64,000 bases of DNA, taken from NCBI GenBank assembly GCA_963611815.1, contig CAVDSY010000003.1, forward strand, positions 9,178 through 73,177, given 5' to 3'. The notes under the pieces are model-generated. The model was not told the origin of the DNA. It was given only the letters and a program-made list of their open reading frames with translations, and searched no databases. Shown here one piece after another: positions 1-64,000 of this stretch; position 1 is the stretch's first letter, and each line of letters starts with the position of its first letter. A program made the position numbers and the translations under genes. This stretch comes from a bacterium. GTDB taxonomy: Bacteria > Bacillota_I > Bacilli_A > RFN20 > CAG-826.

Positions 1-52
1 CATCTGCGATGAGGTCGAGAAGAAAGTGAAAGAGGATTTCAAAAAAGAATGA
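1..52 (+). CDS. 3' end of upstream gene (partial, ...ICDEVEKKVKEDFKKE*); stop overlaps next start (ATGA)
   Basis: open frame from window edge to TGA at 50-52. Confidence 0.25.
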   Translation, partial: ICDEVEKKVKEDFKKE

Positions 53-882
53 AAGACGGTCTAATCGCTTTGGAAAACGAAGAACTTCTGGTGGAAGTCT
101 CGCCTTTCGGCTCGGAGCTTAAGCGCGTTTTTTTGAAAAGCGTCAGCCAAGATGTCCTCTACGACGGCAAAGGGAGCTGGGACCATTCCGATCACATCCT
201 TTTCCCAATCATCGGAAACAACCGCTCATTCGCCCTGGAAGGCCGGCAATATCTGATGCCGAACACCCATGGTTATGCGCGCGTCTCTGCTTTTGATGTC
301 GATAGCCAAAGCGAGGATTCTTTGACTTTGTCTCTTCTTCATCAAGGGGACGAGACTTATCCCTTCGATTGCAAGATATCCGTCACGACTAAATTGGAGA
401 AGAACCGCGTTGTGCGCGAGGCAAAGGTAATCTCGAATAGCGGGCAGGAAATGGCTTTCCAATATGGCTTGCATCCCGGCTTCATCAATGACTTCTCCGA
501 TTCGAGCTTGGAATTGGGCGAGGGCACAATCCTTTTGGAATTGGAAAACGGGATCATCCAAAGGAGGATTGCGTGGCCGCATCCTTTGGATTGGGAAATA
601 GAGCGTCCCTTTATAGAGAAACGCGACACCCTTGTGCTCACTAATCCAAAAGGGCGCATAACCCTCCATAACGGCCAAGGAAGAACGATAACCCTTCTTT
701 CGCCTTGTCCATATTTTGCGGTTTGGACGCCTCAAAAACGCTGCAAAAACGACTTTATTTGTCTTGAATCGTGGTATGGACTGTCCCCATATGCCGGGAT
801 GCCTAATGAACTTGGCGACAGGGACCACGTCCAAAAAACAAAAGACATCGCGGCTTATCGCGATGTCTTGATTATCGAATAG
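49..882 (+). CDS. aldose 1-epimerase family protein (galactose mutarotase-like)
   Basis: 277 aa ORF with HGYAR and beta-sandwich mutarotase-like motifs. Confidence 0.6.
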   Translation: MKDGLIALENEELLVEVSPFGSELKRVFLKSVSQDVLYDGKGSWDHSDHILFPIIGNNRSFALEGRQYLMPNTHGYARVSAFDVDSQSEDSLTLSLLHQGDETYPFDCKISVTTKLEKNRVVREAKVISNSGQEMAFQYGLHPGFINDFSDSSLELGEGTILLELENGIIQRRIAWPHPLDWEIERPFIEKRDTLVLTNPKGRITLHNGQGRTITLLSPCPYFAVWTPQKRCKNDFICLESWYGLSPYAGMPNELGDRDHVQKTKDIAAYRDVLIIE

Positions 883-884
883 GC

Positions 885-1652
885 TTACTTCGCCTTCAGG
901 TAATCCCTCATCCCATCGAAGATGATCTCGACGATTTTCTCGGCGCCCAAATCGCTTGGGTGGAGACCGTCGTAAGTCATGCCGATGGCTTCTTTTGGAT
1001 AAGGGTAAACGCCCGCTTCCGGATCGTAGATGCCTTGGCGGTAGTTGGGGTAGGGGAGGTCAACGAGCTTGCCATGCAAGTAGCAGCGCTTGAATTTGAC
1101 CGCATTCATGCAGGTGAAGCCAGCTTTGTCGTGGGTGTTGATGTTGACGACGCCTTGCTCCCTCGCGTAGAGGAAGATGGCGTTGGCGATATCGTTGAGG
1201 GTCCTGCCGTTGCGCGGTTCATAGCTCCCTTTCCCGTAGTTTTCAGGGTCGTTGATATTGACGCAGTCGCCTCTTTCCAAGGGATTGCAAAGGAAGATCA
1301 GGGCTTTTGGCGAAAGCTTTTTGATGCGCGCTATGATGCATCCGAGGTTGCCTAGAATAGTGCCTTGCTCTCTTTTGAGGTAATTTTCCCTTGTTCCAAT
1401 GGGAAGCGCTTTTTCGTCGCTCCAGTCGTTGGTGCCCAGCAAAATGAGGTAAATGCCACCTTTTTCGATCGGAGCTTCCAACCAAGTTTCGGTGGTGGCT
1501 CCGCTGATACCGAGATTCGTTATTTTGTAACCTGGCAGTCTGTCCCCGAGAAGCGTGAGGATGCCTCTGGTCAATCTGTAGCCAGTCTCTTGAAGATGGG
1601 AATCCAGATAGAAGAAAGAGTCTCCAATGGCGATGATTTGCTTTTCTTTCAT
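885..1652 (-). CDS. SGNH/GDSL family hydrolase
   Basis: 255 aa; N-terminal IAIGDSFF (GDS) block and C-terminal DGLHPS catalytic block. Confidence 0.6.
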   Translation of the reverse strand: MKEKQIIAIGDSFFYLDSHLQETGYRLTRGILTLLGDRLPGYKITNLGISGATTETWLEAPIEKGGIYLILLGTNDWSDEKALPIGTRENYLKREQGTILGNLGCIIARIKKLSPKALIFLCNPLERGDCVNINDPENYGKGSYEPRNGRTLNDIANAIFLYAREQGVVNINTHDKAGFTCMNAVKFKRCYLHGKLVDLPYPNYRQGIYDPEAGVYPYPKEAIGMTYDGLHPSDLGAEKIVEIIFDGMRDYLKAK

Positions 1653-2094
1653 AACAATTAATTATCGCATACGAAACGTCATTGAAAACTAGATTTTTGC
1701 TTCTATGTCGCTTTGAGTACGACCAAGACGACGCAAAACGGCAATTTCTATAATCTATGAAATTTCAAAAATAGGTTATAAAGCCAAAGGCACCACAACG
1801 AAAAGCAAGCCGACCTGCTCCATGCCCTTTATCGAGGCGCGAATGAGAGGTTTGAAAATAGGGTGTAATATCTTGGTCTTTTCGCTACGTCTTGCATCGG
1901 GCAAAACCTTTGGCTAAGACGCCTTCCTGTTTAATTAGCCAATAACCAAAACTTTATGAGAAAAGACTTTGGCGCTGCGACTTTCTAACGATTGGAGGAC
2001 TCACTCGTTCAACTACCTTTTTAGACGATTTCGATTAGAACCTGTGAAAAATATGGAAAAGAGTCTTCTCCTTCCCTCGTATAATGTTGAGGCT

Positions 2095-3759
2095 ATGCTC
2101 AAACGCCTTTCCATTATCAATCTTGCGATTCTAGAGAACGTCGACATCGTTTTTCAAAATGGCTTCACGGTCTTGATGGGCGGAACGGGCGCCGGCAAGA
2201 GCCTGATCATCGATTCCTTGTCTTTGCTTCTTGGCCAACGCGCCTCTAGCGAGCTTATCCGCCAAGGAGAAAACAAAGCAAGCATCCGCGGGGAATTCGA
2301 GGCAAAATCTCCAAAATTGGAAGCGCTCCTTGCTTCGCTGGACATCCCTTTCGATGGATTTCTGACCATTGAAAGGGTCATCGGCAAAACGAAGAGCTAT
2401 ATCAAAGCCAACGGGACCCTCATCTCCTTGGGCGACCTATCCCGTCTTGCTCCTCTTCTTGCTAACATCCATTCGCAATTCGATGCGATGAAGCTGCTCA
2501 ACCCCGAGAATTACCTTTCCCTCATCGATTCCTATCGTTCATCGATGGTCGCGCCATATCTAGAGAGCTACCGCTTTGCTTTGTCTTCTTACCGTGAGAA
2601 GCAAAGCCGTTACGAGGAGCTTGAGGAAAAGAAAAACAAGCTCGAGTCCGAACGCGACTTCTATGAGTATCAATACAATGAGCTCAAAGGCATGGGGCTA
2701 GAAGAAGGTGAACAAGAAAGGATCGAGAACGAGATATCCTTGCTTAGGAACTACGATTCCATTTATTCCCTTGTTCAAGATTCCTCGTCAATCGTGCATG
2801 GCGACGCCATAGAAAAACTCTACGATCTCAACAAAAACGTCGCAAAACTCGTTTCTTTGCAGTCCCAATATCAAGAATCGTCAAAGCGCCTTGATGAAGC
2901 TTATTACGAATTAGAGGACATCTTCTCCGCTTTGAAGGGTCTTTTCTCTTCCTTGGATTATGATCCTGCCAGACTTGAGGAGCTGGAGCAGCGCGACAGC
3001 GAGCTCTCATCCCTAGAGAGGAAGTACAGGAAATCGATTCCCGAGTTGATCGCTTACCAGGCTGAGCTTGAGTCTCTCCTTGGGAAGGGCTCCACCTTCG
3101 AGGATGATCTAGAAAAGGCAAAACTAGATGCCGGCAAGGCCTTTGACGAGGCTTATCAAAAAGGGATCGATCTTTCCAAGATCAGGCAAGAGGTCGCGTC
3201 TTTGATTGAAAAGAATATGAAGAAGAGCCTCAAGGATCTCTTGCTGCGCGATGAGTTCAAAATTGCCTTCTCCACATTCAAGAAAGAGCCATCTTCTCTA
3301 AAAGACGACGGGCTTGATGAGGTGCAGTTCCTTATCGAGACCAACGTGGGCGAAGGTCTTAAGCCGATGGAAAAGATCGTTTCAGGTGGCGAGACGAGCC
3401 GCATCATGCTCGCTTTCCATTCGATCTTCCTTTCCGCGAACAAAGTTGGGACGGCAATCTTCGATGAGATCGATACAGGCATATCCGGAGAAGCCTCGAA
3501 GGCCGTCGCGAGCAAGATTTACGAGATCTCCCTTTCCACCCAAGTTATTGCGATCACTCACGCGCCTCAAGTCGCCTGTTTGTCCGATCATGCGATCCTC
3601 ATCGAAAAAAGCGTCAAAGATGGCAGAACCAGCACCTCTATCCATGAGCTAGGATTGGAAGAGAAGATCGACGCGGTGGCAAGCCTCATCTCCAATGGCA
3701 GGATAACCGAAAAGCAAAGGGAATACGCGAAAGAGATGGTTTTGGAGAAGGGGAAATAG
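2095..3759 (+). CDS. recN: DNA repair protein RecN
   Basis: Start MLKRLSIINLAI is typical of RecN; Walker A GGTGAGKS; long coiled-coil; C-terminal ABC signature region. ORF track start 1969 is a TTG extension. Confidence 0.85.
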   Translation: MLKRLSIINLAILENVDIVFQNGFTVLMGGTGAGKSLIIDSLSLLLGQRASSELIRQGENKASIRGEFEAKSPKLEALLASLDIPFDGFLTIERVIGKTKSYIKANGTLISLGDLSRLAPLLANIHSQFDAMKLLNPENYLSLIDSYRSSMVAPYLESYRFALSSYREKQSRYEELEEKKNKLESERDFYEYQYNELKGMGLEEGEQERIENEISLLRNYDSIYSLVQDSSSIVHGDAIEKLYDLNKNVAKLVSLQSQYQESSKRLDEAYYELEDIFSALKGLFSSLDYDPARLEELEQRDSELSSLERKYRKSIPELIAYQAELESLLGKGSTFEDDLEKAKLDAGKAFDEAYQKGIDLSKIRQEVASLIEKNMKKSLKDLLLRDEFKIAFSTFKKEPSSLKDDGLDEVQFLIETNVGEGLKPMEKIVSGGETSRIMLAFHSIFLSANKVGTAIFDEIDTGISGEASKAVASKIYEISLSTQVIAITHAPQVACLSDHAILIEKSVKDGRTSTSIHELGLEEKIDAVASLISNGRITEKQREYAKEMVLEKGK

Positions 3760-3841
3760 TTTTGTCGCTTCTTTGCTGGCTTTTAGGAAACCAGGGAAGA
3801 ACGGCATCAGATGAACATGATGTCGTAAATTGGAATATAGA

Positions 3842-4320
3842 CTAGCTTTCCTTCTTCTCAAAGTATTCCTTCAAATGGGAAATCACATCCTCATCTATGG
3901 AATTGGCCAAAAGGAACTCTTCGAAATCCATCGGATGCATTCTTTTCTCAATAATCGATCCCATGGGGGTCAAAGTTGTTTTTTGCATCGCGATTCCTAA
4001 CTCCGATCCGCTGCAAATGTATTTGTAACGATTGTCTAGATTCAAAAGCTTAAGCAATGTGAAAAGCTTGGGGCAGACCTGTATTTCATCAAGAAAGACC
4101 AATGTGTTCTTTCTCTCTCAGCTTTCCGCCGGCGAAAGAACCAAAGGCTAAGTAAAATGATTCGAGGGTGCTCGCATGCTCAAAAAGCCTTGCCCCGGCT
4201 TTGTCGTCCGCCATGTTGATCTCGACATGGTTTGGAAAGTGTTTTTTCGCAAGCTCACCGATTATGGTAGTTTTGCCTATTTGCCTCGCTCCATCAATGC
4301 ACAGGATATAGTTCTATCAT
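3842..4320 (-). pseudogene. remnant of AAA+ ATPase (AAA_14/DUF4143 family), 5'- and 3'-truncated with internal frameshift
   Basis: Walker A ILCIDGARQIGKTTII in one frame (4130-4300) and LDEIQ...MHPMDFEEF block in another (3842-4102); homologous to the intact gene at 29116-30456. Confidence 0.5.
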
Positions 4321-4585
4321 CTGTTAGATATTCTTCGATATAGGCGCTTTTTTACGGTACATATATCTTTGTCCTTTTGGGTTTTCCAACAAAAATATAT
4401 TGAAAAACTGCACTTTTCCAACATCTGTTTTATTAATCGATAAGTGACATGAATAGCTGCAAGGAGTTTATGTTCCGACACGCAAAGACCGCGCTTAGAA
4501 GGTTAGGAAGGCAGCAAAAGAAAATTCAACCACGTCGCTGCCGTTATGATTTACAATTGTCCCCGATTAAGGAGGCCTATGTAAA

Positions 4586-5047
4586 ATGGCTAAATCTACA
4601 GCAGGACGAGTGTGGTATGCGCTAGCGTTGCTCGTCGCCGGCATTATGCTCATTGTCGGAGGGGTCGATGGCGCAAACTGGATTATGGGGATGATCGTCA
4701 CCGTTATCGGCGTTATCACGATCGTTCTCGGGGTGATGTCCATCTGCAGCCGCAATGTGATGTTCGGCATCATCGAAATCATCTTCGGCATATTGATGGT
4801 CTCGTTTGCTTGGACTATTGCCTGGGTGGCCTTCCTCGTTAACGGGGTCATGCTGATTGCTTATGGCATCTCTGGGCTAGTCTCCAGGAGAGGCATCTTT
4901 AGCAACATTATGAACATCCTCATCGGCGTCATGATCGTCTTCCTCGGCTGCGGGAATGCGGCGGCTTGGGATTTCATGAACATCTTCTTCTATGTCTCAG
5001 GAGGCTTCCTCATCGTCGATAGCATCCTGGTCTTGTTCAACGTCTGA
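4586..5047 (+). CDS. small 4-5 TM membrane protein (HdeD/DUF308-like)
   Basis: 153 aa, almost entirely hydrophobic helices, good RBS aaggaggcctatg. Confidence 0.5.
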   Translation: MAKSTAGRVWYALALLVAGIMLIVGGVDGANWIMGMIVTVIGVITIVLGVMSICSRNVMFGIIEIIFGILMVSFAWTIAWVAFLVNGVMLIAYGISGLVSRRGIFSNIMNILIGVMIVFLGCGNAAAWDFMNIFFYVSGGFLIVDSILVLFNV

Positions 5048-5069
5048 TTCAAAGTCAAATATAGCAAAA

Positions 5070-5106
5070 CAACCGCGGGGAATAACTCGCGGTTGTTTTT
5101 GTTTTG
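5070..5106. terminator. bidirectional rho-independent terminator (caaccgcg..cgcggttg + T-run)
   Basis: perfect 8-bp stem followed by tttttgttttg, between convergent genes. Confidence 0.6.
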
Positions 5107-5160
5107 CTTAGGTTTTGCGGGGTTTCTGCTTGCACTCTGCGATTGCAGTCAAACATTTGA

Positions 5161-6132
5161 TTAGTTGCTTGCGCTTGTGCTTTTCACGACGGAGAGCTCG
5201 GTCAAGTCGCTGTAAAGAGGGTAACTTATATTGATCCCTGAGCTGCCACCGGCGTCATTCATTTGGTCGATGAAAGCATTAATTAGGCCGTTTGTTGTGC
5301 CGCTGTATGTTGTGTTTTTGCCGTCATCGTAATCAATCCATACATAGACGATGCAGGTTTTGTCGCTCGCCGCTGCGTATGTAAGGTCAAAGCTAATGGA
5401 AGCGTTTTTTGTGGTCTCAGTGGCGCCGTTAACGGTCTTCAGCGTTTTCACAAAATACTTTTGCTCTACATTCTTAAACTCATTTTTCAGCGTCTGGAAG
5501 TTGGTCTCAGAGCTGCCGCTATCCCAAGTATAGGTATGTTCGCCTCCCGTTACGGGTTCCACCATTGCCTTCACTGAGATAACGGAGGAAATGTAATTTG
5601 AGAGATCGTATTTTTGCCCAGAAGCGCCAGACGCGTCTTCACTTACTGACTCAGATGAAGAACTGTCGGTTGTCACTGTTTTGATAGCATGATCTTTATC
5701 CGTATTGTGCGTGATCGCTAAAGAAAGCTTGTTATCAGTGGTGGTGTATGTTCCGCCGCTGAGCTTGAGCTTCAATAAAATGGGGGTGTAGTCGTTGTCT
5801 TCTTGGAAGACCTGGTCATAACGCAGCAAAGAAAGATCCATCTTGCCTGTGTCATTGCCATTCGCATCTTTGATTGTTGGGTTTTCTGCGAATTCGTGGC
5901 TTCCGTTATCGTTCTGGATGTATTTGTAGACGGTCATGTCTACTGAGGCATTCTCGTCCGTTTTAACCTGGATCGCCATGCCGCTTGCGTCTACTTCTTT
6001 GTTGGATGCGAACCAAGAGAAAGTGGAGGATGTGCTGAACCAAGCAAACAACGATACCGCAAGCGTGCCCAAAGAAAGGAAATAGGCAACGCTTGCCAAG
6101 CGGAATCCTTTTCTTCTGAAGAGCTTGCTCAT
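5161..6132 (-). CDS. TasA/camelysin-like secreted protein with SipW-cognate-type signal peptide (locus 1)
   Basis: N-terminus K/R-rich, hydrophobic core, then SLFAWFSTSSTFSWFASNKEVDASGMAIQV, which parallels TFAFFSDKEVSNNTFAAGTL of camelysin and TWAAFNDIKSKDATFASGTL of TasA; paralog of 23918-24877. Confidence 0.55.
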   Translation of the reverse strand: MSKLFRRKGFRLASVAYFLSLGTLAVSLFAWFSTSSTFSWFASNKEVDASGMAIQVKTDENASVDMTVYKYIQNDNGSHEFAENPTIKDANGNDTGKMDLSLLRYDQVFQEDNDYTPILLKLKLSGGTYTTTDNKLSLAITHNTDKDHAIKTVTTDSSSSESVSEDASGASGQKYDLSNYISSVISVKAMVEPVTGGEHTYTWDSGSSETNFQTLKNEFKNVEQKYFVKTLKTVNGATETTKNASISFDLTYAAASDKTCIVYVWIDYDDGKNTTYSGTTNGLINAFIDQMNDAGGSSGINISYPLYSDLTELSVVKSTSASN

Positions 6133-6189
6133 GGGCTAATTCTACACCTGATACTTCGATTGAGCCTCTCGCATAGGAACAAAATACAG

Positions 6190-6330
6190 CCCCTGCTAGA
6201 AACCCTTTCGGGTTGGCAGCTGGCTGTCTTAGGAAGACCCTTTAGCTTTGCGTCGCCAGATTGCCCTGGCTTTGCTTTTGACGAGGGGAATTATAAGGGA
6301 TACGCGCGTACGCGCAAGGGCTAATTCTTT
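6190..6330 (-). promoter_or_regulatory. conserved structured leader (copy 1) plus relic of the giant-gene start codon region, upstream of the TasA-like gene
   Basis: nucleotide similarity to 28797-28900; hairpins GUCUU-CCUA-AAGAC and GCCAGG-GCAA-UCUGGC on the minus-strand RNA. Confidence 0.5.
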
Positions 6331-6656
6331 CTTGGGCGTCCTTTCCCCAAAATGCAGACAGCTTCAAAAAAATGGCTTTTCCCATAATTCGTCGACTTTT
6401 GTATTTGAAAGCAAAATAGCGTGTCCCCATCGGAAGAATTAGATCTTTTTGGCTTTGCCAAATCGCAGAAAGCCAAAGGGGTCATTGTTGGCGAATTGCT
6501 TTTCTTGAGCAAATTTACGTTATCAAAAAACGATCATTTGCATTTACTGGCCCTTGCGTGGTCTGCGCGTTTGTTGAAATGAGAACGGAAAGCGTCAAAG
6601 TTCTTCTTTAGAAAGCCGTTTAAGACCATTCTTTTGGCGGGGACAAAAAGCCTGTC

Positions 6657-9214
6657 TTAGGCGCTCGAAGTCGTATCTTTAGGGGAATAGTCTTCTTTGC
6701 TGCCGGTGGCCGTTATGCCTGTTCCTGTTATGCTCGTTGTTCCGCCTGCGGTATCAACGTAATAGACCGTTATCGTTTCGTTTTCACCATCAACTGTTCT
6801 AACGCGGTAAAAATAGACTGTGGTAGGGTTGCCACTTATAGCGAAGGTTACTTTTGATGGGGTGTAATCGGATTCGGTGGTTATGTTGCCTTCGCTGTCC
6901 GTTGTTTCTTTCGTAGAGTTGATTGGCTTGATGGTTTTATCTGTAGTGTTGGAATAGTAGACGAAGTCGATGGGAGGAACTTCCTCTTCGCCCGTATCCT
7001 TTTTCCCGTCCGCTCCGTTGGCGCCGATATCGAAATACATGATGTAGGGGCAGTTGGTCGCGGAGGAATCCGCGCCGACGAAGTAATCTCCTGCGCTCAG
7101 AGGGATCTCCATGTAGTAGGCGCACCCATTTTTGAGAACGCCCTCCCCGCTCTTCCCACTGATTGGGTATATGGCGTTCAGGTCGAATATTTTCTCTGCG
7201 CCGTTAGGGATCGTCGCGGAGTCATCTGTGTATTGGTTGTAGTACTTGCCATCAAATTTGTAGATGGCGCTGATTTTCTTCGCGCTCTCGATTTGCTTCT
7301 TGTCCGTGGAACGGATAATTTCGTAAACGGAAGGCATGGCGTGCCCAGACGAGCTCGAGGCTGAGGTGTAAGTTCCGAGGATCATCTTCAGCGAGCCGGA
7401 ACTCGATAGTTCGAAGTTGAAGCCGGCTTTATACATCTCGTAGCCTGAATCGTAAGTGACACCGTTTATCTGTATATCACTGTAAGTCCCTTTTTCCAGG
7501 GCTCCGTAATTTTTAATGTCGTTAGAGCCGATTTTGTAGAGTTGGATTCCATCCAAACTGATTATGCCGCTGGCTAAGGTGTCGGGCTTGTTCTCACTCG
7601 AAATCATCTTCGCGAAATTGTGTTTAACCTTGTAGTAGCCATTCTCAATGTCACCGAAGCCGCAATCCGCGATGTCTTTGCTGTTTGAGGTCGTGCTCGT
7701 CGACCATGATTTGCCGCTGTTTTCCGTATCCGAGATGCGATAGGTGGCGTTTTCTAGATTGGTCGCCAGAGTGTCAATGTAGAAAAAAGAGAGGCTGTCG
7801 TATCCGAAAACTGGGTAAATTCCGGTGGCGTCTTTTGTCCTATCCGCTTCGGATATGGATGTAGCGCCTTTGTCTGATACGTATATCGAATAACGAATTC
7901 CGTTTTTTTAGTTTCGCTTGAACTATTCAAGTTCATCCCTTTGTTATAGAGACGCGGCGTTGCGTTGGATGATGAGATGGTGCCGTCGCCGCCTCTGCCG
8001 ACGAGATAGCCCGTATTGCTGTCTGAGACAGGCTCACCCGTATTGCTGCCTTTTGTGTAGTAGGTTCCGATGTCTTCAGTATCTATGTAAGAACTGGAGA
8101 TCGTCGCTTTATCCAAATCGATATTGAGTGGGAGGCAGGTTCCATTTTGCAAATTGACGCTTTGCCCGAGGTCCTTTGTTGTATCCCAGGTGAAAGGTGT
8201 GCTGTAGTAGTAAATGTTCGCCTTGAACCGCTCGGTCATATCGTATGCCTTCGTGGCTGATCCAGCCGTCATCCCTTTTGCCGCGGCTATGTAGGTGATT
8301 CGCTTGGCGAGGCTCGCGATGTCGATTGATCCGCCCCAGCTGCCGCTGGTGTCGCTGCCCGATCCTCCCGGCTTCCCTTTGTAGTCGAAGTGGTTTGAAT
8401 TATAAGCCCCGATCAAAGAGTGTTGGCTGAGCTTGTCGTTGTCAGCAAGTGCTCCACTGTTAATCACTGAAACATTCGCGTTTTGAAAATCGAAATAGCC
8501 TGATCTGACGCCACAATTGGTCAATTGGCCATTCGCATAGCCGGCGATTAGCCCGACGAGCGTTTGATCGGTATTGGTCTCGACGGTTAGATAGTCAAAG
8601 TAGAGGTCTTTTACTTCGTTTACTTCAACGGTGTAGCCTGTGACCTCGGCGTCGCTTTCGTATTCGCCGACGATGCCGAAGAAACCAACGATGGAGATGC
8701 TGCCTTTGACGTTGCTGTCAGCCCCGGAAGGCCAGCCGGTCTTTTTTAGATTGTCTTCGTTATTGCTGATCGTGAGGTTGCTTATTTTATAGCCCGCCCC
8801 ATTGAAGTTCCCTATGAAGGGGTATTTCGTGGTTCCTGCAGGAGGCAAATAATAACCGTCCGCGTCGATGTCGTTATTCAGTACGAAGTAGACCTGTTCG
8901 TAATCGCTGGTTTCGTTCCCGGAGGCGTCTTTTTTCTTTTTGTTGAAATACCCTGGGTCTTGCAGCCAGTTGAAATAGTAGAGCTGTTTTGGCGTTTCTA
9001 TTTGATATGCGGTTTCCGCGGTTTTCCCATCGCCTCCAGCGAAGTAGCTTCCGACGGCCGCTCCATCCACCCCATCCACTTTCTGAGTGGTCGTAGGTCT
9101 GATGAACCACGCGAGCGATGATACGCCCAAAGTGCAGCCGATGACGACGAAAGAGATCCCGAGGATCAGAATCGGTTTGTTGACGTTGCTGCGGCTTTTT
9201 TTCTCTTTCATGGG
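6657..9214 (-). pseudogene. giant GLUG-motif / beta-helix secreted protein (locus 1), reading frame broken by 1-nt shift at A7 tract (7903-7909); possibly phase-variable rather than dead
   Basis: ORFs 7754-9292 and 6657-7607 are N- and C-terminal parts of a paralog of the 1310-aa protein at 24882-28796. The frame of the second ORF stays open upstream to the A7 run, where the first frame leaves it. Start is MKEKKSRSNVNK at 9214. Confidence 0.55.
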
Positions 9215-9448
9215 CGTCCCTTTCTTAGGAACTAAGAAACGATACATCGATAGAAGGCAAAAGACAAAAGGAATAATCATGTATAAAGGCAAGGTCCGAT
9301 ATCACTATTTTCGATGCGCCGTTGTTATCAATGGTTTGCATTTCTTCTATGCTTTCAGGCCTTCTCGGCTTTGTTGATGGAAACAGATAACTTCGTTCCT
9401 AAAAGGGATGAGCAAATCCGTTAAAGCATGTAAGGAGGGAACAAACGC

Positions 9449-10357
9449 ATGCTTTACACCAAGATAAGAATGGATTTCAAATACGCGGATAAGGGCCGCT
9501 TCTACCGCGTCTTGCTCATAAAAGGAAATCAGGATTTGCTAACTTTAGGAGTGGCTTTGGGCGATGCGGTATCCGCCGAATTCGAGCATTGCTTCCTCAT
9601 CACGACTGGGAGGAAAGGCCCTTCTTACGTCATGGCCCCTTTCATGGAGGATCCCTTGCCTGGTTATTGCGCTTTAGCAAGGCATACGCTTGATGAGCTG
9701 CCTGAACACTTCGATTATGAATACGATACCGGGGATGGCTGGGACTTCGCCTGCAAACGCTACAAGAAAAAGGTGGAACTCGACTCAAAGCAAGACGTTA
9801 TCCTGCTTGAAGGAGCTGGCCAAGGCGTGTGGGAAGATAACATCGGCACCCTCTATGATTATTTCGCCGGTAGGATAAGCAAGGATTCCGGCGAAGAGGA
9901 TCCCGATAACGGCATTGCCAAACCATGGAATTTCTCCATCGACACCTATGACGAATTCGATTCGCCTTTGGACATCGACTCGCTCAACGACGACCTCGCT
10001 TCGAAGTTCCCCGCGGACTGCCGCCTCATCAAGAAGCAAGAGAACGACTACATCAAGAAGAACGAAATCAACATGGACGATTACACCCATGATGATGCAT
10101 CTGGCGATGTGCAGATCTTCCCTGAAAGCCTCTATTTGGACATCGAAGAGCAGATCTCTACCAAAAAACGCGCGGAGAAGGTCTTCGACGAGCTATCCGC
10201 CCTTTATAGCGGCGGCAAGGCCAGGAACATCATGGCCGCGGTCTATTACAAAACCGTGATAATCGCCTACATTACAAAGAAGATAGATATCGATGAGGAA
10301 AGCTATTTGACCGAGCTTGAAGAGCTGACGGCCAAGCTTAAAGAAGAGAAGAAATAA
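9449..10357 (+). CDS. pRiA4b ORF-3-like family protein (PF07929-like, YEYDTGDGWDF motif)
   Basis: 302 aa; conserved Y.YDxGDGW.F block and acidic C-terminal half. Confidence 0.5.
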   Translation: MLYTKIRMDFKYADKGRFYRVLLIKGNQDLLTLGVALGDAVSAEFEHCFLITTGRKGPSYVMAPFMEDPLPGYCALARHTLDELPEHFDYEYDTGDGWDFACKRYKKKVELDSKQDVILLEGAGQGVWEDNIGTLYDYFAGRISKDSGEEDPDNGIAKPWNFSIDTYDEFDSPLDIDSLNDDLASKFPADCRLIKKQENDYIKKNEINMDDYTHDDASGDVQIFPESLYLDIEEQISTKKRAEKVFDELSALYSGGKARNIMAAVYYKTVIIAYITKKIDIDEESYLTELEELTAKLKEEKK

Positions 10358-10621
10358 CAAAACTCGCATTCTTTTAGGCGCGTGGATGGCCCAGCGACCG
10401 CCGGCTTTTTCGCCTCATCCCTTAGCTGACCAATGGACTTTCCATCAAGCGTTTGGGAGAGTAGGGCTTTTAAGCGTTAGCTTGGGCGCCGTTGCGCGGC
10501 GTTAATTTCGCGTTTTAATTAGCTTTTGCGGCTTTTTTGAGGTGGTTTGGGATAAATGCGCTGAACCCAATTCTTTTCCTAACGCTGAAATGAGCGTAGA
10601 TTATGCGAGGTGGTACCAAGC

Positions 10622-11446
10622 ATGAGAAAACCCACTGTATTGCTGATGATTCCTTTGCTGCTCGGATGTTCAGGCGGACCCGATCCCAAAAAACTCGATG
10701 GATATAAGCTTGTTTTTGAAGATGATTTCGAAGGCAGCCGTCTCAATACCGATGTCTGGACGTATGAGAAAGGCAATCGTGGTGGCTGGGGAAACCAGGA
10801 ATTGGAGTACTACACGGAAGAAAATGCCTCAGTCAAAGACGGCATTCTCACCATCACTGCTAAAAGAGAAGAGAAGGAAGGCTTCCATTTCACGAGCAGC
10901 CGCATCAAAACGGCAGGGAAAGCCTACATCACCTATGGGCGCATTGAGGCCCGCATCAAATTGAGCGCCGGCAACGCGCTTTGGCCCGCTTTCTGGATGA
11001 TGCCTGAGAAAAATAACGGCTGGCCCAAAGACGGCGAGATCGACATCATGGAAAATAAGGGCAGCGATCCTTATTCGACTTCTAGCGCTCTTCATTACCT
11101 CAATTCTGCTAGCGAGCACGAATACCAAGTCGGCTCCTACTCATGGAACAAAAGAGCGAATGAAGGCTCGATTGAGGATTGGCACGTTTATGCGCTAGTT
11201 TGGGATGAGGAAGGGCTGACTTTCTACGTCGATGAGCACGAGAAACTTTATGTCCCAAAGAGAATTTATCACTCTAGAGGTGGGGTTTATGAAGGGGATG
11301 GGAATGAGCCCTTCAACAAGGATTTCTACGTCATTCTCAACCTTGCTGTCGGAGGCAATTTCGATTCGGAGCACGCGGAGCCAGACAAGGATTTCGTCTC
11401 TGCGACGATGGAAGTTGACTACGTCAGAATGTACGCATTTGAGTGA
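10622..11446 (+). CDS. glycoside hydrolase family 16 lipoprotein (laminarinase/beta-glucanase-like)
   Basis: lipobox LLLGC; GH16 catalytic motif EIDIME; WPAFWMM block. Confidence 0.7.
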   Translation: MRKPTVLLMIPLLLGCSGGPDPKKLDGYKLVFEDDFEGSRLNTDVWTYEKGNRGGWGNQELEYYTEENASVKDGILTITAKREEKEGFHFTSSRIKTAGKAYITYGRIEARIKLSAGNALWPAFWMMPEKNNGWPKDGEIDIMENKGSDPYSTSSALHYLNSASEHEYQVGSYSWNKRANEGSIEDWHVYALVWDEEGLTFYVDEHEKLYVPKRIYHSRGGVYEGDGNEPFNKDFYVILNLAVGGNFDSEHAEPDKDFVSATMEVDYVRMYAFE

Positions 11447-11802
11447 GAAGAAGCGCCTTGTTTTCGCGGAGGGCTGCGTGGAGACTTTACTTCCGATTCC
11501 TCGGGCGCAATCGGCTTATATAATCCTTTCTGCGTTGCCTTGAAAATTATTTGAGAGATATCGATAACGATTGCGCGGCTTTCTTCGTTTGGAAACTCCT
11601 CGTTGATTTGAAATGAGACCATAACCACGTTGGCAAATACTGCGAGCCCTTTACGATGGGTGAAGAGATAATGCTTATCGCATTTCATCAAAAGGACGCA
11701 AAAACCATATATTTGAATAGTCTTGCACTGTTTTTGATTGCTGATTGCGTCAATAATCCCGACCGCGGAAATGTCTGCGTCTTTATTAGCAAAGCCGAGC
11801 AT
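11419..11802 (-). CDS. hypothetical protein, possibly a gene remnant
   Basis: 127 aa ORF only, no recognisable family. Confidence 0.25.
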   Translation of the reverse strand: MLGFANKDADISAVGIIDAISNQKQCKTIQIYGFCVLLMKCDKHYLFTHRKGLAVFANVVMVSFQINEEFPNEESRAIVIDISQIIFKATQKGLYKPIAPEESEVKSPRSPPRKQGASSHSNAYILT

Positions 11803-12066
11803 GGCTGCATCGAGATCGATTGAGTCTCTCTTCGGACAGCCAAGATGCGGCGACGCTTGTTATCTGAAAAGCTTTATATAAGCACAAAAGCCCTTTTTCG
11901 GCGGCTTTTGTCTTCGGAGCCATTCCGCGGATCTTGAAGCTTTAGGCCCGCGAAACGGCTTGATGGCCCTAAGGGAATTGATGCTTGTAAGGGGATTCGC
12001 GTGTTTGTCCTTGGCTAGGTAACCTTCGGATGGAGGAAAAGCTTCTTTGATACTATACTTAGCCCC

Positions 12067-13086
12067 ATGGAAAACCTCGCCGAACCGACGAAAAGCTATC
12101 ATCCGATACTGTCGTATCAGGTGGTCAAATACATCGGCGCCGTCCTTTTGGTGCTCTCTCAGTTGGTGACCCTCAATAAGGTCTACTCCTTCTATTTCGG
12201 CACGGGCGGATTCCTTGATGAGACTTTGACCAATGTCCTTGGGACGATCGGGCAGATGGGCTTGCCTCTCATCATGATCGGCACGGTAGCGGGCATCATG
12301 AGGAACAGGAAACGGATCTTCCTATATCTCATTGCCTATGCGGTGGGGGCGGCCTCTTTCATCTTCATCGAGCAGATTGCCGTCACGGGTTATCTTTACT
12401 TTGTCTTGAAGACATGCGGAATCAATCTGAGTTTCGACGTCGTCGTGACGGCGAAGAACCTCATCGTCAACACCTTGAACCATTTCACGAGCCTTAATGT
12501 ATTCGTTGATTTGTTCTTGTGCGCCGCCTTCTATTTCTTCCTTTTTTACACCCCGAAGAAGCACGTGAATATCTTCCGGTGCTTCATCGCCGTTCCCGCG
12601 GCTTACTTAATCGTCGCCTACATTCTCACGGTCCTCAATAAGTTTGGGGCGGTCGATCTCAATATCTTCGTCCTTTACCTTCTTCCCAGCAAGAAATACT
12701 CGGCTTACGTCATCGTCCTCTCGATGCTTCTTTACCTGAAGATATTCAGCAAGAACAAAGAGGCCCCCAATTGCAGCAGCAAGTCCTTCGCGGTCTTCAT
12801 GTCGTTCGTGGTCGTCTTCATCTGCATCGCCGACGCTTTCTTAAGCTGCTTTCCTAACGCTTCTAAGTTCTGCGCGGGCGGGAGCTACATGCTTTTCACC
12901 TGCGTGCCCTTCGTGCTCCTCTTCGATTACAAAGCCCAAATCAAGCATCCTTGGATCTCCTGGACTTTGCCTGGCTTCTACCTCGTCGGCTATGGGACCT
13001 TGCTTTATTTCTATACGGCCGTTGTGGTGGATGTCTTGCAGCATTTCAGCGAGATAAGGGATCTTTTCTCTGCGATGACGGCATAA
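12067..13086 (+). CDS. polytopic membrane protein of unknown function (~9-10 TM)
   Basis: 339 aa hydrophobic ORF. Confidence 0.5.
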   Translation: MENLAEPTKSYHPILSYQVVKYIGAVLLVLSQLVTLNKVYSFYFGTGGFLDETLTNVLGTIGQMGLPLIMIGTVAGIMRNRKRIFLYLIAYAVGAASFIFIEQIAVTGYLYFVLKTCGINLSFDVVVTAKNLIVNTLNHFTSLNVFVDLFLCAAFYFFLFYTPKKHVNIFRCFIAVPAAYLIVAYILTVLNKFGAVDLNIFVLYLLPSKKYSAYVIVLSMLLYLKIFSKNKEAPNCSSKSFAVFMSFVVVFICIADAFLSCFPNASKFCAGGSYMLFTCVPFVLLFDYKAQIKHPWISWTLPGFYLVGYGTLLYFYTAVVVDVLQHFSEIRDLFSAMTA

Positions 13087-13136
13087 TGAAATAACTCGAT
13101 TCTGCATTGATTTAGAATGAAATAAAGGGGTTTTGC

Positions 13137-13784
13137 ATGGATAAAGCGGCATTGATATTCGATTTAGACGGGACTTTGTGGGACAGCACGGAGGTGGTCG
13201 CGGAGAGCTGGAGCGAATGCGGGAAGAAGTATTTCGGAGAGGGCTTCTCAATCTCCCAAGATAACGTCAGGGCTCAGATGGGTCTCCCAATGGAAGAGAT
13301 TGCCAGAAGAATCGCCTTGCTCACCCCTGATCCAGAACTCGGGAAAGCGTGGGCGAAAGAGGCTTTCGTCTATGAGGTGGAATACCTTGCCTCTCACCCG
13401 GGCAGCCTCTTCCCCAAAGAGGAAGAGACCCTGCTCGAATTAAAGCGAAGGGGCTATTCCTTATATATAATGTCCAATTGCCAAAAGGGCTACATCGAGG
13501 ACTATCTCAGATCGTTGAAGCATCCAGAGGTTTTCACCGATCATCTTTGCTATGGGGATACCTTGCTGCCGAAGCATGGCTCAATCAAACTTCTCATGGA
13601 GAAGCACCTCATAAAGAAAGCCGCCTACATCGGAGATACGGCGGGGGATGAAAAAGAGACCAAGATCCTTGGCCTCCCTTTCTTCTTCGCCTCTTATGGA
13701 TTTGGCAAAGCCGTTGCCCCAGATGAGACGTTATCTTGCTTCGAGGATACGCTCCTCGCGGCGAAGAAAACGTTTGGGGTGTGA
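13137..13784 (+). CDS. HAD superfamily hydrolase
   Basis: motif I FDLDGTLWDS; motif IV GDTAGDE. Confidence 0.65.
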   Translation: MDKAALIFDLDGTLWDSTEVVAESWSECGKKYFGEGFSISQDNVRAQMGLPMEEIARRIALLTPDPELGKAWAKEAFVYEVEYLASHPGSLFPKEEETLLELKRRGYSLYIMSNCQKGYIEDYLRSLKHPEVFTDHLCYGDTLLPKHGSIKLLMEKHLIKKAAYIGDTAGDEKETKILGLPFFFASYGFGKAVAPDETLSCFEDTLLAAKKTFGV

Positions 13785-13800
13785 AATTCTTGAGGCCCTG

Positions 13801-15916
13801 TTAGCTAATTTTCAGCTGGATGCAGGGACGGATTGCCGTTTTGATTCCCAAACCATTGTTTTGGGTGCCACGGTACTTGGCAATCGCGCTACTCGGCGAT
13901 AAGCCTGGGGAACGGGTCCACCATCCAAGCACATCGCCGTCCTCGTCCGTTAACGTGTCAGCACTGACGAAACCATTCTCGTGGTTCATTATTTGACTAT
14001 AACTTGGCAGATAAGCCATGTCGGTCGTGTCTTCGCATGCATATTCGCCGCCAGAGCTATCAGTCGTTTTTGAGGAATTGTCGACAACGGCTGTTTGAAC
14101 CAAGGATTGATCATAGTAAAAAGCACGGGTGACGAATTCATTGTTAAGCCACTCTCTAATGTCGGATTTTGCGTAGTTATTAGCATGTGAGCCATCTTCG
14201 TAATCCTCGTCAGACTCGTTCCAAGAACGACGATCTAACGCGCCGTCGGCGATAAACTCTTTTACCCCATTGCCTTTGTCGGACATATACCGCCACTTGA
14301 TGGGCTCGACCTTTTTATAGCGCCATTCAGAAAATTCGTAATATTTTTCCCCATTGTATTCATAATAGCCTTGCGCATCGGCGGTTGTTAGGTTGTCCAA
14401 TTTGCTGCATAGTTCCCAATCGTTCACATCTGCTTGTGGGTATTCTCCGTTCTGCTTTCTGCTAATCGTTTTAGTTTGCGCCGTGACGGTCATTGAGGAG
14501 GTCACGTTATCTAGGGATTTGTCCCATCCGACAAACATGGTCACGTTTTCAGCGTCATAGGAATAACACATGTCCACGATTTCCTTGTAACTTGTGGGGT
14601 AGGTGGCCGTTCCATTCTTGGGCGCGCCGGCGCTTGCGAGCTTGTTGCTGGCGAGATCATTAAAGGTCACGACGTAGCCTTCGTAGGTCTCTGAAGTGTA
14701 TTGCGCAGTAAACGTTGTTGGTGAACTTATGGTGAAATCGGCGTTCGTGTCCCAAGAGGAAAAAAGATAGTTCGTCCCCATGCTCCCATTGGTGACAGGC
14801 TCCCTTACCGGGACAGGAAGCGCGCAGGTTATCCACCTGTTTTTTTTGATGACAACTTCCTTGAGGAGAGTGGAATCCCAATCGAGGAACTTGCACACAT
14901 AGTACGTCGACTCCTCATATTGAGCTATGAAAGTAGTATCCGCTTGGATTCCTCTGAGAGTCTTATCCCATCCTTTGAAGGTGTAGCGCGTTATAGTCCC
15001 CTCGTTGTTCGCCTCGTCTTTGGTCGGGGTCTCTCCGCTGTAGACCGCCTTGCCCCCGACGCCGCAGTAGGAAATCCCAATTCCGTCCCGTCCTCGTTGA
15101 CGAAGGTGCACTTGATGGCGTTCGGTGAATTGAAGATTGCGGTGTAGGTCGTGTCCTCGTAGATCGGACCGAGGTCCTTGTCCCAGCGCTCGAATGTCCA
15201 TTCTATCGTCGAGGATCCGTCGGTCTCACTTGGCCTGGTCGGAGCCTCCCCTTCATAAGAAGGCGTCTCCCCGAAATTAACTGTGGTTGTGGATAGAATC
15301 GCCCCATCGTAGTTTTTGAACGTGACGTTCACCAGCGACTCGAATTTGGCGGTGAAGATCGTCGGTTTCTGGATGTTGTCCAGGGGTTTGTCCCAGCCGA
15401 CGAAAGTCCAATGGGCCGTGCGCCCGTCGATGGTCGTGTCTTCCTTCGCCGGCGTCGGGCCTTCGTATATCGCGGACGCGCCTTTCTCGAAGTAGAACTC
15501 ATAGAGCTTCGTGCCGTCCCAGTTGTTGAAGATGCACGGGATATAGTTATGGCGTCTTGGCCGTCCTTGCCGTCGGCACCATTTTTTCCATCAGCACCGT
15601 CCTTTCCCGCGTCGCCCTTGTCACCTTTCTCCCCCTTCTCGCCTTTGAGGTTATCGATGAGGGTCCATCCGTAGGCGTTTTTCTCGTAGACGTCGTAGTT
15701 GGCGGTGTTCACGTAGTAATCGCCTTCGTTACCTATCGCCTTATCCGGCTCTCCTATTCCAGAGAGGACTTTCGAACCTTCCTGCGCTTCCTGCCTATCC
15801 GTGTCAACCACGCTGTCTGAGCTGCTGTTATAGCCTCCTCCGATGACCGCGCAGGAGCTGATGCTCATCACGGCTGAAAGCATGGCCAAGGCCAGGATTT
15901 TCTTGCTTTTGTTCAT
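13801..15916 (-). pseudogene. surface lipoprotein with collagen-like G-x-x repeats, Listeria-Bacteroides repeats and C-terminal DUF6273-like domain; two frameshifts (near 15545 and at the G5/C5 tract near 15045)
   Basis: Three successive minus-strand ORFs (15329-15931, 14991-15332, 13801-15201) each carry part of one domain series. Lipobox MNKSKKILALAMLSAVMSISSC; GEKGEKGDKGDAGKDGADGKNGADGKDG; repeated TF.GWDK..........T.TA.F units; C-terminal domain homologous to 22728-23531. Confidence 0.5.
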
Positions 15917-16050
15917 GGGTGTGTCCTCCAAGGGATGCGGGCAAGTGAGGGGTGTTCTCTCGCCGCTTGCCTTGTTCGCGTTTGCGTTGAAAACTTTAGC
16001 GTGCGGATGCGCGATATGAAGCGTCCATGTTTATATTTGATATGGAGAAC

Positions 16051-17052
16051 TTAGTCTAGGCCGAGCTTCGAAAGGAGGGCGATCATCTCCTCTTCGTTTA
16101 AAAGGGTTGCGTTAGCGGAGGTGTAGGCCTCTTTCTCTTCCATCTTCCTCTCGCCTTCGGTGAAGTATTTCTCGTAATTGAGGGAGCGCTTGTCTGGGCG
16201 GATGAGGAAGAAGTCGCCTTTATCTACCGCGCGCAGCATCTCCTCTTGGGTGATGAGGGTCTCGAAGAGCTTCTCCCCGTGCCTTGTCCCGATGCATTCC
16301 GGTTCGATGGAGCAGCCTTTCATCTTAAGAAGGGCGTCTGCCAAGGTCTTGATGGTCGCGGAAGGGGCTTTCTTGACGAAGAGATCGCCTTGCTCGCCAT
16401 GCTCAAAAGCGTAGAGGACGAGCTCTACCGCCTCCTCTAGGCTCATCATGAAACGCGTCATGTTCGGATTGGTTATCGTCAATGGCTTATTGGCTTTTAT
16501 CTGCTCTAGAAACAAAGGGATGACCGACCCTCTGCTGCCCATGACGTTGCCGTAGCGGGTGAGGCAAAATACCGTGTCGCCTTCGCCTGATTGCCTGCTC
16601 CTGGCGACGACGTTCTTCTCCATCAGGGCCTTGCTCATGCCCATCGCGTTGACGGGATAGGCCGCTTTGTCGGTGGAGAGGAAGACGGCTTTCTTCACGC
16701 GGTGCGACAAACAGGCGGAGATGACGTTGTCGCTGCCGATGACGTTCGTCTTCACCGCCTCCATGGGGAAGAACTCGCAGCTTGGGACCTGCTTCAAGGC
16801 CGCGGCGTGGAAGAGGTAATCGACATTGGCGAAAGCCCCTTCGATGGCCCGGTAGTCCCTGACGTCGCCGATATAGAACTTCAGCTTGCCGCTGGAGTAC
16901 TCCTTCCTCATGTCGTCCTGCTTCTTCTCGTCCCTGGAGAGGATGCGGATCTCCCTGATGGGGGTGTTTATGAGGCGGTCGACCATCGCGTGGCCGAAGC
17001 TGCCGGTGCCTCCGGTGATGAGAAGGGTCTTGCCGTCCAATAAATTGCCCAT
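16051..17052 (-). CDS. UDP-N-acetylglucosamine 4,6-dehydratase (PseB/CapD/FlaA1-like, polysaccharide biosynthesis protein)
   Basis: TGGTGSFG Rossmann motif; SRDEKKQ; AAALKQVP; YGNVMGSRGSVIP, typical of inverting 4,6-dehydratases. Confidence 0.7.
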   Translation of the reverse strand: MGNLLDGKTLLITGGTGSFGHAMVDRLINTPIREIRILSRDEKKQDDMRKEYSSGKLKFYIGDVRDYRAIEGAFANVDYLFHAAALKQVPSCEFFPMEAVKTNVIGSDNVISACLSHRVKKAVFLSTDKAAYPVNAMGMSKALMEKNVVARSRQSGEGDTVFCLTRYGNVMGSRGSVIPLFLEQIKANKPLTITNPNMTRFMMSLEEAVELVLYAFEHGEQGDLFVKKAPSATIKTLADALLKMKGCSIEPECIGTRHGEKLFETLITQEEMLRAVDKGDFFLIRPDKRSLNYEKYFTEGERKMEEKEAYTSANATLLNEEEMIALLSKLGLD

Positions 17053-17352
17053 CGTGATTGTTCTCCCGCTTCGTTAAGGGGATTTTATCACAACCTTCCG
17101 TCTCTGAGCTTTGAAGCCCCATAGATATGGGCGTCCCTTTGCCATCAGGCTCATCTGATTGCTCTTTCGAACAGCCGATGGTGGTGACCGGCGCCCGCCC
17201 CCCTCTTATAGCCGTATTCCGTGGCGGTGATGATGAGTTTCAGATTGGGCGGCCTCAGCGGGGCTTGGCCTTCACCGGGGGCATCCTCGGCATCCCCCAT
17301 TATATGGTTTCCCTTCTTTTCCTCTGGTCGCCATCCCTCTTGAATAAGAATT

Positions 17353-17413
17353 TCCCCATTTTCGCCTTAACACCCCAAATTCGGGGAAAACCCTGAAAAT
17401 GGGGTGTTAAGCT
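17353..17413. promoter_or_regulatory. nested and overlapping inverted repeats (two mutually exclusive 10-11 bp stems sharing a GGGG tract), attenuator- or riboswitch-like
   Basis: ccccattttc(17355-64)/gaaaatgggg(17396-405); cttaacacccc(17367-77)/ggggtgttaag(17402-12), followed by cttttctg. Confidence 0.35.
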
Positions 17414-17484
17414 TTTCTGCCAAGGAACCTTTTCGCATCGCTTTTTTACGACAAACGCTTTCCGACGGCGACCCACTTAAAATG

Positions 17485-17533
17485 GTGTTTGTATGGTTCC
17501 CGTGCCGGGGGAGTAGATTCTCTATACGAACAC
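17485..17533. repeat. ~48-nt hairpin repeat, copy 1 (GTGTTTGTATGG-loop-CTATACGAACAC)
   Basis: near-identical to copy at 18482-18530; 12-bp stem with conserved 23-nt loop. Confidence 0.7.
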
Positions 17534-17788
17534 TTTCGCCCACTTTATCGCCCGCCTCGTGGATGAAACTTCACGGGATAGCCAGCAAGATTCCGCCCTC
17601 TTCGAACGTGCATGCTTTCTCGAAATATTTCAAATTGACAACGGGGGGCACCCCGATCGATTTTCTCGCTTATGTAAAGCTGAAGAAATATCTCCGAGGG
17701 CTTTTATTGGTTCTCGCCGAATGTCCTTCGAAGAAGCTGCCTTTCGTTTGAAGGGGCGCCAGGGGTGAGAAAAAGGACTCTTCCTATT

Positions 17789-18058
17789 TTATCTTTCATA
17801 ATGCGACCACATGGCGTGGATCACTACGGCATGCTCCTGAACGTGCACTCTGTAGACAAGGCGGTGCTGGATATTGATTCTGCGAGAGTAATACCCATTC
17901 AAATCGCCGAGCAGCTTTTCATAGGAGGGTGGGGTCTGGAATGGGTTTTCAGAAAGAAGGGCCAAAAGGGATTTCGCCTTTTTCTCGAGTCCGGCCGCCT
18001 TCAGCTTCCCTTTATCATTTTCGGCGTTTTTGGTGAAGAGCACTGTCCACATCACCAT
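17789..18058 (-). CDS. yoeB: YoeB/Txe family type II toxin
   Basis: GYYSRRINIQHRLVYRV and C-terminal HAMWSHYE; 7-nt overlap with upstream antitoxin gene. Confidence 0.75.
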   Translation of the reverse strand: MVMWTVLFTKNAENDKGKLKAAGLEKKAKSLLALLSENPFQTPPSYEKLLGDLNGYYSRRINIQHRLVYRVHVQEHAVVIHAMWSHYER

Positions 18059-18303
18059 TCCTCGTCCGGATCGAACTTCGACATCTCCGACGTTTTCTCT
18101 TTCTCACCTTCTTTGATCTTCGAGACCAAATTGGGCTGAGACATGAGATAAACCGTTTCCAAAAGCGCCTCATAATCCGCTTCACTCAAAAGGATCGCGT
18201 TGCCGTTTTTCGTCGTGACCTGGACGGGCTCGTTAAAGCGGATGACGGAGTCGATCGTATTGAACAAAGTCTTCCTTAGTTCTGTAATGTTTGTCGTGGA
18301 CAT
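18052..18303 (-). CDS. yefM: YefM/Phd family antitoxin
   Basis: MSTTNITELRKTLFNTIDSV...LLSEADYEALLETVYL; ORF track start 18351 is likely an extension. Confidence 0.7.
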   Translation of the reverse strand: MSTTNITELRKTLFNTIDSVIRFNEPVQVTTKNGNAILLSEADYEALLETVYLMSQPNLVSKIKEGEKEKTSEMSKFDPDEEW

Positions 18304-18481
18304 TGTTTTCTCCTCCGGGGTTATTATGGATGGGGATATGTACACAAACAAGTACGTTTTTTACCTAACGAACGTTTTCAGTATGAATCAAAGTCGAGGA
18401 ATCAAGCTGGTCTCCATGGCTTCTTGCTGCTTTTTCTCGAGCAGGAAGCAGCGACCTGACGCGTTGACAAAAAGCAATGAG

Positions 18482-18530
18482 GGGTTTGTATGGCTCCCGT
18501 GCCGGCTGAGTAGCTTCTCTATACGAACAC
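18482..18530. repeat. ~48-nt hairpin repeat, copy 2; on the minus strand it is followed by a U-rich run (terminator-like) and on the plus strand it is preceded by TTGACA
   Basis: GGGTTTGTATGGCTCCCGTGCCGGCTGAGTAGCTTCTCTATACGAACAC. Confidence 0.7.
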
Positions 18531-18651
18531 CTTTAGTGGTGCCGTTTGCGTTCCCAATTGTTGATTTTGCCTTAATGGCACCGTTGTTTATTCCGTCTTT
18601 GCAGGCGTAGGCTTGTTCGGAAAACGTCTCGAAAAATGCGCCTTTTGGCGT

Positions 18652-19986
18652 CTAGTCTTTTAAGCAGGCAAGCGGGATTTCGTAGACCCCGTCCTCTCTT
18701 CTCAAAGCGACCATCCCCATGGTGACGATCATAAGAAACGCCGGCTTGCCCGTTTTCTCCTCGTCGATGTCGCCAGAAAGGGCGAGAAGCTTTTCCGCGG
18801 CTTCGTCGATGTCTTCCCGGTCGCCCATCTTGACTTCGACGAGGGCGTAGCTTCCATCTGAATATTCAATCACCGCGTCTGCTTCGCGATCCGCTTTGTC
18901 GCGGTAGTGGTAGAGCCTCGCCCCAATGGAATCGCAATAGATGCGAAGGTCCCTGACGCAAAGCGATTCGAAGAGAAACCCGAAAGTCCTCATGTCCTTG
19001 AATAAGCTCTTTGGGGTGACGCCCAAGGCGCTTGAAGCGATGGAGGGGTCAACGAAATGGCGGGTCGGCTTGCTGCGAATCGCGATTTTGCTCCGCAGAT
19101 TCGGGTTCCAAGCCTCGAGCTCCTCCGTGACATAGAGCCTTTGGAGGGCGAGGAGATATTTGCCCAAAGTCCTTTCGTTGAAGGAACCCTCGCTTGCGGC
19201 TACGTCTGCTAGAAAGGTGGAATCTGGGCATTCCGAGGAGACGTTTCTCGCGTAGGAGCGCAGCAGCTTCTTTGCCCTCGCCACGTCTTTTCTCAGGGCG
19301 ACGTCCTTCAAAGAGAAAATGTCCTCGTTCACGGTGGCATCGTAGAAATCCTTGGCTTGCTGCAAAGCGACATCCTCTTCTTGTCCGATGGCCATCGGCC
19401 AGCCCCCGCGGCAGATGAAGAAGGCGTAATCCATGATTGTCTTAGAGCAAAAGCAAGGCTTGAATTCGCCTTCGGAAAGGCTCTTCAAAGAGACCCCTCC
19501 ATCGCTGTCGAGGCTCTCGAAAAGAGACATCGGCCTCATCATCTTTCTTACAATCCGCCCTGTTCCGGTGTGACGTTCCCCTCTTTTGACTTTCTCTTTT
19601 TCGCTGACGCTGCCCGTGAGGATAAACTGACCGAAGGAGCGGCTTTTGTCTACTTGGTCCTTGATGGAATTCCAGATGAAAGAGATTTCCTGCCATTCGT
19701 CAATCATCAAAGGTTTCTCCCCCTGCTGAAGGAACAAAGTGGGGGAGGCTTTCGCGAAAGCAACGTATTGTGACTTGGTTTCCTCGATTGTGAGATCGAT
19801 GATGGTTTTGGCTTGTCTAGCGGATGTCGTCGATTTGCCGCACCATTTCGGCCCGACGACAAGAACGGCGCCTTTCGAACGAAGTGCGAACTCCAAAGTT
19901 TTGTCAAACAATCGAGGGATATAGGTTTCTTTCATTGAAACTCCTCCAAGGCGATAATAGCCTATTTGCCGAAAGAAATCATCCAA
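18652..19986 (-). CDS. AAA+ ATPase (AAA_14/DUF4143 family)
   Basis: Walker A GPKWCGKST; C-terminus ...GVYEIPLACLKD shared with the remnant at 23557-23715. Confidence 0.65.
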   Translation of the reverse strand: MDDFFRQIGYYRLGGVSMKETYIPRLFDKTLEFALRSKGAVLVVGPKWCGKSTTSARQAKTIIDLTIEETKSQYVAFAKASPTLFLQQGEKPLMIDEWQEISFIWNSIKDQVDKSRSFGQFILTGSVSEKEKVKRGERHTGTGRIVRKMMRPMSLFESLDSDGGVSLKSLSEGEFKPCFCSKTIMDYAFFICRGGWPMAIGQEEDVALQQAKDFYDATVNEDIFSLKDVALRKDVARAKKLLRSYARNVSSECPDSTFLADVAASEGSFNERTLGKYLLALQRLYVTEELEAWNPNLRSKIAIRSKPTRHFVDPSIASSALGVTPKSLFKDMRTFGFLFESLCVRDLRIYCDSIGARLYHYRDKADREADAVIEYSDGSYALVEVKMGDREDIDEAAEKLLALSGDIDEEKTGKPAFLMIVTMGMVALRREDGVYEIPLACLKD

Positions 19987-20115
19987 AATACAACCTTTGG
20001 CTTCCTTTCAATACAGGGTTTGGCTTCTTTCCGATACCAAATTTGGCTCTTCTTTTGTGCTGACGACTTTGCTTGAAGCCAGTGCGGTGAAAACATTTTG
20101 ACGAAGATCGACGTG

Positions 20116-20172
20116 GTGTTCGTATGGCTCCCGCGCTGTGGCGGTGGGGTGGATCTCATTTATAGTGTTACC
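20116..20172. repeat. partial/diverged copy 3 of the hairpin repeat (GTGTTCGTATGGCTCCCG...)
   Basis: first 18 nt match copies 1/2; lies between the ATPase gene start and the FGGY kinase gene. Confidence 0.5.
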
Positions 20173-20335
20173 TGTCAAAGCCCTACTTTGTTTGCCTTTC
20201 TGAATCTTGGTTCATCCATAGGCGCGAATCAAACCCCACCCTTCCTTTTTTGAGGAAGAAGCGGACAATTGTATGTAGCTTGCCCTTTATTTGCTGCCAC
20301 ATTGCTAAGGGTTGTCTCGCTTGGAAGGAAAGACC

Positions 20336-21895
20336 ATGGATTTGAAGAAGACCTCAATCGGCATCGAGTTTGGCTCGACGCGGATAAAAGCGGTTTTGAT
20401 TGATTCGAAAGGAAACGTCCTTTCTAGCGGATCGTCATCTTGGGAGAACCGCCTTGAGAATGGGTATTGGACCTATTCATTGGACGACATAAAGAAAGGC
20501 CTGCAGGATTGCTTCGCTTCTCTCAAAAACGATTTCCATAAGGCGTATGGGCAGAAGCTGATTACCACAGGGGCCCTAGGGATCTCGGCGATGATGCACG
20601 GCTATCTCGTCTTCGACAAGGATGACGATCTGCTCGTCCCTTTCAGGACGTGGAGGAACGTCAACGCGGAGAAGGCGGCGAGCATCCTGACTGGCCTTTT
20701 CTCCTATCACATCCCCGCGAGATGGTCCATCGCCCACCTCTATCAGGCGATTATAGACAAAGAGAGCCATGTGAAGGACATCGCCTTCCAAACGACCCTT
20801 GAAGGCTATGTCCATTACCTTCTCACGGGCGAGAAGGTCATCGGGATAGGAGAGGCGAGCGGCATGTTCCCCATCGATCCCGAGAAGAAGGATTTCGATG
20901 CGCGCTGCATGTCCTTGTTCGACGGCTTGCTGAAAGACAATGGGTACGGATTCAGCTTAGAAGGCATCTTCCCCAAGGTCCTTCTCGCCGGCGAGGAAGC
21001 CGGGACTTTGACTGAGGAAGGAGCTTTGCTCCTCGATCCGTCTGGAGAATTCCTGCCAGGCGTCAAGCTCTGCCCTCCGGAAGGGGATGCGGAGACGGGG
21101 ATGGTCGCGACCAACTCTATCAAGAAGAACACCGGGAATGTCTCCGCGGGCACCTCTATCTTCGCCTCCATCGTCTTGGAAAGGAAACCCAAGGAGGCCT
21201 ACCCTGAAATAGACCTCGTGGCTACGCCTCTAGGCGATTTGGTCGCGATGGTCCACGCGAACAACTGCACTTCCGAAATCAACTCATGGATGTCCCTCTT
21301 CGATGAGCTTTTGCGGGCTTTTGAGAAAGAAATCGATTCAGGCGAGCTTTATTCCTCTCTCTTCAGGAAATCGTTGGAGGGGGATGATGACGCAGGTGGG
21401 GTCATCGCCTTCAATTACCTCTCGGGGGAATCGATCACGAAGGTAAAACATGGGCACCCGATGGTGGTGAGAGGAGCCTCATCTAAACTCAATCTTGCCA
21501 ACCTCGTGCGCTCGGAGATCTACAGCGCTTTCGCCACCCTCCGCATCGGATTCGAGATCTTCGAAAAAGAAGGGGTGAAGATAGAGAAAATCGCCGGACA
21601 TGGCGGTTTGTTCAAAACCTCGGGCGTGGCTGATCTTTATCTCGCTTCCGCGCTGAGGACTCCTGTTTCGATAGCCTGCAACGCTGGCGAAGGCGGGGCG
21701 TGGGGCATAGCCATCCTCGCCTCGTTGCTTGATTCCGGCATGGGGCTCGTGGAATACCTTGATGAGGTTATCTTCAAAGGGAGCGAGGAGAGCCTTGCCT
21801 TGCCCGATGAAGGAATCGCGCAAGGCTTCGACGAGTACATGTCTAGATACAAGAAAGTTTTGCAGGCTGAGCGGATGCTCGGGGAGGATTTGTGA
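20336..21895 (+). CDS. FGGY-family sugar kinase (probable ribulokinase-type, co-located with araD)
   Basis: N-terminal IGIEFGSTRIKAVL actin-fold ATPase motif; 520 aa; RBS ggaaggaaag before ATG 20336; stop abuts araD start. Confidence 0.7.
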   Translation: MDLKKTSIGIEFGSTRIKAVLIDSKGNVLSSGSSSWENRLENGYWTYSLDDIKKGLQDCFASLKNDFHKAYGQKLITTGALGISAMMHGYLVFDKDDDLLVPFRTWRNVNAEKAASILTGLFSYHIPARWSIAHLYQAIIDKESHVKDIAFQTTLEGYVHYLLTGEKVIGIGEASGMFPIDPEKKDFDARCMSLFDGLLKDNGYGFSLEGIFPKVLLAGEEAGTLTEEGALLLDPSGEFLPGVKLCPPEGDAETGMVATNSIKKNTGNVSAGTSIFASIVLERKPKEAYPEIDLVATPLGDLVAMVHANNCTSEINSWMSLFDELLRAFEKEIDSGELYSSLFRKSLEGDDDAGGVIAFNYLSGESITKVKHGHPMVVRGASSKLNLANLVRSEIYSAFATLRIGFEIFEKEGVKIEKIAGHGGLFKTSGVADLYLASALRTPVSIACNAGEGGAWGIAILASLLDSGMGLVEYLDEVIFKGSEESLALPDEGIAQGFDEYMSRYKKVLQAERMLGEDL

Positions 21896-22600
21896 ATGTT
21901 GGAAGAACTGAAGCAAAAGGTATGGGAGCAGAATCTCCGCCTCAAAGATAGCGGACTGGTGATTCTCACTTGGGGCAACGTCTCCGCGATCGATAGGGAA
22001 AAAGGGCTCGTCGTGATTAAGCCAAGCGGGGTGAGCTACGAGAATATGAAGCCTAGCGACATGGTCGTGACCGATATGGAAGGCCATGTGGTGGAGGGGG
22101 ATCTCCGCCCCTCAAGCGATCTGTTGACCCATCTTGAACTGTACAAGAGCTTCTCTCATGTCGGAGGGGTGGTGCACACCCATTCGACTTATGCGGTAGC
22201 CTTCGCGCAGGCGGGCGTTCCTTTAACTGCCTATGGGACCACCCACGCTGACGCTTTCTATGGGGACGTGCCTTGCTCCAGGGGGCTGAGCGAGAAGGAA
22301 ATAAAAGAAGATTATGAGCTCAATACGGGCAAGGTCATCACGGAGACCTTCAAAGGCAAGGACTACGAGGCGGTCCCGGCGATCCTTGTGAGGAGCCATG
22401 GGCCTTTCACATGGGGCAAGACGGCGGAAGAGGCCGTCACCAACGCGATCGTCCTCGAAGAGGTTGCTAAGATGGCCTCGATCAGCCGGACGGTCAACCC
22501 TGATATAGAGAGAGTCGATCAGTATCTGCTGGACAAGCATTACTTCAGAAAGCATGGGAAAAACGCCTATTACGGGCAGAAGAGCATCAAGAATCGGTGA
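21896..22600 (+). CDS. araD: L-ribulose-5-phosphate 4-epimerase (class II aldolase fold)
   Basis: TWGNVSAID; HTHSTYA; GHGPFTWG-like blocks; 234 aa. Confidence 0.8.
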
Positions 22601-22727
22601 GTGATTGCCTATTTGCGGCATTTAAGAAACGCCATTTTGGCTAAGCCGTCCCTATGCAGGCAAGGTTTTCAAAACATCCGGAGATATCAAAAGAAGCGTC
22701 TGTTGCTCTACTAAGTCGCGCGGCATC

Positions 22728-23531
22728 GTGGGTGGCGCAATATTCGGCGTCTTGACCCAAAAAGGCGCCTATCCCCAAAGCCGCGTCTGGGACGAGTCCA
22801 TCATCTCCTCTTTGGAATCGCTCTCCGGCCCGACGATCAACGACTGGTACCTTCTCGATGGCAATTACTATGCTCGTCTCAGCGCGACCCCACGTTCATC
22901 GAAAAGCAAATTCGATGATGGCGAGAAAATCGTAACAGGCCAAGAGTATTGGTTCAGATGCGAGCCGATCGAATGGAAGATCCTCTCTTCTTCAGGCGGT
23001 GAATACTCATTGGTTTCGAGCAAGCTTTTGGACACCGCTATGTTCAACGACATCTATGACGGCGAACAGGTGGATGGGCATTACGCGAACAATTACGCCT
23101 TTTCCTCGATCAGAAGTTGGCTCAACGGCGATTTCCTTACTACCGCCTTCCCGTATGAGAATGAGTATCTAGAGACCGTCGAGGTCGATAACTCCGCCGC
23201 CACGACCGATTCTTCTGAAAACGTCTATGCCTGCGAGAACACCTTCGACCAAGTCTATCTGCTGAGCTACCAGGATTACGCTAACGCTACTTACTTCCCT
23301 GACGACAACTCAAGGAGGTGTCAGACGAGCGAATGGGCGAGAGCGAAAGGAGCCAACGTCTACACCTCAAGCGGCCTCAACCACACCAATTATTACTACA
23401 CCCGCTCGCCTTATTCCGCTAACCCCGACTATGCGATCGCCATCTATCCGAATGGCAACTTCAGTTACGGCTCGCGGACCAATTACACCCAAGACTCACC
23501 GCGCCCTGGAATCACGATAAAAATCGCATAA
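22728..23531 (+). CDS. stand-alone DUF6273-like domain protein (no signal peptide; possible N-terminally truncated remnant of a surface protein)
   Basis: homologous to C-terminal 250 aa of the 13801-15916 gene (HYANNYAFSSIRSWLNGDF / SHANNYAKSDIREWLNNEF; VYACENT / EYACEDT; terminal RPGITIKIA / IRPCIQLKIS); GTG start, in-frame stop at 22623. Confidence 0.45.
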   Translation: MGGAIFGVLTQKGAYPQSRVWDESIISSLESLSGPTINDWYLLDGNYYARLSATPRSSKSKFDDGEKIVTGQEYWFRCEPIEWKILSSSGGEYSLVSSKLLDTAMFNDIYDGEQVDGHYANNYAFSSIRSWLNGDFLTTAFPYENEYLETVEVDNSAATTDSSENVYACENTFDQVYLLSYQDYANATYFPDDNSRRCQTSEWARAKGANVYTSSGLNHTNYYYTRSPYSANPDYAIAIYPNGNFSYGSRTNYTQDSPRPGITIKIA

Positions 23532-23556
23532 GGCAAGGTAAGACTGCTTTCGGCGT

Positions 23557-23715
23557 TTAGTTTTTCAGGCAAGCCAAAGGGACGACGAAAATGCCGCTTT
23601 CCCTTTTGAGACAGGTCCCATAGCTGGTGAGAATCATCTCGAACTTTGGAAGAGGCGGCTCGCTTTGCTGGAATTTCTTTTCGAGGATGTCTTCCATTAA
23701 TTTTTCGACATACAT
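23557..23715 (-). pseudogene. C-terminal remnant (52 codons) of a DUF4143-family AAA+ ATPase gene
   Basis: translation ...ILTSYGTCLKRESGIFVVPLACLKN* matches the C-terminus of 18652-19986 (…DGVYEIPLACLKD). Confidence 0.4.
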
Positions 23716-23917
23716 GCTTTTATAAAGAATTGACTTTTGGGGTTTGTTCTAACCAAGCTCGGCAGTAGGCAATCCACTTTCGATGTTTTGTGAAAAATAA
23801 CCGCGAAAAGCCATATGGCCCGCCTTTAGGCAAATAGCGGATTTCGATATTCGGTTAGGACGCCAAAATACAGGCTCGATTTGGCCGAATAATTAGCGGA
23901 CGTCGCTGCTTTTGGCT

Positions 23918-24877
23918 CTATTCGGAAACCTTGATGGTGAGCTCGGTGATGTCGCTGCCCAAAGGATAACCCGCGTCGACCGTCGTCAGTTTGGACTTCA
24001 TCTGATCGATGTAGGCGTTGATGAGGCCATGCCCCTTAGCCCCGTTGTCGTAAATGCTTTGGCTGACGTCGTAATCCATCCAGACGTAGGCCGTGCAGGT
24101 TTTGATGCCTTTTTCCGAGAGGACTTCCTCATACGCCAGATTGGCGTCGTTAGAGAAGTCGAGGTCGCTTTTGCTGGCCGCCCCGGTTGAGGGGATGCTG
24201 CTCACGAAACGCTGCGCATTGTCCGCGAAAGAATTTCGCATCTCTTCGAAGTCCGCCTCCAGGGCCGAAGAGTCGCTAGACAAAGCGTTGATTTCCGCCT
24301 CGGAGAAGATGGTCTCGTCGTTATGGACCATCGCCTTTACCGAGACGACGGATGATAGATAGCTTGAAAGATGATAGGTGGCGTCATCGTCCGCGATCGA
24401 GAAATTGTCCGCGTCGCTTTCCTCCAGAGTCCAGCTGACTTCTTTGTCCTTGCTTGAATCGTGGAAAATCTTCAGGGGGAGGATGTCCCCATTTTTGTAA
24501 CTGCCCCCGTAGAGGCGAAGCTGGATGAGCAGAGGGGCGTAGTCGTTATCGTCGGTGAAGATCTGATCGTAACGCGTCAGCGAAAGCTCATCGGGGTCTC
24601 TTTGGACATGGTAGACGCCCGTTCCTTTCTTGCCGCTTTCCCCATCGTCTTCCTGCTCCTCGACGTAGCGGTAATAATGGGCCTCGATATCGACGTCGTC
24701 TTCGCCTTTTATTGATATGGACATGCCGCTAGCCTCGACCTCTTTGTTCGAGGCGAACCAAGAGAAGGTTGAGGAGGTGCTGAAATAGGCAAAAAGCGAG
24801 GTCACCAAAGCCCCTAGGGAAAGGAAATAGGCAAGCGATGCGGCTTTGAAGCTTTTCTTTCTTAACGTCTTGCTCAT
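23918..24877 (-). CDS. TasA/camelysin-like secreted protein with SipW-cognate-type signal peptide (locus 2)
   Basis: N-terminus MSKTLRKKSFKAASLAYFLSLGALVTSLFAYFSTSSTFSWFASNKEVEASGMSISI; paralog of 5161-6132; start 5 nt after the giant gene stop. Confidence 0.55.
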   Translation of the reverse strand: MSKTLRKKSFKAASLAYFLSLGALVTSLFAYFSTSSTFSWFASNKEVEASGMSISIKGEDDVDIEAHYYRYVEEQEDDGESGKKGTGVYHVQRDPDELSLTRYDQIFTDDNDYAPLLIQLRLYGGSYKNGDILPLKIFHDSSKDKEVSWTLEESDADNFSIADDDATYHLSSYLSSVVSVKAMVHNDETIFSEAEINALSSDSSALEADFEEMRNSFADNAQRFVSSIPSTGAASKSDLDFSNDANLAYEEVLSEKGIKTCTAYVWMDYDVSQSIYDNGAKGHGLINAYIDQMKSKLTTVDAGYPLGSDITELTIKVSE

Positions 24878-24881
24878 CTTC

Positions 24882-27800
24882 TCACTCCGTGGCCTCGATG
24901 GCGATTACTTGGCCTGCGCCCGTGACCGCGTTCCCGTTTATCGTGATGGAATAGTTTGAATCGCTTGGCGTGGAAATGATGGTCGCATTGCATTTCTCGC
25001 TGCAATGGACCGTGACCACGTAAGTTTTGTTGGTCGCGTCGTAAACGTATTCGACGCTCGCCTCGCCATTGTCTAAGCTGATTTTGAACTCGCCGAAAGT
25101 CTCTTCTCTTATTATCGTTTCAGGGCCCTGCCATTCGGAGGAGGCGGTCTCGCTTGCGGTCCCTGTGGCGGTTATGGTGAGGCTACCGTCGCTTTGCATG
25201 GTGACAAGCCCGCTAGAAGAGACCGCTCCCACGCTTTCGTCACCGCTTTTCCAAGTTGCTTCATTGGCGAGGAAATAAAGCTGGATCTCATCCCCTTTGC
25301 TCGCTCCGCTTATCGTCCAGGTGCAGGAGTAGGTGAGGTTGAGCGAGGTGTTGACGGGGTTGTATTTCTCGCTGGTCTCTCTTTCCATGATGACGATTAG
25401 AGGGGTGTCGCTTTTCTTCGGTAGGGCGGTGCCGGCGCTGTCTTTCACGCTCACGCCTTCTTTGGAATAGACCACTTTGACCCCGGAACTCAGGCTGGAG
25501 GTGAGGACGTTGCTTTCGTAGGAATAGTCGATTCCCTTAGAGGGCGCAAGTAAAAGAGCCACGCAGGCCGAGCCTCCTCCGCTGAGCGAAGGGAGATCTT
25601 TGAAGGAAGAGGTGAAGTCCACTCCTTTGGGGTAGTTTTGCTTGATGATGTTGGAGGTGGTCTTCTCTTTGATGGTGACCGCCTCGTAGTCCGCGGCCCC
25701 GGTGCCGATGTCTAGGTAAAGCAGATAAGCCCCCGATTTGCCGGAGACCGACCCAAGGGCGTATTCGCCGGCGTTGACGGGGATCTCGAAATAGTAGAGG
25801 CAGTTGCTAATTATGTCGCCGTCGGTGCTGGCGATCCAGCTGACGTCAAAGACAAGCTGGGAGGAGGAGCTGTTCGCTGGTACGCTGCCATCGTATGAAT
25901 AGAGATAGGGCTTCTCTTTCTTATCGTCGCCCAGATTCGCGTAGATTTTGCTGATCTGCTTGATTTCGGAGATGCTGTTGTTCTCGTCGCGGACGACCTC
26001 GTTGAGACTGAAGAAGCAGGTGTTGTTGGTGAAATACGATCCCCCGAAGAAATTGATGTAGCCTTCGGTGGCGAGATTGAAGTCGATGGAGTCTTCGGGG
26101 ACGTCGTAATTTGAATAGACCGAGCCGCTTTGTGTTGGTTTCTCATCAGTCTTGCCGTCGAGATACTCCTGCAGTTTATCTTGGTAAACCTTTTCGGCGG
26201 CCTTGTCGTAGACGATGGCCTTGCCGACCTGGCATAGGTGGTCGGTGGAGATCTGAGCGTTCATGAAGTGAAGGCCATAGAGAGCGGTGCTTGAGCTCAC
26301 GCTGCCGCTGAAGATGGTGCTCTCGAGGTTGTATCTCGCGCTGTCATAGCGCTTGAGCTTTGAGCTCTCAACGGTGGTGGATGGGATTGAGGAGCTTTTG
26401 CTAGCGGAGGAGTTGTAGTTGTCGATAACCCTTGACCAGCCCGAATCCGAATAGGCTCCGTCCTCCTCGATGCAGGAACGGGTCACCACCTGCAGATTTG
26501 AACTGTTGTATGCGCTGTAAAAAGAGGTGCTCAGGCTCGACATCTTGTATGCTTTTGAGACGCGGATGTCGCCCGCGTAGTCGCTTGAATCGATAAAATT
26601 CGCTCCCCCGACGAGATAGCCGGTGTTCATTTCCGAGACCCCGTTTATGCCGGTTTTGCTGTCCTCATCGCTGTAGCTGTAGGCCAAGGGGACGTAGGTG
26701 GGATTGACGTAATAAGCGGCGTTCCTTTCACTCGTGGAGGACTCCTTCACGCCGGTTTGTGAGGAGTCGGAGAATGAAAGACCGGTGCTGATGTCCCCTC
26801 CGGTGCCGACCTTAGCGATTGTGAAGCTGTGGGAGCTCGTGCTGGTATCGGCGGCGAAAGAAGACGAACCGTAATATAGGTAAACCGTGTAGCTGGTTAT
26901 TGTGCCTCTGAGATAGGCGCTCATGGTGCCCGTTCCAGTGCCGTCGCTTTGGGCACCAGACAAAGTGTAGCGACTGATTGCGGTGCTCCCGGTATTTGTG
27001 CTTGCGGACATGATAACGTTGAAAGTGTTGGAAAAGCCGCTTCTGGTTCTTTGCGCGCAAAGATAGAGCGTTGATGAAGTCAGGGGTCGGTAGCCGTTCG
27101 ATGACGAGTCATAGGCCCATTTGAATTCGTCGCCGCTTACGGAATCCGAAGAAGAGATCGTGCCGGAGCTGGAAGAGCCGATGTACTTCTTTGAATAGGT
27201 GTCCAAGATGGTTAGATAGGTTTCGCTTATCTCGTCTTGGACTAGCGTCCAGGCACTGGAGGTTTCATCGTAATCCAAGTAATAGGAATACGAATCGTCT
27301 GAAGAATAGATATTTCCCTTGTCTGCCTCGTAAGTCCAAGTGGTGGAGGCGCTGGAAGTCAGATAAAGGGAGTTCGATGAGCTTCTGCTGAGGTAATAGG
27401 CGGTTTCTCCGACGTAAGTGTAAATATAGCCGGACCCTCCGGCGCTTGGCATGTTCCAGCCGCAGGCGCCGGAAGAAGAGACGTCGATTAGCGTGCCATC
27501 TTCAGAGACCGAGAGGAAGTGGCCGGATTTTGAAATGGTAGGAAGATAGCCATAGACATTGCGCTTGACGCTCATCTTCTCCGAACTTGAAGTCGGCACT
27601 TCGTCAGGGGTGCCGTATATGAAAACGTAGGTGTCATCGTACGTTGATGATGTGGTGATGCCATAGGAGGCGAGCACCCCTCCATCTTCATCCTTTCTTT
27701 GGCCGTTCTTGAAATAGTATTGGGTTCCGCCGCTTTCGCTTCTGGTCGCTTTCGTCGAGGAATAGACGATGTCTTTCGGCTGGCTTTCGTTGCCGCTTGG

Positions 27801-28796
27801 GTCGACGTCGATGGTCTCTGAGGCGACGTAGTAGACATCGCTGGTGATGCTCGAGTCGCTTTGCTCGCTTTTGATGTCGTTGTACATCTGCTCCATGTCG
27901 ACCGATCCGCCCCAGTTGGTGGAACCGTGGCTTGTATTGGGGTTCTCAACCTGGGGCATGCTCATGGTCTCATCGCTGACAAGCGTTTTGGCGAGATAGC
28001 TATCGGTTGCGTAGCCGACGAGAGAATACTCGGAGACATGCTCGACCCCGGTGATGTCGGTGATTGGGGACGCCCCTGATTTGGTGGCGATCGATGAACC
28101 GTTGACGCCCACCCCTGAAAGGGTCCCGTTGACATAGCCCGCGGCGAGGCCAACCAAAGTGGAGGAGGAAGCGGAGACGATCGAAAGGGAGGATAGGCCG
28201 AGATTCTTGATCTCGTTGGCGGAAGTGTCGTAGTTATATCCGTTGACTTTGCTCTCGTCGCTTGTCGAGCCGACCACGCCGAAGAAACCGACGATCTCGG
28301 CTTGCTTCAGATTGCCCTCGCTGTCCTCTTCGGCGCGGGCGGGGACGTTGGTAAGCTCTGAATAGTCGTTAGTGATCGTGAGGTTGCTGATGGTGTGCCC
28401 GTTCCCGTCGAAGGAGCCGACGAAAGGATATTGCTCCGTCCCTGCGGGAGGAAGGGAATAGCCTTCCCCGTCGATGTCGCTGGTGAGTTTGAAATAGATT
28501 TGCTTTATTGCGGTCTTTCCGTCGTTTGGGTCGTTGAATATGCCGAGGTCCTGCAGCCAGTTGAAGTAATAGAGCTGGCGGGCGTTATCGATTTCGAATG
28601 GAGCTTCTTTGGAGCCGTCCCCTCCGTTGAAATAAGAGCCGCTGCCCTTGCCTCCTATCCCTCTTAATGCGGCGCTGGTCTGAGCTTTGGAGAGCCAAGC
28701 GAGGCTAGGGATGGCGACCAGTCCGGCGCACGACAAAAAAGCGAGCCCTAAGAAAAACGCCGCCTTCTTTTTCTTGTCTGCTAGAAAACCTTTCAT
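24882..28796 (-). CDS. giant (~1305 aa) secreted GLUG-motif / beta-helix protein with SipW-type N-terminal signal and long S/T/Y-rich low-complexity middle region
   Basis: N-terminus MKGFLADKKKKAAFFLGLAFLSCAGLVAIPSLAWLSKAQTS; the YPFVGSFDGNGHTISNLTITN and LVGLAAGYVNGTLSGVGV (GLUG-like) motifs; RBS AGGCGG; ORF track start 28814 is a TTG extension. Confidence 0.65.
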   Translation of the reverse strand: MKGFLADKKKKAAFFLGLAFLSCAGLVAIPSLAWLSKAQTSAALRGIGGKGSGSYFNGGDGSKEAPFEIDNARQLYYFNWLQDLGIFNDPNDGKTAIKQIYFKLTSDIDGEGYSLPPAGTEQYPFVGSFDGNGHTISNLTITNDYSELTNVPARAEEDSEGNLKQAEIVGFFGVVGSTSDESKVNGYNYDTSANEIKNLGLSSLSIVSASSSTLVGLAAGYVNGTLSGVGVNGSSIATKSGASPITDITGVEHVSEYSLVGYATDSYLAKTLVSDETMSMPQVENPNTSHGSTNWGGSVDMEQMYNDIKSEQSDSSITSDVYYVASETIDVDPSGNESQPKDIVYSSTKATRSESGGTQYYFKNGQRKDEDGGVLASYGITTSSTYDDTYVFIYGTPDEVPTSSSEKMSVKRNVYGYLPTISKSGHFLSVSEDGTLIDVSSSGACGWNMPSAGGSGYIYTYVGETAYYLSRSSSNSLYLTSSASTTWTYEADKGNIYSSDDSYSYYLDYDETSSAWTLVQDEISETYLTILDTYSKKYIGSSSSGTISSSDSVSGDEFKWAYDSSSNGYRPLTSSTLYLCAQRTRSGFSNTFNVIMSASTNTGSTAISRYTLSGAQSDGTGTGTMSAYLRGTITSYTVYLYYGSSSFAADTSTSSHSFTIAKVGTGGDISTGLSFSDSSQTGVKESSTSERNAAYYVNPTYVPLAYSYSDEDSKTGINGVSEMNTGYLVGGANFIDSSDYAGDIRVSKAYKMSSLSTSFYSAYNSSNLQVVTRSCIEEDGAYSDSGWSRVIDNYNSSASKSSSIPSTTVESSKLKRYDSARYNLESTIFSGSVSSSTALYGLHFMNAQISTDHLCQVGKAIVYDKAAEKVYQDKLQEYLDGKTDEKPTQSGSVYSNYDVPEDSIDFNLATEGYINFFGGSYFTNNTCFFSLNEVVRDENNSISEIKQISKIYANLGDDKKEKPYLYSYDGSVPANSSSSQLVFDVSWIASTDGDIISNCLYYFEIPVNAGEYALGSVSGKSGAYLLYLDIGTGAADYEAVTIKEKTTSNIIKQNYPKGVDFTSSFKDLPSLSGGGSACVALLLAPSKGIDYSYESNVLTSSLSSGVKVVYSKEGVSVKDSAGTALPKKSDTPLIVIMERETSEKYNPVNTSLNLTYSCTWTISGASKGDEIQLYFLANEATWKSGDESVGAVSSSGLVTMQSDGSLTITATGTASETASSEWQGPETIIREETFGEFKISLDNGEASVEYVYDATNKTYVVTVHCSEKCNATIISTPSDSNYSITINGNAVTGAGQVIAIEATE

Positions 28797-28900
28797 CAGC
28801 CGCCTTGTTGGCAACCGGCTGTCTCCAAGAGACCCATGGCTTTGCGTCGCTAGGTCGCCCTAGCTTTGCTTTTGTCGGGTTGATGATACGCGAAATGTGT
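28797..28900 (-). promoter_or_regulatory. conserved structured 5' leader of the giant gene (copy 2): hairpins GUCUC-UUG-GAGAC and GCUAGG-GCGA-CCUAGC (GNRA loop)
   Basis: aligns with 6190-6330 with compensatory base changes in both stems. Confidence 0.55.
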
Positions 28901-28989
28901 TCGCTTTCAATAGTCCTTTTGGAGGGTTGGGCGCTTGTGGAAGCGATCTTGCCGACGCGAAGGAAGCGGTCCTGAGTCTTAGCCAATCA

Positions 28990-29086
28990 TTGATTTTCAT
29001 TTAGAAAATGCAACTAAACCGCTTGATTTTCATTTAGAAAATGCAACTAAAACTTTGATTTTTCATTTAGAAAATGCAATATTCAA
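28990..29086. repeat. three tandem direct repeats (period 33 bp) each containing the palindrome ATTTTC-ATTTA-GAAAAT; putative operator array in the divergent promoter region
   Basis: TTGATTTTCATTTAGAAAATGCAACTAAA at 28990 and 29023 (identical) and a 1-nt variant at 29055. Confidence 0.8.
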
Positions 29087-29115
29087 TTTGCTTTTTAATG
29101 ATTGATGGAGGTTTT

Positions 29116-30456
29116 ATGGAGTTTAAAAGGAAGGTATATAGCCAAATGAAGGAGTGGAAAGATGAAAGAAACAAGAATTCCGCTCTTTTGATTGAAGGAG
29201 CTAGGCGCGTGGGAAAAACGACGATCGTCAAGGAGTTTGCCAAAAACGAATACGACGGTTTCATTTATATAGATTTCACTTATGCTCCCGACGAAGTCAA
29301 AAGCCTTTTTAAGAAGATAAACCCGGCCAATCGGCTTTCCATGGACCAGTTCTTCTCAGATTTGTTTCTGCTTTTTGGAAAAACGCTGAAGAAAGGAGAT
29401 TTGATCATTTTCGATGAGGTTCAGCATTTCCCATTGGCAAGGCAAGCGATAAAGGCGCTCGTCTCCGATGCCAGATACGACTACATAGAGACAGGCTCTT
29501 TGATTTCCATCCGTGAGAATACGCAGGACATCCAAATCCCTTCCGAAGAAAGAAGGATCGAGATGCACCCCATGGATTTTGAGGAATTCTGCTGGGCTTT
29601 TGGCTGGAACGAGAAATGTGAGATGCTCCGCGCGATATGGGATCAGCGCAAGACGATCAGCGAAAGCGCCCACAGGCTTTTGATGGATGATTTCAGACTC
29701 TACTTGGCTTTGGGGGGGATGCCGAAAGTCGTCTCTTTGTATCAAGAGACCCACTCATTCATGCGCTGCGAGAAGGAAAAGCAGGACATATTGAAGCTAT
29801 ATGAGGACGATCTGAGAAAGCACGACAACAAATCGAGGACGCGGACATTGGATATCTATGATTCCATGCTTCCTTCACTCAAAACCTGGTCGAGGAGAGT
29901 GAAGACGAACAATCGGAGTTCCAGCATGGCCCTATCCTATCAAAGGTCGCTCAAAGATCTTGAGGACTCCAAAATAGTGAACGCGGTCTACCGCTGCCAA
30001 GATTTGAGTTTCGGCACTTTCATGAAGGAAGAGAACGATTTCAAACTTTATCCCCTCGATGTCGGGCTTATGCTCAGCTCTTTGATTGGCGATGCGAACG
30101 ACGATTGCGAGAAGACGTATCTCAAAATAAGGACTGGAAAGCTGGATGGGGCCAATTTCGGAGTTCTGTACGAATCGCTGGTTGCCCAAAGCTTGGCATG
30201 CAACGAAAGGAAGGTCTTCTATCACACCTTCGAGTACGGCGAGAAAAGATATGAGATCGACTTCGCCACCTTCATAAAAGGAAAGATGAATGTGATTGAG
30301 GTCAAATCGACGAAGCGTTTCACGACTTCTTCTTTGTCTTCTTTGAAAGCTAAATACCCGCAGCTGAAGTTCGATAAGTTAGTCGTCTCGCCCAAAACCC
30401 TCAGCTATGACGCCGAGACGACTTACCTTCCTATTTATATGACTTTCCTGCTCTAA
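29116..30456 (+). CDS. AAA+ ATPase (AAA_14/DUF4143 family)
   Basis: Walker A LIEGARRVGKTTIV; Walker B LIIFDEVQ; RBS gatggagg; intact paralog of the remnant at 3842-4320. Confidence 0.65.
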   Translation: MEFKRKVYSQMKEWKDERNKNSALLIEGARRVGKTTIVKEFAKNEYDGFIYIDFTYAPDEVKSLFKKINPANRLSMDQFFSDLFLLFGKTLKKGDLIIFDEVQHFPLARQAIKALVSDARYDYIETGSLISIRENTQDIQIPSEERRIEMHPMDFEEFCWAFGWNEKCEMLRAIWDQRKTISESAHRLLMDDFRLYLALGGMPKVVSLYQETHSFMRCEKEKQDILKLYEDDLRKHDNKSRTRTLDIYDSMLPSLKTWSRRVKTNNRSSSMALSYQRSLKDLEDSKIVNAVYRCQDLSFGTFMKEENDFKLYPLDVGLMLSSLIGDANDDCEKTYLKIRTGKLDGANFGVLYESLVAQSLACNERKVFYHTFEYGEKRYEIDFATFIKGKMNVIEVKSTKRFTTSSLSSLKAKYPQLKFDKLVVSPKTLSYDAETTYLPIYMTFLL

Positions 30457-30469
30457 AAGCGGGCGCCGC

Positions 30470-31957
30470 TTAACGGCGGTGGAAGAGCTTTTTGGTCTCG
30501 TAGATGGGGTCGCTTGTGTGGTCGATCCCAAGTTTTTTGAGCGTGCCGTTATCCATCTCGGAGAGGATGACGGTGCTGTGGGACTGGCAGCCTTTGAGCT
30601 TCGGCAGCTGCTCCAAAGCCATCTCGGCGAGGGGATTGGTGAGCGCGGAGATAGAGAGGGCGAGGAGGATCTCGTCTAAATGCAAACGGGGATTATGGCC
30701 TCCTAACGAATCGGTCTTGAGGCGGCAGATTGGCTCGAGGATTGATTTGGGGAGGATAGCGACGGAATCCTTGATGCCGGCGAGATATTTGAGGGCGTTG
30801 AGAATCATGGCGCTGTTGCAGCGGAGGAGGGGCGAGTTCTTGCCCGTGATGAGCGTCCCGTCATCAAGCTCGATGGCGGATGCGGGCTCGGCGGTTTTCT
30901 CTGCTTTGGCCCTGGCGGCGGCGATGGCGCGCCTTTCGGAGACGTCGATGCCGTTGTTCTTCATGATGGAGTCGATTTTGGCGATCTCCGCGTCGTTGCT
31001 CTTGCCTTGCCTTCTCTTCACCAAGGCGTTGAGGTAGCGTCTGATGATCTCTTGGCGGCTCGCCTGCTGGCAGGCCTCGTCGTCACTTATGCAGTAGCCG
31101 GCCATATTGACGCCCATGTCGGTCGGGGATTTGTAGGGGGAGGAGCCGAAGATCTTCTCGAAGACGCGGTTGAGGACGGGGAAGATTTCGATGTCGCGGT
31201 TGTAGTTGACCGTGCTCAATCCATAGGCCTCTAAATGATAGGGGTCGATCATGTTCACATCATCAAGATCGGCGGTGGCGGCTTCGTAAGCGAGGTTGAC
31301 GGGGTGCTTCAAAGGCAGGTTCCAGATCGGGAATGTCTCGAATTTGGCGTAGCCTGACTTGATGCCGTTTTTGTTGTCGTGATAAAGCTGGGAGAGGCAG
31401 GTGGCCATCTTGCCGCTTCCTGGGCCAGGGGCGGTCAAGACGACGAGGGGGCGGGTGGTCTCGATGTAATCGTTTTTGCCTAGGCCCTCCTCGGAGACGA
31501 TGTGCTCGACGTTGTAGGGATAGCCTTCGATGACGTAGTGACGGTAGGTCCTGATCTCTTGTTTTTGGAGGAGCTTCTCGAATTGCTTGGCCCCTTTCTG
31601 ATTCTGGAACTGGGTCAAGACGACGGAACTGACGTAAAGGCCAGCCGCGCGGAAAGCGTCGATGAGGCGGAGGACTTCCTGGTCGTAAGTGATGCCTAAG
31701 TCCCCGCGGGTCTTTGCCTGCTCGATGGTCTCGGAGTTTATCGCGATGACTATCTCCGCCTGATCTTTCATCTTGAGGAGCAGCTGAAGCTTGGAGGAGG
31801 GCTCGAAGCCAGGCAAAACGCGGGAAGCGTGGTAATCGTCGAAGAGCTTGCCGCCGAACTCGAGGTAGAGCTTGCCCCCGAACTGGGCGATCCTCTCCTG
31901 GATGTGCTCGCTTTGCAGCGCGAGATACTTCGCATTGTCGAAACCTATTTTGGCCAT
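30470..31957 (-). CDS. UPF0371/DUF1846 family protein
   Basis: MAKIGFDNAKYLALQSEHIQERIAQFGGKLYLEFGGKLFDDYHASRVLPGFEP is the hallmark N-terminus of this family; the ORF track extension upstream is arginine-rich junk. Confidence 0.7.
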   Translation of the reverse strand: MAKIGFDNAKYLALQSEHIQERIAQFGGKLYLEFGGKLFDDYHASRVLPGFEPSSKLQLLLKMKDQAEIVIAINSETIEQAKTRGDLGITYDQEVLRLIDAFRAAGLYVSSVVLTQFQNQKGAKQFEKLLQKQEIRTYRHYVIEGYPYNVEHIVSEEGLGKNDYIETTRPLVVLTAPGPGSGKMATCLSQLYHDNKNGIKSGYAKFETFPIWNLPLKHPVNLAYEAATADLDDVNMIDPYHLEAYGLSTVNYNRDIEIFPVLNRVFEKIFGSSPYKSPTDMGVNMAGYCISDDEACQQASRQEIIRRYLNALVKRRQGKSNDAEIAKIDSIMKNNGIDVSERRAIAAARAKAEKTAEPASAIELDDGTLITGKNSPLLRCNSAMILNALKYLAGIKDSVAILPKSILEPICRLKTDSLGGHNPRLHLDEILLALSISALTNPLAEMALEQLPKLKGCQSHSTVILSEMDNGTLKKLGIDHTSDPIYETKKLFHRR

Positions 31958-32126
31958 AAGAACCCCTTTGGTGTGGAATTTACCGCCCTTTATTGTACCG
32001 ACGGGACAGGGGGTCAGGCTAGCGGAAAAGGATGAAGAACGCCTGAAAGCGTTAACAAAGATAAAGTTGGCTTGATTCACGGCGAAAAAAGCCGCATTCT
32101 CAAGGAAGGCGGCTGCTGGTCGATGG

Positions 32127-33116
32127 TTATTCCTGAGGCTTTTCTGAAGCTTTTTCTTTCTGGGCTTCTTTTTTCTTCGAGAGGCGAAGCAAGAAGAAGA
32201 CAAAAGCGGCCCCGACAAGGAAGAGGACGGCCCCGACGATATAGTCCCAAGTTTTTATCGAGCCAGCGACGTACTTGGGATAGAGCTCGCTGTTGAAGAA
32301 CATTGAGATGAGAGAGCCGATGATGAGGCCAAGGATGCCGTAGAAAGTCGAGACGCGGCGCTTCTCCAAAAGTTTGCCCATGAATTTGCTGGAGAAGACG
32401 ATGCCCCCGAGGATGCCTATCAAGAGGAGAAGGGCCAGGACGAGACCGGTGGCGATGTAGCCTCCATCTGAGCTTGCCCAGATGCTTATCGTGCCTTCTT
32501 TATGCGAAGGGATGAATGTGTTGAGAATAGGCAGATAAAGCCCGAATACCATCATGGTCATCGATCCTGAGATGCCGGGGACGATGAGCGCGAAGGCAGC
32601 GATGAACCCAGCGAATGGAACGTAGATGTACATCCACCAGCTGCGGTCGACCAAAGCGCCTTGCAGGTCAATTTTGCACAAAGCCGTGACTACTCCTAAT
32701 CCTGCGGCGAGAATAAAACAAAGCAAGAAAGCAAGGGTGTGGGCGGCTTTCTCTTTGGAGGATGCGCCTTTCTTCAATTCGGCGAAAGTGACGGGCAAAG
32801 AGCCAAGTACCATGCCGCCGAATAGGCCAGTCAAGGAGAAGGGGGCCACCTCGTATCCTTTTTTGATGCCAAGGAACGCCGCGACCGCCCCTATCAATAG
32901 GCCCAAAATGAAAGGAAGGAGATAAAGGAAGGACTTCTTGAAATGTTTCCTTAAGGAGGAGATGCTGCCGATTATCGAATCATAGCAACCTTCCGCGACG
33001 GCAATGGTGCCACCGCTTAGACCAGGGATCGCCACGGAGATGCCCAAGGTTATCCCTTTTGCGCCGTCGAGGAAGAATCCGGCGGTGCTTCTTTTGCTTT
33101 GCTCGTTGTTTTCCAT
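32127..33116 (-). CDS. DUF368 family membrane protein
   Basis: duplicated AIPGLSGGT / VPGISGSMT motifs. Confidence 0.6.
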   Translation of the reverse strand: MENNEQSKRSTAGFFLDGAKGITLGISVAIPGLSGGTIAVAEGCYDSIIGSISSLRKHFKKSFLYLLPFILGLLIGAVAAFLGIKKGYEVAPFSLTGLFGGMVLGSLPVTFAELKKGASSKEKAAHTLAFLLCFILAAGLGVVTALCKIDLQGALVDRSWWMYIYVPFAGFIAAFALIVPGISGSMTMMVFGLYLPILNTFIPSHKEGTISIWASSDGGYIATGLVLALLLLIGILGGIVFSSKFMGKLLEKRRVSTFYGILGLIIGSLISMFFNSELYPKYVAGSIKTWDYIVGAVLFLVGAAFVFFLLRLSKKKEAQKEKASEKPQE

Positions 33117-33213
33117 ATCGAGAAGTCTACTTGTTTCGCCCCTTTCTGTACACAGCGAAGCCAATGCCTGTTTTGCCGAAAATAGGATTTTTGCGGGGAT
33201 TTCTGTTTCAAAA

Positions 33214-33942
33214 TTATTTGTCTTCGCCAAAAGCCAGCTTTCTTATTTTGCCGACGTTGCGGTTCATGAGCTTTCTGCCGATGTGTTGATACATCCATTT
33301 TTTCAAAGGGGACATATTCTGGTGATGCTCTTTAAGCAATGCATCCATCGAATCGTAGGTGCCTAGATCCTCGACGATCCCTTCTTTTTGGATATAGGTG
33401 TTGTTCCGATTGAATTCTATGGGCGGGTTTTTTAGATTTTTTGTGCCAACGCCATAGCCAAGGAGATACCCTTCTTCCTTCGGGAATTTGGTCCTGACTC
33501 CGTTCAGATAATCCTTGTCGAGGATGAAGCCTTCCAGGTCATACCAGACGCCATCTAAGAACACTTCGACGAAACTATGGAATATCTTTTCGGGAGCAAG
33601 ACTGTAAACGATGCCGGTCATGGCTCCGCGCTGAAGTTTTTTGGTAATGTAGAAGCCATGAACTCTGCATGGGATTTCCAAAGATCTTAGCAAAGCCATT
33701 AAAAGGGTTCCCTTCGTATTGCACTGGCCGAAGCCGTCTTTCAGAACATCGGTGGCTTTCAAAGAGTCGTCTTTGTTGTAGCCGAAGAGGATCTCATTTT
33801 GGACGAAATCATATGCTTCCTGGATTTTCCGAAGAGCGGTGAGGCCCTCCCATCCTTTATTTTTGATTAGGGCCTGGATTTCAGGCGACATGAAATTGAT
33901 CATCCTTGTTTGCGCGAGATAGTTTGGCGTCATTTCTTTCAT
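33214..33942 (-). CDS. transglutaminase-like superfamily protein (putative cysteine protease)
   Basis: GQCNTKGTLLMALLRSLEIPCRV core. Confidence 0.55.
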   Translation of the reverse strand: MKEMTPNYLAQTRMINFMSPEIQALIKNKGWEGLTALRKIQEAYDFVQNEILFGYNKDDSLKATDVLKDGFGQCNTKGTLLMALLRSLEIPCRVHGFYITKKLQRGAMTGIVYSLAPEKIFHSFVEVFLDGVWYDLEGFILDKDYLNGVRTKFPKEEGYLLGYGVGTKNLKNPPIEFNRNNTYIQKEGIVEDLGTYDSMDALLKEHHQNMSPLKKWMYQHIGRKLMNRNVGKIRKLAFGEDK

Positions 33943-34280
33943 GCCTTGATTGTAGCAAGAGGCGGCATTCGGATTCAAAAGCGAAAAACTGATGGGAAAT
34001 TCACCAGGCCGCGTCAAATAAATCACGCTGATTTTGTTAGCGCTTACAAAGTTGTTTCCTCAACCGCGAAAATCCCGTTTATAATAATCGCGTCAGGAGG
34101 AAACCCCTGACCGCCAAGAGGGAAAATTGCTCCCCCTACGTATTGATATATCCGGGAATTCTGATTGCGCTCCTCTGTTGTTGAAAGCCCGTTGCGGACG
34201 GGAATCCTGAAGGGAAGACAAGAATGCCCACCTCTTATAAAAGAGGGACCATATCAGCCTTCTTGGCAAGCAAGCTCCTA

Positions 34281-34319
34281 AACCTCCGGGCTTCTCCTCT
34301 CGGAGGTTTTCCTTTTTGG
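34281..34319 (+). terminator. intrinsic terminator inside the ~350-nt leader of the DUF1113 gene (attenuator or riboswitch expression platform)
   Basis: aacctccg-ggcttctcctct-cggaggtt then ttcctttttgg; 55 nt upstream of ATG 34375. Confidence 0.45.
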
Positions 34320-34374
34320 AGCAAAATCGCGCTACGGCTCCTTAACTTTGCTAAAATCGCCCTGAGGAAAAACG

Positions 34375-35316
34375 ATGTTTGCCAAAATGACCCCAACCGA
34401 AGCCTTCCTGCTCTATCTCTTTTTGTTTTTGATGGGCTCGGTTTTAGGCTATGGCCTTGAGGTGCTCTTCCGCAGGCTATTCACCGCCAAAAAATGGGTG
34501 AATCCCGGTTTCATGAGAGGCCCTTGGCTCCCATTGTACGGTTTCGGGACCATCATCATGTTCACCGTGGTCACTCTTCTTTTGACCTGTTTGCCATCTT
34601 GGTCTTTCTATAATCCATTCGGATCTTATGGCTTCTTGGATGAAGCAAGCGGCCCGAGCGTCGCCGATCTCCTGCCCATCTCCATCATGGCCATATCCAT
34701 GATCCTTCTCGAGTTCGTCGCCGGGCTGATCTTTGTTAAGGGCTTCAAGGTCAAGCTATGGGATTACACGAACATGAAAGGCAACATCATGGGCGTAATC
34801 TGCCCGCAGTTCAATCTGATTTGGCTCGCCTGCGCTGTCGTTTTCTATTACGGGATCAATCCCTTTCTCTATAAAGCCGCCCTCGCTTCGTTTGATTATA
34901 TGTTCGGCGGAGATGGCGGGGTGGCTCATTTCGGCTTCATCTTCTTCATGGGCCTTGTCTACGGCGTCATTCTCATAGATTTCATTGTCTCCGCTCAAGT
35001 GTTCACCCGCGTAAGGAGCTGGGCGAATAGAAGCGGACTCGCTTCCAGGTACGATGAGATGCGCCTCAAATATAAGGAAGGCGTGGTCGAAGCCAGGACA
35101 AAGTTCCAAAACGCCATCCCAGCAGAGATGAAGGTCGTCATCGAAAAAGGCAAAGAGAAAGCCAAGGAAGGCGAGGCCGTCTCCAAAAAAGCCGTTTCTT
35201 GGTTCGCCAAACTTGTCTTCATCGATCCCAACAAAGCCAAAGATACCGCAAATAATTACGACTCCAACGGTCGGCCGGTGTCGGAGGAGGGCAATCAAAA
35301 GGAGAAACAATCATGA
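34375..35316 (+). CDS. membrane protein, DUF1113 / putative ABC-transporter type IV family
   Basis: LEVLFRR...W.NPGFMRGPWLPLYGFG signature. Confidence 0.55.
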   Translation: MFAKMTPTEAFLLYLFLFLMGSVLGYGLEVLFRRLFTAKKWVNPGFMRGPWLPLYGFGTIIMFTVVTLLLTCLPSWSFYNPFGSYGFLDEASGPSVADLLPISIMAISMILLEFVAGLIFVKGFKVKLWDYTNMKGNIMGVICPQFNLIWLACAVVFYYGINPFLYKAALASFDYMFGGDGGVAHFGFIFFMGLVYGVILIDFIVSAQVFTRVRSWANRSGLASRYDEMRLKYKEGVVEARTKFQNAIPAEMKVVIEKGKEKAKEGEAVSKKAVSWFAKLVFIDPNKAKDTANNYDSNGRPVSEEGNQKEKQS

Positions 35317-35657
35317 AATTAGCAATTGCTTATGAGAACGGCGAGGTCTTCCAGCATTTCGGAGAGACCCCTTCTTACTTACTCGTCGACATTGAGGCAG
35401 GCAAAGTGGTGAGCAAGGCCGTCCACGATAACGGCGAAGCCTCCCACATTGCATTGATTGACGTTTTGGTTGGGCTTGGCGCGGATGCCGTCGTCGTCGG
35501 AGGGCTTGGCGGAGGCGCTTTCGTCCGTCTGCAGGCTGCGGGGATTAAAATCTATGCCCCATACTTCGGCAGCGCGGAGCAAGCGATAAGCGATTTCCTC
35601 GCAGGAAAGCTTGTCGAAGCAAATGCCCCGACGCATCAATGCTCCTGCCACCATTGA
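35313..35657 (+). CDS. NifB/NifX-like dinitrogenase FeMo-cofactor-binding fold protein (DUF134-like)
   Basis: MKLAIAYENGEVFQHFGETPSYLLVDIEAGKV...; overlaps preceding gene by 4 nt. Confidence 0.6.
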   Translation: MKLAIAYENGEVFQHFGETPSYLLVDIEAGKVVSKAVHDNGEASHIALIDVLVGLGADAVVVGGLGGGAFVRLQAAGIKIYAPYFGSAEQAISDFLAGKLVEANAPTHQCSCHH

Positions 35658-35712
35658 GACAGATTGCTGCGCAGAAGCCGCTTTATTTTTCTTTTTGCAG
35701 GCTTTTTGAACG

Positions 35713-35746
35713 AAAAAAGGCATCGCCTGTTGACGATGCCTTTTTG
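35713..35746. terminator. bidirectional rho-independent terminator (aaaaaggcatcg..cgatgccttttt)
   Basis: perfect inverted repeat flanked by A- and T-runs between convergent genes. Confidence 0.65.
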
Positions 35747-35757
35747 TTGATTTGGGC

Positions 35758-38031
35758 TTACCAAGCCGAGACGTAGAAGATCGTGTTCCCGTCTTTGGTG
35801 TAGACGTGGTACTTCAGCATGGCGCTGGTGCCGTCGTCATTATCGATATAATAGACGGCTCTTTGGCAGATCGCCCCATCGTCGGAGCACTCCTGCCACT
35901 CCTCGAACTCGGTGAAGCCGACGGGGATCAAATCGGCAATTACCATGTCCTTAACTTCGCTCTCGCTCATGCTTGTTCCAAGATTGAGCTCGAAACGGTA
36001 GATGCCGAATTCGCTTTCGATGTTTATCTCATGGCCTTTTTCGCGGAGGACGGAAGCGACGGCGTTGATGGCGCTTTCCGGGGTGTAATTGGTCCCGTTT
36101 TTGACAACCACTTTGCAAGTTACCTCTCTCTTGCCTTCGCCGGGGATTTCAATCGAAGCCGTGATGGTCGCTGTGGTGCCGACGGCAGTGCCTTCGGCGA
36201 CCTCGACGAGGCCGTTATTGTCGACGGTGATTTTGCCTGTTGAGTCATCGCAGGTGTAGGTGACTTCGTATGGGAGCATCTTCTTGATGAGGTTCAAAAA
36301 TTTGCTTGAGCCGGCGTAGATTCTTACTTCCTCGTCCCAGAAGGCGAACTCGGGCTGATGCTCATAGCCGTTGCCTGCTTTGACGATGATCGAAGTGGTG
36401 CCTAGCCCGCCGATTTCAAAGACGTCAGCCGCTATGGTAACGGAAATCTTGCCGTCTGGATCTTCGTAGACGATGTTGTAGTCGGAATCGATGGTGTCGT
36501 ACCAGCCCATCTTGTAGAGAAGATCTGAATATGTCTCCAAAGCCATGTTGTCGCTGTCGAGAATCGAGATAGTCATGCCCATGTCTGCTTTGGCGAGATC
36601 TTCTGCGCGGGCTTTTATTTGGTTTTCGTTGGGCTTGTCGGCGAAGTACTCTTCCCAGTTGCTCGCGATTTCTTCTTGATAGGAGAGACAAGCCTCTTTG
36701 TAATATTCCTCGCCCCTTACGGCGTATTTAATCTGTTCGCCGTTATCGGGGATGGCGCTGCTAGGCAAAGTTGGCAGGGTGATTCCTTCGATTCCCAAAG
36801 TCGTCTTCACGGTGTTTGCGACCACTTCGCTGGGCCAAGCGGAAACAAAGGTGCTCGTTGGGGTAGAGGCGGTGATTCCGATTTTGAAGCCGACCGGATC
36901 CTCGCCGTCCATGATGAAGCCGCTGGCGATCGAATAGGTCTCATCCCAGCCCAAAGACGGGTTCTTCAGCTGGCCGTAGATGTAGTTGGTGTAACTATAG
37001 GTGTCGGACAAGGCGAGGGTATAGATGTAGTAGGTGTCGTTCTTTTTGTAGACTTGGTATTTGCCGCCGTCGGCAACGTCGAACTTTGGAAGGCTGATCC
37101 CAAACCTCTCGTTGATTTCGGAAACGAATTCATTGTCCCAGGAGGTGTAGGCCTTCTCGCTTGGGGTGTAATAGGCATCGATCACGTTGCCTCCGATGTA
37201 GTAGAGAGCGACGTCGATTATCGACCCGTCAGAGAGTTTCTTGCTCAGGACGTATTTATCATTTTTTTCACTGAGCTCCTCGTCGAGGGCGAATCCGTCA
37301 TTCTTTAATATGGATATATAGTCGTTTGTGAGGTTCAAGGCGTAGGTGTCGTAGATCTCACAGGCATCATAGGCGATCTGAACCGCTTTGTAATCGTCGC
37401 CCATTTTGATGAAGGGCAAAGAGGAGGTTAGGGCCTCTTTCATGACGTCTTGTGCGTCTTCATTCCAAGAAACATCCGCGCTTTTGCTGCTGGAAAGATC
37501 GTTGAAGCAGCGAATCAGATTTCCTGCGCTGCAAAACTTCCCGTAGGCGTCATAATAGGATGGCTGATAGAGATAGAAGATGTCGTAACCTGTTTTTCCA
37601 TCGGAAGAGAGTTTGGTCACCTCGACGTATTTGCTGGTGCCGTTGGATTGTGCCGTCTCTCCGCTATAGGTGGTGACGACGTTCCAGCCCGCTTCTTCAA
37701 GATCTTGGAAGTAAGGCTGCAAGGAGAACTCGCGCGACTCGTCTTTTATCTCCAAATACGTGTAACCCTCGACATCTTCGCTTTCGACGACATTGAAGGT
37801 GGTTTTCCCGGAGAAGTAACGGGATGGATAAGGCAAAACCTCGCCGCAGTATTGCTTGAGGAGTTCTTTTTGATCGTCTTCCCAACCAAGCCCGCTATCG
37901 TCTGAACTGGACTCATCTATTGAAGAGGAGGGCTGGCTTCCGCCACATGAGGCAATGGTTCCGATCATCCCTAGAGTGGCTAAGGACGAGAGGCAAAGGT
38001 TGATTATTCTTTTTCTTTTCATATGTTTCAC
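35758..38031 (-). CDS. large secreted lipoprotein of unknown function with C-terminal Ig-like (Big_2-like) region
   Basis: MKHMKRKRIINLCLSSLATLGMIGTIASC lipobox; 757 aa. Confidence 0.6.
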   Translation of the reverse strand: MKHMKRKRIINLCLSSLATLGMIGTIASCGGSQPSSSIDESSSDDSGLGWEDDQKELLKQYCGEVLPYPSRYFSGKTTFNVVESEDVEGYTYLEIKDESREFSLQPYFQDLEEAGWNVVTTYSGETAQSNGTSKYVEVTKLSSDGKTGYDIFYLYQPSYYDAYGKFCSAGNLIRCFNDLSSSKSADVSWNEDAQDVMKEALTSSLPFIKMGDDYKAVQIAYDACEIYDTYALNLTNDYISILKNDGFALDEELSEKNDKYVLSKKLSDGSIIDVALYYIGGNVIDAYYTPSEKAYTSWDNEFVSEINERFGISLPKFDVADGGKYQVYKKNDTYYIYTLALSDTYSYTNYIYGQLKNPSLGWDETYSIASGFIMDGEDPVGFKIGITASTPTSTFVSAWPSEVVANTVKTTLGIEGITLPTLPSSAIPDNGEQIKYAVRGEEYYKEACLSYQEEIASNWEEYFADKPNENQIKARAEDLAKADMGMTISILDSDNMALETYSDLLYKMGWYDTIDSDYNIVYEDPDGKISVTIAADVFEIGGLGTTSIIVKAGNGYEHQPEFAFWDEEVRIYAGSSKFLNLIKKMLPYEVTYTCDDSTGKITVDNNGLVEVAEGTAVGTTATITASIEIPGEGKREVTCKVVVKNGTNYTPESAINAVASVLREKGHEINIESEFGIYRFELNLGTSMSESEVKDMVIADLIPVGFTEFEEWQECSDDGAICQRAVYYIDNDDGTSAMLKYHVYTKDGNTIFYVSAW

Positions 38032-38391
38032 CTGTTTATTAGCAGTGGCTATTATGTTGGATGTAATTCAAAAGTAAAGTCTTTGGAACCCTGACATTTG
38101 CTGGCGCTTTTCTTGAAAACTTCGTTGCTTTATAAGAAAAAACAAAACTTTTGCGGAGTTTTTAAGGCTGTTTGGGCGACAATTTCCTAGACGTAAAGAG
38201 AAACAAATAAAATGCCTGGCCATTCCTGATGTTTTGTTTTAGGGCAGCAAGGGCGCTTTTACCTATAAGCCCCCCTGCGGGGGCGATTATCGGCATTTTA
38301 CTCATGAAGAAAGCGCTTTAATGAAAACCTCTCTCGTTTTGGGAAACCCAATAGATTAGACTTTACTGAAATATTGAGGAGGAAGTTTTCC

Positions 38392-39384
38392 ATGCTCGAC
38401 AACGCACTCATCTTCTCTCTTTCTGCGAACCAGAAACTCGCCGAAGCCATCGCCAAGAAACTTGGCGTTAGGTTGGGCGAGAGGATCGTCAAGAAGTTCC
38501 CTTCCGGGGAAACTCTTGTCGAACCGATCGATTCGGTCCGCGGGAAGCAGATTTTCATCATCGAATCCACCTGCCCGCCGGTCAACGAGAACCTGATGGA
38601 GACATTGATCTTCATCGATTCACTCAAAAGGTCTTCCGCGAAGGAAATAAACCTCGTCTGCCCCTATTTTGGCTACGCTAGGCAAGACCGAAAGGCTCAT
38701 GCGCGCCAGCCGATCACCGCTTCCTTGGTGGCTCATTTATTCGATGTCGCCGGGCTCAACCGCGTGATTACCGTCAACCTCCATGCCGCCCAGATTCAAG
38801 GCTTCTTCTCTTGCCTTGCCGACGACCTCACCGCCGTCCCGCTTCTTGGAGGCGCTTTCCTTCAGCACAATCCAGACATCTCCAACCTCGTCGTTGTCTC
38901 GCCAGACCATGGCGGCGTAGGACGCGCGAGGGATCTTGCCGAGCAGTTTAACAATTGCCCCATCGCGATAATCGACAAAAGGCGCAACGCCACCGGGGCG
39001 CCTGAAGTCATGAATATCATCGGCGACGTCAATGGCAAAGATTGCATCCTCGTCGACGACATGATTGACACGGGCAGAAGCGCGGTTAACGCCGCCAACG
39101 CCATCCGCAAGATGGGCGCGGCGTCCGTGAGGATGGTCTCCGTCCATGCCGTTTTCTCCGATCCTTGCTACGATCTCATCAAGGACGGCAAGGCCTTCGA
39201 CGAAATCATCGTCACCGATTCCATCCCGCTCGATGAGCGTTTCTCCGCCCTCCCTTTCGTGAAGGTGATTTCGCTTTCCGATATGCTCGGCGAATGCATT
39301 TTGCGCATCGTTCACAATGCGCCTCTATCTTCCGTCTACACTGCCTTCAATGACTCGCATACGTTGATGGTCAAATATAAGTAA
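38392..39384 (+). CDS. prs: ribose-phosphate pyrophosphokinase
   Basis: NLVCPYFGYARQDRK; DLHA.QIQGFF; PRPP-binding loop VDDMIDTG. Confidence 0.85.
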   Translation: MLDNALIFSLSANQKLAEAIAKKLGVRLGERIVKKFPSGETLVEPIDSVRGKQIFIIESTCPPVNENLMETLIFIDSLKRSSAKEINLVCPYFGYARQDRKAHARQPITASLVAHLFDVAGLNRVITVNLHAAQIQGFFSCLADDLTAVPLLGGAFLQHNPDISNLVVVSPDHGGVGRARDLAEQFNNCPIAIIDKRRNATGAPEVMNIIGDVNGKDCILVDDMIDTGRSAVNAANAIRKMGAASVRMVSVHAVFSDPCYDLIKDGKAFDEIIVTDSIPLDERFSALPFVKVISLSDMLGECILRIVHNAPLSSVYTAFNDSHTLMVKYK

Positions 39385-39409
39385 AACGGCATTTACAGGT
39401 GTAACTAAA

Positions 39410-39459
39410 CCCCGATGTCGTCCAACCTTTTCTCGGTTGAGGGCATCGGGGATTTTTTG
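39410..39459 (+). terminator. rho-independent terminator after prs
   Basis: ccccgatg...catcgggg then attttttg. Confidence 0.6.
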
Positions 39460-39537
39460 TTAGCGCTTTCTTTATCATATCACTTGTTAACCTTTGTTTA
39501 TTTTTCTTTAATCTCTTCGTAAGCAAAGGAGAGAAAG

Positions 39538-41781
39538 ATGACTGACAACGAATCTTGGTCCGGCTTTGCCGGGCGCAAATGGAAGGAAGACTGCGATGTG
39601 CGCGACTTCATCCAAAATAACTACAAGCCCTATGATGGGGACGAGGCTTTTTTAGCTGGTCCGACGGAAGCGACTTCCAAACTTTGGGATGAGCTGCAAA
39701 AGCTTCAAAAGGAAGAAAGGGCCAAAGGGGGCGTCCTCGATATGGAGACCAAAGTCGTCTCTTCCCTCACTTCCTATGGTCCTGGCTACCTCGATAAGGA
39801 TTTGGAGAAAGTGGTGGGCCTTCAGACTGATAAGCCGTTGAAGAGGGCTTTCATGCCTTTCGGCGGAATCAAGATGGCCGAAAGCGCCTGCTCTACTTAT
39901 GGATATGCTGTCGATCCAGAGATCCATAAAGCTTTTTCTTTATATAAAAAGACCCACAACGACGGTGTCTTCGACGCCTATACGCCCGAGATGATGAAAT
40001 GCCGTCACAATAAAATCCTCACTGGCCTTCCCGATACCTATGGCCGCGGACGCATCGTTGGTGATTACCGCCGCGTCGCGCTCTATGGCATCGACCGCCT
40101 CATCGCTTGGAAAGAAGAAGACAAAGCCAATTGCGGCGACGGCACGATGACTGATGAGGTCATCCGCCTTCGCGAGGAGCTCTCCGAACAGATCAGAGCC
40201 CTCAAAGGCATGAAGGAAATGGCTCTTTCTTATGGCTTTGATATCTCTCAGCCAGCGAAGAACGCCAAAGAAGCCGTGCAGTGGCTCTATTTCGGCTATC
40301 TCGCCGCCATCAAGACCCAAAACGGAGCCGCGATGAGCGTTGGCCGTATCTCAACGTTCCTCGACATCTATATTCAAAGGGATATTAGCAACGGAATCCT
40401 TGACGAAAGCCAGGCCCAAGAGCTCATCGACCACCTCGTCATGAAGTTCCGCATGGTCAAATTCGCCCGCATTCCTTCCTATAATGCTTTGTTCTCCGGC
40501 GATCCTGTCTGGGCGACGCTGGAAGTGGCGGGCCTGGGGCAAGACGGCAGAAGCATGGTCACCAAAACCGATTACCGCTTCCTCCACACCCTTGAGAACA
40601 TGGGCCCCTCTCCTGAGCCCAATCTCACCGTGCTTTGGAGCTCGAGGCTTCCAGAGAACTTCAAGAAGTACGCCTCCAAAATCTCCATCGATACTTCCTC
40701 CATCCAATATGAGAACGATGACGTCATGCGCCCGATATGGACCGATGACTATTCTATCTGCTGCTGCGTGTCCGCCACCCAAACCGGCAAAGAGATGCAG
40801 TTCTTCGGCGCAAGGGCCAATCTCGCCAAATGCCTCCTTTACGCGATAAACGGAGGCAAAGACGAGAAAAGCGGCGACCAGGTCGGCCCTGAGTATTCGC
40901 CTATCACCTCCGAATATCTCGACTATGACGAGGTGGTCGCGAAATTCGACAAGATGATGGATTGGCTCGCCGGGATCTATGTGAATACCCTTAACCTCAT
41001 CCAATACATGCATGATAAGTACTATTACGAAGCCGCGGAGATGGCCCTCATCGACACCGATGTCAGAAGGACCTTCGCGACCGGCATCGCCGGCTTCTCC
41101 CACGTCGTTGATTCCCTTTCTGCGATCAAATACGCGAAGGTGAAGGTGCTGCGCGACGAGAATGGAATCGCTAAAGACTTTGAGATTTCCGGCTCCTTCC
41201 CTCGCTATGGGAATGATGACGACAGGGCGGATGAAATCGCCGTGACGCTCCTCAGAGCCTTCATGAACAAGCTCAAGAAGCGCCATACCTACCGCGATTC
41301 TGAGCCGACAACCTCGATCCTCACCATCACCTCGAACGTCGTCTACGGCAAAGCCACCGGGGCTCTTCCCGACGGGCGCAAAGCCGGCGAGCCGCTCTCT
41401 CCTGGGGCCAACCCCGCCTATGGGGCGGAGCAAAACGGCCTTCTCGCCTCGCTCAATTCCGTTGCCAAGCTCCCTTATGAGTATGCCCTTGACGGCATCT
41501 CGAACACCCAAACTATCTCCCCTGAGGCCCTTGGCCACAACGAGGAGGAGAAGAAGAACAACCTCGCCCAGGTGCTTGACGGCTACTTCGATCAAGGCGC
41601 CCATCACCTGAACGTCAACGTCTTTGGAACCGAGAAGCTAATCGATGCGATGAACCATCCTGAGAAACCGGAATACGCGAACTTCACCATCCGCGTCTCG
41701 GGCTATGCGGTCAAATTCATCGACCTCACCAAAGAGCAGCAGATGGACGTCATCTCGCGCACCTGCCACCACGCTCTATAA
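39538..41781 (+). CDS. pflB: formate C-acetyltransferase (pyruvate formate-lyase)
   Basis: 747 aa; catalytic CCVS; C-terminal glycyl radical motif RVSGYAVKF. Confidence 0.9.
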
Positions 41782-41791
41782 TTGGAAAGCA

Positions 41792-42547
41792 ATGGGGACG
41801 CTAGGCTACTATCAATCCATAGAATCCTTCGCCCTGGTGGACGGACCTGGGGTCAGGTCCGTCCTTTTCCTTCAGGGCTGCCCTTATCGTTGCTTGTTTT
41901 GCCATAACCCAGATACCTGGCCTTTTCTGAAAACTAACCCAATCAGCGCCGAAGAGGCTTTCAAAAAGCTTTATCGCTTCAAGCCTTATTGGAAGGACAA
42001 CGGAGGGATAACCATCTCCGGAGGCGAGCCTCTTTCCCAAATAGACTTTCTGATTGAATTAGGGGAGATCTGCAAAAAAAACGGGGTTTCATTCATTGTT
42101 GACACAGCCGGCGGGCCTTTTAATAAAAACCCGCAATTCTTGGCTAAGTTCGACCGTTTGCTTGAGCTTTGCGACCTTTTTCTTCTTGATATGAAGGTGA
42201 TTGATCCTGAACGGCATCAAAAACTTGTGGGGGCCGGCAATCAGAATGTTTTGGAACTCTACGAATACCTTGCTTTGAAGAATTTCCCCATATGGGTGAG
42301 GCGCGTTTTGGTGCCGGGGTGGAACGATAAGGAAGAATGGCTCGCTAAAGAAGGCGAATTCCTTTTGGGCTTAGGAAACGTCCAAAGAATCGAAGTCCTT
42401 CCCTATCATACTTTAGGGACTTTCAAGTATAAGAAGCTTGGGATCCCCTATCCTTTGGAAGGCGTCAATCCTCCTGACCAAGAGCAAATTAAGCGCGCGA
42501 AAGAGCTTTTGAGGGTAGCTGATTGCCCTTATGAGAAGGCACATTAA
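41792..42547 (+). CDS. pflA: pyruvate formate-lyase activating enzyme (radical SAM)
   Basis: GCPYRCLFCHNPDTW radical-SAM cluster motif directly downstream of pflB. Confidence 0.85.
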   Translation: MGTLGYYQSIESFALVDGPGVRSVLFLQGCPYRCLFCHNPDTWPFLKTNPISAEEAFKKLYRFKPYWKDNGGITISGGEPLSQIDFLIELGEICKKNGVSFIVDTAGGPFNKNPQFLAKFDRLLELCDLFLLDMKVIDPERHQKLVGAGNQNVLELYEYLALKNFPIWVRRVLVPGWNDKEEWLAKEGEFLLGLGNVQRIEVLPYHTLGTFKYKKLGIPYPLEGVNPPDQEQIKRAKELLRVADCPYEKAH

Positions 42548-42651
42548 ACGGCCTAAAACTTTCAAGAATCGTTTGCTTTGATGGATATTGAAGCCGCTAT
42601 AAATAAACGGACGCCCGAAGACCGCGAATGATTTGATTTTAGTTGGAATAT

Positions 42652-42975
42652 TCAGTCGGTCCAGATTTCTTTTGCCATTTTGAAAGCGGCCCAGGCTTTT
42701 GGCCATCCGCAGTAGAAGGCTGCATGGGTTAGGATTTCCGCGATTTCCTCTTTTGTGATCCCGTTTTTCTTGGCGGTCATCAAATGGTAACGGAATGAAT
42801 CGTCGGTCAATCCCTGAGCCAATAAAGCCACCACGGTCACCAAAGAGCGGTCGCGGAGGGAGAGCTTGTCCTCCCTGCTCCAGACTTCTCCGAATAAGAC
42901 GTCGTCGTTGAGCTCGGCGAATTTCGGGGCGAATTCCCCCAAGGCTTCGCGGCCTGCTGTTTGCTTTGTTGCCAT
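42652..42975 (-). CDS. carboxymuconolactone decarboxylase family protein (AhpD-like)
   Basis: 107 aa CMD fold motifs. Confidence 0.6.
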   Translation of the reverse strand: MATKQTAGREALGEFAPKFAELNDDVLFGEVWSREDKLSLRDRSLVTVVALLAQGLTDDSFRYHLMTAKKNGITKEEIAEILTHAAFYCGWPKAWAAFKMAKEIWTD

Positions 42976-42986
42976 GTTCGGCCTCC

Positions 42987-43421
42987 TTATTTCAGTTTCG
43001 CGTATTCCTCATCCGTGACCGGCTCGCACCATTCGTTGGAGGTTCCTTCTCCGGGAAGCTCGAAAGCGATGTGGGAGAAGTAGCTGTCTTTCTTAGCCCC
43101 GTGCCAATGCTTGACCTCGGCTGGAATCACGATGACGCTGCCTTCCTTGAGACTGATCGCTTCTTTGCCTTCTTCTTGGTACCAGCCCTCTCCTGCCGTG
43201 CATAGAAGCAGCTGTCCGCCTCCTTTTTTGGCGTGGTGGATGTGCCAGTTGTTGCGGCAGCTAGGCTCGAAAGTGACGTTGGCCAAGAAAAGGCCACAGC
43301 TAGGACTTGTCAGCGCGTTGAGGTAGGAGTTTCCTATGAAATATCGGGAGTAGGCCGTATTTGGCTCTCCTTCCCCAAACATATTGGCATTCGCGAATTC
43401 TTCTTTATCAAGGTACTTCAT
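42987..43421 (-). CDS. cupin domain protein
   Basis: 144 aa, HIHH.....G metal-binding cupin motif. Confidence 0.55.
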   Translation of the reverse strand: MKYLDKEEFANANMFGEGEPNTAYSRYFIGNSYLNALTSPSCGLFLANVTFEPSCRNNWHIHHAKKGGGQLLLCTAGEGWYQEEGKEAISLKEGSVIVIPAEVKHWHGAKKDSYFSHIAFELPGEGTSNEWCEPVTDEEYAKLK

Positions 43422-43644
43422 AATCGCCCCCTATATATTAGGAATAATCTAGAAGCTAAAGTTGGGTTTAAGTCAATATTGGGCCTTATTTTTAGAAAGC
43501 GCTTCCAAAATTTAATTCCCCTCTTCCGCGATTCTTCTCTCGCCCTTAGACTAAAGACCCGGAGCTAGAACGAATGAGACAGTCCCGGAAGAGAAAAGCT
43601 AACCCCATCATGGGGTCATTGTTCTCTCATCGGTGTTTGTTTTA

Positions 43645-43668
43645 AGGCCTTTAGGGCCTATTTTTTTT
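43645..43668 (+). terminator. intrinsic terminator within the 5' leader of the uracil permease gene (attenuator)
   Basis: aggcc-tttag-ggcct then T8, 32 nt before ATG 43700. Confidence 0.5.
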
Positions 43669-43699
43669 GCCTAGTTACCAGGAAAGGAAGGTTCCCAAT

Positions 43700-45211
43700 A
43701 TGTTTGGAAACAAAAAAGGCGCCGAAGAAGCGCTGACACCCCACTCAAACGGAATGCTGCTTGAGGTAGACGAAGCCCCCAAGAAGCCAGGAAAATGGAT
43801 CATCCTGGCCATCCAGCACGTTTTGGCCATGTTCGTGGCCTGCATCACGGTCCCTTTAATCGTCTTCTCTGGTACGGAGGTCGAACTTGGCGGGGAGTTG
43901 GTGAATCTCGCCTCCATCATGATTGCCCCGACCCTCTTCAGCGCCGGCATCGGCACCATCTTCTATCTCTTCGCGACGAAGTTCAAATCACCGATGTTCC
44001 TCGCCTCGAGCTTCGCTTACATGTCCGCGATGAGCGCGGCCATCAAAATCGACTGCGAATCCACTGGCCAAGTCAACCTTTGGGTCCTTCCCATCGGCAT
44101 GGCGATGGTTGGTTTGGTCTATTGCCTTGTCGCCCTTCTTATTAAACTCTTCGGCGTAAAATGGCTGAACAAACTTCTTCCGACCATCGTCGTTGGACCG
44201 GTCATTATTGTCATCGGCTTGGGACTTGCTTCCAGCGCGATCAGCAACCTCACTACCGGCGCCGTCGCTGGCGGGTACAACTGGTGCGCGATCCTTTCCG
44301 GCCTTGTCGCTATGATCGTCACCGCGGTTTGCGCGCACTATGGCAAAGGCACAATCTCCCTTGTCCCGTTCATCCTCGGAATGGCTAGTGGCTATGTCTT
44401 CGCGATGATCATCACCCTTATTGGCTATTACGGCTGCGGGAACGATTACTGCCACGTTATCGATTTCAGTTCGATCGTAAATCTCTTCGCCAAACAAAAC
44501 TCCGACGGCAGCTGGGTGGCAAATATCCGCTTCCAGTCCTTCCTCGACTATCCTAAATTCCTCTTCCTTGCCGCCCAAAGCAGCAATGTCGTGCCTCTTT
44601 CTGGCTCGGCTGTCGGCCAAGCGGCGCTCATCTTCATCCCCGTCTCACTCGTCACCATCTGCGAGCACATCGGCGACCACAAGAACATGTCTGGACTTCT
44701 CCAGCGCGACCTTCTTGAAGATCCTGGCCTCTCCAGAACCCTCATCGGCGACGGCGTTGCCACGGCTATCTCCGGCATCTTCTGCGGCGCTGCCAACACC
44801 ACCTATGGCGAGAACGTCGCGGTCGTTGGCGTTACCAAAATCGCTTCTACCAAAGTCATTTTCTTGGCTTGCCTCTTCTCCATCCTCCTCGGATTCTTCG
44901 CTCCTTTGATGGCTGTGGTTCAGACCATTCCTGCCTGCGTCACTGGCGGAGTCAGCCTCATCCTTTACGGTTTCATCGCCTCCTCCGGCGTCAAGATGCT
45001 CATCAACGAGAGGGTCGACATGAGCAAGACGAAGAACATCTTCGTCGCCTCGGTTATCCTTGTTGCCGGCATCGGCGGCCTCGCCTTCAACTTCATCTTC
45101 CCGGACGTGACCCTTCAGATCACCTCCGTCTCGGTCGCGATGATCCTCGGCATCATCATGAACGTCATCCTTCGCGACAAAAAGGAAGACGCGTCTACGA
45201 AAGCTGAGTAA
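43700..45211 (+). CDS. NCS2 family nucleobase permease (uracil/xanthine permease type)
   Basis: ~500 aa, 12-14 TM, good RBS ggaaaggaagg; SLC23/UraA-like blocks. Confidence 0.7.
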   Translation: MFGNKKGAEEALTPHSNGMLLEVDEAPKKPGKWIILAIQHVLAMFVACITVPLIVFSGTEVELGGELVNLASIMIAPTLFSAGIGTIFYLFATKFKSPMFLASSFAYMSAMSAAIKIDCESTGQVNLWVLPIGMAMVGLVYCLVALLIKLFGVKWLNKLLPTIVVGPVIIVIGLGLASSAISNLTTGAVAGGYNWCAILSGLVAMIVTAVCAHYGKGTISLVPFILGMASGYVFAMIITLIGYYGCGNDYCHVIDFSSIVNLFAKQNSDGSWVANIRFQSFLDYPKFLFLAAQSSNVVPLSGSAVGQAALIFIPVSLVTICEHIGDHKNMSGLLQRDLLEDPGLSRTLIGDGVATAISGIFCGAANTTYGENVAVVGVTKIASTKVIFLACLFSILLGFFAPLMAVVQTIPACVTGGVSLILYGFIASSGVKMLINERVDMSKTKNIFVASVILVAGIGGLAFNFIFPDVTLQITSVSVAMILGIIMNVILRDKKEDASTKAE

Positions 45212-45235
45212 ATTTCCTGAGTAACATCTAAAAAT

Positions 45236-45272
45236 GACCGCTCCAAGGCATGGCCAAAGGGCGGTCTTTTTT
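45236..45272 (+). terminator. rho-independent terminator after permease gene
   Basis: gaccgc..gcggtc then T6. Confidence 0.5.
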
Positions 45273-45330
45273 GTGGCCGAGCACATAAAAAGCGCCTTGG
45301 CTTTCGTCAAGACGCTGAATTGGTCGATGC

Positions 45331-46248
45331 TTATTTCGAGAGATCGGCGAGGCGATTCACGAAGCCGTTCACGCCTTTGATCTTGATCTTCGCTCCATCG
45401 GGGTCTTGCTTATCGACGATGGATGCGATCTGAGCGAGAAGATTGAGGGAGGACATGATGGAGAGAACGCCTTTGAGATTGGTCTTCTTCTCTTCGTCAT
45501 TCCATTCTTTCTTCTCTTCTTGGAGAAGTACGGATTTGATGGCCATGGTGGCATAGTAGGAATCCTTGTCCATGCCAAGGAAAGCCTCTTTTGCTTTATC
45601 CTCGTCGTTGCAATAAGGGAGGCCGTTCTTGCCGGCCAAAAGAAGGGCGAGCAAGGGCGCGGCTTTGCTATCGTCCCCGAGGACGGCTTTGGCCGTGCAT
45701 AGAGCGCATTTCTCGTCTCTAGTCTCGCTAAGAGAGAGATAGTAAGCGTTAAGCGCATCGATCACGAGATCGTTGGCTTTGATGGAAGAGAAAAGAGACT
45801 CAGAGATGAAGCGGAAGTCCGCGTCGAGTTCTTTGCTCAAAGTGGATAGGGCTTCTTTGCTGCCGTAGATAGCCTCGCTCAAAGAAGAGAGGGTTTCCTC
45901 TTTGCTGTCGTATTCGTTGGTGTCTGAAAGAAGATAGAGCAGACCGAAAGCGGCTTTCTTGGCCTGGCTGTCCAAAGCCTTTTTTGTTTCGGAAGCGAAC
46001 GCCTCGCCTTCAAATAGGCCATCTTTTTTTATTTTGGCGATTTCTTCCTGGTCTTTGGCTAGGGCTTTTTCGAAGGACTCGGTGCGGTTTTTCTTAACGG
46101 AGTTAGAGACCGATTTCCCGAACTTCTTGAAGATGTTATCCTTTTCGTCTTTGGCGACTTCTTTGTTGTCCTCGATGCCTTTGTTGATGAGGGCGACGTC
46201 TTGGTTAAGGCGATAGAGCTTAGCGGATTGAATTAGATTGTTTTCCAT
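45331..46248 (-). CDS. hypothetical cytoplasmic alpha-helical protein
   Basis: 305 aa ORF, K/E-rich, no recognisable family. Confidence 0.45.
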   Translation of the reverse strand: MENNLIQSAKLYRLNQDVALINKGIEDNKEVAKDEKDNIFKKFGKSVSNSVKKNRTESFEKALAKDQEEIAKIKKDGLFEGEAFASETKKALDSQAKKAAFGLLYLLSDTNEYDSKEETLSSLSEAIYGSKEALSTLSKELDADFRFISESLFSSIKANDLVIDALNAYYLSLSETRDEKCALCTAKAVLGDDSKAAPLLALLLAGKNGLPYCNDEDKAKEAFLGMDKDSYYATMAIKSVLLQEEKKEWNDEEKKTNLKGVLSIMSSLNLLAQIASIVDKQDPDGAKIKIKGVNGFVNRLADLSK

Positions 46249-46510
46249 TGGTATTTCTCCTCGCGGCGTATTGTACGCTTCTGGAAAATAAGGGGAGTGG
46301 GAAATTAGTTATTGCGGCTTTGACATATGAGGCGGTTTCTTGCTTTTGAGAATAAAAAGGATTTAAAAATGAGAATGTAAGTGAGGATTGTCGAATTTGA
46401 TGCTTTAAACCGAGCAAAAACGGTACTTTAAATTTAATGCTTGTTTGCTTTCGTCTCGCCAATGAAAAAGAACCAAAGAAAGGCTCCTTTGCATGGATTT
46501 TGGAGACTGC

Positions 46511-47038
46511 TTAGATTTTGAAAATCCTGCCTTCTGAAGTCTTTAAATGGGGTTTTGCGTCGTTTTCGGCTTCATAGCCAACGATAATGTTAGCTATCCC
46601 CTCAACATCGTCTTTTATGCCCGCTCTTTTAAGGATGTTTTTGCCTTCTAGCGTGCTGAAGCTTTCTTTCGCGCGGTGAATCCAACACGCCCCTAAGCCA
46701 AGGGCTTCCGCTTCAAGCAGCATATACGCCGCGGCGATTGCCCCATCGTAGACATAAGTTCTGGCCTGTTTCTTAGCGAGGACGACGATGACTGCTTTCG
46801 CCCCGTAAAAAGGATCGCCTTGCCTTCCCATGATCGAGGCATTGAGCCTAGAGAGCTCCTCAACGGTTTTTGGGTCGGTAATGGTTAAGAAGATGGTTTC
46901 TTGCTTATTCATCCCCGTTGGGGCGTTCACGCCAGCTTCGAGTATTTGGTCGATTTTTTCCTGCTCGACGCATCTATCGCTGTAATTCCGGCAGGAGTGG
47001 CGCTTCTTGACGAGGTTTAATAATTCATTGCTGTCCAT
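46511..47038 (-). CDS. nitroreductase family protein
   Basis: KKRHSCRNY N-terminal motif and NADH-oxidase fold blocks. Confidence 0.65.
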   Translation of the reverse strand: MDSNELLNLVKKRHSCRNYSDRCVEQEKIDQILEAGVNAPTGMNKQETIFLTITDPKTVEELSRLNASIMGRQGDPFYGAKAVIVVLAKKQARTYVYDGAIAAAYMLLEAEALGLGACWIHRAKESFSTLEGKNILKRAGIKDDVEGIANIIVGYEAENDAKPHLKTSEGRIFKI

Positions 47039-47131
47039 GATGGTCTCCTCTTGGGTATAGTCTATGCCCAATGGGCAATAAACCCAAAAGAAAAAGGCCT
47101 AGTTTCCTAGGCCGGAGGAGCCAAAAGACCC

Positions 47132-47653
47132 TTAATGTGAATCTGAAAGGTTCATCAAGGACTCGCAAGGAAGTCCGACTGCTTTCTCGCCGTGGAGCTC
47201 TTCGAGATTGATGACGGTAAGGCACGCGACTGGGGTGCCTCCCGCGAGGGTGATGAGCTCTTTTAAGGCCGAGAACGTGCCTCCTGTGGCCATCAGGTCA
47301 TCGATCATGAGGACCTTGTCACCTTTTTTAAAGGAGGCGGCGGGGATCTCCATTGTCGCGGTGCCATATTCAAGCTGATAGGAGACCTTCATGGTCACGC
47401 CAGGGAGCTTGCCGGCTTTTCTGGCCATCACGAAGCCGATGCCCATTTTGTAGGCAAGCGCGCAGCCGAATGTGAAGCCTCTCGATTCAGGCCCGATAAT
47501 GACGTCGGGATGATATTTCTCCGCCATCTTGGCGAGCCTGTCGACAGCTTCCTTGAAAGCCGCGGGATCACGCAGAAGCGGCGATACGTCTTTGAATGAG
47601 ATGCCTTTTTTGGGGAAGTCTGGGGTGACTCCGATGTATTTTTCTAAATCCAT
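47132..47653 (-). CDS. apt: adenine phosphoribosyltransferase
   Basis: MDLEKYIGVTPDFPKKGISFKD; PRPP motif LMIDDLMATGGT. Confidence 0.8.
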   Translation of the reverse strand: MDLEKYIGVTPDFPKKGISFKDVSPLLRDPAAFKEAVDRLAKMAEKYHPDVIIGPESRGFTFGCALAYKMGIGFVMARKAGKLPGVTMKVSYQLEYGTATMEIPAASFKKGDKVLMIDDLMATGGTFSALKELITLAGGTPVACLTVINLEELHGEKAVGLPCESLMNLSDSH

Positions 47654-47735
47654 GATGAGATGAAATCCTTTCCGAGAAATTATAAACGGGAGCGGCGAGA
47701 ATGCCGCTCCCGTTTGAAAGAAATTTGGATGGAAA

Positions 47736-49289
47736 TCACTTGGCGATGCCAGTCGCATACTTGACGATGTAAATCGCAAGGAAGGCAGCGGAGCAAGCGG
47801 CGACGGCGATGTCGTCTTTCTTGAAGCGCCCGGCGACGAGGGTCATGATCGTGTAAGTGATGAAGCCCCAAGCAATGCCATCAGAGATGGAGTAGGCGAC
47901 GCACATGACGATGACAGTGATGAAACCGGAGCCGACGGCAATCCAATCTTTCCACTCGAGATGCTCAAGGTTTTTGAACATGCAGATGCCGACGTAGACG
48001 AGAGCGAGCCCGGTGACTGCGCTGGTGGAGAAGGCACTCAAGGCAGGATAGACGAGGAGGCTGAGCCCAAAGAGAAGGCCGGTGACAACGGCGGCAAGGC
48101 CGGTGCGAGCGCCGGCGGCGACGCCAGTGGTGGACTCGACGAAGGAGGTGACGGTGGTGGTGCCGCAGATGGAGCCGAAGACGGTGCCGACGGCATCGAC
48201 GATCATCGCGGGTTTGTCGTTAACGGTGATGTTGCCATCGGCGTCAACCATGCCAGCGCCAGCTTCGACTCCGACCAAAGTGCCGGTGGTGTCGAAGAAG
48301 TCAACGAAGAGAAGGGAGAAAGTGAATGCGTAAGCCATCGGCTGAGCAAAGACATCGAAGCCCATGAAGCAAGATCCGAAGATTTTGCCGATGTTTCCAA
48401 CGGAAGTGATGCTGTAGCTGCTGTCGTAGAAAGGGGCGAATCCGGAAACGCCAGCAGAACCCATGGAGCCGCAGACGATGGCCATGACGACGATGGCGAT
48501 GATGACGGAGAATTTGTTGATCCAGAAGCAGACTTTGCTCTTTTGGGGCAAGGCGGAAAGGGCGATGACGATGATCACTCCGAGAAGGCCCATGAGGACG
48601 GTCGGCTCTTTGAAACTGCCAAGGGCGACGAGGGTCGGGCCATCGGCGATGATGCCCATGTTCTGGAAGCCGATGAAGCAGATGAAGAATCCGATACCTG
48701 CGGAGATGGCAAATTTAAGCGACTTCGGGATGTGGCGGACAATCCAGCCACGGAGAGGGGTGATCGAGATGATTAAGAAGAGGATGCCATCGACCATGAC
48801 GAGGCACATCGACTGAGCGAAGTTATAGCCAAGGCCGAGCATGACATTGTAGGCAATCAATGAGTTGAGGCCAAGACCAGAAGCAAGCCCGACGGGGAGT
48901 TTGCCGTAGAATCCCATGAAGATTGTGGTAACGGCGGCCGAGATGGCGGTGGCGGCGAAGACGGCGGCGCGGACATCGCTGACGGTGGCCCAAGTGTCAC
49001 CATAAATAAGGATGTAGGTGATGTCGCCAATGATTTTGGTGTTCGAATTGCCAATTGCGGCGGCGGTTCCGGCCCATTCGGTGGAGAGCATGTTCGCGTT
49101 AAGCGGCAAGATGTAGAACATCGCAAGGAAGATGACGAGTCCGCCAATGAGTTCCTTTATGATGCTGCTCCCGCGGTTGCTGATCTGGAAATAGTTGTCA
49201 AGCCAACTTCCGAATTTGGTTTTCGGTGACCAGCCTTTGGGGTTGTTGCTCTCGGGTGAAGTTTCAACAGTTGAAACAGCTTCAGCCAT
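47736..49289 (-). CDS. NCS2 family purine permease (AzgA/PbuG-like guanine/hypoxanthine permease)
   Basis: 517 aa polytopic protein with AzgA-type blocks; preceded by a guanine riboswitch-like leader. Confidence 0.75.
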   Translation of the reverse strand: MAEAVSTVETSPESNNPKGWSPKTKFGSWLDNYFQISNRGSSIIKELIGGLVIFLAMFYILPLNANMLSTEWAGTAAAIGNSNTKIIGDITYILIYGDTWATVSDVRAAVFAATAISAAVTTIFMGFYGKLPVGLASGLGLNSLIAYNVMLGLGYNFAQSMCLVMVDGILFLIISITPLRGWIVRHIPKSLKFAISAGIGFFICFIGFQNMGIIADGPTLVALGSFKEPTVLMGLLGVIIVIALSALPQKSKVCFWINKFSVIIAIVVMAIVCGSMGSAGVSGFAPFYDSSYSITSVGNIGKIFGSCFMGFDVFAQPMAYAFTFSLLFVDFFDTTGTLVGVEAGAGMVDADGNITVNDKPAMIVDAVGTVFGSICGTTTVTSFVESTTGVAAGARTGLAAVVTGLLFGLSLLVYPALSAFSTSAVTGLALVYVGICMFKNLEHLEWKDWIAVGSGFITVIVMCVAYSISDGIAWGFITYTIMTLVAGRFKKDDIAVAACSAAFLAIYIVKYATGIAK

Positions 49290-49424
49290 AGTCTTTTCCT
49301 CCTATTCAATATAAGTAAGACTTGTCTTTAGGAGGTAATGACGTCGGGAGCTTTGGTGCAAACAAGGAAGAAAAACGCAAAAGGAGAGCAGTTCTTTCGG
49401 CGATGTTTTCTTCTTTGTTTCCTT

Positions 49425-49502
49425 TCTTAGCTCGTAGTGCCTGACTTCATGGATCAAGCGTAGAGACTGCCGGACCATATCCCCGACATATACGACCTAT
49501 CG
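49425..49502 (-). promoter_or_regulatory. purine riboswitch (guanine type, C at the specificity position) in the 5' UTR of the purine permease gene; expression platform sequesters the SD
   Basis: Minus-strand RNA has P1 (AGGUCGUA), J1/2 (UAU), P2 (GUCGGG / UCCGGC) with L2 (GAUAUGG), J2/3 (AGUCUCUAC), P3 (GCUUGA / UCAGGC) with L3 (UCCAUGAAG), J3/1 (AC), and P1 3' strand (UACGAGCU). Anti-SD CCUCCU (49330-35) can pair with SD AGGAGG (49300-05). Confidence 0.55.
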
Positions 49503-49635
49503 ACGTTAAGTAACTATATATAAAGAAAACGGTTTGCAAACATGAAAGCGGTTTAACGCTAAATTATCTTCCTAGCCCCTTTTTTGCCTTTCTCCCTATG
49601 TTACAATAATCGGCTAGAAAGAAGGTACCCAATCC

Positions 49636-50283
49636 ATGGATATATCCGCCTACAAGAACGTCGTTTTGCTTGAGCACCCCTTGCTTAAACACAAAATTTC
49701 CATTCTCCGCAACAAAAACACGCCGACCAGCGAATTCCGCCCCGTCGTCAAGGAAATCGCGATGATGGAAGCCTATGAAGCGCTCAAGGATCTCCCCACC
49801 GTCCCAACTGAAATCGAGACGCCTATCGAGAAGACTGTTCAGCCGATGGTCGCGGGACACAATCTCTGCTTCGTCCCGATCCTCCGCGCTGGCATGGGAA
49901 TGGTCGACGGCTTCACCGAGCTTATCCCGACCGCGCATGTCGGCCATATCGGGCTTTACCGCGACGAAGTCACCCATGAGCCTCATGAGTATTATTGCAA
50001 ATTGCCTAAGGGCCTTGAGGATATGGAAATCTACCTTCTCGACCCGATGCTCGCCACAGGCGGCAGCGGCATCGACGCCATCAAGATGCTTCGCAAGCAC
50101 GGTGCCAAGCATCTCCACTTCGTCTGCATCATCGCTGCTCCAGAAGGCGTCAAAGCCTTCTGCGAAGCCAACCCAGATGTTCCTCTCTACGTCGGCTCAC
50201 TTGACCGCGAACTTAATGAGAACGCCTATATCTGCCCAGGCCTTGGCGATGCCGGCGACCGCATCTTCGGGACTCAGAACTAA
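49636..50283 (+). CDS. upp: uracil phosphoribosyltransferase
   Basis: LEHPLLKHKISILR; YLLDPMLATGGS. Confidence 0.8.
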   Translation: MDISAYKNVVLLEHPLLKHKISILRNKNTPTSEFRPVVKEIAMMEAYEALKDLPTVPTEIETPIEKTVQPMVAGHNLCFVPILRAGMGMVDGFTELIPTAHVGHIGLYRDEVTHEPHEYYCKLPKGLEDMEIYLLDPMLATGGSGIDAIKMLRKHGAKHLHFVCIIAAPEGVKAFCEANPDVPLYVGSLDRELNENAYICPGLGDAGDRIFGTQN

Positions 50284-50299
50284 GGGAAAACAAATATTT

Positions 50300-50326
50300 A
50301 AAAACCTCGCAAAAGCGAGGTTTTTT
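50300..50326. terminator. bidirectional terminator (aaaacctcgc-aaaa-gcgaggtttttt) between upp and hpt
   Basis: perfect palindrome with A/T runs. Confidence 0.7.
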
Positions 50327-50343
50327 CATATATTGCAGGGTTT

Positions 50344-50922
50344 TTACATCAATCCTAGGGCGTTGTCGTGATCTAGCATTGCGTCCATTTCCTGAATGTC
50401 TTTCTCCTCGGGGACATAGACATAGGGGACTTGGCGATCAAGCTCGCGGTAATCGAGCCCGAAACCGATGAGGAATTTGTTCTCGGTGAGGACTTTGCCC
50501 GCATAATCGACGGTGATGTTCTCTTTGCGCATCGCTTGCTTGTCAAAGAGGGCGCAGAGGATGATGCGCTTTGGCTTGTAATGGGTGTTCAGGTATTGGA
50601 TGAGGAACTTCATGGAGAGGCCGGTGTCGATGACGTCCTCGACGATTACGAGAGTCCTGCCATTAGGGGAGAAGGTGAGATCCTTCACCAAATTGACGGT
50701 GCCTGTGGACTGAGTGCCTTCGTAAGAGGAGGTCTCCACGAAATCGATGTTGATCTTCCTTTTGACGTTTGGAATGAGCGAATAGAAGAAGTTTAAGGCC
50801 CCTTTCATGACGCCGACGAAAAGGGGGATCTTCTCCTCGTGGGCGAGCTCTTGAGTCAGCTGATTGCCTAAACGCGCGCAGGTGGCTTGAATCTCTTCTT
50901 GCGACATCACCAATTCTTTCAT
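50344..50922 (-). CDS. hpt: hypoxanthine phosphoribosyltransferase
   Basis: LVIVEDVIDTGLS PRPP motif; 192 aa. Confidence 0.85.
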   Translation of the reverse strand: MKELVMSQEEIQATCARLGNQLTQELAHEEKIPLFVGVMKGALNFFYSLIPNVKRKINIDFVETSSYEGTQSTGTVNLVKDLTFSPNGRTLVIVEDVIDTGLSMKFLIQYLNTHYKPKRIILCALFDKQAMRKENITVDYAGKVLTENKFLIGFGLDYRELDRQVPYVYVPEEKDIQEMDAMLDHDNALGLM

Positions 50923-51094
50923 GGGTGCTTCCTCCGGTGAGTTGGAACTATATTTGCCTATCGTACCAATTGGCGCTGCCTACGGCAATTGCAAAAAATG
51001 AGGTTCCCGAAAGAAAGCGCTATGATTTCAACTTTGAGGGGATTTCGTATATTCTATATTGAATTAAATAAAGGGCTTTCCCGAAGGAGACAAG

Positions 51095-52228
51095 ATGACA
51101 CTCGACAACATCCGCTTAGGCTTAACGTATGACGATTTGCTTTTGATTCCGCAGAAATCCGAGGTCGTTCCGGCTGAGGTCGAGCTTGGCGCTTGGCTCA
51201 CCAAGAAGATCCATCTCAACGTCCCTATCGTCTCCGCGGCGATGGATACGGTCACTGAGCATGCCCTCGCCACCGCCCTTGCCCGCGTTGGCGGCATCGG
51301 CATGATTCACAAGAACATGTCGATTGAATCCCAAGCCAATGAAGTCGCCTTGGTCAAGGCGGCCGAGGTAGGCGATAACCCCGGCGCCGTCACTGACGAT
51401 AAAGGTCGTTTGCTTTGTGGAGCGGCGGTCGGCGTGGGCGCCAACACGATGGAGCGCGTGGCGGCTTTGCTCAAAGAAGGAGCGGATGTCATTACCGTCG
51501 ATTCGGCTCACGGCCACTCTGCCAATATTCTTCGCGTCGTCAAGCAACTGCGCGATACTTATCCTGAACTTCAGATCGTCGCTGGCAACATCGTCACGAA
51601 AGAAGCCGCCGAAGACCTTATCAAAGCCGGGGCCAACGCAGTCAAAGTCGGCATCGGCCCGGGTTCGATTTGCACCACCCGCGTCGTTTCCGGCGTCGGG
51701 ATGCCTCAAGCCAGCGCCGTCGATGAGGTTGCGACCTATTGCAAAGGCAAAGGGATCTGCGTCATTGCCGACGGCGGGCTTAAGTACTCCGGCGACATCG
51801 TCAAGGCCCTTGCTCTTGGCGCGGACACCGTTATGCTCGGCTCTTTGCTTGCCGGCTGCGAAGAAGCCCCTGGCGAAGTTATAGAAATCAATGGCAAGAA
51901 AGTTAAATCCTACGTCGGCATGGGTTCTTTGGCCGCGATGAAGAGAGGCTCCGCCGATCGTTATTTCCAGAAATCAACGTCCGCTGTTGAGAAGCTTGTC
52001 CCCGAAGGGGTCGAAGCCAGGGTCGCTTGCAGTGGCACCGTCGCTTCGACGATTTATCAGCTTTGCGGCGGGCTTAGAAGCGGCATGGGCTATTGTGGCG
52101 CCAAAGACCTCATGAAGCTTCGCGAGAACGCGCACTTCGTCCAAATCACGAACGCCGGATTGAAGGAATCCCATCCTCACGACGTCAGCATCGCCGTCGC
52201 CGCTCCGAATTACACCCACGGCTGCTAA
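51095..52228 (+). CDS. guaB: IMP dehydrogenase lacking the CBS subdomain pair
   Basis: Has the IHKNMSIE and [11 protein letters not shown] (catalytic Cys) blocks and ends ...[18 protein letters not shown]. Only 377 aa because the ~115-aa CBS insert between IHKN.. and ..GAAVG is absent. Confidence 0.75.
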
Positions 52229-52229
52229 G

Positions 52230-52865
52230 ATGAAGAAAGTCGTTTTGATCAATGGCTCGAGCCACGAGCATGGCTGCACATACAGAGCGCTTTTGGAAGT
52301 GCAGAACCAATTGAAGGTCAATGGCGTCGAATCGGACATCATCTTCTTGAACAACAAGCCTTTGGCAGACTGCATGGATTGCGGCTTTTGCTACAAAAAC
52401 CATAGATGCGTCATGGACGATCTCGTCAATGAGATCGGAGGGAAGATGGGGAGCGTCTACGGCGGAATCGTCGCCGGGAGCCCTGTTTACTACTCTGGCG
52501 CGACGGGTCGAATCACTTCTTTCCTCGACCGCCTTTTCTACAGCCATGGCCGCGATATGAGAGGACTAGTCGGAGCTTCCGTGGTCTCCTGCAGAAGGGG
52601 AGGCAACTCCGCTACTTTCGAGCGGCTCAATCAGTATTACCTAATCAATGACATCATCGTCCCTGGCTCCCAGTATTGGAACATGATCCATGGCTTCACA
52701 TACGAAGACGCGGATAAGGATCTTGAGGGCCTGCAGACGATGAGGCGCTTAGCCGACAACATCGCTTATGTCCTGAAACTCCAAGAACTCGGCGAGTCCA
52801 ATGGAATCTCTTTCCCCAAAAGAGAAGAAAAGCATCAAACGACCAATTTTATGGATGGGAAATAA
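52230..52865 (+). CDS. NADPH-dependent FMN reductase / iron-sulfur flavoprotein (Isf-like)
   Basis: flavodoxin-like fold with CMDCGFC cluster motif. Confidence 0.6.
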   Translation: MKKVVLINGSSHEHGCTYRALLEVQNQLKVNGVESDIIFLNNKPLADCMDCGFCYKNHRCVMDDLVNEIGGKMGSVYGGIVAGSPVYYSGATGRITSFLDRLFYSHGRDMRGLVGASVVSCRRGGNSATFERLNQYYLINDIIVPGSQYWNMIHGFTYEDADKDLEGLQTMRRLADNIAYVLKLQELGESNGISFPKREEKHQTTNFMDGK

Positions 52866-52939
52866 GCGTCCCCCCATTTTTTCAAATGCGCACGCAGAAT
52901 TTTAAAATTGCGTGCAGAAAGTTTGCGATAGCGCGAATA

Positions 52940-53550
52940 AGAAGCACGATGCTGTGACCAAACATTTAGCACTGTTGAGAAAGTCGCAAAGAAATCGGAT
53001 TTCATTTCTGACGGCTTGAAAACCGCGATATATGCTTTGCAAGCAGGGGTACATCAAACGCGTTATGTGCAGAACTCTATTTTCGACTTGGGAAAACAAC
53101 TTGCCACTTCAACGGAGTAACGCTTCCAGTCTACGACCGCGGACGCACAATCTGCGACTGCTTCAAGTACCGGACGAAACTGGACAGCGAAACATTCAAC
53201 AAGGCCGTTAATGCTTATGCGGCGGACGAACAGAAAAAACCTTTCCAAGTACGCAAAGGAGATGGGTGTTAATAAGAGAATGATGAACGTTATGGAGGTG
53301 CTGCTAAATGGCTGATGTGGCTCCCGCCATGCTTGTGGCTTTTTTGCCAAAAAGAATTTCTGCGCCGCCTGAAAAGCCTAAATACACAGAAAACCTTATT
53401 CTGAAAGGTGGATCATTTCTTTATCCCCTTACGGATTTCGATAGCCGGGTTACAACTGATGTTGATTTTCTGCTCAGAAAGATGCCCAACACGCCAGAAC
53501 GCATTTATTCCAGTTCGATAGTCGCGGGCGGTTTGGAGGTGAAATCGTAA
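52940..53550 (+). pseudogene. decayed AbiEi antitoxin / AbiEii nucleotidyltransferase toxin (type IV TA / abortive infection) remnant
   Basis: frame fragments ...NGVTLPVYDRGRTICDCFKYRTKLD... (AbiEi-like) then NLILKGGSFLYPLTDFDSRVTTDVDFLL (AbiEii N-terminus), truncated by the guaA 3' end. Confidence 0.35.
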
Positions 53551-55040
53551 AGGACGCGGTTCACTCCGTCGACCTCGTTGACGATGCGGTCGGCGATCTT
53601 GGTTATAAGCTCATAAGGGAGTTCGACTGGCTTGGCGGTCATGAAGTCATCGGTCGAGACGGCACGAAGGACGATTGCGTAATCGTAAGTGCGGCTGTCT
53701 CCCATGACTCCGACTGAACGCATATTGGATAAAGCGGCAAAGAATTGCGATGCTTTTTTCTCATAACCGCTGCTTTTCATTTCCTCACGGAAGATCGCGT
53801 CGGCCTCTTGGACGATTTTGATTTTCTCCTCGGTGATCTCGCCGATGATGCGGATGGCTAAACCCGGCCCAGGGAAGGGCTGACGGTAAATGAGGTCCGC
53901 AGGCAGGCCAAGCAAAAGGCCGACTTCCCTGACTTCGTCCTTAAAAAGATCCTTAAGCGGTTCAACGATGCCTTCAAACCCTGTGTCCTTAGGGAGGCCT
54001 CCGACGTTATGGTGGGACTTGATGGTCGCGGAGATTCCCAAGCCTGATTCGATGCGGTCAGGATAGATGGTGCCTTGAGCCAAGAAGTCGCAGTGGGGGA
54101 TGTTTTTTTGCGACTCGTTGAAAACGTCGATGAATGATTTCCCGATTATCTTGCGCTTCCGCTCGGGTTCGGTGACGCCAGCAAGACGTTCCAAGAAAAG
54201 CTTGGAGGCATCGACGGGGATGAAATTGAGATGGTATTTGTCTTTGTCACCGAAGATTGATTTGACTTGGGCTGCTTCGTTTTTGCGGAGCAAGCCGTGG
54301 TCGACGAAGACGCAGGTGAGCTTCTCGCCGATTGCTTTGTCGAGAATCGCCGCGGTGACGGAAGAGTCAACCCCGCCGGAGAGGGCACAAAGGACGCGCT
54401 TGTCCCCGACTTGCTCCCTTATTTCCTTTATCTTGGTTTCGATGAATGATTTTGGCTGCCAAGAGGCGGAGCATTTGCAGATGCTCAAAACGAAGTTCTC
54501 AATGATTTTTTGACCATATTCACTGTGCTCGACTTCGGGATGAAATTGGGTGGCATACAGGGATTTTGCGGGGTTTTCGAACATTGCATTCTCGCAATTA
54601 TCGCTTTTTCCGAGAACCGAAAAGCCTTCTGGAAGCTTGGTGACTTTGTCGTTATGCGACATAAAGACGGAATTGGGGGAAGGAACGCCTTTAGTTAGTT
54701 CACTGTCTTTGCAAAGGGTGATTTCAATGCGGCCGTATTCGGATTTGACGTTGGGCTCGACTTTGCCTCCCAAGGTATAAGCCATGAGCTGGGCGCCATA
54801 GCAAATGCCGAGGATCGGCTTGCCTAGTTCAAAGATTTTGGGATCGATATGAGGGGAGGAGGGGTCGTAGACGCTATTGGGTCCTCCAGTGAAGATGATG
54901 CCTTTGATCTCATCACCCTTCAAATTGTCGATTGAGGTGGTGAAGGGCAATACCTCGGAGTAGACGCGGCATTGGCGCACGCGCCTTGCGATCAGCTGGT
55001 TGTACTGCCCGCCAAAGTCTAGAACGACGATCTTTTCCAT
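53505..55040 (-). CDS. guaA: GMP synthase (glutamine-hydrolysing)
   Basis: GATase GICYGAQL; ATP-PPase SGGVDSSV; C-terminal dimerisation domain ending ...PPATIELE. Confidence 0.9.
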   Translation of the reverse strand: MEKIVVLDFGGQYNQLIARRVRQCRVYSEVLPFTTSIDNLKGDEIKGIIFTGGPNSVYDPSSPHIDPKIFELGKPILGICYGAQLMAYTLGGKVEPNVKSEYGRIEITLCKDSELTKGVPSPNSVFMSHNDKVTKLPEGFSVLGKSDNCENAMFENPAKSLYATQFHPEVEHSEYGQKIIENFVLSICKCSASWQPKSFIETKIKEIREQVGDKRVLCALSGGVDSSVTAAILDKAIGEKLTCVFVDHGLLRKNEAAQVKSIFGDKDKYHLNFIPVDASKLFLERLAGVTEPERKRKIIGKSFIDVFNESQKNIPHCDFLAQGTIYPDRIESGLGISATIKSHHNVGGLPKDTGFEGIVEPLKDLFKDEVREVGLLLGLPADLIYRQPFPGPGLAIRIIGEITEEKIKIVQEADAIFREEMKSSGYEKKASQFFAALSNMRSVGVMGDSRTYDYAIVLRAVSTDDFMTAKPVELPYELITKIADRIVNEVDGVNRVLYDFTSKPPATIELE

Positions 55041-55231
55041 AATGTTTCCCTTTGTTTGTGAAATTGTGGTTCATTTTCGCTCCCATTGGTAGAGCGAAAA
55101 CGCTTACTTTGGGAATTCTTTGAGGCTAAAGACGTCATTTGGATCTTTTTCGCGTCTCTCGGCCTTTCTTTCACCTTCATTTCTCGTTTTGCTTAAAGAA
55201 AACTCCTCCCTTGGATGGTAGGATTGTTCCT

Positions 55232-56554
55232 ATGGAACAGGGCAACCTTTTTAGCAAAGACGTCAAAGAGCCTCTCGCCGCGAGGCTCCGTCCGCAGGAT
55301 CTGAACGAATTCGTTGGGCAGGAGCACCTTTTGGGCGAGGGCAAAGTCCTGCGAAAGCTGATAGAGAACGATCAGGTCTCCTCTTTGATCTTTTGGGGGC
55401 CGCCGGGGGTGGGCAAAACAACCCTCGCCCAGATAATTGCCCATCGAACCAAAGCGACTTTCATCAATTTCTCCGCCGTCACTTCAGGCATCAAAGAGAT
55501 CAAAGAAGTAATGGAACAGGCCGAGAAGAATAGACAATATGGCGAAAAGACAATTCTATTCGTCGACGAAATCCATCGGTTCAACAAAGCGCAGCAAGAC
55601 GCTTTTTTGCCTTATGTGGAGAAAGGCTCGATCATCCTGATCGGAGCGACGACCGAGAACCCTTCTTTTGAGGTCAACTCCGCTCTTCTCTCGCGCTGCA
55701 AAGTCTTCGTTTTAAAGGCCCTTGAGACAGATGACCTCGTCAAATTGATGAGGAACGCTTTGTCGTCACCCAAAGGCTTTGGCGACCAAAATATCCAAAT
55801 CAGCGATGACAATCTTGCTCTCATCGCGAATTTCGCAAATGGCGACGCGAGAAAAGCCCTCTCGACTTTGGAAATGGTCATTTTAAACGGCGATGCTAGG
55901 GCTGACGGCTCGGTCGAGGTGAGCGAGGATGACATAGTTCAATGCACCGCCAAAAAGTCTTTGCTCTACGACAAAAAAGGCGAGGAACATTACAATCTCA
56001 TCTCCGCCTTGCATAAATCGATGAGGAACAGCGATCCTGACGCCGCCATATATTGGCTGGCGAGGATGCTTGAAGCGGGGGAGGATCCGCTATATATCGC
56101 CAGAAGAGTCATTCGCTTCGCTTCGGAAGACGTCGGCATGGCGGATCCACGTGCTCTAGAAATCGCCGTTGCCGCCTACCAAGCTTGCCATTTCATCGGG
56201 GTTCCTGAATGCAACGTCAATCTTACTGAAGCGGTGGTCTACATGAGCCTTGCTCCGAAATCCAATTCGATGGAAGTGGCCTATGACGCGGCCGCCTTGG
56301 ACGCCGAGAAGACCTTCGCGGAGCCAGTTCCTCTCGATATCCGGAATGCCCCGACCAAGCTGATGAAGGAGCTTGGCTACAACAAAGGCTACCAATATGC
56401 TCAAGATGCTCCAGAGAAGCTGACTAATGAGGTCTGCTTGCCGTCGAAACTCGCTGGCAAGGAATATTACCGGCCTAGCACGCAGGGTTTGGAAGCAAAG
56501 TGCAAAGCGCGCCTAGACCAAATCAAACAATGGAAAGCGGAACACCGGAAATGA
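55232..56554 (+). CDS. rarA: replication-associated recombination protein A (RarA/MgsA AAA+ ATPase)
   Basis: GPPGVGKTTLA Walker A; DEIHRFNK; MgsA C-terminal blocks. Confidence 0.8.
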   Translation: MEQGNLFSKDVKEPLAARLRPQDLNEFVGQEHLLGEGKVLRKLIENDQVSSLIFWGPPGVGKTTLAQIIAHRTKATFINFSAVTSGIKEIKEVMEQAEKNRQYGEKTILFVDEIHRFNKAQQDAFLPYVEKGSIILIGATTENPSFEVNSALLSRCKVFVLKALETDDLVKLMRNALSSPKGFGDQNIQISDDNLALIANFANGDARKALSTLEMVILNGDARADGSVEVSEDDIVQCTAKKSLLYDKKGEEHYNLISALHKSMRNSDPDAAIYWLARMLEAGEDPLYIARRVIRFASEDVGMADPRALEIAVAAYQACHFIGVPECNVNLTEAVVYMSLAPKSNSMEVAYDAAALDAEKTFAEPVPLDIRNAPTKLMKELGYNKGYQYAQDAPEKLTNEVCLPSKLAGKEYYRPSTQGLEAKCKARLDQIKQWKAEHRK

Positions 56555-56589
56555 GCTTAAGTGCTAAAATTTAACGAGCGAGAACGATT

Positions 56590-57744
56590 ATGGAAGAAGA
56601 AAAGAAAATCCCCCAGGTTATGCTTACTGGCGACCGTCCGACTGGTCGTCTTCACATTGGGCATTATGTGGGTTCATTGAGAAGAAGGGTCGAACTGCAG
56701 AACAAAGGTGGGTTCGACGAGATGTATGTGATGATTGCCGACACTCAGGCCCTCACCGACAATGCCGGGAATCCCCAAAAGGTGCGCGACAACGTTATCG
56801 AGGTCGCTTTGGATTATCTGGCGGCGGGCATCGATCCCAACAAGGTCACCATTTTTGTTCAATCGCGAGTCCCTGAGCTTTTTGAGTTCACCTCTTATTT
56901 CCTCGACCTTGTCACCTATTCGCGCCTTGTGAGAAATCCAACTGTTAAAAATGAGCTTGCCATGCGCAAGTTCGGAGACTCAATCCCCGTCGGTTTCATG
57001 ACTTATCCCATCTCTCAAGCCGCGGACATATTGATGTTTGGGACGACTATCGTCCCCGTCGGCGAAGATCAGGAGCCGATGATTGAGCAAGCCAATGAGA
57101 TTGGCAGGAAATTCAACTCGATTTATGGGAATGTTTTCCAAGAAGCCAAGATCATGCTTCCGGACAACGATGCCTCGCGTCGCCTTCCCGGAACGGATGG
57201 CAAAGCCAAAATGAGCAAGTCACTCGGCAATTGCATCTATCTTTCAGACGATGCGAAAACGGTGGAAAAGCAGGTTATGTCTATGTTTACCGATCCAACT
57301 CATTTGCAGGTGAACGATCCTGGGCACACCGAGGGCAATCCGGTCTTCACTTATTTGGATGCCTTTGCAAAAGACGAGCATTTTGCGGAGTTTTTACCTC
57401 AATACAAGAATTTGGAAGAACTTAAGGACCACTATAGAAAGGGCGGGCTTGGCGATGTTACGGTCAAGCGTTTCCTCGTTAACGTGATCAATGGCACTCT
57501 TGAGCCGATGAGGCAAAAAAGGCATGAGCTTGAGAAGGATATCCCCGGCGTATATAAGATTCTTGAAGAAGGATCGAAGAGAGCGGAGGCCAAAGCGAGT
57601 TACATCGCTATGCGCGCGAGGAGAGCCATGGGCATCAATTATTTCGAAAATCAAAAGCTCATCGAGAAACAGCAAAAAGCCTATAACAGGCTGCATGAGC
57701 AGCAAAAAGCGTTGGCTGAGTATCAGGCAAAATCCAAAAAGTGA
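56590..57744 (+). CDS. trpS: tryptophan--tRNA ligase
   Basis: TGRLHIGH (HIGH) and KMSKS motifs. Confidence 0.85.
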   Translation: MEEEKKIPQVMLTGDRPTGRLHIGHYVGSLRRRVELQNKGGFDEMYVMIADTQALTDNAGNPQKVRDNVIEVALDYLAAGIDPNKVTIFVQSRVPELFEFTSYFLDLVTYSRLVRNPTVKNELAMRKFGDSIPVGFMTYPISQAADILMFGTTIVPVGEDQEPMIEQANEIGRKFNSIYGNVFQEAKIMLPDNDASRRLPGTDGKAKMSKSLGNCIYLSDDAKTVEKQVMSMFTDPTHLQVNDPGHTEGNPVFTYLDAFAKDEHFAEFLPQYKNLEELKDHYRKGGLGDVTVKRFLVNVINGTLEPMRQKRHELEKDIPGVYKILEEGSKRAEAKASYIAMRARRAMGINYFENQKLIEKQQKAYNRLHEQQKALAEYQAKSKK

Positions 57745-57747
57745 ATC

Positions 57748-57770
57748 AGGGGGCTTCTCCCCCTTTTTCT
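57748..57770 (+). terminator. rho-independent terminator after trpS (aggggg-cttct-ccccct + T5)
   Basis: GC stem plus T-run. Confidence 0.6.
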
Positions 57771-57811
57771 TACCCGTGCTATCATTCTAGCGCTGAGCCA
57801 TCAGCGAGCTT

Positions 57812-57902
57812 TCTAGAGTAGAGAAGTCGCGTTAAGTGCCTGAGGATGGGAGGTCGCCTCTGGACGAAGGAGCAATCCGCGGTGCCTTCTCGCTGCCGCT
57901 AT
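57812..57902 (+). promoter_or_regulatory. THF (tetrahydrofolate) riboswitch upstream of an ECF transporter S-component gene
   Basis: AGAGUAG...CGCGUUAAGUG...AUGGGAGGUCG...ACGAAGGAG...CGCGGUG...GCUGCCGCU matches the conserved blocks of the Eubacterium siraeum THF aptamer almost position for position. Confidence 0.6.
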
Positions 57903-57939
57903 AAAAAGCTTACCTCCCTGCCGTGGAAGGAATTTTGGC

Positions 57940-58506
57940 ATGGGGAAAAGAGATTCTTTGATTCGCCGCATGTGCGCTGACGGGATGCTTGTCGGCCTTT
58001 TTGTGGTCCTGACGCTAGTAAACGTCAAAATCGGTCCGATGGTGAGAATCAGCTTCGGCTCTTTGCCGGTGGTTTTCTCCGCTCTTCTCTTTGGACCAGT
58101 CGATGGCCTAATAGTTGCCGTGCTTGGCGAGTTCATCTGTCAAACGATTAATTACGGCTTCTCACTGACTACTCCTTTATGGATTCTGGTCCCGGGAATA
58201 AGGGCTTTGGTCATCGGTTTTGTTTCATCTCTTTTCAAAAAGAAAGGGATGGCCCTTGAAAGACATCCGCTTCCTTATTTCGCGACATTGGTCATCGCCG
58301 CTCTTTGTGTTACCGCGCTCAATACCCTTGTCTCTTTCTTGGACGCTTTGATCTTCGATTACTCATTCACCATCGTTTGGCTGACGACGCTTATCCGCCT
58401 TGGCATAAGCATAGCCACCTCGATTGCCATCGGCCTAGTTTGCATTCCCCTAACAAAATCAATCGGTTCATTGGTTTTCCCGGGTAGTAAAGACAAATAT
58501 CATTAA
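57940..58506 (+). CDS. folT: ECF transporter S component (folate-family, FolT-like)
   Basis: 188 aa, 5-6 TM; follows a THF riboswitch. Confidence 0.55.
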   Translation: MGKRDSLIRRMCADGMLVGLFVVLTLVNVKIGPMVRISFGSLPVVFSALLFGPVDGLIVAVLGEFICQTINYGFSLTTPLWILVPGIRALVIGFVSSLFKKKGMALERHPLPYFATLVIAALCVTALNTLVSFLDALIFDYSFTIVWLTTLIRLGISIATSIAIGLVCIPLTKSIGSLVFPGSKDKYH

Positions 58507-59075
58507 TCTGAGAAATCCGCTTCTTTCGTTTTGAAATCTTTGAGTTTTGCGGCGAAATCATCCTTAGAAAGGCGAAAGCAAACGACGTCTATCGTTGTGT
58601 TTTTCTTGGCGATCGCCACGCCTTTCTTTTCTTCCGTTTTGCGGAACCCCAAGGCCCCCAGCAGATGATGCGACCTTAGGTTCCTCGCATCGCTTTCCGC
58701 GTACCCATAGTCATATTCGCCGGAGGAGAATAGATATTCGATTGCTTTGAAGGATGCCTCTTTCACGTAGCCTTTTCCCCATGAACTCCTTTTGGAAGTG
58801 ATGCCGAATTCGAACCCTTTGTCTTCCAAGTCTTTGATAACCTGGACTTCCCCGATTACTTCCCCTTCCCTAACGATGGCCCATGAATAGTTTCTTTTGT
58901 TCCTTATCCATTTCCTGAGAATTGCTTTCGTCGTCTCTAAATCGCGGTTTGGATACCACCAAAGAAATTCGGTGACCTCCCAAGAGCCGGTCCATTCATA
59001 GACGTCTTCTGCATCTTCTATCCCAAACTCCCGCAAAGTAAGACGATTCGTTGACAGTGTGGGCGTTTCTTTCAT
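58503..59075 (-). CDS. GNAT family N-acetyltransferase (RimJ/RimL-like)
   Basis: LTLREF...acetyl-CoA binding blocks. Confidence 0.6.
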   Translation of the reverse strand: MKETPTLSTNRLTLREFGIEDAEDVYEWTGSWEVTEFLWWYPNRDLETTKAILRKWIRNKRNYSWAIVREGEVIGEVQVIKDLEDKGFEFGITSKRSSWGKGYVKEASFKAIEYLFSSGEYDYGYAESDARNLRSHHLLGALGFRKTEEKKGVAIAKKNTTIDVVCFRLSKDDFAAKLKDFKTKEADFSD

Positions 59076-59124
59076 AGCAATCCAAAACCAAGCATTTATA
59101 ATTTTAGGTACTTTGGAGTCTCTT

Positions 59125-60345
59125 ATGAACACGAAAGAACTCGCTTCCTATTGCTTAAGCTGCCCTAAGCCTCGCTGTCAGAGCGCCTGTCCTAGCGGAA
59201 ATCTGATCCGTGATTGGATCGCCTGTTGCAAAAGAGAGGACTATCAGACGGCATCGAGGATACTTCACGACGTCAATCCCTTCCCTGAGCTAACTTCTTT
59301 GCTCTGCGACCATAAAAGGCAATGCCAAGGGAATTGCGTAAGGGCAATCAAAGGCGAAGCGGTGGCCATTCCGCAGATCGAATACGAGCTTTCGAAAATT
59401 GGCGGAAGGGATTTGAACAAAGGAAAGCCAAATGGCGAAACCGTCGCTTTGGTTGGCGCGGGCATCGCTAATCTTTCCGCGGCTTATTTCTTGCTTAAAG
59501 CCGGTTTTGAGGTGGAATTCTTCGAAAAAGAGAACTTTATCGGTGGGGCTATCCGCACTGGAATACCTGATTTCCGGTTCGACAAAAGCCCCTTGGACAA
59601 GATTTATGACGACTTGGCTAGGATGGGGGCGACATTCCATTTCAATGCGTCCATCGATACTAATGCGTCTTTGGGAGACCTCCAACAAAGGTTCGATTAT
59701 GTGATTCTTGGAATAGGGGCTAGCAAGAATAATTCCGTTGGATTTGAAGCCAGAAGCGGACTCGTCTCCGGCTTAGATATCCTTCGCGAAATAAATATTG
59801 GAGAAGGGAAAAGGAAATACTCCAAATACAAATCGTCATTGGTGTGGGGCGGAGGAAACGTCGCGCTTGATTGCGCCCGCAGCCTCATTCGCCTCGGCGG
59901 CAAGGTGACGATCGTCTACCGTCGTTCCTTGAAAGAAATGCCGGCAAGCGAGGTTGAGATTCAAGAAGCCATAAAAGAAGGGATAAATGTCTCTTTCCTC
60001 ACGAATGTTAAAGATCTCATTAAAAACGATAAGGAAGAGGTCACTGGCGTCAAGCTCGTCAAAATGGAACTTGGCGAGGCCGATTCTTCAGGCAGGGCCT
60101 CTTGCCACGAGATTCCGGGCTCGGAATATCTTCTCAACTGCGATTTGCTGGTTTCCGCGATTGGGCAGAAAGTCGATTTCACCAAACTTGCCGCTGATTT
60201 AATGCTCGAAAATGGGCACCATACCTCATACAAAGACGTATACGCGACTGGGGATTGCTTCCTCGGCGCGAAAAACATTGCCTCCTGCATTGCCGATGGA
60301 AGGGAATGCGCGAAAGAGATTATTTTGCTTTCTCAGAGCCGCTGA
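59125..60345 (+). CDS. GltD-family NAD(P)-dependent oxidoreductase (glutamate synthase small-subunit-like, Fe-S + FAD/NAD)
   Basis: N-terminal CxxC...C cluster; VALVGAGIANLSAAYFL dinucleotide fold; ATGDC. Confidence 0.6.
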   Translation: MNTKELASYCLSCPKPRCQSACPSGNLIRDWIACCKREDYQTASRILHDVNPFPELTSLLCDHKRQCQGNCVRAIKGEAVAIPQIEYELSKIGGRDLNKGKPNGETVALVGAGIANLSAAYFLLKAGFEVEFFEKENFIGGAIRTGIPDFRFDKSPLDKIYDDLARMGATFHFNASIDTNASLGDLQQRFDYVILGIGASKNNSVGFEARSGLVSGLDILREINIGEGKRKYSKYKSSLVWGGGNVALDCARSLIRLGGKVTIVYRRSLKEMPASEVEIQEAIKEGINVSFLTNVKDLIKNDKEEVTGVKLVKMELGEADSSGRASCHEIPGSEYLLNCDLLVSAIGQKVDFTKLAADLMLENGHHTSYKDVYATGDCFLGAKNIASCIADGRECAKEIILLSQSR

Positions 60346-61081
60346 GAAGCTCTTTGACTTCTTTTGGTTCGATGAACTGATAGGTCATCGTGTCGACGTA
60401 AGGCAATAAATCCTTTGCTTGCTCCATCGTTTCAATTGTCCAAACATTGACGATGCCGCCGTTTTTCCTGTATCTGATGACTTCCTTGCGTTTTGACATA
60501 TTGGCTTCGATGTCGACGGAGTCGTAGAAGCCGCGGAGTTTCCACACCCAATCGTGCTCTGGGGTGATCAACAATTGACGTTTGAAACGCTTGCCAATAT
60601 GAAGCAGTGCCCTGGGATCGAAGGAGATGATGACGATTTTCTTGTCGTCTTTTATTTGCGCGAGGGCTTCCATCGCCTTTTTTCTCAAAGCCTTGTAGTT
60701 GTCTTTGTAGACCTTGAGCTCGACGACAATCAAAGAACGTTCCTTGTTGAGGTCCAACACCTCTTGGAATGTTGGGATTTTCTGGCCATCCAAGAGCTTG
60801 TAGGAAGAGATTTCCTCCAAGGTCATGTTTTCGATTATTCCTTCTTTGCCGGTGACTCTCTTGAGGTCATGGTCGTGGCAAACGACGAGCTCGCCGTCTT
60901 TCGTTAGATGGATGTCAAGTTCAAAGGCGCTTCCGGCGTTGATGGCTTTCTCAAACGCGAGAAGGCTGTTCTCACTGACGCCGTTCCCATGTAGGCCGCG
61001 GTGGGCGATCCCCTCAAAGAACGAAGGGTGGTAATTGGATTTTTTGTTTTTCTTGCTCATGAATCCTATTATGCGCTTCAT
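60320..61081 (-). CDS. glycerophosphodiester phosphodiesterase family protein
   Basis: IAHRGL (HRG) and ELDIHLTKDGELVVCHD blocks. Confidence 0.65.
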   Translation of the reverse strand: MKRIIGFMSKKNKKSNYHPSFFEGIAHRGLHGNGVSENSLLAFEKAINAGSAFELDIHLTKDGELVVCHDHDLKRVTGKEGIIENMTLEEISSYKLLDGQKIPTFQEVLDLNKERSLIVVELKVYKDNYKALRKKAMEALAQIKDDKKIVIISFDPRALLHIGKRFKRQLLITPEHDWVWKLRGFYDSVDIEANMSKRKEVIRYRKNGGIVNVWTIETMEQAKDLLPYVDTMTYQFIEPKEVKELLSGSEKAK

Positions 61082-61240
61082 AAAGAAAACGGAGGCGCGA
61101 TTCTTTCTTTTGCTTGAACATTATTTCAGCACCTAATATTTGGGATTTTGATTATTTTTGGAGTGTTAAAGATTTGGTGGCGCAGACTTGCCGCATTCAT
61201 GTTTTCTTGCAATGCCCAGCAAAAAAGGCGCAAAAAGCCC

Positions 61241-63436
61241 TTATTTTCTTAATATGGTCCTATTCCTTTGGTCAACAAGGCGAATTTGTTCATCGTCATG
61301 AAGGCCATTAAGCAAGACCCGGTCGTTTTCGGAGATTACCTCAATTTCCCGATAGGCATTGCTCAATGAGCTGTCGTCATCGTAATAATGGTACGTCGCT
61401 TTGCCTTCTTGCAAAGGATAGATCTCAAATACGGTTTTGCCTTCCTCTTCAAGGGGGATGAGGCTTCCTTCCTTGACGAAGAAGACAGGCAAATCGCCAG
61501 GAGCGTTTTCGATGGTTTGCCTTCCCTTGACTTGTTTGCCTTGGAAATACCAATTGCCTTTAGGAAGATCGACGGTGACTTTTTTTGAGCCTTTATCGAA
61601 GATGGGGACGCTTAAGATGCTGCTCCCGCAGAAGAAAGCATCCGCTTCTTCGTCGTAGTCCGGGCATTTCAAGAATACGGGGTAAATCAGGGGGTGGTAG
61701 TTTTCGACCGCGTTCATGGCCTCGCTATATAAGTAAGGAAGAAGCTTCTTTCTCAGTGCGAAAAGCTTCATGACTTTCTCTTTGAGCTCTGGATACAGCC
61801 AAGGCATCGTCGAAGAGCCATCTGGATTCCAAGAATGCAAAGTGAAGCGTGGGGTGAAAACACCGTAGGCTATCCAGCGCAAGAAAAGCTCTTCGCTTGG
61901 CTTGCCGCCGGCGAATCCTCCGATGTCTTGACCAATGAAGGCAAAACCAGTCAAAGCGGCGGTCATCGCCATCTTGTGGTTGCCTCTGAAATCCTCAAAC
62001 GAAGTGTTATTGTCCCCTGTCCAGGTTTGGCAGACCCTTTGGAAGCCGGCCGCGGCTGAGCGCGTCACGGCCATGTGTCTTCTTTCGTTAGGAACCGCTT
62101 CGTTGGAAGCGTTGGCCATCAGTAAGGAGAACAAAGGCCTGATGAGCTTGGCTTTGATGGGGTGGCCGAAGCCGTCAGCGTATACATCTTCATCGTGGAT
62201 GTCGTATTCGTTGTTGTCGTTCCAAATGGAGTCATAGCCCAAATCCACGAGATTTTCCTTCACGCATCTGGTCCAGAAGGCATATGCCCCGTCATTGGTG
62301 AAATCCAAGTAACTGCCCATTCCTCCCCAGAAAGGAAAAACATAAGGTGCTCCGTTTTTGTAATGGAGGAACCACCCTTTCTCTTTGATGTATTCGTACA
62401 ATGGATGGGTGGTTAAAAAGGCCGGTTTGATGTTGGGGAGGAAAGAGATGCCTTCCGCCTTGAATTCGTCGGCAAATGATTTTGGGTCAGGAAATTTCTC
62501 TTTGTTCCAATGGAAGACGCAACGTTTGTTTCCTATTTGAGTGTAGCCGCTGGAGAGGTAGAAACCTCCGCAGTCAATCTTGTAATCCTTGCATTTGCAT
62601 AGAAACTCGCGCAAAGCCTCCTCGGGGTGGTCGGAATCGGTGTAAGCCATCGTTGAACCGCAATATTTGAAACTCCATTTTGGAGGCAGGAACGACTTGC
62701 CGGTGAGAAAGGCGAAGCGCTCGACAATCTCTTCCACGCTGCCGAAAATCACATAGTAGACGAGCGCTTCTTCCTCACAGCGGAAGCGTTTGTAAGGCTC
62801 GTAGTAGTTGTTGTGCTCGCGCCCGAAATCGATCTCGCCGTTGGAATAAGTGTCGTAATAGATCCCATATGAGCCAACGCTGTTGCGACAGATGTAGAAG
62901 GGGATTTGCTTATACAAAGGATCGCTTTCATTCGCGTTGAAGCCCATGGCGTCGAAGGTTTCGAGCTTAAAGGAGCGGAGGTTCTTGTTGACGGGCCCTG
63001 TTTTGTCGCCAAGGCCGTAAATATGCTCGTCTCGCTCCCTGGAGAGATAATGGTAGCTTCCCCGCCCCATCTCGCCTTCGAAGTTATAAGCGAGGATCCC
63101 CCTATCGGAGAAGAAGCTTTTTTCGCCCTTGTAATAATGGATGAAGAAGTTGTGAGGCTCCACTTTGATGGAGACGTCGTCTATTTGGAACTCGTCGTCT
63201 TCTCCCTGGGGAAGGCTCTGTAAACCGTCCTTTGAAAGGCGCTCCCTGCCGTGCTTAGGCATTTTTGAGGTGCCAGGGCAGACGGAGAAAGTGGGAAAGA
63301 GAGACGCTTTGTCCTTGTAGATGGCGACGCGCATCATATGCGCGAAAAAATCAAGCTGGACATAGTTGCCATCAGCGAAATAAAGGCGGCTGGATGGACT
63401 TTTTTCAACAATGGAGAATTCATGGTCGTATTTCAT
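61241..63436 (-). CDS. glycoside hydrolase family 31 (alpha-glucosidase/alpha-xylosidase-like)
   Basis: 731 aa; catalytic WNDNNE and GGF blocks. Confidence 0.75.
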   Translation of the reverse strand: MKYDHEFSIVEKSPSSRLYFADGNYVQLDFFAHMMRVAIYKDKASLFPTFSVCPGTSKMPKHGRERLSKDGLQSLPQGEDDEFQIDDVSIKVEPHNFFIHYYKGEKSFFSDRGILAYNFEGEMGRGSYHYLSRERDEHIYGLGDKTGPVNKNLRSFKLETFDAMGFNANESDPLYKQIPFYICRNSVGSYGIYYDTYSNGEIDFGREHNNYYEPYKRFRCEEEALVYYVIFGSVEEIVERFAFLTGKSFLPPKWSFKYCGSTMAYTDSDHPEEALREFLCKCKDYKIDCGGFYLSSGYTQIGNKRCVFHWNKEKFPDPKSFADEFKAEGISFLPNIKPAFLTTHPLYEYIKEKGWFLHYKNGAPYVFPFWGGMGSYLDFTNDGAYAFWTRCVKENLVDLGYDSIWNDNNEYDIHDEDVYADGFGHPIKAKLIRPLFSLLMANASNEAVPNERRHMAVTRSAAAGFQRVCQTWTGDNNTSFEDFRGNHKMAMTAALTGFAFIGQDIGGFAGGKPSEELFLRWIAYGVFTPRFTLHSWNPDGSSTMPWLYPELKEKVMKLFALRKKLLPYLYSEAMNAVENYHPLIYPVFLKCPDYDEEADAFFCGSSILSVPIFDKGSKKVTVDLPKGNWYFQGKQVKGRQTIENAPGDLPVFFVKEGSLIPLEEEGKTVFEIYPLQEGKATYHYYDDDSSLSNAYREIEVISENDRVLLNGLHDDEQIRLVDQRNRTILRK

Positions 63437-64000
63437 TTCGGATCACCTAGGAACGTGTTTCTCAATAGTTTCCATTTGTTTGGACGGCCCATTTTCGTAT
63501 TCCTTGGTCTGATGCAAAGCGCCTTGCCGTGCTTCTTTTCCCAAAGAGGCAAACAACCTCCGTTGGGATTGCCTGTTTTGGCAAAATTTGCGAAATAGGC
63601 AATGAGCATGCTCGAGATTTTTCTGTCCTCCTCATCATAAGGTCTCCAAGAGCTATCGAGCGTTCCAAAGGCGTAACGGATGTCGCAGGAATGGAAAGCC
63701 TTGTTGGCGTCTCCTTTCGCATCGACGTCGAAATAATAAAGATAGGTATTGTTCTTTTTCGCATAGGAGAGGGCCATCAATGCCAAGATTAGCGTGTACA
63801 TATCGTTATTGGTGAAACCGACGATGGTTGGCACATCGACTTCGCCTTTGAATAGTTCCTCTTCGCTTTTTTCGAGATAATAATGGTCGACCATCGTCAT
63901 CGTGGAAATCATGTTGTCTTTTCGCCTCGCTTTTACTTTCTCCAAAGCGTCGAAGATTTTCTTTGGCTCGACTGTCCTGAATTCCTCGAGAGTTGCGCAG
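63433..64000 (-). CDS. type-B carboxylesterase/lipase family protein (partial, runs off window)
   Basis: C-terminal esterase blocks HSCDIRYAFG; N-terminus beyond the window edge. Confidence 0.5.
   Translation of the reverse strand, partial: CATLEEFRTVEPKKIFDALEKVKARRKDNMISTMTMVDHYYLEKSEEELFKGEVDVPTIVGFTNNDMYTLILALMALSYAKKNNTYLYYFDVDAKGDANKAFHSCDIRYAFGTLDSSWRPYDEEDRKISSMLIAYFANFAKTGNPNGGCLPLWEKKHGKALCIRPRNTKMGRPNKWKLLRNTFLGDPK

What the first reader, a model, noticed from the sequence alone, without database searches (positions are those of the whole stretch)
28990..29086. Three tandem 33-bp repeats, each a perfect palindrome ATTTTC-ATTTA-GAAAAT, in the divergent promoter region
Exact phasing at 33 bp (three helical turns) puts three identical dyad-symmetric sites on the same DNA face, the classic arrangement for cooperative binding of a dimeric regulator. 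The array sits immediately upstream of the AAA+ ATPase gene (start 29116) and ~200 nt upstream of the giant gene. No regulator gene is obvious nearby.
Basis: seen in the sequence. Interest (0 to 1): 0.6.

Follow-up and report, generated by a model that had tools for sequence, protein, structure and literature searches.

The report
Private operator array of an ATPase-nuclease gene
The three 33-bp repeats are real and belong to the ATPase gene downstream. Relatives of this widespread, uncharacterised ATPase-nuclease (the "PDC-S01" phage-defence candidate) across bacteria and archaea carry their own clade-specific repeats at the same 33/34-bp spacing just upstream. The likeliest explanation is that the protein binds its own promoter.

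Summary

**What is in the window**
- Window 28990-29088 holds three direct repeats in exact 33-bp register.
- The conserved unit is an asymmetric 17-20-mer, TTTCATTTAGAAAATGC(AAC), not a palindrome. Only 4-bp arms (TTTC/GAAA) are conserved among relatives.
- The array travels with the downstream gene 29116-30456, an AAA_14 + winged-helix + PD-(D/E)XK protein that matches PADLOC candidate PDC-S01.

**Evidence from relatives**
- Orthologues in about 20 unrelated genomic contexts share only "array + gene".
- Their synonymous sites are saturated (32% identity), yet every core motif position is 86-100% conserved.
- Of 71 relatives (38-85% identity, bacteria and archaea), 60 carry 2-5 upstream direct repeats at 33 or 34 bp. 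Control regions show 1-2 of 190 at those offsets.
- The motif sequence differs by clade, and between paralogues on one replicon.
- The motif is kept down to about 60% protein identity and replaced at about 50%. The residues that switch concentrate in the predicted winged helix (p = 0.0015).

**Promoter and neighbour**
- The last copy fills the 17-nt spacer of the gene's promoter.
- The divergent giant gene has its own promoter and a c-di-GMP-I riboswitch.

**Best reading:** each protein binds its own array head-to-tail and autoregulates. Binding is inferred, not shown. I found no published description of this.

The parts
28990..29022 (+). Repeat copy 1. The conserved core TTTCATTTAGAAAATGC lies at 28995-29011, followed by AAC to 29014.
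   Evidence: The core is 86-100% conserved per position in 69 copies from 20 orthologous loci.
29023..29055 (+). Repeat copy 2. The core lies at 29028-29044, followed by AAC to 29047. It matches copy 1 at 30 of 33 positions.
29056..29088 (+). Repeat copy 3, the promoter-embedded copy. The core lies at 29061-29077.
   Evidence: In the clade, the last copy specifically carries TTGA 4-7 nt upstream (85-90%) and TATATT immediately downstream of the core.
29055..29083 (+). Inferred sigma-70-type promoter of the ATPase gene. The -35 is TTGATT (29055-29060), the 17-nt spacer equals the core of copy 3, and the -10 is AATATT (29078-29083), preceded by TGC (extended -10).
   Evidence: Read from the sequence and from the clade consensus TTGAnn-17-TATATT. 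The window's own copy scores 8/12 and fell below the scanner's 9/12 threshold. No TSS data are available.
29107..29111 (+). Shine-Dalgarno sequence GGAGG, 4 nt before the ATG.
   Evidence: Orthologues start at the same MEFK/MEFR N-terminus.
29116..30456 (+). AAA_14 ATPase, helical lid, predicted winged helix (residues about 244-315) and PD-(D/E)XK nuclease (DUF4143), 446 aa. It matches PADLOC candidate PDC-S01 and is the presumed binder of the array.
   Evidence: Pfam AAA_14 at 1.2e-23 and DUF4143 at 7e-11. PADLOC PDC-S01 at 2e-87. Walker A/B and D382/E395/K397 are invariant. AlphaFold model pLDDT 89.9. Foldseek best matches are 2qen, RFC and ORC/Orc1-Cdc6. GC is 36-49% against about 54% in the flanks.

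Best explanation
The array is the private operator, or assembly site, of the ATPase-nuclease gene that follows it. Array and gene form one self-contained, horizontally mobile, single-gene cassette.

**Proposed mechanism**
1. The gene is transcribed from a sigma-70-type promoter: TTGATT (29055-29060), a 17-nt spacer, then AATATT (29078-29083). The spacer is exactly repeat copy 3. *(Inferred from the sequence and the clade consensus.)*
2. The gene's own product recognises each asymmetric 17-20-bp motif as one protomer, through its winged helix (about residues 244-315). *(Inferred.)*
3. Neighbouring protomers contact each other head-to-tail through their AAA+ modules. This would explain why the pitch stays at 33/34 bp across the family while the motif sequence changes. 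*(Inferred.)*
4. Cooperative occupancy of the copies covers the core promoter and represses transcription. That would hold a potentially toxic nuclease at a low, host-independent level. *(Inferred.)*
5. Whether nucleotide state or an external trigger releases the protein is unknown.

**What is shown**
- The element is conserved, phased and private to the gene, and it changes together with the protein.
For: 1. **Same motif in unrelated contexts.** Orthologues (75-85% aa identity) in about 20 different genomic contexts all carry 1-5 copies (two or more in 18 of 20) of TTTCATTTAGAAAATGC(A/T)AC at a 33-bp pitch directly upstream. Similarity starts at the first repeat and ends at the stop codon.
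2. **Purifying selection on the DNA.** 4-fold degenerate sites of these genes are 32% identical, which is saturated. Each of the 17 core positions is 86-100% conserved, and the 13-nt inter-repeat stretches are not.
3. **Family-wide feature.** 60 of 71 relatives (38-85% identity, bacteria and archaea) have a 14-mer (at least 12/14) repeated at offset 33 or 34, plus multiples at 66-68. In 190 control regions the count is 1-2 at these offsets and at most 4 at any offset. Plasmid-borne relatives at 27-30% identity show it too.
4. **The motif tracks the protein.**
   - Motif similarity correlates with protein identity (Mantel test, 0 of 500 permutations reached the observed value).
   - All 5 sampled relatives at 60-68% identity keep motif A. 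All 5 sampled at 49-53% have other motifs.
   - Two paralogues on one 167-kb Segatella copri record carry different motifs at the same pitch, each found only at its own gene.
5. **The protein has a candidate reader.** The predicted architecture is AAA+, lid, winged helix, as in Orc1/Cdc6 and 2qen. Consider columns at least 90% conserved in the motif-A group but at most 10% retained in the other-motif group. They make up 10 of 31 conserved columns in the winged helix, against 18 of 191 elsewhere (Fisher p = 0.0015). They include W258Q, K263N, T264I and R277D.
6. **The last copy sits in the core promoter.** TTGA and TATATT flank only the last copy in the clade.
7. **No other conserved gene accompanies the array**.
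Against: - No binding, footprint, TSS or expression data exist. Self-binding and repression are inferences.
- Co-inheritance alone would produce a protein-motif correlation. The domain-enrichment test rests on one clade split.
- An earlier four-class version of that test was weak: the linker scored as high as the winged helix.
- The window's own promoter hexamers are mediocre (8/12), and the scanner did not call them.
- A generic sigma-70 scan across the whole family did not show promoters preferring the last copy: 15/60 against 23/129 for the other copies. Many hosts are Bacteroidota or archaea, which the scan does not model.
- Eleven of 71 relatives show no array by my criterion.
- The winged-helix segment has no marked net positive charge (+1).
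Confidence: 0.6

Rival explanations
1. The array is bound by the ATPase-nuclease, but its main role is not transcriptional control. It would be a nucleation or anchoring platform, analogous to an ORB or DnaA-box cluster. On it the AAA+ protein would assemble into an oligomer or filament for its real job: a self-DNA "address" that keeps the nuclease inactive, a sensor platform, or a site involved in spreading the cassette. Any autoregulation would be a by-product.
For: - The fixed 33/34-bp pitch across very different motifs and hosts points to a protein-protein geometry constraint rather than promoter architecture.
- Up to five copies extend 100-190 bp upstream of the promoter, more than simple occlusion needs.
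- The fold resembles origin-binding AAA+ proteins.
- The cassette is clearly horizontally mobile. Relatives at about 80% identity sit in contexts of very different GC content and gene content.
- One PDC-S01 representative, tested by others, was not among the candidates that protected E. coli against T4, T5 or T7 (PMC12881386). The family's function is therefore open.
Against: - The most downstream promoter-proximal copy is precisely embedded between the -35 and -10 in the clade, which is what an operator looks like.
- No second array, inverted copy or conserved end exists downstream of the gene that would suggest a transposon-like unit.
- Nothing here bears on filament formation.
Confidence: 0.22
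2. One reading: an unlinked dimeric transcription factor binds three dyad-symmetric sites and co-regulates the divergent ATPase and giant surface-protein genes, possibly as part of a regulon.
For: - A 6+5+6 interrupted inverted repeat is present in copies 1 and 2 of this window.
- The array lies in a divergent intergenic region.
Against: - The extended dyad is not conserved. The required bases appear in 17% and 47% of copies, and conspecific assemblies lose one T in copy 1.
- Conservation is asymmetric and head-to-tail.
- The array follows the ATPase gene into unrelated neighbourhoods and phyla.
- Paralogues in one replicon have different motifs.
- No other sites occur in the 64-kb window.
- The giant gene has its own promoter-like site and a c-di-GMP-I riboswitch.
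Confidence: 0.05
3. The repeats are not protein-specific sites at all. They would be tandemly duplicated promoter or UP-element DNA, a nucleoid-protein or curvature element in AT-rich foreign DNA, or an RNA-level element in a transcribed leader.
For: - The region is AT-rich (36-41% GC against 50% for the window).
- In this window every copy carries a TTGAT that could mimic a -35.
- The RNA fold z-score is -2.2.
Against: - In the clade, TTGA and TATATT flank only the last copy. The shared conserved core is not a promoter hexamer.
- Base-by-base conservation against saturated synonymous sites, together with clade-specific sequences, does not fit generic curvature or nucleoid-protein binding.
- No Rfam family matches the array.
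- The hairpin is 5-6 A/U-rich pairs, -3.8 kcal/mol as DNA.
- The upstream copies lie outside the inferred transcript.
Confidence: 0.05

Closest known systems
DnaA and the DnaA-box clusters at the dnaA promoter (from general knowledge)
   Same: An AAA+ ATPase with a helix-turn-helix-type DNA-binding domain recognises asymmetric sites as monomers. It oligomerises along a cluster of same-sense sites directly upstream of its own gene and autoregulates.
   Different: - There is no sequence relationship; the DnaA domains are absent.
- The sites here are 17-20 bp at a rigid 33/34-bp pitch, not 9-mers at variable spacing.
- The protein carries a PD-(D/E)XK nuclease.
- It has many paralogues per genome, each with a private motif.
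- Binding here is inferred only.
Archaeal Orc1/Cdc6 and origin recognition boxes (ORB)
   Same: - The predicted architecture is AAA+, lid, winged helix. Orc1-DNA complexes 2qby and 2v1u are among the Foldseek matches.
- One protomer per roughly 30-bp site next to its own gene is a plausible footprint analogy.
   Different: - The Foldseek TM-scores are low (0.22-0.31), and Pfam and NCBIfam do not place the protein in Orc/Cdc6.
- ORBs are usually in inverted orientation flanking an unwinding element; here all copies are direct.
- The gene is multi-copy, horizontally scattered and nuclease-fused, which does not fit a replication initiator.
Plasmid Rep proteins and iterons
   Same: Three to five phased direct repeats lie immediately upstream of, and overlap, the promoter of the gene whose winged-helix product binds them. 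The repeats and the protein co-diversify into incompatibility-like specificities.
   Different: - The protein is not a Rep family member.
- No adjacent AT-rich unwinding element or DnaA boxes were noted.
- The cassettes sit in chromosomes, several per replicon.
PDC-S01 (PADLOC phage-defence candidate; AAA_14 + DUF4143; COG1373)
   Same: The gene is a full-length, high-scoring member (2e-87) with intact Walker and PD-(D/E)XK residues.
   Different: - Published descriptions give only the domain fusion and abundance: fourth most common candidate, about 39,000 instances (PMC12988326).
- The papers I found and read do not mention an upstream repeat array.
- Defence activity is unvalidated. One tested representative was not among those that protected (PMC12881386).

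Membership tests
PDC-S01 / AAA_14-DUF4143 ATPase-nuclease (protein family) | N-terminal AAA_14 P-loop domain with Walker A and Walker B motifs | tested here: met
   PF13173 at 1.2e-23. G28, R31, G33, K34, T36 and D100, E101 are invariant in 62 homologues.
PDC-S01 / AAA_14-DUF4143 ATPase-nuclease (protein family) | C-terminal DUF4143 with a PD-(D/E)XK catalytic triad | tested here: met
   PF13635 at 7e-11. D382, E395 and K397 are invariant. DUF4143 is listed in the PD-(D/E)XK superfamily (PMC3424549).
PDC-S01 / AAA_14-DUF4143 ATPase-nuclease (protein family) | Full-length match to the PADLOC PDC-S01 profile | tested here: met
   PDLC04786 at 2e-87, protein residues 1-445 matched to profile positions 1-431 of 439.
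PDC-S01 / AAA_14-DUF4143 ATPase-nuclease (protein family) | Anti-phage activity | not testable with these tools
   It is a candidate only. Validation is pending (PMC12988326), and one representative was not among those that protected (PMC12881386). The window context is not a defence island: the neighbours are a surface protein and a DUF1846 gene.
Autoregulatory direct-repeat operator (iteron-like or DnaA-box-like array) | Several same-sense repeats at a fixed helical pitch directly upstream of the gene | tested here: met
   Three copies at 33 bp. 60 of 71 relatives at 33/34 bp.
Autoregulatory direct-repeat operator (iteron-like or DnaA-box-like array) | At least one repeat overlaps the core promoter | tested here: inconclusive
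   The clade consensus places the core exactly in a TTGAnn-17-TATATT promoter. The window's own hexamers score 8/12 and were not called. The family-wide sigma-70 scan was uninformative. No TSS data.
Autoregulatory direct-repeat operator (iteron-like or DnaA-box-like array) | The sites are bound by the product of the adjacent gene | not testable with these tools
   Indirect support only: co-transfer, co-diversification, paralogue-specific motifs and specificity-switch residues enriched in the winged helix.
   Only 4-bp arms are conserved, the outer arm positions carry the required base in 17% and 47% of copies, and an asymmetric flank is conserved. Copy 1 differs in conspecific assemblies.
   None in the 64-kb window at up to 3 mismatches. 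Motifs are private in a 167-kb record. Isolated 17-mers in metagenome and viral collections are single hits without an ATPase nearby. The whole genome of this organism could not be scanned.
Plasmid iteron origin / archaeal ORB origin | The adjacent gene is a Rep or Orc1/Cdc6 initiator, and the repeats flank an unwinding element | tested here: not met
   The gene is AAA_14/DUF4143. The only NCBIfam hit is a 15-bit RFC fragment. All repeats are direct. Multiple cassettes occur per replicon.
CRISPR array | Repeats of 23-50 bp separated by unique spacers of similar length | tested here: not met
   The variable stretch is only about 13 nt and is often similar between units. The array sits inside a promoter.
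Known structured RNA (Rfam) | Match to a covariance model over the array | tested here: not met
   No hit on 28990-29088 at E up to 1. The only hit in the intergenic region is the c-di-GMP-I riboswitch on the other strand.

The most novel reading that the evidence does not exclude
The whole PDC-S01 / AAA_14-DUF4143 superfamily (tens of thousands of genes in bacteria and archaea, labelled "defence candidates" without proof) may consist of sequence-programmed AAA+ nucleases. Each would polymerise head-to-tail at a fixed 33/34-bp pitch on a private DNA "address" next to its own gene. The array would then be the nucleation site of a DNA-templated AAA+ assembly central to the protein's unknown function. 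As a by-product, the family would be a large natural library of mutually orthogonal protein-operator pairs that work across phyla.
Probability: 0.22. Interest if true: 0.85.

Novelty: new variant of a known kind. Interest (0 to 1): 0.66.

Why it matters
PDC-S01 is reported as one of the most abundant "defence candidates" in prokaryotes and the most frequent single locus in rumen genomes (PMC12988326, PMC13356809). Nothing is known about how it works or how it is controlled. One direct test by others did not list it among the candidates that protected against phage (PMC12881386).

**What this finding gives the family**
- A conserved, phased and clade-specific DNA element attached to these genes is its first concrete, testable molecular handle.
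- It predicts sequence-specific DNA binding by the protein.
- It predicts which domain reads the DNA, the winged helix.
- It predicts a protomer spacing of 33/34 bp.
- It predicts insulated specificities between paralogues.

**Consequences**
- It would explain how a single-gene nuclease cassette can move between phyla and domains while carrying its own expression control.
- Annotation pipelines could use the array as a cis-signature.
- The protein-operator pairs could serve as orthogonal regulatory parts.

Tried and rejected
1. **Regulon search in the window.** The 17-mer, the dyad pattern and relaxed versions occur only in the array.
2. **Tandem-pattern scans** of metagenome contigs and viral contigs found nothing.
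3. **Single 17-mer scans** gave 136 loci. All were isolated single hits, none lay next to an ATPase homologue and none showed 33-bp neighbours, so I take them as chance matches.
4. **"Two other ATPase paralogues."** Only one frameshifted remnant was found.
5. **RNA explanations.** No Rfam match on the array, and the hairpins are weak.
6. **Empty-site comparison to define cassette borders.** The two other assemblies that carry the identical neighbouring DUF1846 gene also carry the cassette.
7. **Four-class specificity-position analysis.** It was weak or confounded: the linker scored as high as the winged helix. A cleaner two-group test replaced it.
8. **Family-wide sigma-70 scan.** It showed no preference for the last copy and is uninformative for Bacteroidota and archaeal hosts.
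10. **Literature searches** for DUF4143, COG1373, PF13635/PF13173, PDC-S01 and PABY2304 found no description of the repeats. The AAA_14 query returned only irrelevant text matches.
11. **Organism name.** The exact-sequence cluster look-up returned no names. The source assemblies carry inconsistent taxonomic labels.

Full report
**1. The observation**

Window 28990-29088 contains three head-to-tail copies of a 33-bp unit (TRF period 33, score 148; the repeat finder family D1 with 33/33 spacing).
- The core TTTTCATTTAGAAAA starts at 28994, 29027 and 29060.
- Nothing else in the 64-kb window has a 14-mer recurring at an offset of 32-35 bp.
- The 17-mer TTTCATTTAGAAAATGC has no other match with up to 3 mismatches.
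- The array ends 27 nt before the ATG at 29116, which follows GGAGG at 29107-29111. It begins 194 nt from the giant gene's ATG at 28796.

The description as a "perfect palindrome" needs correcting.
- The unit is a 6+5+6 interrupted inverted repeat with a non-palindromic centre.
- Copy 3 has a mismatch.
- Two conspecific assemblies read ATTTC rather than ATTTTC in copy 1.

**2. The array belongs to the ATPase gene**

The downstream gene (29116-30456) is an AAA_14 + DUF4143 protein and a full-length match to the PADLOC candidate PDC-S01 (2e-87).

A scan of one genome per species returned about 20 loci encoding 75-85% identical proteins. They sit in contexts that differ completely in sequence, GC content and assigned taxon.
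- In all of them the only shared DNA is the gene plus 1-5 copies (two or more in 18 of 20) of TTTCATTTAGAAAATGC(A/T)AC at a 33-bp pitch directly upstream.
- Similarity ends at the stop codon.
- In the window the cassette is also a low-GC island: 36-49% against about 54% in the flanks.

The divergent giant Big_2 surface-protein gene has its own control elements, both outside the array:
- a promoter-like site at 28910 to 28883 on the minus strand;
- a c-di-GMP-I riboswitch at 28807-28880 on the minus strand, which passes Rfam's gathering score.

**3. The motif is under selection and is asymmetric**

Among 17 orthologues, 4-fold degenerate sites are 32% identical, which is essentially saturated. 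Across 69 repeat copies, each of the 17 core positions is 86-100% conserved. The roughly 13 nt between cores are not.
- Only TTTC/GAAA is conserved as a dyad.
- The asymmetric ATGC(AAC) flank is 86-97% conserved.
- The element is therefore a direct repeat of an asymmetric site, which does not suit a symmetric dimer.

**4. Position in the promoter**

In the clade, the last promoter-type copy is specifically flanked by TTGA 4-7 nt upstream (85-90%, against 26-59% per position in the other copies). TATATT follows immediately downstream of the core.
- The 17-nt core is therefore exactly the spacer of a TTGAnn-17-TATATT promoter, and its TGC serves as an extended -10.
- In the window this reads TTGATT (29055-29060), 17 nt, AATATT (29078-29083). 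That scores 8/12, which is weaker and below the scanner's threshold.
- Some orthologues add a further copy in the leader at -29.

**5. The feature is family-wide**

| Sample | Result |
|---|---|
| 71 relatives with enough upstream DNA (38-85% identity; Firmicutes, Bacteroidota, Actinobacteria, Spirochaetes, Chloroflexi, methanogenic and Methanomassiliicoccales archaea) | 60 have a 14-mer (at least 12/14) repeated at offset 33 (34 loci) or 34 (31 loci), with harmonics at 66-68 |
| 190 control regions from the same loci | 1-2 at these offsets, at most 4 at any offset |
| Plasmid-borne relatives at 27-30% identity | 3 of 4 examined show the repeats |

- Copy number is 2-5.
- The motif differs by clade. 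Examples are CTGCGTATTATCC, TTAAGGAAA, ATCTTGAAAAGGTG, ACTTGCGTGTTTCGTG, AAAATGCGGGATTCGGG and ATATTGAAGAAATG.

**6. Motif and protein change together**

- Motif similarity follows protein identity (Spearman 0.47; 0 of 500 label permutations reached the observed value).
- All five sampled relatives at 60-68% identity keep motif A.
- All five sampled at 49-53% identity have other motifs: TTACTTTTnAAnTTTTGTA in four and TATTTCAACCGAATTTTTGTA in one, still at 32-33 bp.
- On one 167-kb Segatella copri record, two paralogues carry TCAAAACGTGAGAAATAG x3 and AAAAGTCCCTCATAAAAGTG x3, both at 33 bp. Each motif is found nowhere else in the record.
- Tandem paralogues elsewhere also have distinct upstream repeats.
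- This argues against a host-wide regulator and for a cognate reader encoded in the cassette. The cassette encodes only one protein.

**7. The protein**

AlphaFold (pLDDT 89.9, pTM 0.88) gives four modules:

| Residues | Module |
|---|---|
| 1-160 | AAA+ |
| 165-240 | Helical lid |
| about 244-315 | Winged-helix-like module (helices 244-255 and 269-284, beta-hairpin 288-313) |
| 348-446 | PD-(D/E)XK domain, with D382, E395 and K397 invariant |

- The best Foldseek matches are the archaeal Walker ATPase 2qen, clamp-loader subunits, ORC and Orc1/Cdc6 (including the DNA complexes 2qby and 2v1u) and STAND NTPases.
- I compared columns at least 90% conserved in the motif-A group (n = 31) but at most 10% retained in the other-motif group. 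These make up 10 of 31 conserved columns in the winged helix and 4 of 14 in the adjoining linker. The figures are 7/101 for AAA+, 3/36 for the lid and 4/40 for the nuclease.
- Fisher p = 0.0015 for the winged helix against the rest, and 1.5e-4 when the linker is included. The switched residues include W258Q, K263N, T264I and R277D.
- This is indirect evidence that the winged helix reads the motif.
- An earlier four-class version of the test was inconclusive.

**8. Mechanism**

- Most likely (confidence about 0.6): the protein binds its own array, one protomer per repeat, head-to-tail. AAA+-mediated neighbour contacts set the invariant 33/34-bp pitch. Occupancy of the promoter-embedded copy represses transcription. 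The result is a portable, self-limiting cassette for a potentially toxic nuclease.
- Shown: conservation, phasing, privacy to the gene and co-diversification.
- Inferred: the binding, the domain responsible and the direction of regulation.
- Main rival (about 0.22): the array is primarily an assembly or anchoring platform for the protein's unknown function.

**9. Comparison with known systems and novelty**

- Functionally the arrangement resembles DnaA at the dnaA promoter, Orc1/Cdc6 at ORBs and Rep proteins at iterons. It meets none of those families' membership criteria (see the membership table).
- The protein is a bona fide PDC-S01 / AAA_14-DUF4143 member.
- The literature I could search describes this family only as an abundant ATPase plus PD-(D/E)XK candidate awaiting validation (PMC12988326, PMC13356809 and bioRxiv 10.1101/2024.01.29.577857).
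- It is listed as "unknown" in the PD-(D/E)XK survey (PMC3424549).
- One tested representative was not among those that protected E. coli (PMC12881386).
- I found no mention of the upstream repeats.
- I therefore rate it a new variant of a known kind, namely phased direct-repeat operators for an AAA+/winged-helix protein. Its relevance extends across the whole family.

**10. Limits**

- No experimental data are available.
- The organism's full genome could not be scanned.
- The sampling of relatives is biased towards gut metagenome-assembled genomes.
- Taxon labels of many assemblies are unreliable.
- The domain-enrichment test uses a single clade split, so it is not phylogenetically independent.

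Noticed in passing
window 28807-28880 (minus strand): A c-di-GMP-I riboswitch aptamer (RF01051, 57.4 bits against a gathering score of 35; the variant model RF03168 scores 63.5 bits). It lies between a promoter-like site (28910 to 28883) and the ATG at 28796 of the 1310-aa Big_2 surface-protein gene. The giant gene therefore looks c-di-GMP-controlled, and its real start is the ATG at 28796, not the TTG at 28814.
   Followed up: partly
window 6212-6286 (minus strand): A second c-di-GMP-I riboswitch (58.1 bits) lies upstream of the 323-aa ORF 5161-6132 on the minus strand. That ORF has no Pfam match.
   Followed up: partly
window about 3840-4340 (minus strand), upstream region to about 4425: A frameshifted and internally deleted remnant of a second AAA_14/DUF4143 gene (36-43% identity in two pieces). 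TGTTGGAAAA occurs twice 32 bp apart just upstream (starts at 4423 and 4391). This may be a decayed array of a different specificity.
   Followed up: partly
window 57812-57903 (+) and 49415-49515 (minus strand): A THF riboswitch lies ahead of an ECF-transporter S component (57940-58506). A purine riboswitch lies ahead of a xanthine/uracil-family permease (47736-49289). Both are ordinary, Firmicutes-style arrangements.
   Followed up: partly
window 28990-30456 against its flanks: The array-plus-gene cassette is a low-GC island (36-49% against about 54%) wedged between two convergently and divergently oriented host genes. This is consistent with horizontal acquisition. No target duplication or empty site was found.
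   Followed up: partly
L229, L230, L238 (relatives' loci): AAA_14/DUF4143 genes often sit in tandem, two or three in a row. Where examined, each has its own, different upstream repeat: L229 has TTCATTTAGAAAATG against TTCGCTATnGAAATTGC.
   Followed up: partly
L219 (Vescimonas fastidiosa plasmid pMM35_02), 300 bp upstream of the ATPase gene: Besides two same-sense GAAAAAGTGTC repeats at 33 bp, three copies of GTGTC(C/T)ACTTTT lie further upstream at 42-bp spacing. They resemble the reverse complement of the repeat (GACACTTTTTC), which would be an inverted arrangement not seen in the other loci.
   Followed up: no
L002-L024 record titles: Proteins about 80% identical are found in assemblies labelled Staphylococcaceae, Lachnospiraceae, Oscillospiraceae, Elusimicrobiaceae, Bacteroidaceae, Alistipes and Slackia. 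Either the cassette is exchanged very widely, or many "cleanbin" taxon labels are unreliable. The flank GC does vary from about 25% to about 55%.
   Followed up: no
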